A program made the position numbers and the translations under genes. A model generated the notes under the pieces. It saw only the letters and a program-made list of their open reading frames with translations. It ran no database searches and had not been told where the DNA came from. A DNA stretch of 33,356 nt from the sequence record SRR31156797_5293; one strand, 5' to 3'. This document shows, piece after piece, positions 1 through 33,356 of this stretch (the stretch's first letter is position 1; the number at the start of each line of letters is the position of its first letter).

Positions 1-42
1 GTTCACTCCTAATTGATCGATTTTATCAAATAATTTTTTCAA
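1..42 (-). CDS. tkt: Transketolase, N-terminal fragment running off the window edge
   Basis: Not in the ORF track. TTG start at 42 with AAGGAGG RBS at 51-57. Translates MKKLFDKIDQLGVN, the typical Firmicute Tkt N-terminus (FDxxDQLxVN). Only 14 codons are visible. Confidence 0.75.
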   Translation of the reverse strand, partial: MKKLFDKIDQLGVN

Positions 43-104
43 TTAAATTGCCTCCTTCACTTTCTTCAGCCAGCATGTTTCTATTCACTGCCTTTTCACA
101 ATAG

Positions 105-194
105 AAAAGAACCAGACACCCAAAGTTTACAGGCTAGGAGGCATCTAATGCTCCTCTTTTTAACAGTCCGCAACTTGAGTCGTCCGGTTCTTTT
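105..194 (-). repeat. Long imperfect intergenic palindrome/RNA hairpin between alsE and tkt
   Basis: Outer arms AAAAGAACC(A/G)GAC...GTC(C/T)GGTTCTTTT with nested arms (CAAAGTT/AACTTG, AGGAGGCAT/ATGCTCCT). Several mismatches become G-U pairs on the minus strand. Confidence 0.6.
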
Positions 195-208
195 GCTTTC
201 GGCTTTGC

Positions 209-901
209 TTAGCTACTCAAAACTTTTCCAGTCATTTCTTGATAATCTGCGACCATGATCGACCATGCTTTGGCAATGTCATCATCTAAACCAAACAGTC
301 CACTGCGTCCGACAATATAGATGTCTGGATTGGCTTCATCGATCCGTTTGAAGGATTTCCGATTGGAGGAACCATCCATTTCAATGACATAGTGATAGTC
401 GTATTCTTCCCGTAATTCCCGCAGTTCAACAATTTTATCTAACGCACCTTCAATAAAGCGTTGGCCAGCAAACCCTGGATCAACCGTCATGATCGTGACT
501 TTATCCAAACGATCGATATAAGGCAAAATGACCGATACTGGCGTTTCAGGATTTAAGACGATCCCGGCTTTTAATCCGGCATCATGGATTTGATCGATCA
601 GACGAAATGCTAACCCATCCAAAACTTCAGCGTGCATGCAAATCCATTCACAGTTGATATCGATCAGCTGCTGCACCCAAAAGGCAGGTTCAGTGACCAT
701 CAAATGAGCGGACAAAGGCAAAGTACTGATTTTGCGGACCTCTTGAATAAACCATGGGGATAGGGAAATATTGGGTACGTAATGACCATCCATAATATCA
801 ATATGATAGGAGTCCACTTGGTCATTCAAAAAAGTGATTTGCTCTTTAAATTTATCTAGATCCATCGTCATCAGTGACGGTGAAAATTCAACTTTGTTCA
901 T
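209..901 (-). CDS. alsE: D-allulose-6-phosphate 3-epimerase-like (ribulose-phosphate 3-epimerase family)
   Basis: SPSLMTMDLDKFKEQITFL, HIDIMDGHYVPN, HLMV, MTVDPGFAGQRF, EMDGS. The N-terminus resembles AlsE more than housekeeping Rpe. Confidence 0.85.
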   Translation of the reverse strand: MNKVEFSPSLMTMDLDKFKEQITFLNDQVDSYHIDIMDGHYVPNISLSPWFIQEVRKISTLPLSAHLMVTEPAFWVQQLIDINCEWICMHAEVLDGLAFRLIDQIHDAGLKAGIVLNPETPVSVILPYIDRLDKVTIMTVDPGFAGQRFIEGALDKIVELRELREEYDYHYVIEMDGSSNRKSFKRIDEANPDIYIVGRSGLFGLDDDIAKAWSIMVADYQEMTGKVLSS

Positions 902-972
902 AGACTTATCCTTTCTCCTCGATCAGTCTTGTACTGAGAGGAACGATTCTTCTTTCAATTGAATCGCTTTTC

Positions 973-2073
973 TTAGAAAATTTGAATATCATCTAAATCG
1001 ATTTCTTCTTCTTCCACTTCTGCTTGCGCGGCTACTTGTTCTTCAGTGACATTTTTCTTGATCAAAGCCAAGGTGATCCCAGTCACTACTATATTTACCA
1101 ACAAAGCTACTGCCCCAGCCCATGGACGAGTCATAGTCGGCAGCATCAGCACACCACCAAACGGTACCGTTGCATCTGCCCCTAAGACCATTGAAACAGC
1201 ACCTCCAGCAGCGCCACCGATAGCTGTTGCGATCAGCCCTCGGACGATATCGTTCATAACGATTGGGATCACCCCTTCAACGATATTGATCACACCCATT
1301 GGTACGGCAGATTTTAACGTTTCCACTTCTACAGGCGTATAGATGTTTTTGCCGAACAATTTTGCAATAAAGAATGCTAAACCAAAACCGATTGGTGTTG
1401 CAGTATTGACTAATTGCAACGCAGTGATCGGTCCATTGATCCCTTCTGCTTGCATCGTCAGAACAAAAGCAAAGACCGTTTTATTGATTGGTCCGCCATA
1501 ATCAACGCCACTCAACAAGCCGATGACCGCACCAAAAACCAATAATGAAGAGGAGCCTAAGCTATTTAATGCGTTCGTTAGTAAGTTCGTAAAGGCAGTG
1601 ATCGGTGTACCGATAATATAGACCATGATCAGACCACCGATCAAAGAGGTCAAAAAGGGAATGATCAATGTCGGCATCAAGCCTTTCGCCCAATTTGGTA
1701 CTTTAATAAATCGTAAAATAGCAATTACAAGATATCCAGCTAAGTAGCCGCCCAAGATTCCTCCAATAAAACCTGCACCAATGGCATTGGCTGTCAAACC
1801 AATAATAAACCCTGGCGCGATCCCCGGTTTTTCGGCAATCGCATAAGAAATTCCTGTCGCAATGACCACCGGAAGCAACCCGAGTCCTGCGCCTCCCATC
1901 GTAGCTAAAGCATCCCAAATCGTAAATTCACCTGGCACCAGTTGTCCCTGACTGGTGCCGCCGAAAGCCATGCCAATGGCAATCAAGAATCCGGCACCGC
2001 AGACGATCGGAATCAAATAGGAGATGGCTGTCAACAAATGTCCTTTTAAATTCAATGCTTTGATTTTTTCCAT
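973..2073 (-). CDS. PTS fructose-family EIIC
   Basis: HLLTAISYLIP, KPGIAPG, DYGGPINK, EGVIP motifs. Polytopic hydrophobic protein. Confidence 0.92.
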   Translation of the reverse strand: MEKIKALNLKGHLLTAISYLIPIVCGAGFLIAIGMAFGGTSQGQLVPGEFTIWDALATMGGAGLGLLPVVIATGISYAIAEKPGIAPGFIIGLTANAIGAGFIGGILGGYLAGYLVIAILRFIKVPNWAKGLMPTLIIPFLTSLIGGLIMVYIIGTPITAFTNLLTNALNSLGSSSLLVFGAVIGLLSGVDYGGPINKTVFAFVLTMQAEGINGPITALQLVNTATPIGFGLAFFIAKLFGKNIYTPVEVETLKSAVPMGVINIVEGVIPIVMNDIVRGLIATAIGGAAGGAVSMVLGADATVPFGGVLMLPTMTRPWAGAVALLVNIVVTGITLALIKKNVTEEQVAAQAEVEEEEIDLDDIQIF

Positions 2074-2097
2074 AGTTTCCTTCCTCCTTCGGTTTGC

Positions 2098-2418
2098 TTA
2101 GACCGCCTGCTGTTGAACGACCTCTTTGGCTTTTTCCAACAATTTGCTTGGGGACTTGATGGCAACTTCGGTCGGCACTTGAATGATCCGTTTCCCTTCA
2201 AATCGTTCACGTCCTGCTACTTTGACGTCAACTGCTAAAATCACGACATCTGCAGCCGCAATCGCTTCAGGTGACAATTCATTTTCACGACCGATCGTTC
2301 CTTGTGTCTCCACATGGATCTCGTAACCTGCCTTTTTAGCCGCATTTTCTAACTTTTCTTGAGCAATATAAGTGTGAGCGATCCCTACTGTACATGCACA
2401 TACTCCGACGATTTTCAT
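2098..2418 (-). CDS. PTS fructose-family EIIB
   Basis: ACTVGIAHTY phospho-Cys loop and VETQG. Start moved to ATG 2418, which follows an AAGGAGG RBS. Confidence 0.93.
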   Translation of the reverse strand: MKIVGVCACTVGIAHTYIAQEKLENAAKKAGYEIHVETQGTIGRENELSPEAIAAADVVILAVDVKVAGRERFEGKRIIQVPTEVAIKSPSKLLEKAKEVVQQQAV

Positions 2419-2443
2419 AAATAATTCCTCCTTAAATTTTCTG

Positions 2444-2896
2444 TTATCCTTGAAATGCTTCAATCACTTGCTGCGGCTCTTTTGCTTTCAACAAGGCAGC
2501 CGTCACCTCGTCATTTCCTAATTTCCGAGCGAACAAAGAGAGCAGTTTCAAATGCTTTTGCGCCCCTTCCGTGTCATCACCGACGGCAAATAAGATAATT
2601 CCTTTCACTCCCTTGCCATCCAACGTTTCCCAAGGGATCTCTTGTTTTAAAACCCCGATTGCTACGCCGATCTCCTTCACATGAGCACTTTTTCCATGGG
2701 GAATGGCAATGTAATTACCAATCCCTGTTTGACCAACTGCTTCCCGCTCATAGACATCTTTTAAAAATGCTGCCTGATCCGTCAAGTACTCATTGGTATA
2801 TAAAAGCTGACTCAATTGCTGCAGGGCTTCTTCTTTAGAAGCGGCCTCCATGTTGGTTTTGATTATTTTTGGATCAATCACTGTTGAAATATCCAT
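2444..2896 (-). CDS. PTS fructose/mannitol-family EIIA
   Basis: RE..GQTGIGNYIAIPHGKS with the phospho-His, and HLKLLS. GGAGG RBS upstream. Confidence 0.93.
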   Translation of the reverse strand: MDISTVIDPKIIKTNMEAASKEEALQQLSQLLYTNEYLTDQAAFLKDVYEREAVGQTGIGNYIAIPHGKSAHVKEIGVAIGVLKQEIPWETLDGKGVKGIILFAVGDDTEGAQKHLKLLSLFARKLGNDEVTAALLKAKEPQQVIEAFQG

Positions 2897-2954
2897 TCGT
2901 TTTCCTCCTCTAGTTGAGTACCTCTTGCCTTACTGAATTGACCATTCATTCCTA

Positions 2955-3392
2955 TCAGCCGCATTGGTTGAGAAGGAAGGCTTCGATTTCTTCTTTTGAT
3001 TTTTCTGCAATGAATTGCAGATTTTCTTCATAGGCGAAACATTTCATTAAGCGGATGACTGCTTGTTTCACCGCGGTTGTTTCGTTAGTCTTCATCAGGA
3101 TCGCAAAAATCGTTTTTGCTTGCAGCGTTCCCTGCCAAAGGACTTCTTCACCTCTGACTAGAACGATTCCGCTTTTTTTCACCACAGCACTTTCAATGTG
3201 CGGTAGCGCAAAATCTTCAGCAATCATCGTATTGCCGCTCGCTTCTCGGGCTTGCAGTGCTTCAAATAGCAGGGTTTTGCTCTCCGTCAGCCCGATTGTT
3301 TGGCTAACACCTGCAATCTTCCTTAAAACATCGACTTTCGTCTCTCCTGCTTCTGTTGAAACTAAAGTAAGGGACAAAGGGAATTTAGTCAT
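2955..3392 (-). CDS. Stand-alone EIIA (PTS_EIIA_2) protein, probably the detached C-terminal domain of the upstream PRD regulator
   Basis: REASGNTMIAEDFALPHIES. Overlaps the regulator stop by 8 nt and has its own GGAGG RBS at 3400-3404. Confidence 0.82.
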   Translation of the reverse strand: MTKFPLSLTLVSTEAGETKVDVLRKIAGVSQTIGLTESKTLLFEALQAREASGNTMIAEDFALPHIESAVVKKSGIVLVRGEEVLWQGTLQAKTIFAILMKTNETTAVKQAVIRLMKCFAYEENLQFIAEKSKEEIEAFLLNQCG

Positions 3393-4863
3393 TTCTCACC
3401 CTCCCAATCATCACTTCAAGGCGTTTTTGGTCTTCCATCGTCAGCATGGCGCTCACGATCACAACCGGAATCGGACTATCGATCGTTAATTGAACGGTTG
3501 AGATGATCATCTCCGTATCCGGGTGTTGCTTTAAAGCCGCTTCCACATCACGAGAAGGTAGGACAGCGGTGATTGCTAACTCACGAAATTTCTTATGCAC
3601 TTTTACTTTTAATAATTCGGAGGTCCCGATTCCTGTAGTACAGACGATCATTACCTTGAGTTGTTGAGGATGTTCTTCGATCGCTTGAGCAAAGTAAAGG
3701 GTGACAAAGCCGATTTCATCTTCTGTGAGCGCTGGCAAATCGTACACTTGGCAGATTTCTCTTGCAGTCTCTTCGGTAGCAAAAAACAAATCTGTATATT
3801 CTAATTTGATTTGCTCCAAAAGATTGTTTTTGACTTCGATCCCATGTCGCAACCGATTGATCATTGGTTTGATATGGCGAGCCAATTTACCGAATAACTC
3901 CTCGTCTTCAAATGACCGCTGCAGCTGAGTGCTCATTTTTTCTATAAATGCATTAGAAATTAGTTTTACTTGTTCTGACAGATCCTCTAATTCATCCGTG
4001 GCCTTTTGCATCCGTGAGGAGACGAGGTATTGATACATATAATAGCTTTCGTTTTCCGGTAATTTCGTATGCAAGTACTGTTCGCTATTGCCAATGATCT
4101 CTTTGGCGATGGTGGCTAATTCTGGGTTTTCTTGCATTTGCTGTTTCTCTTTCTCATCTAAAATATCCTCATTAAATGAATTCCCTACTTTGCGAAACCG
4201 TCGCAATAAGATATACAGGTGAGAAAAAAGATTAATGTTATAAGGATGTGGTATTACTAATCCTAGGTGATTTTCAATCAAATTCAGCTGTCGCAAAACA
4301 AACTCCGCATCATAGCGGTTGAACGCCTCATTCGTCACATGCAGATCATCCAAGCGGATATTGCGGGTTTGTTGGATATACTCCTGCAATGCACGACGGA
4401 TATTTTTTTCTGCACCGTTCACCCCGATCATTTTATTTTTGCGGGAAACCGTCAGCTCAAAACGCTGCAAAGCTTCAGAAATTAATTTCTCATCACTGTT
4501 GATAACCGTTTCACTCACATAAAAAGGCTGATACAGGGAAAAAATATTCTTTCTTTTTGGGGAAATAAGCAATAGCTCCTCCATCACCTTGTTCCGGCGT
4601 TCCACTGGTGTCAGCGCATTCGGCATTTCCGCTTTCTGACTCTGGGACTTTTCTTGATGATGGAAACTTAAGCGGTAGCCTTTCCCTTTTTCTGAGAGAA
4701 TCACATAGTCAATCGCGGCATCCTCATTGATTGCTTTTACGATGCGATAAATCGACTTTGTAGAAAGTCGAAGCGCTGCGGATAGTTCATCGGCCGTGAC
4801 AAATTCTCTCGTATTGGAAAGAATATGGATGATTTTTCTCTTTCGTTGTTCCATAACAGTCAT
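3385..4863 (-). CDS. BglG/LicR/ManR-type PRD transcriptional regulator (HTH-Mga-PRD-PRD-EIIB, no fused EIIA)
   Basis: N-terminal HTH (TADELSAALRLSTKSIYR), PRD His motifs (LFSHL, LARHI) and EIIB VCTTGIGTS. Start ATG 4863 follows AAAGGAGA. Confidence 0.9.
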   Translation of the reverse strand: MTVMEQRKRKIIHILSNTREFVTADELSAALRLSTKSIYRIVKAINEDAAIDYVILSEKGKGYRLSFHHQEKSQSQKAEMPNALTPVERRNKVMEELLLISPKRKNIFSLYQPFYVSETVINSDEKLISEALQRFELTVSRKNKMIGVNGAEKNIRRALQEYIQQTRNIRLDDLHVTNEAFNRYDAEFVLRQLNLIENHLGLVIPHPYNINLFSHLYILLRRFRKVGNSFNEDILDEKEKQQMQENPELATIAKEIIGNSEQYLHTKLPENESYYMYQYLVSSRMQKATDELEDLSEQVKLISNAFIEKMSTQLQRSFEDEELFGKLARHIKPMINRLRHGIEVKNNLLEQIKLEYTDLFFATEETAREICQVYDLPALTEDEIGFVTLYFAQAIEEHPQQLKVMIVCTTGIGTSELLKVKVHKKFRELAITAVLPSRDVEAALKQHPDTEMIISTVQLTIDSPIPVVIVSAMLTMEDQKRLEVMIGRVRND

Positions 4864-4889
4864 GTAACCGTTCTCCTTTCTACACACTT

Positions 4890-4949
4890 ATCATAGCACT
4901 AGGAAATGTAAGCGTTCTATCATTCTTTGTCCCCTTCATGGGACAAAGA
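4890..4949 (-). promoter_or_regulatory. Promoter of the als-PTS operon: extended -10, cre-like site and 10-bp inverted repeat (putative activator site)
   Basis: TGcTATGAT at 4890-4898 (minus). TGTAAGCGTTCTAT at 4907-4920 (cre-like). TCTTTGTCCC-N6-GGGACAAAGA at 4924-4949. Confidence 0.6.
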
Positions 4950-4986
4950 TGATCAATAATAAGAATTACAATACAACGTTAAGGAC

Positions 4987-5017
4987 AAAAAAAACAGCCA
5001 TTTTTCAAAATGGCTGT
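4987..5017 (-). terminator. Intrinsic terminator of the rha-fucO transcript
   Basis: ACAGCCATTTT-GA-AAAATGGCTGT stem followed by a T-run on the minus strand. Confidence 0.8.
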
Positions 5018-5208
5018 AACAAAGTCAGTGTTATCATCAATGTTCATTATTCAACTGTTGGAATAAGAAAAGCTGCTAGTTCCCATGAAACGAGAAGGAA
5101 AACGCCGTTTATCGAAACCATTCAACCTTCGTTAAGGAGCAATCCAGGTTTGAGCGCCTATACAGCAAGCGAAATAAGCACGCTCATTGAAAGGAACGAT
5201 TTGAGCTT

Positions 5209-6360
5209 TTACATCAACGAACGATAAAGCTCAATAATCTCTTCTAAAGTCGTTTCCCGCGGGTTGCCTGGTGTGCAGACATCGTTCAAGGCATCTTTGG
5301 CGATGGCTGGGATATCTTCTTCTTTGACGCCTAATTCAGAAATGGTCGCTGGAATGCCCACATCTTTGCTTAACTGATCGATTGCTTGGCAAGCAGCATC
5401 TCGGACGTCTTCAAGTGACATCGTTTCTGCCCCTTCAATGCCTAAAACGATCGCGATCTCACGGTATTTTTCACCCGTAAAGTCTTTGTTGTATTTCATG
5501 ATGGTTGGCAACAAAGACGCGCACGCTACTCCGTGAGGAATGTTGTACCAAGCGGACAATGGATGTGCCATGCCGTGGACTAAGCCCAAGCCGACGTTTG
5601 AAAAGCCCATACCGGCAATGTATTGCCCTAGTGCCATCGCTTCTCGTCCTGCTTGATCGCCATTCACGGAATCTCTCAATGAGCGCCCGATGATCTCGAT
5701 TGCTTTGATGTGCAGCATGTCAGTCATTTCCCAAGCGCCTTTGGTGATGAAGCCTTCGATGGCGTGGGTCATGGCATCCATCCCCGTTGCAGCTGCCAGG
5801 CTCTTCGGCATCCCCATCATCATATCGCTGTCCACAAAGGCTACTAGAGGAATATCGTGAGGATCTACACAAACAAATTTCCGATGATTTTCTTCATCTG
5901 TAATCACATAGTTAATCGTTACTTCGGCTGCAGTCCCAGAAGTTGTCGGTACCGCTAAAATCGGCAAGCATGGATGTTTCGTGTCTGCCACGCCTTCCAA
6001 ACTAATCACATCTGAAAATTCAGGATTCGTAGCAATGATTGCGATCGCTTTTGCCGTATCGATCGGTGAACCACCGCCAATCGCAATGATACAATTGGCT
6101 TGGGCTTCTTTGACAAAGGCTAAGCCGTCTTTGACATTTTGGATCGTTGGGTTGGGCACGATCCCATCATATAACGCATAGTCGACACCTGCTTCATCCA
6201 ATAATTTCGTCACTTTGGTTGCTACTTCAAATTCCACCAAATCTTTGTCGGTGATCACAGCCGCTTTTTTGAACCCTCGTGCTTTGAATTCGGTCGGTAC
6301 GTTCTCGATCGCTCCTTTTCCAAAATACGATGTTTCATTCAAAATCATTCTATTTGCCAT
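5209..6360 (-). CDS. fucO: Lactaldehyde reductase (Fe-containing 1,2-propanediol oxidoreductase)
   Basis: MANRMILNETSYFG, GGGSPIDTAKAI, DAMTHAIEG, GLVHGMAH, HGVA. Lies downstream of rhaD. Confidence 0.93.
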   Translation of the reverse strand: MANRMILNETSYFGKGAIENVPTEFKARGFKKAAVITDKDLVEFEVATKVTKLLDEAGVDYALYDGIVPNPTIQNVKDGLAFVKEAQANCIIAIGGGSPIDTAKAIAIIATNPEFSDVISLEGVADTKHPCLPILAVPTTSGTAAEVTINYVITDEENHRKFVCVDPHDIPLVAFVDSDMMMGMPKSLAAATGMDAMTHAIEGFITKGAWEMTDMLHIKAIEIIGRSLRDSVNGDQAGREAMALGQYIAGMGFSNVGLGLVHGMAHPLSAWYNIPHGVACASLLPTIMKYNKDFTGEKYREIAIVLGIEGAETMSLEDVRDAACQAIDQLSKDVGIPATISELGVKEEDIPAIAKDALNDVCTPGNPRETTLEEIIELYRSLM

Positions 6361-6402
6361 TCTTCCTACCTCCATTTGTTTGTTTATTCACAATATAGTT
6401 TA

Positions 6403-6431
6403 AATAGAAAAGACTGAGAGCCTTTTCTATT
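6403..6431 (-). terminator. Hairpin between rhaD and fucO (weak terminator or mRNA stabiliser)
   Basis: AATAGAAAAGGCT-CTC-AGTCTTTTCTATT on the minus strand. Confidence 0.45.
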
Positions 6432-6444
6432 CTTCTACCATTAC

Positions 6445-7269
6445 TTATACCTCAAGATAGCCTGCTCGGGGAGTGACTTTGAAAGCGTCAGCCAATTTTT
6501 TCAGATTTTCATCTGTAATGGTTTGTAAGATTGGGCCTTGCGCTTTAACATATGTGTACACTTCCGCAGCTTTCTCTGCCGTTTCAATCAAGCCAAAGAC
6601 TTCATCCATATCTTTGCCAGCACCGTAGATGCCATGTTGCGGCCAAAGTACCAAACGGGTTTCTTTCATTTTAGCAGCTGTTGCTTCGCCGATCTCGTTC
6701 GTTCCTGGAACCATCCAAGGAATGATGGAAACACCTTCTGGGAAGACCACCAAGCACTCCGTACACATCTGCCACAGGGTCCTCGTGAAACTGCGTTCAT
6801 CCAACTCATGGGTAAAACTCATGGCCAAAAGATGCGATGCGTGGTTATGCATGATGATTCGGTTTTCTGGATCGACCGACAAGCGAGCGATATGACTCAT
6901 GAAATGACTTGGCAATTCACTCGTTGGCACCGCACCATTTTCCAAGCCCCAAAGCAATTCCAATGTTTGCCCATCTTCTTTGACCCGAATCACACCAAGG
7001 TTTTCCGCTGGATGTGCGGCTACATTTTTAAAGTATTTTCCTGAACCTGTCACAATAAAGTACTTGCCGGCTAGTGCCGTAGCATCAAAAATCATGGGAA
7101 TTTCCCGCAAGACGCTTTGCGGATCGATGAAAGGCAAGATCTCTTCTTCTGTTAATAAGTAAGAAATATTGCCACCGTTGCGCTCATCCCACCCTAAACG
7201 GTAAAGATTTGCTGTCGTTTCCATCATTTCTTGTACAAAATTCGCTTGTAAAATATCAATTTTTTTCAT
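6445..7269 (-). CDS. rhaD: Rhamnulose-1-phosphate aldolase
   Basis: [36 protein letters not shown]. Confidence 0.96.
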
Positions 7270-7276
7270 CGTTCTC

Positions 7277-8530
7277 CTACTTTCTGGCTTTTAAGACGGT
7301 TTCTTCATAGGCTTTCACTTCTGATAGCCAATCCAGACCTGCTGGTACCCCTTGGCTTTCACAGAAGTAATTCCAAACATCTGCATACGGATAGTCTTTT
7401 AATTCTTCCGTCATGGCTAAACGAGTGGTAAAATCACCTGACAATTCGATTGCTTTTAGTTCTTCGATCGGTTCTAGCATCGCTTTTAGCAACGCTTTTT
7501 GAGTATTGCGCGTCCCGATCACCCACGCAGCGACCCGATTGATCGTTGCATCAAAGAAATCTAACCCAATGTTGGTTTTTGGCAATAAGTCATTGCGAAC
7601 CAATTCGCGGCCAATCTCTTGCAATTCATCGTCCATGATCACGACATGATCACTATCCCAGCGTACAGGACGGCTGACATGCAGCAAAATGCCTTTGCTG
7701 AATAGTGCCAATGAAGACAATTTATTGGAGATCACTTCGGTTGGATGGAAATGTCCAGCATCCAAACAAATCAATTTATCGCGCGTCAAGCCATAGCCCA
7801 TATAAAATTCATGAGAGCCGACGGTGTAGGCTTCGGCACCAAGACCAAACAGCTTGCTTTCCACGGCATCCACTGTGTATTCCGCTGGCAATTCTTCAGC
7901 AAAAATCTCATCTAATGCTGTCATCAAGCGTTCCCGTGGTGTAAAACGATCGATCGGGTTGTCTTTGTAGCCATCTGGCACCCAGAAATTATTGACACAG
8001 ACTTGCCCAGTTTCTTTCCCCATATAGGCAGCGATTTGACGCGAACGTTTGCCGTGTTCGATCCAAAACTGACGAACTTCTTCATCTGGTGAAGCAAGGG
8101 TAAAGCCATCTTTGAACATGGGATGTGAGAAAAAGGTTGGATTGAAGTCTAAACCTAAGCCTTGTTCTTTCGCCCAAGCGACCCATTTTTCAAAATGCTT
8201 CGGCTCCAATTCATTTAGATCCACTGCTTCCTCGGTGTCTAAATAGATAGCGTGAAGGTTCAATTTGTGTTTTCCAGGAATCAAAGAGTAGGCTTTTTCT
8301 AAATCTTGGCGCAACTCCTCTGGGGTATGGGCAGCACCAGGATAATTCCCCGTTACAGAGATCCCACCAGATAATGCTTCATCACTCAAAAATCCTTGGA
8401 CATCGTCCCCTTGCCAAACATGCATCGAGATTTTCACATTGGCTAATTTTTTCAAAACCGTATCCGTGTCGACGCCCAATTTGGCATATGCTGTCTTAGC
8501 TTCTTCATAACGCTGTTGAATCGTTGTCAT
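7277..8530 (-). CDS. rhaA: L-rhamnose isomerase
   Basis: [50 protein letters not shown]. Confidence 0.97.
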
Positions 8531-9989
8531 TTTTTCCTTCTCCTTCTATAAAACGTTGATAGTCGCTTAAAATCTTGTGATCAAAAGGCTGTGGTTCATG
8601 AACACTGCAAGGAAATGAGTGTTTGACCGCGCGGCGTGCTTCAACCAGCGACGTGAAGATGCTAGCACTCATCATCTGCATTAAAAGATTGCCGATCGCC
8701 GTTGCTTCACTTGGGCCAGCTTCGATCGTCAGCTGCGCAGCATCAGCCGTCAGTTGATTTAAAAAGCGATTGTTGGAACCGCCCCCCACGATATGCAGTT
8801 TTTGCAGCTTGTTCGTCGTACCTGTCAGCTGTTCCAGCTTTTGCAATTCGCTGGCATAACAAAGCGCTAAGTTATCATACACACAGCGAGCCAGCTCCCC
8901 TGCGGTTTCTGGAACTTTCTGCTGGGTTTCTCGACAATACGCTTGCAGTTCAGTAATCATATTTTCTGGATTCAAAAAACGAGGATCATTGACATCGACA
9001 AACTGTTGAAAAGCAGGCGTTGCTTGCGCCAATTCCGCCAATTCTGCATAGGAATACTGATAATCTTGCTGCCGAGCCACTTCTTGGATCAGCCACATGC
9101 CCATGATATTTTTTAAAAAGCGAATCGTGTTGTGGGCACCCCATTCGTTCGTATAATTTTCATCGAAGGCGGCAAGGGAAACGTTGGGTACTTTGGTTTC
9201 GATCCCCAGCAATGACCATGTCCCGCTGCTGATGTAGCCCCACTCTGACCCTTCTCCGGGTGTACCGATGATCGCCGACGCCGTATCATGACTAGCGACA
9301 GTGACAAAGGTCGCTTGTGGCAAATCATAGGCTGGAAACTTCTGAGTTTGCAGTGTGCCTAAAACCGTTCCAGCATCAACCAATGGTGGGAACAGTCCTT
9401 CTGTTACGCCAATCTCAGCTAATAATTCTACATCCCATGTTTGGGTATTGGCATTTAGAAGCTGCATCGTCGAGGCATTGGTTTTTTCCGTGACCATCTT
9501 GCCGGTAAAAACGTAGCCCAAATAATCTGGAATCAACAGCAGTTTGTCGGCTTTTTGCAACAGTTGCGCTTCTTCTGTAGCTAATTGAAAAATCGTGTTG
9601 AAGGGCTGCAGCTGAATGCCTGTTTTCTCATACAGTTTTTGCAAAGAATAGCGCTGGCCAAAAGCCGCGATCGCATCATTGGTGCGACTATCTCGATAAG
9701 CGACTGGGTCGCCTAAACGTTCGCCTGCTTGATCGATCAAACAGTAGTCCACTGCCCAGGTGTCGATTCCGACGAAGCAGTCATTGATACCGGCTTGTTT
9801 CACTTTTTGCAGTCCTACTAAAATCTCTTGGATCAAATAATCGATCGCCCAGCGGTCAAAGCCTTCAAGGGGACGAAAGCCGTTTTTAAAGCGATGGATC
9901 TCTTCTAAAGTGATCTGCTCATTTTCCCAACGGCTCAACATCAGACGACCGCTTGATGCGCCGATATCGATTGCGATAAATGTGTTCAC
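8505..9989 (-). CDS. rhaB: Rhamnulokinase (FGGY family)
   Basis: AIDIGASSGR, GIDTWAVDY, SHDTASA, ISSGTWSLLG, KNIMGMW. GTG start. Confidence 0.96.
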   Translation of the reverse strand: MNTFIAIDIGASSGRLMLSRWENEQITLEEIHRFKNGFRPLEGFDRWAIDYLIQEILVGLQKVKQAGINDCFVGIDTWAVDYCLIDQAGERLGDPVAYRDSRTNDAIAAFGQRYSLQKLYEKTGIQLQPFNTIFQLATEEAQLLQKADKLLLIPDYLGYVFTGKMVTEKTNASTMQLLNANTQTWDVELLAEIGVTEGLFPPLVDAGTVLGTLQTQKFPAYDLPQATFVTVASHDTASAIIGTPGEGSEWGYISSGTWSLLGIETKVPNVSLAAFDENYTNEWGAHNTIRFLKNIMGMWLIQEVARQQDYQYSYAELAELAQATPAFQQFVDVNDPRFLNPENMITELQAYCRETQQKVPETAGELARCVYDNLALCYASELQKLEQLTGTTNKLQKLHIVGGGSNNRFLNQLTADAAQLTIEAGPSEATAIGNLLMQMMSASIFTSLVEARRAVKHSFPCSVHEPQPFDHKILSDYQRFIEGEGKNDNDSTAL

Positions 9990-10020
9990 TGGTCTCCACC
10001 TTTCATTATCTTGGTTAAAA

Positions 10021-10128
10021 ATAAATCGATTACAATTTACTGATTCATTCTTGTTGCCTCAATTTTAGCTTGACAATCAACGAGTTTCATCACACAATTT
10101 TGATAAAGACTTGCACAATCTTGGTAAA
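10021..10128. promoter_or_regulatory. Divergent rhaB/araC promoter region with tandem AraC-type sites and cre
   Basis: Plus: TTGACA(10070-75)-17-CACAAT(10093-98). Minus: ATGAAA(10085-90)-17-TAAAAT(10062-67). Direct repeats CACAATtTTGaTAAA (10093) and CACAATcTTGgTAAA (10114). cre-like TGTAATCGATTTAT at 10021-34 (minus). Confidence 0.65.
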
Positions 10129-10140
10129 AAGGAGGATCCG

Positions 10141-11022
10141 ATGGATTACTGGGAAAAAGCCAACCACTCATGGTCAACCGATTCACTGCGTTACATCAAT
10201 ACTTCAACCCAAAAGCAGCGTGAACTTTTCTATTACATTCAAGAAATCGGCTATTTCAAAGCCAGCAAACCTTACTTTACAGAACGAGAGAACCTGCCTT
10301 CTTATTTGATCAAATATACATTGTCCGGTTGCGGTGAATTGCGCTACAAAGGAAAAAGCTATCAATTAAAAGCAGGTGATGTGTTTTTTATCGACTGCCT
10401 AGACTATCAGTACTACCGCACCGTTAGTCAAGAGCCCTGGGAAATGGACTGGATCCATCTATATGGCGCCAACGTCGCAGCGTTTTATGATGAATTTCTC
10501 AAAAATGGCAGTCCAGTTTTTCACACAAATCCTGCCAGCAGCCGCCAAAATCCGATCCATTTGGTCTTACAAGATTTATTGATGTTACAGCCAGAACCAA
10601 ATGCGAAAACTGCCTTCCAAAGCTCTGTTTTGATCCATCAGCTACTCAATGAACTGCTCCTGCAAAAATATCATCTCGATTTTTCGGATAGTGAGATCCC
10701 GCCTTATATTTTGCAGATTCGTGACCAGCTAGAAGAGGATTTCCGTCAAGGGATCACCTTGGAATCTTTGGAGGAAAGGTACCATATCAATAAGTATCAA
10801 ATCGTCAAGGAGTTTTCCAAATACATGGGCTTGCCCCCCATCGAGTACCAGATCAGCAAACGCATCTCTTACTCGAAAGACCTTTTGCGCTATTCTCGTC
10901 TTTCCATCAAAGAGATCTCATTGGCGATCGGCATCGAAAACACCGCCTATTTCAGCCGTTTATTCAAGAGAAAAGTCGGCATTTCACCTAGTGATTATCG
11001 ACAAACGGAGAATGGACGGTAA
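10141..11022 (+). CDS. AraC-family regulator, probable rhamnose operon activator
   Basis: N-terminal cupin ligand domain and C-terminal HTH (YFSRLFKRKVGISPSDYR). AAAGGAGG RBS before ATG 10141. Divergent from rhaB. Confidence 0.92.
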   Translation: MDYWEKANHSWSTDSLRYINTSTQKQRELFYYIQEIGYFKASKPYFTERENLPSYLIKYTLSGCGELRYKGKSYQLKAGDVFFIDCLDYQYYRTVSQEPWEMDWIHLYGANVAAFYDEFLKNGSPVFHTNPASSRQNPIHLVLQDLLMLQPEPNAKTAFQSSVLIHQLLNELLLQKYHLDFSDSEIPPYILQIRDQLEEDFRQGITLESLEERYHINKYQIVKEFSKYMGLPPIEYQISKRISYSKDLLRYSRLSIKEISLAIGIENTAYFSRLFKRKVGISPSDYRQTENGR

Positions 11023-11063
11023 AAAAGAAACATGAAATCATTCACTGATTTCATGTTTCTTTT
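11023..11063. terminator. Bidirectional intrinsic terminator
   Basis: Perfect 18-bp arms AAAAGAAACATGAAATCA / TGATTTCATGTTTCTTTT with a 5-nt loop, between convergent genes. Confidence 0.88.
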
Positions 11064-11079
11064 CATTGAATCTAAGGTT

Positions 11080-12894
11080 TTAGTTGGCAACAATAAGTGA
11101 CTCTTTTTCATTCATGATCTTCTCAAATGCTGACGCATTCGTTACCACAACTGGCGTAATGGTCGCATATCCCTCTGCTTGGATAGCTGCGAGATCGGCT
11201 TTTATCAGCGGCTGGCCCTTTTTGATTGCTTGATTTGCTTCAATAAGGGTCGTAAAGTGCCTTCCCTCTAGCTCTACTGTGTCAACACCGATATGGATCA
11301 AAAGTTCAACGCCTTGATCACTGGTCAAGCCGATCGCATGCTTTGTTGGAAATAAAGCAGTGACCACGCCATCAAAAGGGGCATAAAAGGTGTTTGATTG
11401 TGGTTTGATTGCTTTCCCTTGCCCCATCAAGCCTTCTGAAAAAACTTTGTCAGGAACCTCTGTTAAGGGAACGACTTCTCCTTGAACGACTTCTTGAAAA
11501 TTGATTTTTGTATTCACTGGCTCTTTTGAATTGACTGCTTTCCTTTTTTCAGGTTCTACAATTCCCCAAAAATAGGTGATTAGAAATGCCGCAACAAGCC
11601 CTACTACCTGCGAAGCAATCCCACCATAAAATCCACCATCGATTCCTGCTGGATTGATAATCAAAGGAATACCCAACAATCCTGAACCACCAAAAGAATA
11701 CTGCACTGTCTGCATAAATCCTGCAATAACACCACCTAAACTTCCACCGATGACAGCAGCGATCAACGGACGTTTATAAGGAAGTAATACTCCGTACAAT
11801 GCTGGTTCACTGACACCAATCAGGGTTGTCAGACCTGTTGAGTATGCGAGTGCTTTCGTTTTATCGTTTTTCGTTCGTAGACCAACCGCCACGACAGCTC
11901 CAGCCATTGCCATTTGGTTCGCTAAGAGCAGACCCATCACAGGATCGAATCCTTGCATCGCCATGTTGTTAAGAAAAATTGGAATGAATGCCCAATGCAA
12001 TCCGAACATGACCATCAAGATCCATGGTCCCCCAATCACCAGCCCGCCCAAAACCGGACTGAAGTGATAAACATTATTAACAAGCGTTGCCAGTAGACTT
12101 GATAAGTTGGATATAATTGGACCAACGACCAGCAAGGCAAGAGGGACAGAAACTAGTAACACGATAAGAGGCTGTACCATGAATCGCAAATCTTTCAACG
12201 GCCAATTCTGAACGAAGCCATTGATTTTGGCTGCCACCCAGACAGCAATGATTGCCGGAAAAACGGAAGAAGTATAGTCCATCATATTCACGGGAATCGA
12301 CAAAAAGGTCAAACTACCTTCTGTCGCATACGGCAGCAAAGTAGGATAGATCAATGATGCCCCAATCAACATTCCGACATAGCTGTTTAATTTAAAATAA
12401 TTTGCCGCCGAAGCACCTAATAAGATTGGCATGAAGTAAAAGAAAGCATTAGACAATGCATACAAAACGATATAGGTTCCCGAAGTTTCTGACAAAATAC
12501 CTGCTACTGATAAAATCGTCAAGATCCCTTTGATCGTTCCTGACGCAGCCATAGCGCCTAAAGCTGGCGTGAAAATCCCTGAAATCGTGGAGGTAAACTG
12601 ATCAAAAAGAGATTTTTTTGTTTTTTCATGGGTAGTGTCTTCTATTAATTCGCCGACTTGTTGCAGGACCGCTTCATAGACATCGTTTACACGATTTCCT
12701 AAAACGATCTGGTACTGTCCGCCCTGTTCAACGACTGAAATCACTCCGTCAAGACTAGCAATGGTCTCCTTACTTGGGGTATCTGTATCATGTAATACAA
12801 AACGCAGACGTGTGACGCAATGGGTCACCGATTCGATATTGGCTTTTCCACCAATTTCCTTTAAAACCTCTGTTGCCAACTGCTGGTTGTTCAT
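11080..12894 (-). CDS. PTS beta-glucoside-family EIIBCA
   Basis: EIIB HCVTRLR; EIIC VMFGLHW and GVSEPALYG; EIIA TKHAIG and LIHIGVDTV. Confidence 0.93.
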   Translation of the reverse strand: MNNQQLATEVLKEIGGKANIESVTHCVTRLRFVLHDTDTPSKETIASLDGVISVVEQGGQYQIVLGNRVNDVYEAVLQQVGELIEDTTHEKTKKSLFDQFTSTISGIFTPALGAMAASGTIKGILTILSVAGILSETSGTYIVLYALSNAFFYFMPILLGASAANYFKLNSYVGMLIGASLIYPTLLPYATEGSLTFLSIPVNMMDYTSSVFPAIIAVWVAAKINGFVQNWPLKDLRFMVQPLIVLLVSVPLALLVVGPIISNLSSLLATLVNNVYHFSPVLGGLVIGGPWILMVMFGLHWAFIPIFLNNMAMQGFDPVMGLLLANQMAMAGAVVAVGLRTKNDKTKALAYSTGLTTLIGVSEPALYGVLLPYKRPLIAAVIGGSLGGVIAGFMQTVQYSFGGSGLLGIPLIINPAGIDGGFYGGIASQVVGLVAAFLITYFWGIVEPEKRKAVNSKEPVNTKINFQEVVQGEVVPLTEVPDKVFSEGLMGQGKAIKPQSNTFYAPFDGVVTALFPTKHAIGLTSDQGVELLIHIGVDTVELEGRHFTTLIEANQAIKKGQPLIKADLAAIQAEGYATITPVVVTNASAFEKIMNEKESLIVAN

Positions 12895-15548
12895 TTTTGC
12901 TCCTCCTCAATAAAAAGTTTGATTTCGCCAGTGATCCCCAAAGGCTCGAACAGGACAAACTGTGAAAGATAATCCCGCATACTGCGACCTAAATTATTGA
13001 TCACTTCAATCTGGATGGAATTATTCGTTTCTTGAAGCAGGTCCGTCAACTCAAATGTATACGGTGTACTGATTCTTGTGCCTACACAATGACCGTTCAC
13101 TGAAACAGTCACAACTTCTGAAGCATCTTCAATACTTAATAAAACCTCTCCTGCTGCTTTAGGGAAGTCCACGGTATAAGTGATTTTCCCGCTAAACCGA
13201 CTGAAGTCATCACCGACTCCCAGTAAAGGCAATGACGAATATTGTTTTTGACAGGCAACTACCGCTTGCTCTTTCCCGATTCCTTCGAAAGTGACTTGCC
13301 ATGGCTGATCGTTTAGATGAACTTCTTTCACTGGTTTGCTTCTATCAATACGCAATGGTTGTTCCGAGGTAGCTTCAAAAAGAATCATACTCTCTGCTGG
13401 TGCTAAATGAATCTCATAGCTGCCATTTTTATATGACACAGGTTTCAGTTTATTTTCTACTGGATCATATTGAACTAAAGGCTTCTTAGCAGGAAAAACA
13501 GCCTGAAACTGCAGCGATTCACTGTCATTTTCATTGAAAAGCATGAATATTTCATCTGTCTGCTGCTGATAATGATAGTAGCGCAAATACGGCAGAGCTT
13601 TTGATGTTTCTAAACGATCCCGTACCTTCAAGCCAACGTTATCAGTGAGTGCTGTGAGCGGTGTTACTTCCGTAAGGCGAGCGAGAAGCCGCAGTTCATG
13701 GGTAAGCAGAGTTTGTTCAAGGGCTTCTTTCACCATTTCCTCAACAAAAATAATTTGAATTCCAGATTCTGCGAGAGCTGTCAGCTTTTTGATCAATGGA
13801 CCAGACATTCGCTCAGTATATGGAATGACTAGTGTTTGAAAGGCATACTCATTGATGACAAACGTTTGATCCGTAAATTGCGCATCAAGCATCATCTCAA
13901 CCGAAACGATTTCAAATTCGTATTGATGTTCCATCAGTTCACGAGCAACTTTTTGAATCGGCATATAAGCGCCTGCCCACTCCGCTTCAGCATGGTACAG
14001 CACAGCAATATCCGCTTGATGTTTCCCGTCGCTAAATAGATAACTCAAACGATTCATATACGTCATCAGCTGTTTGAAGCCCTCAAATTGTGGATTATGG
14101 CCTTGCGCATAAAAGTGTGGCGGGCAATCGGCATCAGGAAAGTCATTCATTGAAAAAGCATGAGGGACAAAATGATTGACCCCTCGCACCAGCATGTGAT
14201 CGGTTAGCCATTTCATCAGTTTGGTTCCTTCTGACCAACCATATGCACCGAATACTTCGCACATCGTTCGACCTTGTTTCACAGGGTCTAAGTTTCCTAA
14301 AGATGCCCCCATTTTCCCTAATGCGTAATGGAAAAATTCGCCATCCCAGCCAGTAGATGTCATGGCTTCAAAGTATCCGTCATTTTGTTGCGGCATCAAT
14401 TGATGCAAAACGACATCGATCCCTGCCATCGATTGTCCTTTCATCGATTGAAAGAAGTGACCTGCCCCATAGCCTAAACGTGCATGGGCATTGTTATCCT
14501 CAATCACATGTCCGATATAGTCGACCTTATGTTCCCGACACCAGCGTCCGATCCGCTGAGAAAAGTGTTGACTATATAGCTCAGAAACCAACGACATATA
14601 ATTGTAACGAATCTTAACCGTCTGTTTTGATTCACCACGATAGAGAGCCGGCAACAGCCCTCGCAGCTCAGTTTCAGATATGGCTAGCTGGTTTGCTAAC
14701 AAAGTCAACAAATCATACCGCCACGGCAATGGCATATCTACTTTTCCAAGGACTGCATCAGGACCCTTGATATTCCCAAACCGCGGTTCATCTGAGAAAA
14801 ATCCTTGGATCGTTGTGCCAAATTTCTCTCCAAAGTGTTGATAATGACTTTGATAAACCGTTTCCAGCAAAACATCCGTTGCTTCTGGTACCAAAGGATT
14901 CAAGTACCCTTGTGTCGAAGCTTCCCCTCCTTCTTGTGTCGTGTAAAAGACAAAGATACTCCACTCTCCTTCAGGAATAGACCAATACAATGTCTCATCA
15001 ATCATTGAGTCTGTAAGGTCGATCCACTCCTCCTCGCTGATCTGCTTAAATCCAGTTTTTTTGACCGCAACGGCGCTGATGATTTCAGCAGAAAAAAATG
15101 ATTTGCCACTCTCGTTAACCGTTTCCCCTTCGGAATTCAAAATATTCGGTCGCTCTGCATTGAAACACCAATCCAACATAATTCCAGCATTCTTTTTTGG
15201 GCCTACAAAATCAAATTGTCGAAAATTCAAAAATTCTTTCTGCAAATGTCGATGATTCTTCTCAATTTCTCCTGCGGCGTAGCCTGTTGGAAAGTGCTTG
15301 TCATCCAAAATCCAAAGTGTCATTTGTCTTTTTTCACACTCTTCAATGATGATCGCCAACTCGTCCCACCATTGCGCTTTCAAAAATTCTTCATGGGGTC
15401 GTGATTCGATGCAGACAGATCGGATGCCGGCTTCGTAAATTTTATTGATGTAAGTTTGAATCGTCTCCTTCTCTTCTCCATGCATCCATAAAAACGGAAA
15501 AATATGATTATCATATTTTTCGTTCAATAAATTCGTTATCTTTTTCAT
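12891..15548 (-). CDS. Cytoplasmic glycoside hydrolase, GH106 (alpha-L-rhamnosidase)-like
   Basis: PFLWMHG, LDDKHFPTG, FFSDEP, TMCEVFGAYGW, RGVNHFVPHAF, PPHF and a C-terminal beta-sandwich. No signal peptide. Family assigned by recall, not by HMM. Confidence 0.72.
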   Translation of the reverse strand: MKKITNLLNEKYDNHIFPFLWMHGEEKETIQTYINKIYEAGIRSVCIESRPHEEFLKAQWWDELAIIIEECEKRQMTLWILDDKHFPTGYAAGEIEKNHRHLQKEFLNFRQFDFVGPKKNAGIMLDWCFNAERPNILNSEGETVNESGKSFFSAEIISAVAVKKTGFKQISEEEWIDLTDSMIDETLYWSIPEGEWSIFVFYTTQEGGEASTQGYLNPLVPEATDVLLETVYQSHYQHFGEKFGTTIQGFFSDEPRFGNIKGPDAVLGKVDMPLPWRYDLLTLLANQLAISETELRGLLPALYRGESKQTVKIRYNYMSLVSELYSQHFSQRIGRWCREHKVDYIGHVIEDNNAHARLGYGAGHFFQSMKGQSMAGIDVVLHQLMPQQNDGYFEAMTSTGWDGEFFHYALGKMGASLGNLDPVKQGRTMCEVFGAYGWSEGTKLMKWLTDHMLVRGVNHFVPHAFSMNDFPDADCPPHFYAQGHNPQFEGFKQLMTYMNRLSYLFSDGKHQADIAVLYHAEAEWAGAYMPIQKVARELMEHQYEFEIVSVEMMLDAQFTDQTFVINEYAFQTLVIPYTERMSGPLIKKLTALAESGIQIIFVEEMVKEALEQTLLTHELRLLARLTEVTPLTALTDNVGLKVRDRLETSKALPYLRYYHYQQQTDEIFMLFNENDSESLQFQAVFPAKKPLVQYDPVENKLKPVSYKNGSYEIHLAPAESMILFEATSEQPLRIDRSKPVKEVHLNDQPWQVTFEGIGKEQAVVACQKQYSSLPLLGVGDDFSRFSGKITYTVDFPKAAGEVLLSIEDASEVVTVSVNGHCVGTRISTPYTFELTDLLQETNNSIQIEVINNLGRSMRDYLSQFVLFEPLGITGEIKLFIEEEQK

Positions 15549-15593
15549 ACAAATTCCTCTTTCTTTCTCATTCAACTTCATTTAAAATCATAA

Positions 15594-15607
15594 TAAATAC
15601 GCTTTCA
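15594..15607 (-). promoter_or_regulatory. cre-like site upstream of the hydrolase-PTS operon
   Basis: TGAAAGCGTATTTA on the minus strand: strong left half, weak right half. Confidence 0.4.
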
Positions 15608-15700
15608 AATGTATCATAAGCAATTCTGCAGATTGAAACAATGTCATCTTCTTTGCAGATAATTATCACATTTTTAGATTTACGAAAGGAGGAGATCATA

Positions 15701-16669
15701 ATGACAACCGAAGAAATGGAAAAAAAGCTTTTTCAGTTATCTGAGCGGGAATGCTATCACAGAGACCATCCAAACCACCTTTCTGACTATTATCAACAGC
15801 TGGAAAAAGTGATGATCAATGGCCGACAAGTTTACTTATTCGATAATCTGATGGAAGAACAAGAAAACTTTACTCTGTTAAAGCAAAGCCGCTTCAGTCC
15901 AGTTCCTTATCATAACCACAGTTTTATCGAATTAAATTATATCTACTCAGGAACATGCACCCAATTGATCGATGATCAGAAAGTTACGCTGACAAAAGGA
16001 CAAATTTGTCTGATTGATACCGGAATTCCCCATTCGATTGAAATGACTGGTGAAGACGATGTTTTGATCAATCTTTTGATCAAGCGGGATTATTTCGCTC
16101 AATTGATTAGTCGAGAACAGTTTAATGAAGGGGTCGTGCTTGATTTTGTTCTGACTGCATTGTCAGACAAGCACGCGCATGACCAATATATTGTCTTTAA
16201 GAACAATAAAGATGATCGGATCCATGCTGTGATTCAAGAAATGCTGAAAGAAACTTATGAAAAAGCCATTGGTAGTAAACGAATCATCAGCAATCTAATA
16301 GCCATTCTTTTCACTTTTCTCGTACGTGAGTTCGACTATCAGACCAACAAGCAAGAAGCGGCAAAAAAACAGCACATTCTAGCGATCTTGACCTATATCG
16401 AAGAGAACTTCCAAACGGTTACTTTGCCAAAACTCGCCACCCTTTTTAACTATTCTCCTTCCTATTTAAGTGCATTGATCAAACGAGAAACTAGTAAAAA
16501 TTTGACCGAATTGATTATCGAAAAGAAATTGAATCTCGCCCACAACTTAATTGCTTCCTCCACCAAACCAATCACCCAATGTGCGGCTGAAGCAGGTTTC
16601 ACCAATATCACTTTTTTCTATAAAAAATACAAATTGTATTATGGGCATACGCCAAAAAAGAAAAAATGA
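15701..16669 (+). CDS. AraC-family regulator divergent from the GH106-like/PTS operon
   Basis: Cupin PYHNHSFIELNYIYSG and C-terminal HTH (AGFTNITFFYKKYK..YGHTP). AAGGAGG RBS before ATG 15701. Confidence 0.9.
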   Translation: MTTEEMEKKLFQLSERECYHRDHPNHLSDYYQQLEKVMINGRQVYLFDNLMEEQENFTLLKQSRFSPVPYHNHSFIELNYIYSGTCTQLIDDQKVTLTKGQICLIDTGIPHSIEMTGEDDVLINLLIKRDYFAQLISREQFNEGVVLDFVLTALSDKHAHDQYIVFKNNKDDRIHAVIQEMLKETYEKAIGSKRIISNLIAILFTFLVREFDYQTNKQEAAKKQHILAILTYIEENFQTVTLPKLATLFNYSPSYLSALIKRETSKNLTELIIEKKLNLAHNLIASSTKPITQCAAEAGFTNITFFYKKYKLYYGHTPKKKK

Positions 16670-16732
16670 TTCTATGTCGCTACTTGCTTAAATAAAAAAA
16701 TGTGGCATAAGTTAAATATTCATGTTCTAAAC

Positions 16733-16759
16733 AAAAAAAAGAGTGGTTACCCACTCTTT
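16733..16759 (-). terminator. Intrinsic terminator after the GRP transporter
   Basis: AAAGAGTGG-GTAA-CCACTC followed by T8 on the minus strand. Confidence 0.78.
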
Positions 16760-16841
16760 GATTTTTAAGATAAGTTCTTTATTGGTTAAACTGTTATCTG
16801 CTACTTTATTGATCACTAACTAAAATTGCTCAGGTGCAAAG

Positions 16842-17696
16842 TTATTTCAACCAACTCATCCCTAATACACCAACAATATAGAGCAAGCTACCAAGAGCTA
16901 CAAATTGCTTTTCTCTGCCAACTTTTTGTTCCTTTAAGAGGACAATACTTCCATAAGTAGCAACAAGTAAGCTCATTTGAGAAAATGAATAGGTTACGCC
17001 TACACCTAAAGAAGACGATACAGCGAATAACGAAGTATTCGCGATAACCCATGTGCTACCAGTACCTAAATTGTGGATTATTTTGCGGAAACGCAACTGT
17101 TGCTTACTTTTCAAGGAAATTACGCTTCCCCCGAGAAACATCCCTACTGCCTGAGGCAAGAAAATCTGTGCGCCACTTATCTGAAACAGACCAGTGACTG
17201 TCACATATAGCATCAAAAAAGCTGAAGAACAACATAGATAAAGAAGTACTTGCTGTGTTAAGCCTGTTTGCTGATGAGTTGTCTTAGTTACAAGGAAAAC
17301 ACCAGTTAGAATGACTCCTAATGCCATGATTGAGAAAATTACAGTCGTTAAATCTGTCCATTCTTTGAGAAAGAAGCCAGATGCTAATGTAACAAATAAT
17401 AATTGGGTCCCGACGGAGACGGGCATTACTTTAGAAACCTCCGCTTTCTCCAAAGCGAGAAATTGGAAGTATTGTCCGCAAGCCCAAAAAACCCCAGATA
17501 ATAAACTGATGAAAAATGGCACCATGGCATAACTCACTTGATTCAAGAAACCAAATACACTACCGAAAATCAAGGCTGCGATTGTTGTTCCTAGCAGTTG
17601 TTCCTCTGATTTTCCTCCCATCAATTTAGCGACGATTGGCATTAAGCCCCATCCTAGTGCAGGCAGTGAGGCAAGCAATAAAAGTTGTACGGACAT
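16842..17696 (-). CDS. GRP (GlcU/RbsU-like) sugar transporter, DMT superfamily
   Basis: PALGWG, QLLGTT, SGVFWACGQ..QF, VSKVMPVSVGTQL. About 10 TM segments. Confidence 0.88.
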   Translation of the reverse strand: MSVQLLLLASLPALGWGLMPIVAKLMGGKSEEQLLGTTIAALIFGSVFGFLNQVSYAMVPFFISLLSGVFWACGQYFQFLALEKAEVSKVMPVSVGTQLLFVTLASGFFLKEWTDLTTVIFSIMALGVILTGVFLVTKTTHQQTGLTQQVLLYLCCSSAFLMLYVTVTGLFQISGAQIFLPQAVGMFLGGSVISLKSKQQLRFRKIIHNLGTGSTWVIANTSLFAVSSSLGVGVTYSFSQMSLLVATYGSIVLLKEQKVGREKQFVALGSLLYIVGVLGMSWLK

Positions 17697-17727
17697 AAAA
17701 ACTCCTTCTAAATATTGTAAAAAAGCG

Positions 17728-17793
17728 AGAACACAAAATCTTGTAGAGGAAAACGTTACAGAAGCAATTCCTTCTCGACAAATTTTGTGTTCT
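17728..17793. repeat. Long imperfect intergenic palindrome between GH38 and GRP genes
   Basis: AGAACACAAAAT...ATTTTGTGTTCT perfect 12-bp outer arms with imperfect inner arms. Confidence 0.6.
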
Positions 17794-17799
17794 TTATTC

Positions 17800-20385
17800 C
17801 TAGTTTTTAGTTAATAAATAGGTTGCTACTCCATAAGCGTGGATGATATGATCCGCTTCAAGCGGTTCTTCTAAGGCATTGATTCGCTGATATTCGTACC
17901 CATTAAATAATCTTTTGGGCTCAAGAGGACGTTCTTTGTTCGTTGAATTGACGAAACGGACAACGATTCCCTCAGAGTAATACGCATTATGGAGCGCACT
18001 GACTCCCACACCTGGTTCTAAGCTGCAAGACAACAAAGAAAGAGACATGTCGGTCAGAGATAATGGATCAATGCGCTTTTGAATTTTATTGTCTATACGA
18101 TAAATAAAGTAATTCAAATCTTGCAATTGATAAGAAATCGATGGCTGTTCTTTAACAGTTTTCCAAGTAGCCAACAACTCTTCAGAAATAGCTGTTGATG
18201 CGACCCTTAGGGAAAAATCGAAGACCATCTCATAGTTTTCCATTTGAGCAAGAGGTGTTTCCATCATAATATGTCCCTTTTTGGTTGTATCGCCAGAAGC
18301 ACGACCTGGTCGATACAACAAATCTGGTTTTCCTAGAGAGTCGGTTGTAGCTAGTACCGTTACATATAAGGAGTCATCGATATATTCATACTCTTTGCTC
18401 TGCTCGCTATAAAAAACGAGGGCGTTCTCTTGATCATAAACAACCACTTGTTTTTCAAATGGTTCAATATTGACAGGTTTTTCTGCATATTTTTCTTGCC
18501 AATTTTCCAGTGTTTGATTTCTTTTTTCAAGATAGCCAAATTGAATGGCCGCAACCGCTCTTTCTATCGGCTTGTTTAATCGAGCTTTCACTCGAATCCG
18601 ATGATTTAAAAGCGTATTTTTAAAACGTAGCTTTGCGTTTACCTCACCATTTTTTGTCAGTTGGAGGGTCAATGTATAAGCGAATGTTTTGGTGGCGATT
18701 CCTTTCATCCGTTCTTCGATCGTATACGGTAGCTGTAAACTTCCTTCCAAAGCCAATGTTTCTTGCTTCCCTTTGCAGCTGGCAAAACGAAGCGTTATCG
18801 GTTGATCATTCAAAATAGGCGAATAGTCATACGTATCACCGGCATTACTATCATCGATGATCGACAAGAAATCCACGATCTGTTGTTTTCCATCTGAATA
18901 AATCAGATGGCCGTCTTCAAAGGAAAGCATGTATTTTCCATTTCTAATCCATGTGTTTTGATCTAAAGACGAATCGGGAGTTGTCTCTTGCTCTTCAAAT
19001 GTAAGGACTTGATAACCAAGGCCTGAAAAGGCACAGGTCACTTGAACGGTTAACAGATAATACCCCTCTTCTTCAATAAAACGGTTGCCAGCCGGAGTTT
19101 CTTCCATAATATTTTTCCTGCTTGGGATATACACTGCTTCAAGTACAGATGAATCAGCTCCAATAACCTTGATATTGTTGGTTCTGGATACGATCTTAAC
19201 TAATTTCTCTCCTTGAAATGGCACTGGTGTTGGATGAAGAATCAGAAATTGGTTGGCTTGTAAAGCGAGTCCTTCACTGATTCTTTTTAAAATCAAATTT
19301 TCAATGCTCTCACAAATCTCACTGATTTCTTTTACCCGATGACTGATATCTTGTGCAACACTATCTGATACACAGCCTGCCAAACTATCATGGGCTTGAC
19401 ATTCAAATAACTTTTTCCATGCTTTCATTAGCAAGCGATTGCTTAATTCGATCCCTAAATCTTTCGCAATAACTAACATTGGTTCAATTTCTAAAACTAA
19501 TTTGTTTTCTAATCGAAAAATCTCACGTTTCAGATCCATTCGTACAGAACCAATCGTTTTGTGAACCCGTGCAAAAACCGGTGCACGAAACTCTCCTTGA
19601 TAAACTTCCAGTTCTTTTTGACGGACGATCTCCATAAATGCTGGATAGGTGCTCAATTGATACTTGTATTTTCCAAGCTGATTGATTTTCGTTAGTTTTT
19701 CTTCTATGGCAGAAACAATGCCTAACTGATCATTTCCAGTTGGAATCAAGATTTCAGGTTCATTCGCGTAGCTCTTAATAAAATCAACACCTCTATCGAG
19801 TCTGCCATCTACATAACTGCTCGTTGGCTCCAATTGCTGCTGTGCACCATATCCTTGAGGAAAATTCACCGCATACAGTGAACCTCGCCCACTTAAACTC
19901 GTCCATTTAAAGTAAGGGGATTTGACCTGTCCCCCTAAATCGATGCCTCGCCAAAAGATAATGTTATCAAGTCCAACTTCGTTCAATATGGTTGGCATTT
20001 GAGCATTAAAACCAAATGTATCTGGCAAATAGCCGATCGGCATATAGCTGCCATATTTTTTGCTATCAAATATACCAATCATGGCATTTCGAATGATGGA
20101 CTCACCAGAAGCGAAAAAGGCATCTGTTTGGGTGTACCAAGGACCGATGAACAATTGACCATTGGCGATCAACTCTTTGACCTCAGTCAAGCGCTCAGGA
20201 TAGAGTTCTAAGTAATCGTCCAGAATAGACAGTTGTCCATCTAGCACGAAAGAAGCAGTCGGTTGCCTCTTTAGTTCTTTTAGTACATCACTAAATAATT
20301 GGTCACTCAAAACGACACAGTCCATCGAAGTAAAATACCATTCACGATCCCAATGGGTGTGGTTTACTATGTGTACATTTGTCAT
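17800..20385 (-). CDS. GH38 alpha-mannosidase, MngB (mannosylglycerate hydrolase)-like, cytoplasmic
   Basis: HTHWDREWY (Zn ligands), FVLDGQ, GPWYTQTD, YLPDTFG (nucleophile Asp), HDSLAGC. Confidence 0.9.
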   Translation of the reverse strand: MTNVHIVNHTHWDREWYFTSMDCVVLSDQLFSDVLKELKRQPTASFVLDGQLSILDDYLELYPERLTEVKELIANGQLFIGPWYTQTDAFFASGESIIRNAMIGIFDSKKYGSYMPIGYLPDTFGFNAQMPTILNEVGLDNIIFWRGIDLGGQVKSPYFKWTSLSGRGSLYAVNFPQGYGAQQQLEPTSSYVDGRLDRGVDFIKSYANEPEILIPTGNDQLGIVSAIEEKLTKINQLGKYKYQLSTYPAFMEIVRQKELEVYQGEFRAPVFARVHKTIGSVRMDLKREIFRLENKLVLEIEPMLVIAKDLGIELSNRLLMKAWKKLFECQAHDSLAGCVSDSVAQDISHRVKEISEICESIENLILKRISEGLALQANQFLILHPTPVPFQGEKLVKIVSRTNNIKVIGADSSVLEAVYIPSRKNIMEETPAGNRFIEEEGYYLLTVQVTCAFSGLGYQVLTFEEQETTPDSSLDQNTWIRNGKYMLSFEDGHLIYSDGKQQIVDFLSIIDDSNAGDTYDYSPILNDQPITLRFASCKGKQETLALEGSLQLPYTIEERMKGIATKTFAYTLTLQLTKNGEVNAKLRFKNTLLNHRIRVKARLNKPIERAVAAIQFGYLEKRNQTLENWQEKYAEKPVNIEPFEKQVVVYDQENALVFYSEQSKEYEYIDDSLYVTVLATTDSLGKPDLLYRPGRASGDTTKKGHIMMETPLAQMENYEMVFDFSLRVASTAISEELLATWKTVKEQPSISYQLQDLNYFIYRIDNKIQKRIDPLSLTDMSLSLLSCSLEPGVGVSALHNAYYSEGIVVRFVNSTNKERPLEPKRLFNGYEYQRINALEEPLEADHIIHAYGVATYLLTKN

Positions 20386-20387
20386 AG

Positions 20388-21497
20388 CTATGCTTCCCAC
20401 TGCTCTTCCCAAGCCGCTTCGTCAAACTCTTCCATCGTGGCATCTGTTTCTTTCCCCGCATCTTTTGAACGTAGGAAGCTTGTACAAATCGCAATGAATA
20501 ATGAGCCAGTAGCAATCGATAAAACATACAGTGGCCATTTTTCTACGGTGAACCAACCATAAAAACCAGAGATTGGCGCTGTATTGACCGCTCCTAGACC
20601 TACAGCCATTGCAGAACCAATCGCTGAACCAATCATATTCACTGGGATCACTTTTAGTGGATTTTCCACCGCAAATGGGATCGCTCCTTCTGAAATACCT
20701 ACTAGTCCCATAATGATCGACGATTTTCCTGCTTCTTTTAGTTCGTTATTGTATTTATTCTTTGCAAAAACAGTCGCTAATCCTAAACCAATTGGCGGAA
20801 TGATAATCGCCACTTGTGCTGCAGTGTTTGGTGCATAAACGTTACTTGTCAATAAAGCCATCGCGGTTGTCACAGCTGCCTTATTTACTGGCCCTCCAAG
20901 ATCAAATCCAACCATTGCCCCTACAACTGCCGCCATCACGACCGCATTTCCGCCACTCAATCCGTTCAACCATGACTCTAAGCCCACATTGATAGCTGCA
21001 AATGGTGTACCGATCACATAGTTCACAAGTAGGACAGTGACTAAAGTACCTAAAACAGGAACTAAGAACACTGGAACTACCGATGCCATCGATTTTGGCA
21101 GTTTGATATGGTTTTTGATCCACAAGCAGATGTACCCAGCGATCAACCCTGAAACAATTGCGCCTAAGAAGCCTGCGTTAATGTCTTTTACTAACATACC
21201 TCCAACAAGACCAGGGGCAATCCCTAGCTTATCGGAAATCGAATAAGCAATAAATGCCGATATTACGGGAAACATCAGTCCTAACGCAATGCCACCGAAT
21301 CCATCTAAACTATGGAGTAATCGGATAATCGTATTCGCACTTTCTCCATGAGAGGCGTCCCAAATATCAACAATCCCAAATATTGATCCACCTACTCGAG
21401 AAATCGCCATGATAACTGCTCCGGCAATCACTAGAGGAATCATATAAGATATTCCTGTTAAAACATGATTTTTCATTTCACTTGCCAACTTTTTCAT
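20388..21497 (-). CDS. PTS fructose-family EIIC (MngA-like)
   Basis: HVLTGISYMIP, GIAPG, FDLGGPVNKAA, ISEGAIPFA. Start 21497 follows GAGGAGG. Confidence 0.92.
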   Translation of the reverse strand: MKKLASEMKNHVLTGISYMIPLVIAGAVIMAISRVGGSIFGIVDIWDASHGESANTIIRLLHSLDGFGGIALGLMFPVISAFIAYSISDKLGIAPGLVGGMLVKDINAGFLGAIVSGLIAGYICLWIKNHIKLPKSMASVVPVFLVPVLGTLVTVLLVNYVIGTPFAAINVGLESWLNGLSGGNAVVMAAVVGAMVGFDLGGPVNKAAVTTAMALLTSNVYAPNTAAQVAIIIPPIGLGLATVFAKNKYNNELKEAGKSSIIMGLVGISEGAIPFAVENPLKVIPVNMIGSAIGSAMAVGLGAVNTAPISGFYGWFTVEKWPLYVLSIATGSLFIAICTSFLRSKDAGKETDATMEEFDEAAWEEQWEA

Positions 21498-21513
21498 CTG
21501 ATTTTCCTCCTCT

Positions 21514-21831
21514 TTATTGATCAATCAGCTTTAATGCATCTTCAATTACTTTTTCTGCGTTTTTTATAGGGGCTGCTACCGGGACTTTGAGAATCATTTT
21601 GCCATTGAAACGCTCCTCATTTCTCACTTTCGTATCAACGGCAAAAATCACGACTTCCCCAATTTGACAATCCCGCTCGTTCAATTCATTTTCGATACCT
21701 GTTGCTCCTTGTGTCTCAACCTTGATTAAATCGCCACGTTTCGCTGCTGCTTTTTTTAGCGCCTGTGCCGCCATAAAGGTATGAGCAACTCCTGTGGCAC
21801 ACGCCGTTACTGCAATAATTTTTCTCTTCAT
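21514..21831 (-). CDS. PTS fructose-family EIIB
   Basis: TACATGVAHTFMAA and KVETQG. Confidence 0.94.
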   Translation of the reverse strand: MKRKIIAVTACATGVAHTFMAAQALKKAAAKRGDLIKVETQGATGIENELNERDCQIGEVVIFAVDTKVRNEERFNGKMILKVPVAAPIKNAEKVIEDALKLIDQ

Positions 21832-21854
21832 TCGTCTTTCCCCTTTTCTCCATT

Positions 21855-22304
21855 TTATTCGCTTAATAATTTCGCGATAATCTCTTTATCTGTTTCGCTT
21901 TTCAGCGCTTCTGTGATGTCTTCATCCATCAATTTCATGGCAATTTCTGATAAAATCCGTAAATGGGTGTCTCCTTGATGTTCTTCAGGAATAGCAAGCA
22001 TAATCACAACCGTTACCGGTTCATCATCTAAAGATTGCCATTCTAATGGTGCCTTTAACCGAGCAAAAACGATTGCGGGTTCAGAAACTGCACGACTTTT
22101 TCCATGAGGGATAGCTATATTATTGCCTATTCCTGTGGTCGAGTGATCTTCTCTTTCCATGACTGATTGAACATACTCATTTTCGGATTGAACGATTCCT
22201 TCAATTACTAATATTTTTGCTAATTGACGGACCACTTCTTCTTTAGTGGTTGCCTCTAGACCAAGAACAATATGTTCAAAAGGTAGTAGTGTTTCTATAT
22301 TCAT
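21855..22304 (-). CDS. PTS fructose-family EIIA
   Basis: RE..STTGIGNNIAIPHGKS and HLRILS. Confidence 0.94.
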   Translation of the reverse strand: MNIETLLPFEHIVLGLEATTKEEVVRQLAKILVIEGIVQSENEYVQSVMEREDHSTTGIGNNIAIPHGKSRAVSEPAIVFARLKAPLEWQSLDDEPVTVVIMLAIPEEHQGDTHLRILSEIAMKLMDEDITEALKSETDKEIIAKLLSE

Positions 22305-22305
22305 T

Positions 22306-24210
22306 TTATGTTCCCCCTTGTAAATACTTTTTTAATTCATCTTTCGTCCCTTTAAGGAGGAAGGTTCGTTCATCTGATTCCATCACATTAAGCATCGTGT
22401 CATAGATTTCCTCAAGGTCTTGTACAGTTTCATCCTTGATACAGATGAAAAAGACATATTTCACCTTTGTTTCTCCCCAGTGGATCTCATTATTAAGACG
22501 TAAAAATACAATCGCTGATTTTTTCACGTATTCTGGCGTCCCATGAGGCGTTGCGAATCGTCCAAAAGAAGTAAAGGAAAGCTGTTCCCTTTTTAGGGAA
22601 GAATCAATCATTTCCTCGATCACATACCCACGAGTAACCAACTGCTCTCCAATAAATGTAATCACCTCTTGATAATTTTCAAAATGATGATCTAAAAAAA
22701 TCAAGTCCTCGTGAATCAGTTTCGCAAACTGACTGAAAGAACCATTTTGCTTTTCTTCGACATTTTTTAAAAAGGTTTCTATTTTTCGCTGCTCATCTTT
22801 ATTCAGTACAGGTGAAACATTGATTGTTGGAATCGAATCGATTTTTAAATCCACTGTCGATAAAATCAAGTCCTCATAAATATTGGTCTGAATCAACTCT
22901 TGAATAGAAAGAATTCTGGAAATATCGATTTGCTCATAATTTCTCCGAATGCGAGCAGCTAATAGTTGTGAAGTGCCTTTCCCACTGCTACAAACTAATA
23001 AGACACTCACTTTCTGCGGTTGTTTTTCTTCTCGCTGTTCTTTCATCACTTGGATGTGTACGGCCAGAAAAGCAACCTCATCTTCGGGGATCGAAATCGA
23101 AAACTGCCAATTTAAGGCATGAGCTAATCGAAGCGCTTCCTCAAAAGACAAAGGGAAATTCTTCTTCACATCATTTAGAAACGGGTTATGAATGACTAAT
23201 CCTTTTTGAATGCGATAAATAGCTTCTTTGATATGTGATACCAATCCTAACAAAAGACTTTCATTGCGTAGGGAGATCGTCTCATGAATCAATTTTCGTA
23301 TCGTTTCATCAAGCAAATCATCGGAGTCATTCTTCTTCATCAACGAATCCCCATAGATATGAAGCGAAATATAATGAACTTCCGAAACTGGCAACGACAG
23401 AGAAAACGTTTCTTCTATTGATGCGATAAATCGATAAAAAGCTCTATTCTCCATCAAAGGATGGCTTCTTTCTTCGAAAGTCAGATAATTCTTCTCTTTG
23501 ACCCGATCAATCATGATGATTAGATGAAGCAATAGTGAGTGATAGGCAGCATCATTAAGCGTAATTTGTTCTTTTTTCAAATACTCTTGTAAGAGCGTAT
23601 CAACTAAAGAAATTTTTGTCAGGTCAATAAAATCATTAACAAACTGAGGAATTCCTTGAATCGAATGCAAATAGCGTTGCTGCTCTTGTGTTATTTTCCA
23701 ATTTCCACCCCAGAAATAGTAGATCAAATCAAATGCTAAACGACGTTTTTCTTGTTCTGACAAATTCAAAAAGGAACCCTTCCCCGGTAAAACTTCAATC
23801 GTAACGTTAAAATGACGAAAGATCTCGCTTACCTGCCCCATGTCATTTTCTAAAGTTGATTTACTGATGTAGAGTGCATCTTGCAGTTGTTGACGCGTAA
23901 AATACGTTTTTTGTTTCAGTATTTCAAAGCAAAGAAACTGAATACGATCTTTTTTGCTCGTCGGTAAGTTTGATTCCTCGTTCCCATCAAGATACTTTAG
24001 AATTTCAGCTGAATCGCCATCAAGAAATACACCTACTCTAGGTTTGCGAACAAGCCTTATTGCTGTTTCCTGCAAAAATTCATCAATTCTCTTTAGCGAT
24101 TGCGAAACTGTCTTTTGCGAAAGCGACATATGCAACCCAATTTTAGCAACCGTTGTTGGTCCATTCTCTAAGAGATATCGAATAATTGCTTTTTCCCGTT
24201 CACTGATCAT
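22306..24210 (-). CDS. BglG/LicR/ManR-type PRD regulator (HTH-Mga-PRD-PRD-EIIB-EIIA)
   Basis: HTH, four PRD His (LLLHL, ISLHI, LVSHI, LAVHI), EIIB VCSSGKGTS and EIIA FATPHG. Confidence 0.92.
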   Translation of the reverse strand: MISEREKAIIRYLLENGPTTVAKIGLHMSLSQKTVSQSLKRIDEFLQETAIRLVRKPRVGVFLDGDSAEILKYLDGNEESNLPTSKKDRIQFLCFEILKQKTYFTRQQLQDALYISKSTLENDMGQVSEIFRHFNVTIEVLPGKGSFLNLSEQEKRRLAFDLIYYFWGGNWKITQEQQRYLHSIQGIPQFVNDFIDLTKISLVDTLLQEYLKKEQITLNDAAYHSLLLHLIIMIDRVKEKNYLTFEERSHPLMENRAFYRFIASIEETFSLSLPVSEVHYISLHIYGDSLMKKNDSDDLLDETIRKLIHETISLRNESLLLGLVSHIKEAIYRIQKGLVIHNPFLNDVKKNFPLSFEEALRLAHALNWQFSISIPEDEVAFLAVHIQVMKEQREEKQPQKVSVLLVCSSGKGTSQLLAARIRRNYEQIDISRILSIQELIQTNIYEDLILSTVDLKIDSIPTINVSPVLNKDEQRKIETFLKNVEEKQNGSFSQFAKLIHEDLIFLDHHFENYQEVITFIGEQLVTRGYVIEEMIDSSLKREQLSFTSFGRFATPHGTPEYVKKSAIVFLRLNNEIHWGETKVKYVFFICIKDETVQDLEEIYDTMLNVMESDERTFLLKGTKDELKKYLQGGT

Positions 24211-24237
24211 GAAACTTTCACCTCGTCTACATTTCTA

Positions 24238-24297
24238 ATGGTAGCTTTTTCTCAAAAAAATGAAAACACTTACTTTTACTGCATTGATTACAGTAAA
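24238..24297 (-). promoter_or_regulatory. Putative promoter of the GH38-PTS operon with cre-like site and inverted repeat
   Basis: Minus: TTTTCA(24261-66)-17-TACCAT(24238-43). cre-like TGAAAACACTTACT at 24261-74. TTTACTG-N9-CAGTAAA at 24275-97. Confidence 0.45.
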
Positions 24298-24418
24298 TCA
24301 TAGGCACTGAAAATATTGCGCCGTTTTTTTATTCATGTGTACCCTTTCGTTTAATCCAGATTATTTACATATCTTTTGGTATTTTCATAGTATAGAGGAT
24401 ATTACTCAGTGGGAACAG

Positions 24419-24466
24419 AAAAAAAATACCAATGAACAAACGATACGTCTGTTTCATTGGTATTTT
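24419..24466 (-). terminator. Intrinsic terminator of the glycan-synthesis operon
   Basis: AAAATACCAATGAA...TTCATTGGTATTTT arms with inner pairing and a T8 tail on the minus strand. Confidence 0.82.
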
Positions 24467-24513
24467 AACTTTTGATTCTCTAATAACGAGACACGCTTGA
24501 GCAATTCCTTCCC

Positions 24514-26343
24514 TTAACGCCCCAAAATCTCCGCCACCGAATATACGCCTGGGGCAAAGGTCTTGCCTGTTAGCTTCTTCGTCATGGCATTAAAGGTATA
24601 GTGCTCTTCTAAGACGACGACTTCATCGTATTGTTTTAGTAGCGTTCGAAAATCTGCATCTGATAAGAGGAAATTCTCTCGGCCATCGACATTGGGTGAA
24701 AACAAGTAATATTTGCCGACATAGCCAACTAAGTAGCTATCTACTGCTTCTTTGTTAGTACTGACCACCAAATATTTTTTCTCGTTTAGGTCAAAGTGAT
24801 CGCCAGTAACGGCTGAAACTTGTGCTGGAATCGAAGCAGCATATTCACGATTGGTATAACGCATGCCATTATTTTCTGAAAGGATCAGCAATGTCGCAAA
24901 AAATAACAGAATCAAGGTGCTGTACTGATAGATTTTTTTCGTGGTCAAGCTGGCAAAACTACGGTAGTTTCGCCGGTCGATTGCTTGTTCATGATACAAA
25001 TGATCAATGCCTCGGACCATGAAAAAGGTCATTAAGCCAAGTGCTAAAATCACGATGCTTGAGGCATAGCGATCGAACCCTGCCAAAGACAGTGCTTCAT
25101 CAGTGGGCATCGAGAACAAGAACATGGCATAGATTCCTAAATAATATCCCACAATGATACCATCGATCAACAGCAGTTCTTTTAAAAATGGATTGCGTTT
25201 TTTCATGATAAATCGGACAAATAGCCAACTGCCCAACAGGATGACCTGGATCAAGAGAATCCCTTGCGTGGAGATCGTCGCAATATCCGTGATGGTTTTG
25301 ACAAAAACATCCGTAATCTGCTGCAGTATCTGCGAATCCTTTTCACCAAAAATCTGTTTATAAGCGGTCACGCTGACTTCATGCTTCGATTTTGGAAAAT
25401 TCGCTTTGACATGCAAGTTCCAAAGAATCGCCGGCAGGACAGATAGCCCAATGGTAGCTAACCCTACAATCATCAATCCTAGTCGTTGTCGCCAACGAAT
25501 CGAAGCTTGCCATAAGCAGACTAGTAAATAGCCGCCTAAAATCAGCAGAAAAAAGACGGCGCTATTTTTGACCAAATCAAGAGAGGCACCAATCAAAAGA
25601 AAGTAGCTGATTGAAGGCAGCACTTTGCCTTTTAAGGAAAATAACCCGGCGATGCCTGCCAAAGTTAAAACGGGAAGAATGAAGTCTACCAGCAAATTAT
25701 TCATTCGAATCGCAATATTAAAATAATTGAATACGGCCATGCTGGTGAAGACCAAGACAAAAGCCAGCTTTCTTTTCGGATCACGAATAATCGCAAAAAA
25801 ACTATACAGACTACAGAAAATCAAAATCAATTGACCAATCAGCAAGACATTCTCATGATAGCCAACGATGATCGCTGTATAAGTAACAAATAGCGAGCTG
25901 CCTAAAGGATAGGAAGTAAAACTGATGATGGCATCGGCTGCCGTTGGCAATTGTCCCTGCGTATAAAGGAATTTAACGATCGTCGCCCAATGGGAGAAGT
26001 TGTCATAGTGGGTCAAATGACTGTGAAGCAATGTTAAAACGAACAAAGCAAAATAGCCGTAAAACCACAGCATGATGGGCTCTTGCAAGCCCCAATGCAC
26101 CTGATAGCGCTCCTGCCAAAAACGCCAAACGCATAATAGTAAGCCAAGACCAAATAAAACCCAGGCCCCCCAGATCAACCATCCTTTGGGACCATATGCG
26201 ACAAAGGAAAGAACGAGGATCGGCAAACAGCAAGCAGCGATCCAGCTGATGTGTTTAGGAAAATGGCAAACTCGTACAAAAAGATAGGCATAGCCAGCTA
26301 ATGATAAACCAAATAGACTAAATCGCAGCAGGATCTCGATCAT
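24514..26343 (-). CDS. Polytopic membrane protein, putative GT-C-fold glycosyltransferase
   Basis: 609 aa with more than 10 hydrophobic segments, a loop HYDNFSHWATIVK...SYPLG and a C-terminal soluble domain. Overlaps the synthase 3' end and has a GGAGG RBS. The ORF is solid; the function is inferred. Confidence 0.6.
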   Translation of the reverse strand: MIEILLRFSLFGLSLAGYAYLFVRVCHFPKHISWIAACCLPILVLSFVAYGPKGWLIWGAWVLFGLGLLLCVWRFWQERYQVHWGLQEPIMLWFYGYFALFVLTLLHSHLTHYDNFSHWATIVKFLYTQGQLPTAADAIISFTSYPLGSSLFVTYTAIIVGYHENVLLIGQLILIFCSLYSFFAIIRDPKRKLAFVLVFTSMAVFNYFNIAIRMNNLLVDFILPVLTLAGIAGLFSLKGKVLPSISYFLLIGASLDLVKNSAVFFLLILGGYLLVCLWQASIRWRQRLGLMIVGLATIGLSVLPAILWNLHVKANFPKSKHEVSVTAYKQIFGEKDSQILQQITDVFVKTITDIATISTQGILLIQVILLGSWLFVRFIMKKRNPFLKELLLIDGIIVGYYLGIYAMFLFSMPTDEALSLAGFDRYASSIVILALGLMTFFMVRGIDHLYHEQAIDRRNYRSFASLTTKKIYQYSTLILLFFATLLILSENNGMRYTNREYAASIPAQVSAVTGDHFDLNEKKYLVVSTNKEAVDSYLVGYVGKYYLFSPNVDGRENFLLSDADFRTLLKQYDEVVVLEEHYTFNAMTKKLTGKTFAPGVYSVAEILGR

Positions 26344-28573
26344 CGTCTGCCTCCTTTCTCAGCAAGCTGTCTACCCATTCTTGGAGGGCTACTGTGGAAC
26401 GCAGCTCTGAAAGATTGCTTACTTGATATATCACTTGATTTTCTTTTGGCTGAAGCGTCGCTTTTTCAGCGTGAAGCACAAGATTACTGATCGGTAAGTT
26501 TAGATGGACCGGCATCTCGACCTCCTCTGTTTTTGCCAACGTGAACTGATCAAAACCAAATATTGTGACCGCATAGGTTCCTTCATCAAAGTGCCATTTT
26601 TGATCAATGGTCAGTATGGGCACTCGTTGAGGCGGCAATGGCTTTTGTTTGGCTTGCAGCAGATGCTTACCGAGATTTTCAAAAAGACTGTCAAAGAAGG
26701 TCATCCACGGATCCCGCAGAACCGGCAGGCTTTGATTGAAGCCATCATAAATGATCTGCAGATAGGCTAAGTAATCTTTTTCTGTCAACTGGTTTAAAGC
26801 AACGCCATAGACCCAACGATCCTTGCCTGAAAAGACGCGGACAATATTTCCAGTCATCTCTGCTTGGTAGCCATTACGGGTGATTTTAAAAGTCAGCGGC
26901 GCATCTGGCGGAAAATAAAGAGGAACGTCAGAAACGAAGGACAAGCCATTTTCTGAGATATTTTCTGTCATCAAAGAATAGCTGGCGTCTTGGTCGGAAA
27001 CTTCAACAGGATAATGGGCTCTGAACCGTTCCGTCGTTCGATAAATCGGACGACCGAGATAAAATAAGACCGCAAAGGTTAAGTTAAAGAAATGGGTCAG
27101 CAGCCAAAAGGTCAACACACTGCCGTAGAAAATCTCTGAGCCGAATTTGCCGTAATTAAACTTCACTAAGCCGATAATCGTCAAAATCAACAGCAACAAA
27201 TGCGGCACCACAAACAACAAGTCTTTTTTAGACTGAGTTGCTGCTTTATTAGTCACCTTGAAGCGGGTCTCTTTGATGCCAATGGCTTGCAAAAAGACAG
27301 GAATCACTAGGTAAGGTGCAAAAATCGTTTCCTGGATCTCGCCCCAACGCTGCGTTCGAATATCACTGCTCAAATCCTGCATCGCCAAATGCAAGAACGT
27401 ATAGCTTGGCAGCCAAAACAGCAGCAAGACCCAAAAGTTTGTCTCTACGACCCTTACATTAAAGACGGTGTACAAAATCGGCGCGAAAATAAATAGTAGC
27501 CGTCGTAGAAACGACCACCAATACAAATAGCTGTTTAAGAAAACCATTTTTTGCGCCAAAGACAACGTCTTATTCTTAAAAAGATGGAGATTGTGGACAC
27601 TTTGGACCACTCCTCTTCCCCAGCGAATCCGCTGCTTTAAGGCACTTGGGATATCAATTGGAGACAGACCGCTGGCCATTGGCTGCAGTGTTGATAAACT
27701 GCGATAACCTTGGCAATTGATCAAGGCGCCTAATTCAAAATCTTCCGTGATCGTGTCCGTCGGAAATCCGCCAGCGGCTTCGATCGCTTCTCGTGCAATC
27801 ACCGTATTAGAACCTGTATAAATAGCGGTATCATGGGCGTTGTTCAAAACATTGACTTCTCTGGAAAAGAAGTCCTGCTCGTTAGGGATCGCCGCTTCTG
27901 AAAAAAGATTGTACTGAAAAAGATCCGCGTTGTAAAAACTTTGCGGTGTTTGAACAAAGCCCAACGGTTTGATGGTCTGGTCATTGCGGCGTTCCTGCTG
28001 ATTTGCCACAAAATATGGCACTGTTTCCAGCAAAAAATCTGAGTAAGGAATCATATCTGCATCAAAGGTCGCCACTAGCGGCGAATTGGTTTTTGATAAT
28101 GCATGATTGAGATTGCCTGACTTGGCATGCTGATTGCCGATCAATCCGATATAGCCGATGCCAAATTTATCTGCCAGTGCTTTGACCTCTGGACGGTTGG
28201 TGTCATCTGACAAATAGATGTGAACTTTTTTGGGATCGGGGTATTTCATATGAACTGCCGCATTGACCGTTTTTAATAAAAGCGGCACTTCTTCATTATG
28301 AGTAGCAATCAACACATCGATCGCCGGATAGTCGGCTTCTGGCACGACCGGTTTTTCAAAGGGCTTTGCTTTGTTTTTGTTCCAAATCAACAGCAAGCCC
28401 GTAAAGTTCGATACGATCTCACTGCCCCAAAGCAGCAAACCAAACAGCAAGGCAAACCAAGACTCGTGCCATGGCAATGTATACAGCCCCCGCCATGATA
28501 AATAGATCAGCGAAAAGACAAACGCCAGAAAGTAAACGACTTTTTTCGCCCAAGGCAAACGTTTTTGTTCCAC
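26318..28573 (-). CDS. bcsA: BcsA-like processive GT2 glycan synthase with C-terminal PilZ domain
   Basis: HAKSGNLN, FDAD, QTPQ, TED, QRIRW, gating loop FKVTNK; PilZ RTTER and NISENG. GTG 28573 is preferred as start (AAGGAG 8 nt upstream); the ORF track starts at 28582. Confidence 0.88.
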   Translation of the reverse strand: MEQKRLPWAKKVVYFLAFVFSLIYLSWRGLYTLPWHESWFALLFGLLLWGSEIVSNFTGLLLIWNKNKAKPFEKPVVPEADYPAIDVLIATHNEEVPLLLKTVNAAVHMKYPDPKKVHIYLSDDTNRPEVKALADKFGIGYIGLIGNQHAKSGNLNHALSKTNSPLVATFDADMIPYSDFLLETVPYFVANQQERRNDQTIKPLGFVQTPQSFYNADLFQYNLFSEAAIPNEQDFFSREVNVLNNAHDTAIYTGSNTVIAREAIEAAGGFPTDTITEDFELGALINCQGYRSLSTLQPMASGLSPIDIPSALKQRIRWGRGVVQSVHNLHLFKNKTLSLAQKMVFLNSYLYWWSFLRRLLFIFAPILYTVFNVRVVETNFWVLLLFWLPSYTFLHLAMQDLSSDIRTQRWGEIQETIFAPYLVIPVFLQAIGIKETRFKVTNKAATQSKKDLLFVVPHLLLLILTIIGLVKFNYGKFGSEIFYGSVLTFWLLTHFFNLTFAVLFYLGRPIYRTTERFRAHYPVEVSDQDASYSLMTENISENGLSFVSDVPLYFPPDAPLTFKITRNGYQAEMTGNIVRVFSGKDRWVYGVALNQLTEKDYLAYLQIIYDGFNQSLPVLRDPWMTFFDSLFENLGKHLLQAKQKPLPPQRVPILTIDQKWHFDEGTYAVTIFGFDQFTLAKTEEVEMPVHLNLPISNLVLHAEKATLQPKENQVIYQVSNLSELRSTVALQEWVDSLLRKEADDDRDPAAI

Positions 28574-28578
28574 CTCAA

Positions 28579-29619
28579 TCACTCCTTAAAGATGACATTT
28601 TTTTGCACATGGTAACTAAAGAAAAAGAGCAGGCAATCGACGCCTATTTTTAACAACACAGAATCTCCGATCGGTAGGATCAAATAAATCAGGTAGACGA
28701 GAAAAGAGGACAGCAAAATCTGTACGATCACCAATAAAAAATACTGCAGCATACTGTTCTTTGTCCGTTGACCAAAAACAAGCTCGCGATTGATGTAGTA
28801 ATTGACGATCGCCGAAATCAATCGGGCACCCAACGAAGCGATCACGATGGAGGACAGATTGATGACAGACAAGAAATGGATCAATAACGCATAAGCGATC
28901 ACATCGACAAAAAAGGAGACCACAGATGAAAACAAATACTTCAAAAAGACGCTATAGATAGCGACGGAATCTGCCAAGACCCGAAAATGGGAAGAGGCAT
29001 TTTCTTCAATATAGATGGTGGCGATCGGTTGCGAGAGAATCGGCCATCCCCGTTTCTGGGCTTCGATCAGCATCCGCGTTTCATATTCAAAGCGCTCACC
29101 TGAGATCGCCAACAAATCTGTCATGAATTTCCGAGGGAAAACCCTTAAGCCCGTCTGCGAATCCTCGATGGCAAGACCAGTCGCTAAACGTAGGATATTT
29201 CGGGTCAAAATGTTGCCGAACTTACTCCGCAAAGGCACTTCTTTGCCAAAGGATCGGGTCCCTAAAATAATACTGTCCGGATGGGCTTGGGCCTTTGCTA
29301 AGCAAGCCATCATATCGGTATACTCATGTTGCCCGTCCGAATCAATGGTCACCATAAATTCAACAGCTGGCTGGTTTGTCAGCACTTCAATGAGAGCGGT
29401 TTTGATGGCTGCGCCTTTTCCCTGATTCTTTGGATGGGTCAAAACCTGACAACCAAACTTCTGTTCCAATGCCGAAAAGACGGGCTGATAAGCTGCCCCA
29501 CTGCCATCATCCACGACCAAAATCGGCAGGTGCTGGTTATGCAAACGAATTTTCTCCACCAGAGCCAGCAGTTTGTGGTCCGGTTCTAGCGAAGGAATCA
29601 TGATTAAACTATTTTCCAT
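28579..29619 (-). CDS. Bifunctional GT2 (polyprenol-phosphate glycosyltransferase-like) / GtrA-family protein
   Basis: VVDDGS, NQGKGAA, DSDGQH, DSQTGLR, RFEYE, then a C-terminal 4-TM GtrA-like domain (NYYINRELVF). Confidence 0.88.
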   Translation of the reverse strand: MENSLIMIPSLEPDHKLLALVEKIRLHNQHLPILVVDDGSGAAYQPVFSALEQKFGCQVLTHPKNQGKGAAIKTALIEVLTNQPAVEFMVTIDSDGQHEYTDMMACLAKAQAHPDSIILGTRSFGKEVPLRSKFGNILTRNILRLATGLAIEDSQTGLRVFPRKFMTDLLAISGERFEYETRMLIEAQKRGWPILSQPIATIYIEENASSHFRVLADSVAIYSVFLKYLFSSVVSFFVDVIAYALLIHFLSVINLSSIVIASLGARLISAIVNYYINRELVFGQRTKNSMLQYFLLVIVQILLSSFLVYLIYLILPIGDSVLLKIGVDCLLFFFSYHVQKNVIFKE

Positions 29620-29679
29620 ATGCGCCCCTCATTTAAGGTAGTATTTTTGAAAATAAAAAAAGAAAAGAAGCCAACCCCA

Positions 29680-30732
29680 TCAGTAAAGACAGAGTTGGTC
29701 GCGACCGCTGCGCTTGGCTCGATACAATGCTTGATCGGCACGTTCTTGCGTTTGCTGTAGCAACTCACCCCTTTGCCGTTGTGCGATCCCAATCGACAAC
29801 GTGATGCTGACCGAATCACCGGCATCCAAGATGATTTCTTGGTAACGGATGCGCTTTTGAATTTTTTCAAGGAGATAAGCAGCAGCCTGTGCGTCTCCTT
29901 GGATCAAGATCGCAAACTCTTCCCCACCGATGCGATAGACCGGATTGCTCGCCGTACAGTAGGTCGAAAAAATACGAGCGATTTCTTGCAAAATCACATC
30001 CCCGGCACGGTGTCCGTAACGGTCATTGTAATTTTTGAAATGATCGATATCGATCAAAGCGATCGATAAGTCCACATCGGTCGTATCTAGGCGTTGGCGG
30101 TCATCTTGAAACTTACGGAAGTTATTCAACTGCGTAAGATCATCGATTTTGACCAATGCCAAAATGCGCTGCATATCATTTACTATCGAGTAAAGGAAAA
30201 ACGCCAACGTATAGGCGAGAATGCCATAAACTATATAAATTAGGGTCGTTTTTTGAATATCACCCGTCAAATAAAAACCAAAAAGAAAGGAGATAGCGAT
30301 CAAGTAGGTTATTGATAGGAACAACTCTTGTTTGTCAGTAAATCGCCGTTTGGCCCAGGCATGCAGAAATGTCAGTGTCACCATCAAAAAAAACGTAAGA
30401 TATAAGTTCAGCCAAGAAGATTTTGATACTTCAAACAAGAAACGCCCTAACGCTAGATTGACCATCGTCGGTACGGTCACCTTCCACCCCAGATATTTCA
30501 TGGAAAAAGCGTAAAGTAAAAAGCGCAGGTCAAATCGCGTTTCGTATACGACGTAAGAGAAATTCATCATCAGCATCCCCACCACGGTTTCACAAGCAAT
30601 CGCCGCTGCGATCTGTTTCGCTTTGAATGTCCCTTGACCTACGAAGCCATCACTGATTTTGAATAACAAATAAATATTGATGATAATTGCGCCTAAATTT
30701 GCGAGTGTATTGACAACCAGCGTATTTGCCAT
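29680..30732 (-). CDS. Membrane-anchored diguanylate cyclase (GGDEF domain)
   Basis: N-terminal 5-6 TM region with FDLRF; DDLTQLNN, DIDHFKNYNDRYGH, RIGGEEF, ADQALYRAK. Confidence 0.93.
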   Translation of the reverse strand: MANTLVVNTLANLGAIIINIYLLFKISDGFVGQGTFKAKQIAAAIACETVVGMLMMNFSYVVYETRFDLRFLLYAFSMKYLGWKVTVPTMVNLALGRFLFEVSKSSWLNLYLTFFLMVTLTFLHAWAKRRFTDKQELFLSITYLIAISFLFGFYLTGDIQKTTLIYIVYGILAYTLAFFLYSIVNDMQRILALVKIDDLTQLNNFRKFQDDRQRLDTTDVDLSIALIDIDHFKNYNDRYGHRAGDVILQEIARIFSTYCTASNPVYRIGGEEFAILIQGDAQAAAYLLEKIQKRIRYQEIILDAGDSVSITLSIGIAQRQRGELLQQTQERADQALYRAKRSGRDQLCLY

Positions 30733-30750
30733 TTCCTGTGCTTCCTTTCT

Positions 30751-30837
30751 AAAAAAAAGAACCCTTACTTGCTGATTCGACGGGACAATTCCAGAGACAT
30801 TTCATTGGAAAAGCGGACAAAGCATCAAGTAAGGATC
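30751..30837 (-). promoter_or_regulatory. Structured 5' leader / terminator-like hairpin directly before the cyclase RBS
   Basis: GAUCCUUACUUG / CAAGUAAGGGUU 12-bp stem (two G-U pairs, minus strand only), inner UUCCA/UGGAA stem, then C-U8 abutting AGAAAGGAAG. Confidence 0.55.
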
Positions 30838-31064
30838 ACTATTTATTATTGACAGTTTTTATCACTCTTGATTTAGAATAATTTACCAGAAATTATACAT
30901 AGTTTCAATCTTTTTGTTGATATGCGAAGATTCTCAAGATAAATAAAATAATCAAAATGTATATTTTGTAAATAAATAACATTATTTCTTTATTATTACT
31001 AACTTTTTGTGCATAAAAATTTAATTCTTTGTGAATTTGTGTAAATTATTTTTCCATTATTTTT

Positions 31065-32174
31065 TTACGTCTCAGGCAAGGTGCACACCCGATTTCGGCC
31101 ACTTTGTTTTGCGAGATAGAGTGCTTGATCGGCTCTTTCGACGGCTGCCAAGATATCCCCATGACAAACGGTGCTCGCTTCAACGCCGCAAGACAAAGAC
31201 ATCGTCCCTTTTTCAAAATTAGCCACAGGAAACATACTGCTGGAAATGGTTTGACACAGCGTCGTCATTGCAGCTACGGTCCGTTCTTTGACATCCCCTT
31301 CGATCACGAGACAGAACTCTTCGCCGCCATAACGATAAAAGGAATAGGTCTCGGCAAAATGCGCCTCTAAAAAAGTAGTCGTCCGTGAGGCAAAGGTTCT
31401 CAACAACTCATTTCCGGCGATATGACCATAACGGTCGTTGACCTTTTTGAAGTGATCGAGATCAATCATGGCGATCGTCACAGTCTTTTTCTGTGAAACG
31501 GCTTGAAGCAGATCCTGGTTATAGGTCCCATAGTTGAAGCAGCCGGTCAACGCATCGATCTTACTATTCGCCAGCTCTGCCAGTACTTGGTATTCTTGCC
31601 CCTCAATCAATCGATGCAACCACATAAAACTTCCTAGCAGCACGAAAGAACCAACAAATACTGCCAGCATAGCTTCCCAGTCATAGGTCGTCGTATGATG
31701 GACTAGCATCGAAAAACGCGGTGAGAGCAGGCAGGTCAAAAAATACATCATATAAAATTGCTGTTGCGGACGGATCAGCTTGACTTTTGATAAAAGAAAA
31801 TCAAGGACAAAGATCCCCACTCCGAATAATGGAAGATAAAAAGCTTTACCCACATCAGAAAAACCGACAAACCACAAATAAAAGACGACCATACACGGCG
31901 TTATCAAAATCAAGATCTTGCCACGATCACCATAGAAAAAATGACTCGCAATAAAAGCAGTTGTGTATTGATAACAGATAAACCCAACTGAATTCATTGA
32001 AAAAGAAAGAATAAAATACAAATGCGTAAACGTCAGAATACCAATAATAAAATACTTAAATGGACGAGAAACCGATATTTTTTGCACACTTCGTACAAAA
32101 ACATCTGCGGTCACCAGTAAACTGGCAATCATCAGCGGCAAACCAAACGCCAAAAGCACGCCTCGTTCTAACAT
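31065..32174 (-). CDS. Second membrane-anchored diguanylate cyclase (GGDEF domain)
   Basis: About 6 TM segments at the N-terminus; DALTGCFN, DLDHFKKVNDRYGH, RYGGEEF, ADQALYLAK. Start ATG 32174 is 4 nt after the EAL stop. Confidence 0.92.
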   Translation of the reverse strand: MLERGVLLAFGLPLMIASLLVTADVFVRSVQKISVSRPFKYFIIGILTFTHLYFILSFSMNSVGFICYQYTTAFIASHFFYGDRGKILILITPCMVVFYLWFVGFSDVGKAFYLPLFGVGIFVLDFLLSKVKLIRPQQQFYMMYFLTCLLSPRFSMLVHHTTTYDWEAMLAVFVGSFVLLGSFMWLHRLIEGQEYQVLAELANSKIDALTGCFNYGTYNQDLLQAVSQKKTVTIAMIDLDHFKKVNDRYGHIAGNELLRTFASRTTTFLEAHFAETYSFYRYGGEEFCLVIEGDVKERTVAAMTTLCQTISSSMFPVANFEKGTMSLSCGVEASTVCHGDILAAVERADQALYLAKQSGRNRVCTLPET

Positions 32175-32178
32175 TCCA

Positions 32179-32886
32179 TCACAATCGCTCTCCTTTAGAC
32201 CATAAATATCCTTGTTGCAAATGCACCCCCATCTCAAGCAACTGGACCATTTTTTCGCGGTTCTCGATCCCTTCAACGATCAGCTCAAGCTGATATTTTT
32301 GGGCAACCTTCAACCAACAAGCCAAAAAGCTGAAGCCAATCTCCTCATCAAGCTGAATAAACGGTAACAACGAAAATTTCAAACAATCAACGCTGGCAAG
32401 ATTGGCAAAGACCAACGAGAGGGTATTTTGTCCGCAACCGATATCATCGACCGCAATCACATAACCATAAGCTTTAATTTTTGCAATGGCTACAGACAAA
32501 TCAAATGACTCTTGCTGTATGCGTACGGGGTGTTCCGTCAATTCAATCTGCAACTGCGCCTTATAAACAGCCATCGTTTCAAAAAAGGACCACGTAGACT
32601 GCCACAGCAGCTGTTGTGGATGTATATTGACACTAAAGCGGGTTTCCGGCTTTTTTTTGCATAAACGCCGCAATTCCTTGGCATACCATCTCATCAATTG
32701 CTGATTGCCACTTTCAGTTTGAATCATTGTGCTGAATTCTTGCTGTGGAAATCGGTTGTTCTTCTCGCTACGTAGCAAGACTTCATAGCCATTCACCTCT
32801 TGCTGACTTAGCGATTTTACCTGCATGATTGGTTGACACAACAGATAAAGGCGGTCTGTGTTCTCCCAAGTCGTTTCATTTCCCAT
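32179..32886 (-). CDS. Stand-alone EAL-domain c-di-GMP phosphodiesterase
   Basis: QPI, YEVLLR, SVNI, IELTE, AVDDIGCG, LKFS, VEGIE, QGYLW. Start at ATG 32886 preferred. Confidence 0.92.
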   Translation of the reverse strand: MGNETTWENTDRLYLLCQPIMQVKSLSQQEVNGYEVLLRSEKNNRFPQQEFSTMIQTESGNQQLMRWYAKELRRLCKKKPETRFSVNIHPQQLLWQSTWSFFETMAVYKAQLQIELTEHPVRIQQESFDLSVAIAKIKAYGYVIAVDDIGCGQNTLSLVFANLASVDCLKFSLLPFIQLDEEIGFSFLACWLKVAQKYQLELIVEGIENREKMVQLLEMGVHLQQGYLWSKGERL

Positions 32887-32996
32887 CTTCGTTAAGCCCC
32901 CATCTAGTAAAGTTATCACTTCCGAAAATCGGCAATATTCCTGTCATCGCTCGTTTCTCATGCTATAAAATGGTTCTCTCAAAGGAACTGATTTGC

Positions 32997-33179
32997 CTAA
33001 GTATACCAAACAGAACCAAAAATGCCCAAATATTTTAAATTCTCTGAAAGAAATTTCTGTGAAAGAATCGACTGTGATTTTCCGTTCCACTCCATACCTG
33101 TTTCATAGAAATGCCCCAAAGCAACCATTGCTTTTTTCAATTTCGTAGAAACTAGCTTGTTGAAAGTGGCTTCTTCCAT
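32997..33179 (-). pseudogene. 60-codon small ORF, probable frameshifted Sel1-like repeat remnant
   Basis: AGGAGG RBS at 33185-90. AMVALGHFYETG followed by (G)VER in a shifted frame matches the Sel1 pattern A..LG..Y..G.GV. Confidence 0.4.
33000..33029 (-). promoter_or_regulatory. Putative sigma-A promoter of the EAL-GGDEF pair
   Basis: TTGGGC-18-TATACT with an extended -10 (TGgTATACT at 33000-33008). Confidence 0.45.
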
Positions 33180-33235
33180 ATCAGCCTCCTGTTTCTTTAA
33201 GTACTTATAAAAAAACACGATTCTTTTTAAATAAC

Positions 33236-33267
33236 AAAAAAACAGCAAGAGTGCTTGCTGTTTTTTT
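33236..33267 (-). terminator. Intrinsic terminator after the tRNA
   Basis: AAAAAAACAGCAAG-N4-CTTGCTGTTTTTTT perfect inverted repeat. Confidence 0.85.
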
Positions 33268-33283
33268 CTACGTATCTCTTTGA

Positions 33284-33355
33284 CTGGGGTAGCTGGATTC
33301 GAACCAACGCATGACGGAGTCAAAGTCCGTTGCCTTACCGCTTGGCTATACCCCA
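33284..33355 (-). tRNA. trnQ: tRNA-Gln (anticodon TTG), CCA not encoded
   Basis: TGGGGTA/TACCCCA acceptor stem, D-arm GCCAAGCGGTAAGGC, anticodon arm ACGGA-CTTTGAC-TCCGT, T-loop GGTTCGAATCC. 72 nt. Confidence 0.97.
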
Positions 33356-33356
33356 A

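Follow-up and report, generated by a model that had tools for sequence, protein, structure and literature searches.

A BcsA-like PilZ synthase operon with a putative lipid-carrier glycosylation cassette in an Enterococcus casseliflavus-like genome

The window, i.e. the whole analysed stretch of 33,356 nucleotides (record SRR31156797_5293), comes from an Enterococcus casseliflavus-like genome. On its minus strand lies a trio of genes for a GT2-GtrA fusion, a BcsA-like synthase with a PilZ domain and a 609-aa polytopic protein (Table 1). For genome-wide searches, the genome of the window was represented by the closest available genome, G001, which is 100% complete and 100% identical over the locus.

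Table 1. Features of the locus, in the order in which they are read on the minus strand.
Feature	Positions	Strand	Evidence
EAL-domain c-di-GMP phosphodiesterase gene, 246 aa	32179..32919	-	Pfam EAL 9.6e-26
Membrane GGDEF protein, 403-aa ORF from the first start codon, GGEEF motif	31065..32276	-	Pfam GGDEF 3.7e-28
Attenuator-like long hairpin with U run, located in the leader of the gene for the diguanylate cyclase	30750..30836	-	Fold of 30733-30890: MFE -39.7 kcal/mol, z -2.9
Diguanylate cyclase, 350 aa: N-terminal membrane part and GGDEF domain with GGEEF	29680..30732	-	Pfam GGDEF 1.3e-33; NCBIfam GGDEF 1.6e-35
Terminator-like hairpin and T run that separate the genes for the cyclase and for GT2-GtrA	29650..29698	-	Consensus scan
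GT2-GtrA fusion, 346 aa; candidate DPMS-type polyprenyl-phosphate sugar synthase, four C-terminal helices	28579..29619	-	
Processive GT2 synthase, BcsA-like and carrying a PilZ domain, 754 aa; more likely to start at 28573	26318..28582	-	Matches E. coli BcsA 9b8v
GT-C fold glycosyltransferase, 609 aa (by modelled fold): three extra N-terminal helices, 11-helix core, outer C-terminal alpha/beta domain	24514..26343	-	
Intrinsic terminator closing the unit, long stem and T8	~24419..24464	-	

Judging by their junctions, the three genes are translationally coupled. The stop codon of the GT2-GtrA gene (TGA, 28579–28581) overlaps the earliest GTG in the reading frame of the synthase (28582), but a second GTG at 28573, with AAGGAG 8 nt upstream, is the likelier start. 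The GT-C gene begins with an ATG at 26343, preceded by AAAGGAGG, and shares 26 nt with the end of the gene for the synthase (TAG, 26318–26320). An earlier note on this DNA had described both junctions, as well as the closure of the operon by a terminator, and these descriptions hold.

Downstream of the unit follow a PRD/EIIA regulator and PTS genes. Upstream of the trio, two GGDEF genes and an EAL gene, on which the earlier note had not remarked, continue the unit. The leader hairpin of the cyclase gene is without an Rfam family: a search of positions 29550–31120 at E ≤ 1 returned solely a chance snoRNA match, and tRNA alone was matched at the gathering threshold.

Eighteen runs labelled as RNA (ant metatranscriptomes) contain about 60% of the sampled words, and four of them hold single contigs of 5.6–6.9 kb that cover the locus from the GT-C gene to the cyclase gene at about 98% identity. 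We rejected these contigs as evidence for transcription or for a single transcript, since contigs of 66–142 kb in the same runs indicate that DNA is probably present.

The synthase matches GT2 families (PF13632, 1.4e-15), PilZ (4e-11, residues 515–604) and Cellulose_synt (2.2e-6) in Pfam, and its residues 15–552 align with E. coli BcsA (9b8v) at 1.1e-61. It carries TED, QRIRW, FDAD, HAKSGNLN, RTTER and NISENG, which include the catalytic D,D,D,QxxRW motifs of BcsA and the RxxxR and D/NxSxxG motifs of PilZ; the latter two are retained in 57 of 61 orthologues. Its scores lie below the cut-offs of the curated BcsA models (327.6 vs 699.1 bits for TIGR03030 and 267.1 vs 992 for PRK11498). The product would probably be a beta-glucan, either cellulose or a mixed-linkage polymer.

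[quoted passage not shown] It differs from them in that IYTGS replaces FFCGS, the protein runs on for about 145 further residues after the PilZ domain, and the locus is without BcsB, BcsZ and BcsC. In line with the earlier note, a Pfam search found no BcsB, glucanase, BcsG or acyltransferase domains in the unit. BcsB gave 0 matches in G001, and no such family is conserved across the 65 loci considered below.

The note had pointed to the missing BcsB. However, this is not unusual among such Firmicute synthases. RiGT2 of Romboutsia ilealis, a BcsA-like (1,3;1,4)-beta-glucan synthase with a PilZ domain and no bcsB nearby, is reported to function without a partner, making its polymer alone in yeast (PMC10374906). 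Compared by motifs, its layout resembles that of the locus synthase (DAD, FxVTxK, RTxER, NxSExG), but the available part of that report mentions no GT-C or GtrA partner, unlike our locus. The clostridial ccsZABHI system (PMC7710045) likewise combines a Gram-positive PilZ synthase with polymer-modification genes; its partners, namely the CBM11-like CcsB, a GH5 hydrolase and an MBOAT/DHHW acetylation pair, are all absent from the locus.

The 346-aa protein encoded upstream joins a Glycos_transf_2 domain (2.9e-11, residues 17–132) to GtrA_DPMS_TM (2e-8, residues 227–344). In a fold search, its model resembled the Pyrococcus DPMS-type polyprenyl-phosphate sugar synthase. The architecture is common to the fusion and the dolichyl-phosphate mannose synthase of Pyrococcus furiosus (5mlz) at an identity of 16%, and the same four helices form the membrane domain in both; a phmmer search of PDB sequences gave 0 matches. 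As modelled, the fusion belongs to the polyprenyl-phosphate sugar synthase type of membrane-linked GT-A enzymes. Its GtrA-like helices would anchor the enzyme and may also have a role in flipping the lipid-linked sugar. Elsewhere, G001 carries a separate GtrA gene of 154 aa.

The 609-aa protein matches neither a Pfam nor an NCBIfam family. Nevertheless, the first 27 rows of a Foldseek search with its model (pLDDT 87.6) were all GT-C enzymes (PglB, ArnT, AftA, OST, ALG12, Emb, DPY19, PMT), which places the modelled protein in the superfamily defined by the polytopic fold common to ArnT, PglB/STT3, PMT, ALG and Emb/Aft. Neither a transporter fold nor a BcsB-like one, which the earlier note had named as contrary outcomes, was seen. 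The label 'lantibiotic ABC transporter permease', found on some homologue records, is excluded by the GT-C fold.

The protein stays below the cut-off of the ArnT-like PMT_2 family (PF13231), which 5 of 35 family members match weakly (best E 7.7e-7). When PDB sequences were searched with a profile made from the GT-C alignment, no meaningful match came up (best match a 14-3-3 protein, E 0.33). The family comprises 3472 cluster representatives at E ≤ 1e-3 and is without a Pfam model of its own. Its nearest clusters in the ESM Atlas, which serve as a lead only, are unnamed or called 'ArnT family', and none shows a common Pfam family.

The acidic-loop motifs singled out by the earlier note, HYDNFSHW (residues 112–119) and SYPLG, are present. 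None of 35 homologues has a substitution at H112, D114, N115, W119, Y145 or P146, and the same columns are kept in 85–86 of the 86 GT-C ORFs from the 65 loci; D114 (HYDN) and D220 (NNLLVD) are found in 86/86 sequences. In the topology derived from the model helices, both aspartates lie outside and the positive-inside rule is obeyed (14 K+R vs 5 D+E in the short inner loops). Thus, the model bears out the predicted GT-C fold with a conserved Asp in the outer loop after the first core helix. If the VIA alignment is ungapped there, D114 corresponds to residue 55 of ArnT, which we take to be catalytic. Indirectly, and by analogy, the linked DPMS/GtrB-like gene points to a polyprenyl-phosphate-linked sugar as the predicted donor.

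The GT-C gene occupies the position of bcsB, right after the synthase gene and coupled to it, and BcsB is absent from G001. The 609-aa protein might therefore be mainly a structural partner that replaces BcsB in guiding the chain, its GT-C catalysis having been lost or become secondary. However, the acidic and basic residues of its outer loops are invariant in 85–86 of 86 sequences, as for an active enzyme, a dedicated donor-making enzyme accompanies it, and the synthase also exists without it. We consider such a structural role very unlikely. A complex prediction for synthase residues 1–508 and GT-C residues 1–492 scored 0.00 in two runs, with alignments unused and controls unfolded, and has no bearing on binding.

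Linkage was studied in the 65 loci, all of which come from named genomes. In 62 of them, the distance from the GT-C gene to the synthase is at most 600 nt, and in one more it is 654 nt; the two loci without a linked synthase are contigs of 2.9 and 5.6 kb. GT2-GtrA is found within 4 kb in 55 loci. Four of the other ten give no information, as their contigs are too short or break off at the synthase gene, and GT2-GtrA is absent from the locus DNA examined in L021, L022, L025, L048, L058 and L062. Five genomes with such a GT2-GtrA-less locus each have a match elsewhere, one of them fragmentary and weak. In several loci the gene order is permuted and the trio is still together.

In a sample of 401 Lactobacillales genomes, a close GT-C was found in 28. 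In 27 of these it is accompanied by a close synthase, adjacent in every case; the single exception carries a GT-C pseudogene. The co-occurrence of the three genes, anticipated in the earlier note, is therefore seen well beyond the window. Around the trio, conservation in the 65 loci extends to just two further families, GGDEF (15 loci) and EAL (8 loci). An aldo/keto reductase encoded 3′ of the GT-C gene was rejected as a member of the system, as it occurs in 6 loci only and on mixed strands. This synteny shows a joint function rather than a particular acceptor, and it makes the synthase product the candidate acceptor.

The cassette and the synthase also occur apart. In five of six paralogue loci examined, where the GT-C is 25–31% identical, it is paired with a GT2-GtrA homologue (39–50% identity), and the synthase is absent from all six. 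The pairs adjoin rmlABCD and a flippase, or PgfS/PgfM-like genes, or sit among nonulosonic-acid genes. Conversely, all four genomes of one genus keep the cyclase and the synthase with no close GT-C; in the two loci examined there, the synthase is 59–60% identical and GT2-GtrA is likewise absent. Polymer synthesis as such can thus do without the cassette. Together, the synthase-free pairs and the synthase without partners lead us to regard the two genes as an accessory cassette for decoration that was recruited to a polymer made by a synthase and activated by c-di-GMP.

In a tree with 7 unlinked GT-C proteins, the 86 that are synthase-linked group together as a single clade. The distant paralogues align only to residues ~1–450, which makes the C-terminal outer part specific to the synthase-linked clade. 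These results bear on the possibility that the target of the GT2-GtrA/GT-C pair is another envelope polymer (lipoteichoic acid, wall teichoic acid or a rhamnopolysaccharide) and that co-transcription with the synthase serves only to let surface and matrix shift together under c-di-GMP. All characterised Gram-positive acceptors of such systems are reported to be cell-wall polymers (PMC8035078), and distant paralogues of both genes do lie in rhamnose and Pgf-type clusters. Nevertheless, we hold this to be unlikely: the synthase-linked proteins have their own clade and outer part, GT-C adjoins the synthase in 63 of 65 loci, which represent many different genera and gene orders, and a close GT-C without a synthase was met just once in 401 genomes, as a pseudogene.

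The earlier note had also raised priming or anchoring. In that case GT-C would make no branches; it would either attach the chain, or the residue with which it starts, to an acceptor in lipid or wall, or provide a starter that is lipid-linked. To our knowledge, GT-C enzymes transfer from a lipid donor to an acceptor and none attaches finished synthase-made chains, which argues against this role. So do the intact synthases of the genus mentioned above, which at 59% identity stand with a cyclase only, as well as the reported activity of RiGT2 alone in yeast (PMC10374906). Even though some atypical streptococcal capsule synthases are described as beginning on a lipid (PMC8892547), priming or anchoring seems to us quite improbable here.

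The earlier note had proposed an undescribed system. [quoted passage not shown] The same four gene families stand in the window in the same order, adjacent and co-oriented; the window differs from the published module in its second GGDEF gene, its EAL gene and its genomic site. In S. equinus ATCC 9812 we found each of the four represented by a homologue at the published place, between trmB and rimP, with a GT-C protein 39% identical to that of the window. As far as the citing review shows, the last protein has been named just a 16-helix membrane protein, with no GT-C assignment or decoration model, and in 2026 the group behind the module still called the product of the streptococcal enzyme open (PMC13609730).

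Close parallels are also offered by the three-component systems CsbB/GtcA/YfhO, GtlA/GtcA/GtlB, CsdAB-CD-EF/CflA and GacI/J/K/L, which likewise combine a membrane-bound GT-A, a GtrA-type module and a polytopic GT-C with an acidic outer-loop motif. External glycosylation of LTA, WTA, rhamnan and LPS is described there as the work of a membrane-linked GT-A making C55-P-sugar, a flippase and a GT-C, and the acceptors listed are LTA, WTA, secondary wall polysaccharides and LPS (PMC8035078, in the part available). In contrast, the GT-A and GtrA-type parts of the locus form one polypeptide with DPMS architecture, its GT-C family is without a Pfam model, and the linked polymer gene encodes a processive synthase that needs no lipid carrier.

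From the folds, motifs, gene coupling and synteny observed, we infer the donor lipid, sugar, acceptor and polymer. With somewhat more belief than doubt, we read the locus as a c-di-GMP-controlled machine for a synthase-dependent exopolysaccharide with a built-in outer decoration cassette; a lipid-delivered sugar added to the synthase product would be the best reading of its genes. Two GGDEF cyclases and the EAL phosphodiesterase would set the level of c-di-GMP, which would bind the PilZ domain of the BcsA-like synthase. The synthase would polymerise a nucleotide-sugar unit and thread the chain through its own membrane channel, with no BcsB partner. At the inner face, GT2-GtrA would load one sugar onto undecaprenyl phosphate, and at the outer face the GT-C enzyme would move it onto the emerging chain via Asp114 in the first outer loop, so that a polymer with comb-like branches would result.

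Synthase-dependent polymers, made without a lipid carrier, are conventionally separated from glycans that are built or decorated on undecaprenyl phosphate. The modifications of cellulose-type polymers known to us are phosphoethanolamine and acetyl groups. If the proposed reading is true, a conserved operon joins both pathways, glycosylation is added to these modifications, and the large unnamed GT-C family (3472 cluster representatives) gains a function. It would also imply a testable matrix polymer in enterococci, bovis-group streptococci, carnobacteria, leuconostocs, pediococci and plant-associated lactobacilli, carriers that matter to the food, gut and veterinary fields. The locus suggests a branched slime polymer of a kind so far undescribed.

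[quoted passage not shown] Many Lactobacillaceae, among them Lactiplantibacillus, Levilactobacillus and Companilactobacillus, would then use two GT-Cs from an ancient duplication to add two different branches. If so, lactic acid bacteria would make comb-like beta-glucans that have so far not been sought.

GGDEF/EAL genes and a PilZ synthase of E. casseliflavus were noted as early as 2012 (PMC3374389). The c-di-GMP circuit is very small: G001 has three GGDEF domains and a single PilZ domain, its only PilZ match being the synthase of the locus, and the EAL gene lies beside the cluster.

The three open reading frames on which the earlier note rested are real, all lie on the minus strand, and its observation that they form a unit was confirmed. 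The genes are coupled: the stop codon of the GT2-GtrA fusion gene overlaps the synthase start or directly precedes it, and the start codon of the GT-C gene, which follows a strong ribosome-binding site, overlaps the 3′ end of the synthase gene by 26 nt. The unit closes with a long hairpin and a T run, and genes for a GGDEF cyclase, a second GGDEF protein and an EAL protein lie upstream of the trio on the same strand. The remaining genes of the window (PTS, rhamnose catabolism, glycosidase) are unrelated to it. Judging by sequence, the window is close to Enterococcus casseliflavus: its GT-C protein is 97% identical to the counterpart in strain NBRC 100478, and its locus is 100% identical to that of G001, the nearest genome available.

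Features of the trio and its surroundings
Feature	Position	Strand	Description
GT2-GtrA fusion, 346 aa	28579-29619	-	ORF; Pfam Glycos_transf_2 and GtrA_DPMS_TM
Synthase, 754 aa	26318-28582	-	ORF; Pfam GT2 synthase families, Cellulose_synt, PilZ domain
Synthase part past PilZ, residues about 610-754	26318-26755	-	about 145 residues, no Pfam match
GT-C protein, 609 aa	24514-26343	-	ORF; no Pfam match
End of unit	about 24419-24464		long hairpin, T run
Hairpin straddling cyclase stop	29650-29698	-	terminator-like, T run; 60 nt before GT2-GtrA start
Cyclase leader hairpin	30750-30836	-	long hairpin, then eight U; MFE -39.7 kcal/mol, z -2.9
tRNA-Gln gene	33282-33356	-	window edge, upstream of EAL gene

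The hairpin in the diguanylate cyclase leader resembles an attenuator or the terminator of an unknown riboswitch, and an Rfam search with it returned no family match. Control of the cyclase may be separate from that of the three biosynthetic genes.

A sequence search with the 609-aa protein found 589 relatives, mostly unnamed, and 35 of them were aligned as input for AlphaFold2. The resulting model is confident (pLDDT 87.6, pTM 0.89), and the first 27 Foldseek rows were all GT-C enzyme entries, with the next row at probability 0.15. By its modelled fold the protein is thus a GT-C glycosyltransferase, as the earlier note had predicted. The label "lantibiotic ABC transporter permease" or "ABC transporter permease" on eight homologues (P0016, P0049, P0050, P0059, P0078, P0116, P0118 and P0122) is, given this fold, a propagated misannotation. 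Pfam lacks a model for this family, and of 35 members only 5 touch PMT_2. The family is large all the same, with 3472 cluster representatives at E<=1e-3 and 879 at E<=1e-30.

The GT-C core starts near residue 84, so that three helices (2-24, 30-48 and 55-77) are extra. The topology was derived from the model helices, with 113-129 and 147-160 read as interface helices of the first outer loop. It places the N-terminus and a C-terminal alpha/beta domain (about 505-609) outside, with 14 membrane passes; the short inner loops hold 14 K+R versus 5 D+E. HYDN (D114), NNLLVD (D220), K259, K320-H321, E416 and R425-Y426 face outward, and these numbered residues are invariant in 85-86 of the 86 ORFs from 65 loci.

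Scanning one genome per species yielded 417 relatives of the GT-C protein, and 65 loci were retained. The distance from the synthase to a GT-C gene is at most 600 nt in 62 of them and 654 nt in a further one; the two loci with no synthase nearby are contigs of 2.9 and 5.6 kb. GT2-GtrA is found within 4 kb in 55 of the 65. The ten others comprise two short contigs, two loci with the synthase at a contig edge (L017, L060) and six with no such gene in the locus DNA; five genomes with a locus of this kind have a match elsewhere, and one match (G403) is weak and in fragments. Several loci have the three genes in a different order, and one has them divided between the two strands. Across the 65 loci, the only families recurring around the trio are GGDEF (15 loci) and EAL (8 loci); hydrolases, BcsB-like genes and acyltransferases do not recur.

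We also drew an even sample of 401 Lactobacillales genomes, with tiers read off the score tables ("close" meaning 560 bits or more for a GT-C and 875 bits or more for a synthase). A close GT-C occurs in 28 genomes and a close synthase in 31. Both occur in 27, always adjacent, a few of the GT-C genes having internal stops; the sole GT-C gene without a synthase carries five stops and is a pseudogene. The predicted co-occurrence of the three genes therefore held (63 of 65 loci for the synthase, 55 of 65 for GT2-GtrA, 27 of 28 sampled GT-C genomes). The four synthases lacking a GT-C all belong to one genus, from the family of G001, and account for each of its four sampled genomes. At two loci inspected there (L079 and L084, from G324 and G053), a cyclase and a synthase (59-60% identical) stand alone, with no GT2-GtrA, and in one of the two the synthase gene is broken by a stop.

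Residues 15-552 of the synthase align to E. coli BcsA (1.1e-61) and keep the motifs HAKxGNxN, FDxD, QTPxxF, TED and QRIRW; its PilZ domain carries RTTER and NISENG. The nearest NCBIfam model is the UDP-forming cellulose synthase, at a score far below the cut-off (327.6 versus 699.1 bits). The part past PilZ is present in orthologues of enterococci, carnobacteria and streptococci (about 730-770 aa) and missing from most of those in Lactobacillaceae (about 650-700 aa). Both PilZ motifs are kept in 57 of 61 orthologues. The RxxxR and D/NxSxxG pair is missing in three Leuconostoc (L024, L032, L068) and one Lapidilactobacillus (L048), which suggests that the trio may run without c-di-GMP control there. 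Most Lactobacillaceae loci keep the motifs with no GGDEF gene nearby. The G001 genome has three GGDEF matches, a single PilZ match, namely the window-type synthase, and no match in a BcsB search.

The fusion is a DPMS-type enzyme. Its nearest NCBIfam model is the polyprenyl-phospho-GalNAc synthase PpgS, below cut-off. Its "GtrA" part is the membrane domain typical of such synthases; a flippase role is possible. G001 also has a separate 154-aa GtrA-family gene (C77:101982-102335, L071), which is presumably part of a different glycosylation system and could serve the trio too.

In our preferred reading, c-di-GMP activates the synthase and its exported chain would be glycosylated outside the membrane by the GT-C protein, with an undecaprenyl-phosphate sugar made by the fusion as donor; we infer the acceptor, sugar, lipid and backbone. 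Such an external route is already known to act on teichoic acids, rhamnan and LPS (PMC8035078).

We read the GT2-GtrA/GT-C pair as a cassette. In six loci of lower-scoring GT-C relatives (25-31% identity), the synthase is absent from all six and a GT2-GtrA homologue (39-50% identity) is paired in five. Two paired loci adjoin rmlD-B-C-A, and for one of these a neighbouring MOP flippase was confirmed as well; another two adjoin PgfS/PgfM1-like glycosyltransferases, and the fifth belongs to a cluster that includes PseF/G- and NeuB-like genes, GT2 genes and a deacetylase. These relatives align to about residues 1-450 alone, which makes the outer C-terminal part specific to the synthase-linked clade, as might be expected if it recognises the acceptor. 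The pair might act on an acceptor other than the synthase product, but the clade structure of the GT-C proteins and the strict adjacency to the synthase speak against this. Alternatively, the pair could prime or anchor the polymer, or the 609-aa protein could be a purely structural partner. The stand-alone synthases argue against both priming and an obligate partner, as does Romboutsia RiGT2, which is active alone in yeast (PMC10374906).

Tandem GT-C genes occur in 21 loci, all Lactobacillaceae (L026, L029, L030, L038, L044 and 16 others): two full-length copies follow the synthase gene, each retaining HYDN and the rest of the invariant residues. The duplication is old, since the first copies and the second copies fall into separate clades.

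The gene set is already known, and its last member was previously without assignment. Palmer 2012 reported two GGDEF genes and one EAL gene 5′ to a PilZ synthase in E. casseliflavus, and the available portions mention neither partner gene (PMC3374389). Römling 2023 summarises the streptococcal module of Liu 2020 (PMC10333796); we found this arrangement again in S. equinus, and the window unit is thus the same module. The "16 predicted helices" given in the literature for its last protein would be explained by the 14 modelled passes and two interface helices. In 2026 the laboratory behind Liu 2020 still treated the product as open (PMC13609730). Our literature searches, works citing Liu 2020 included, turned up no GT-C fold assignment and no proposal that a synthase-made polymer is decorated; Liu 2020 itself may contain more. 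The L. acidophilus gts operon (PMC6123363) and clostridial ccsZABHI (PMC7710045) are different systems. We read the unit as a probable link between a synthase-dependent polymer and a three-component glycosylation route. A tRNA-Ser locus is the reported site of the streptococcal module; this and the tRNA-Gln gene of the window may both mark insertion by horizontal transfer.
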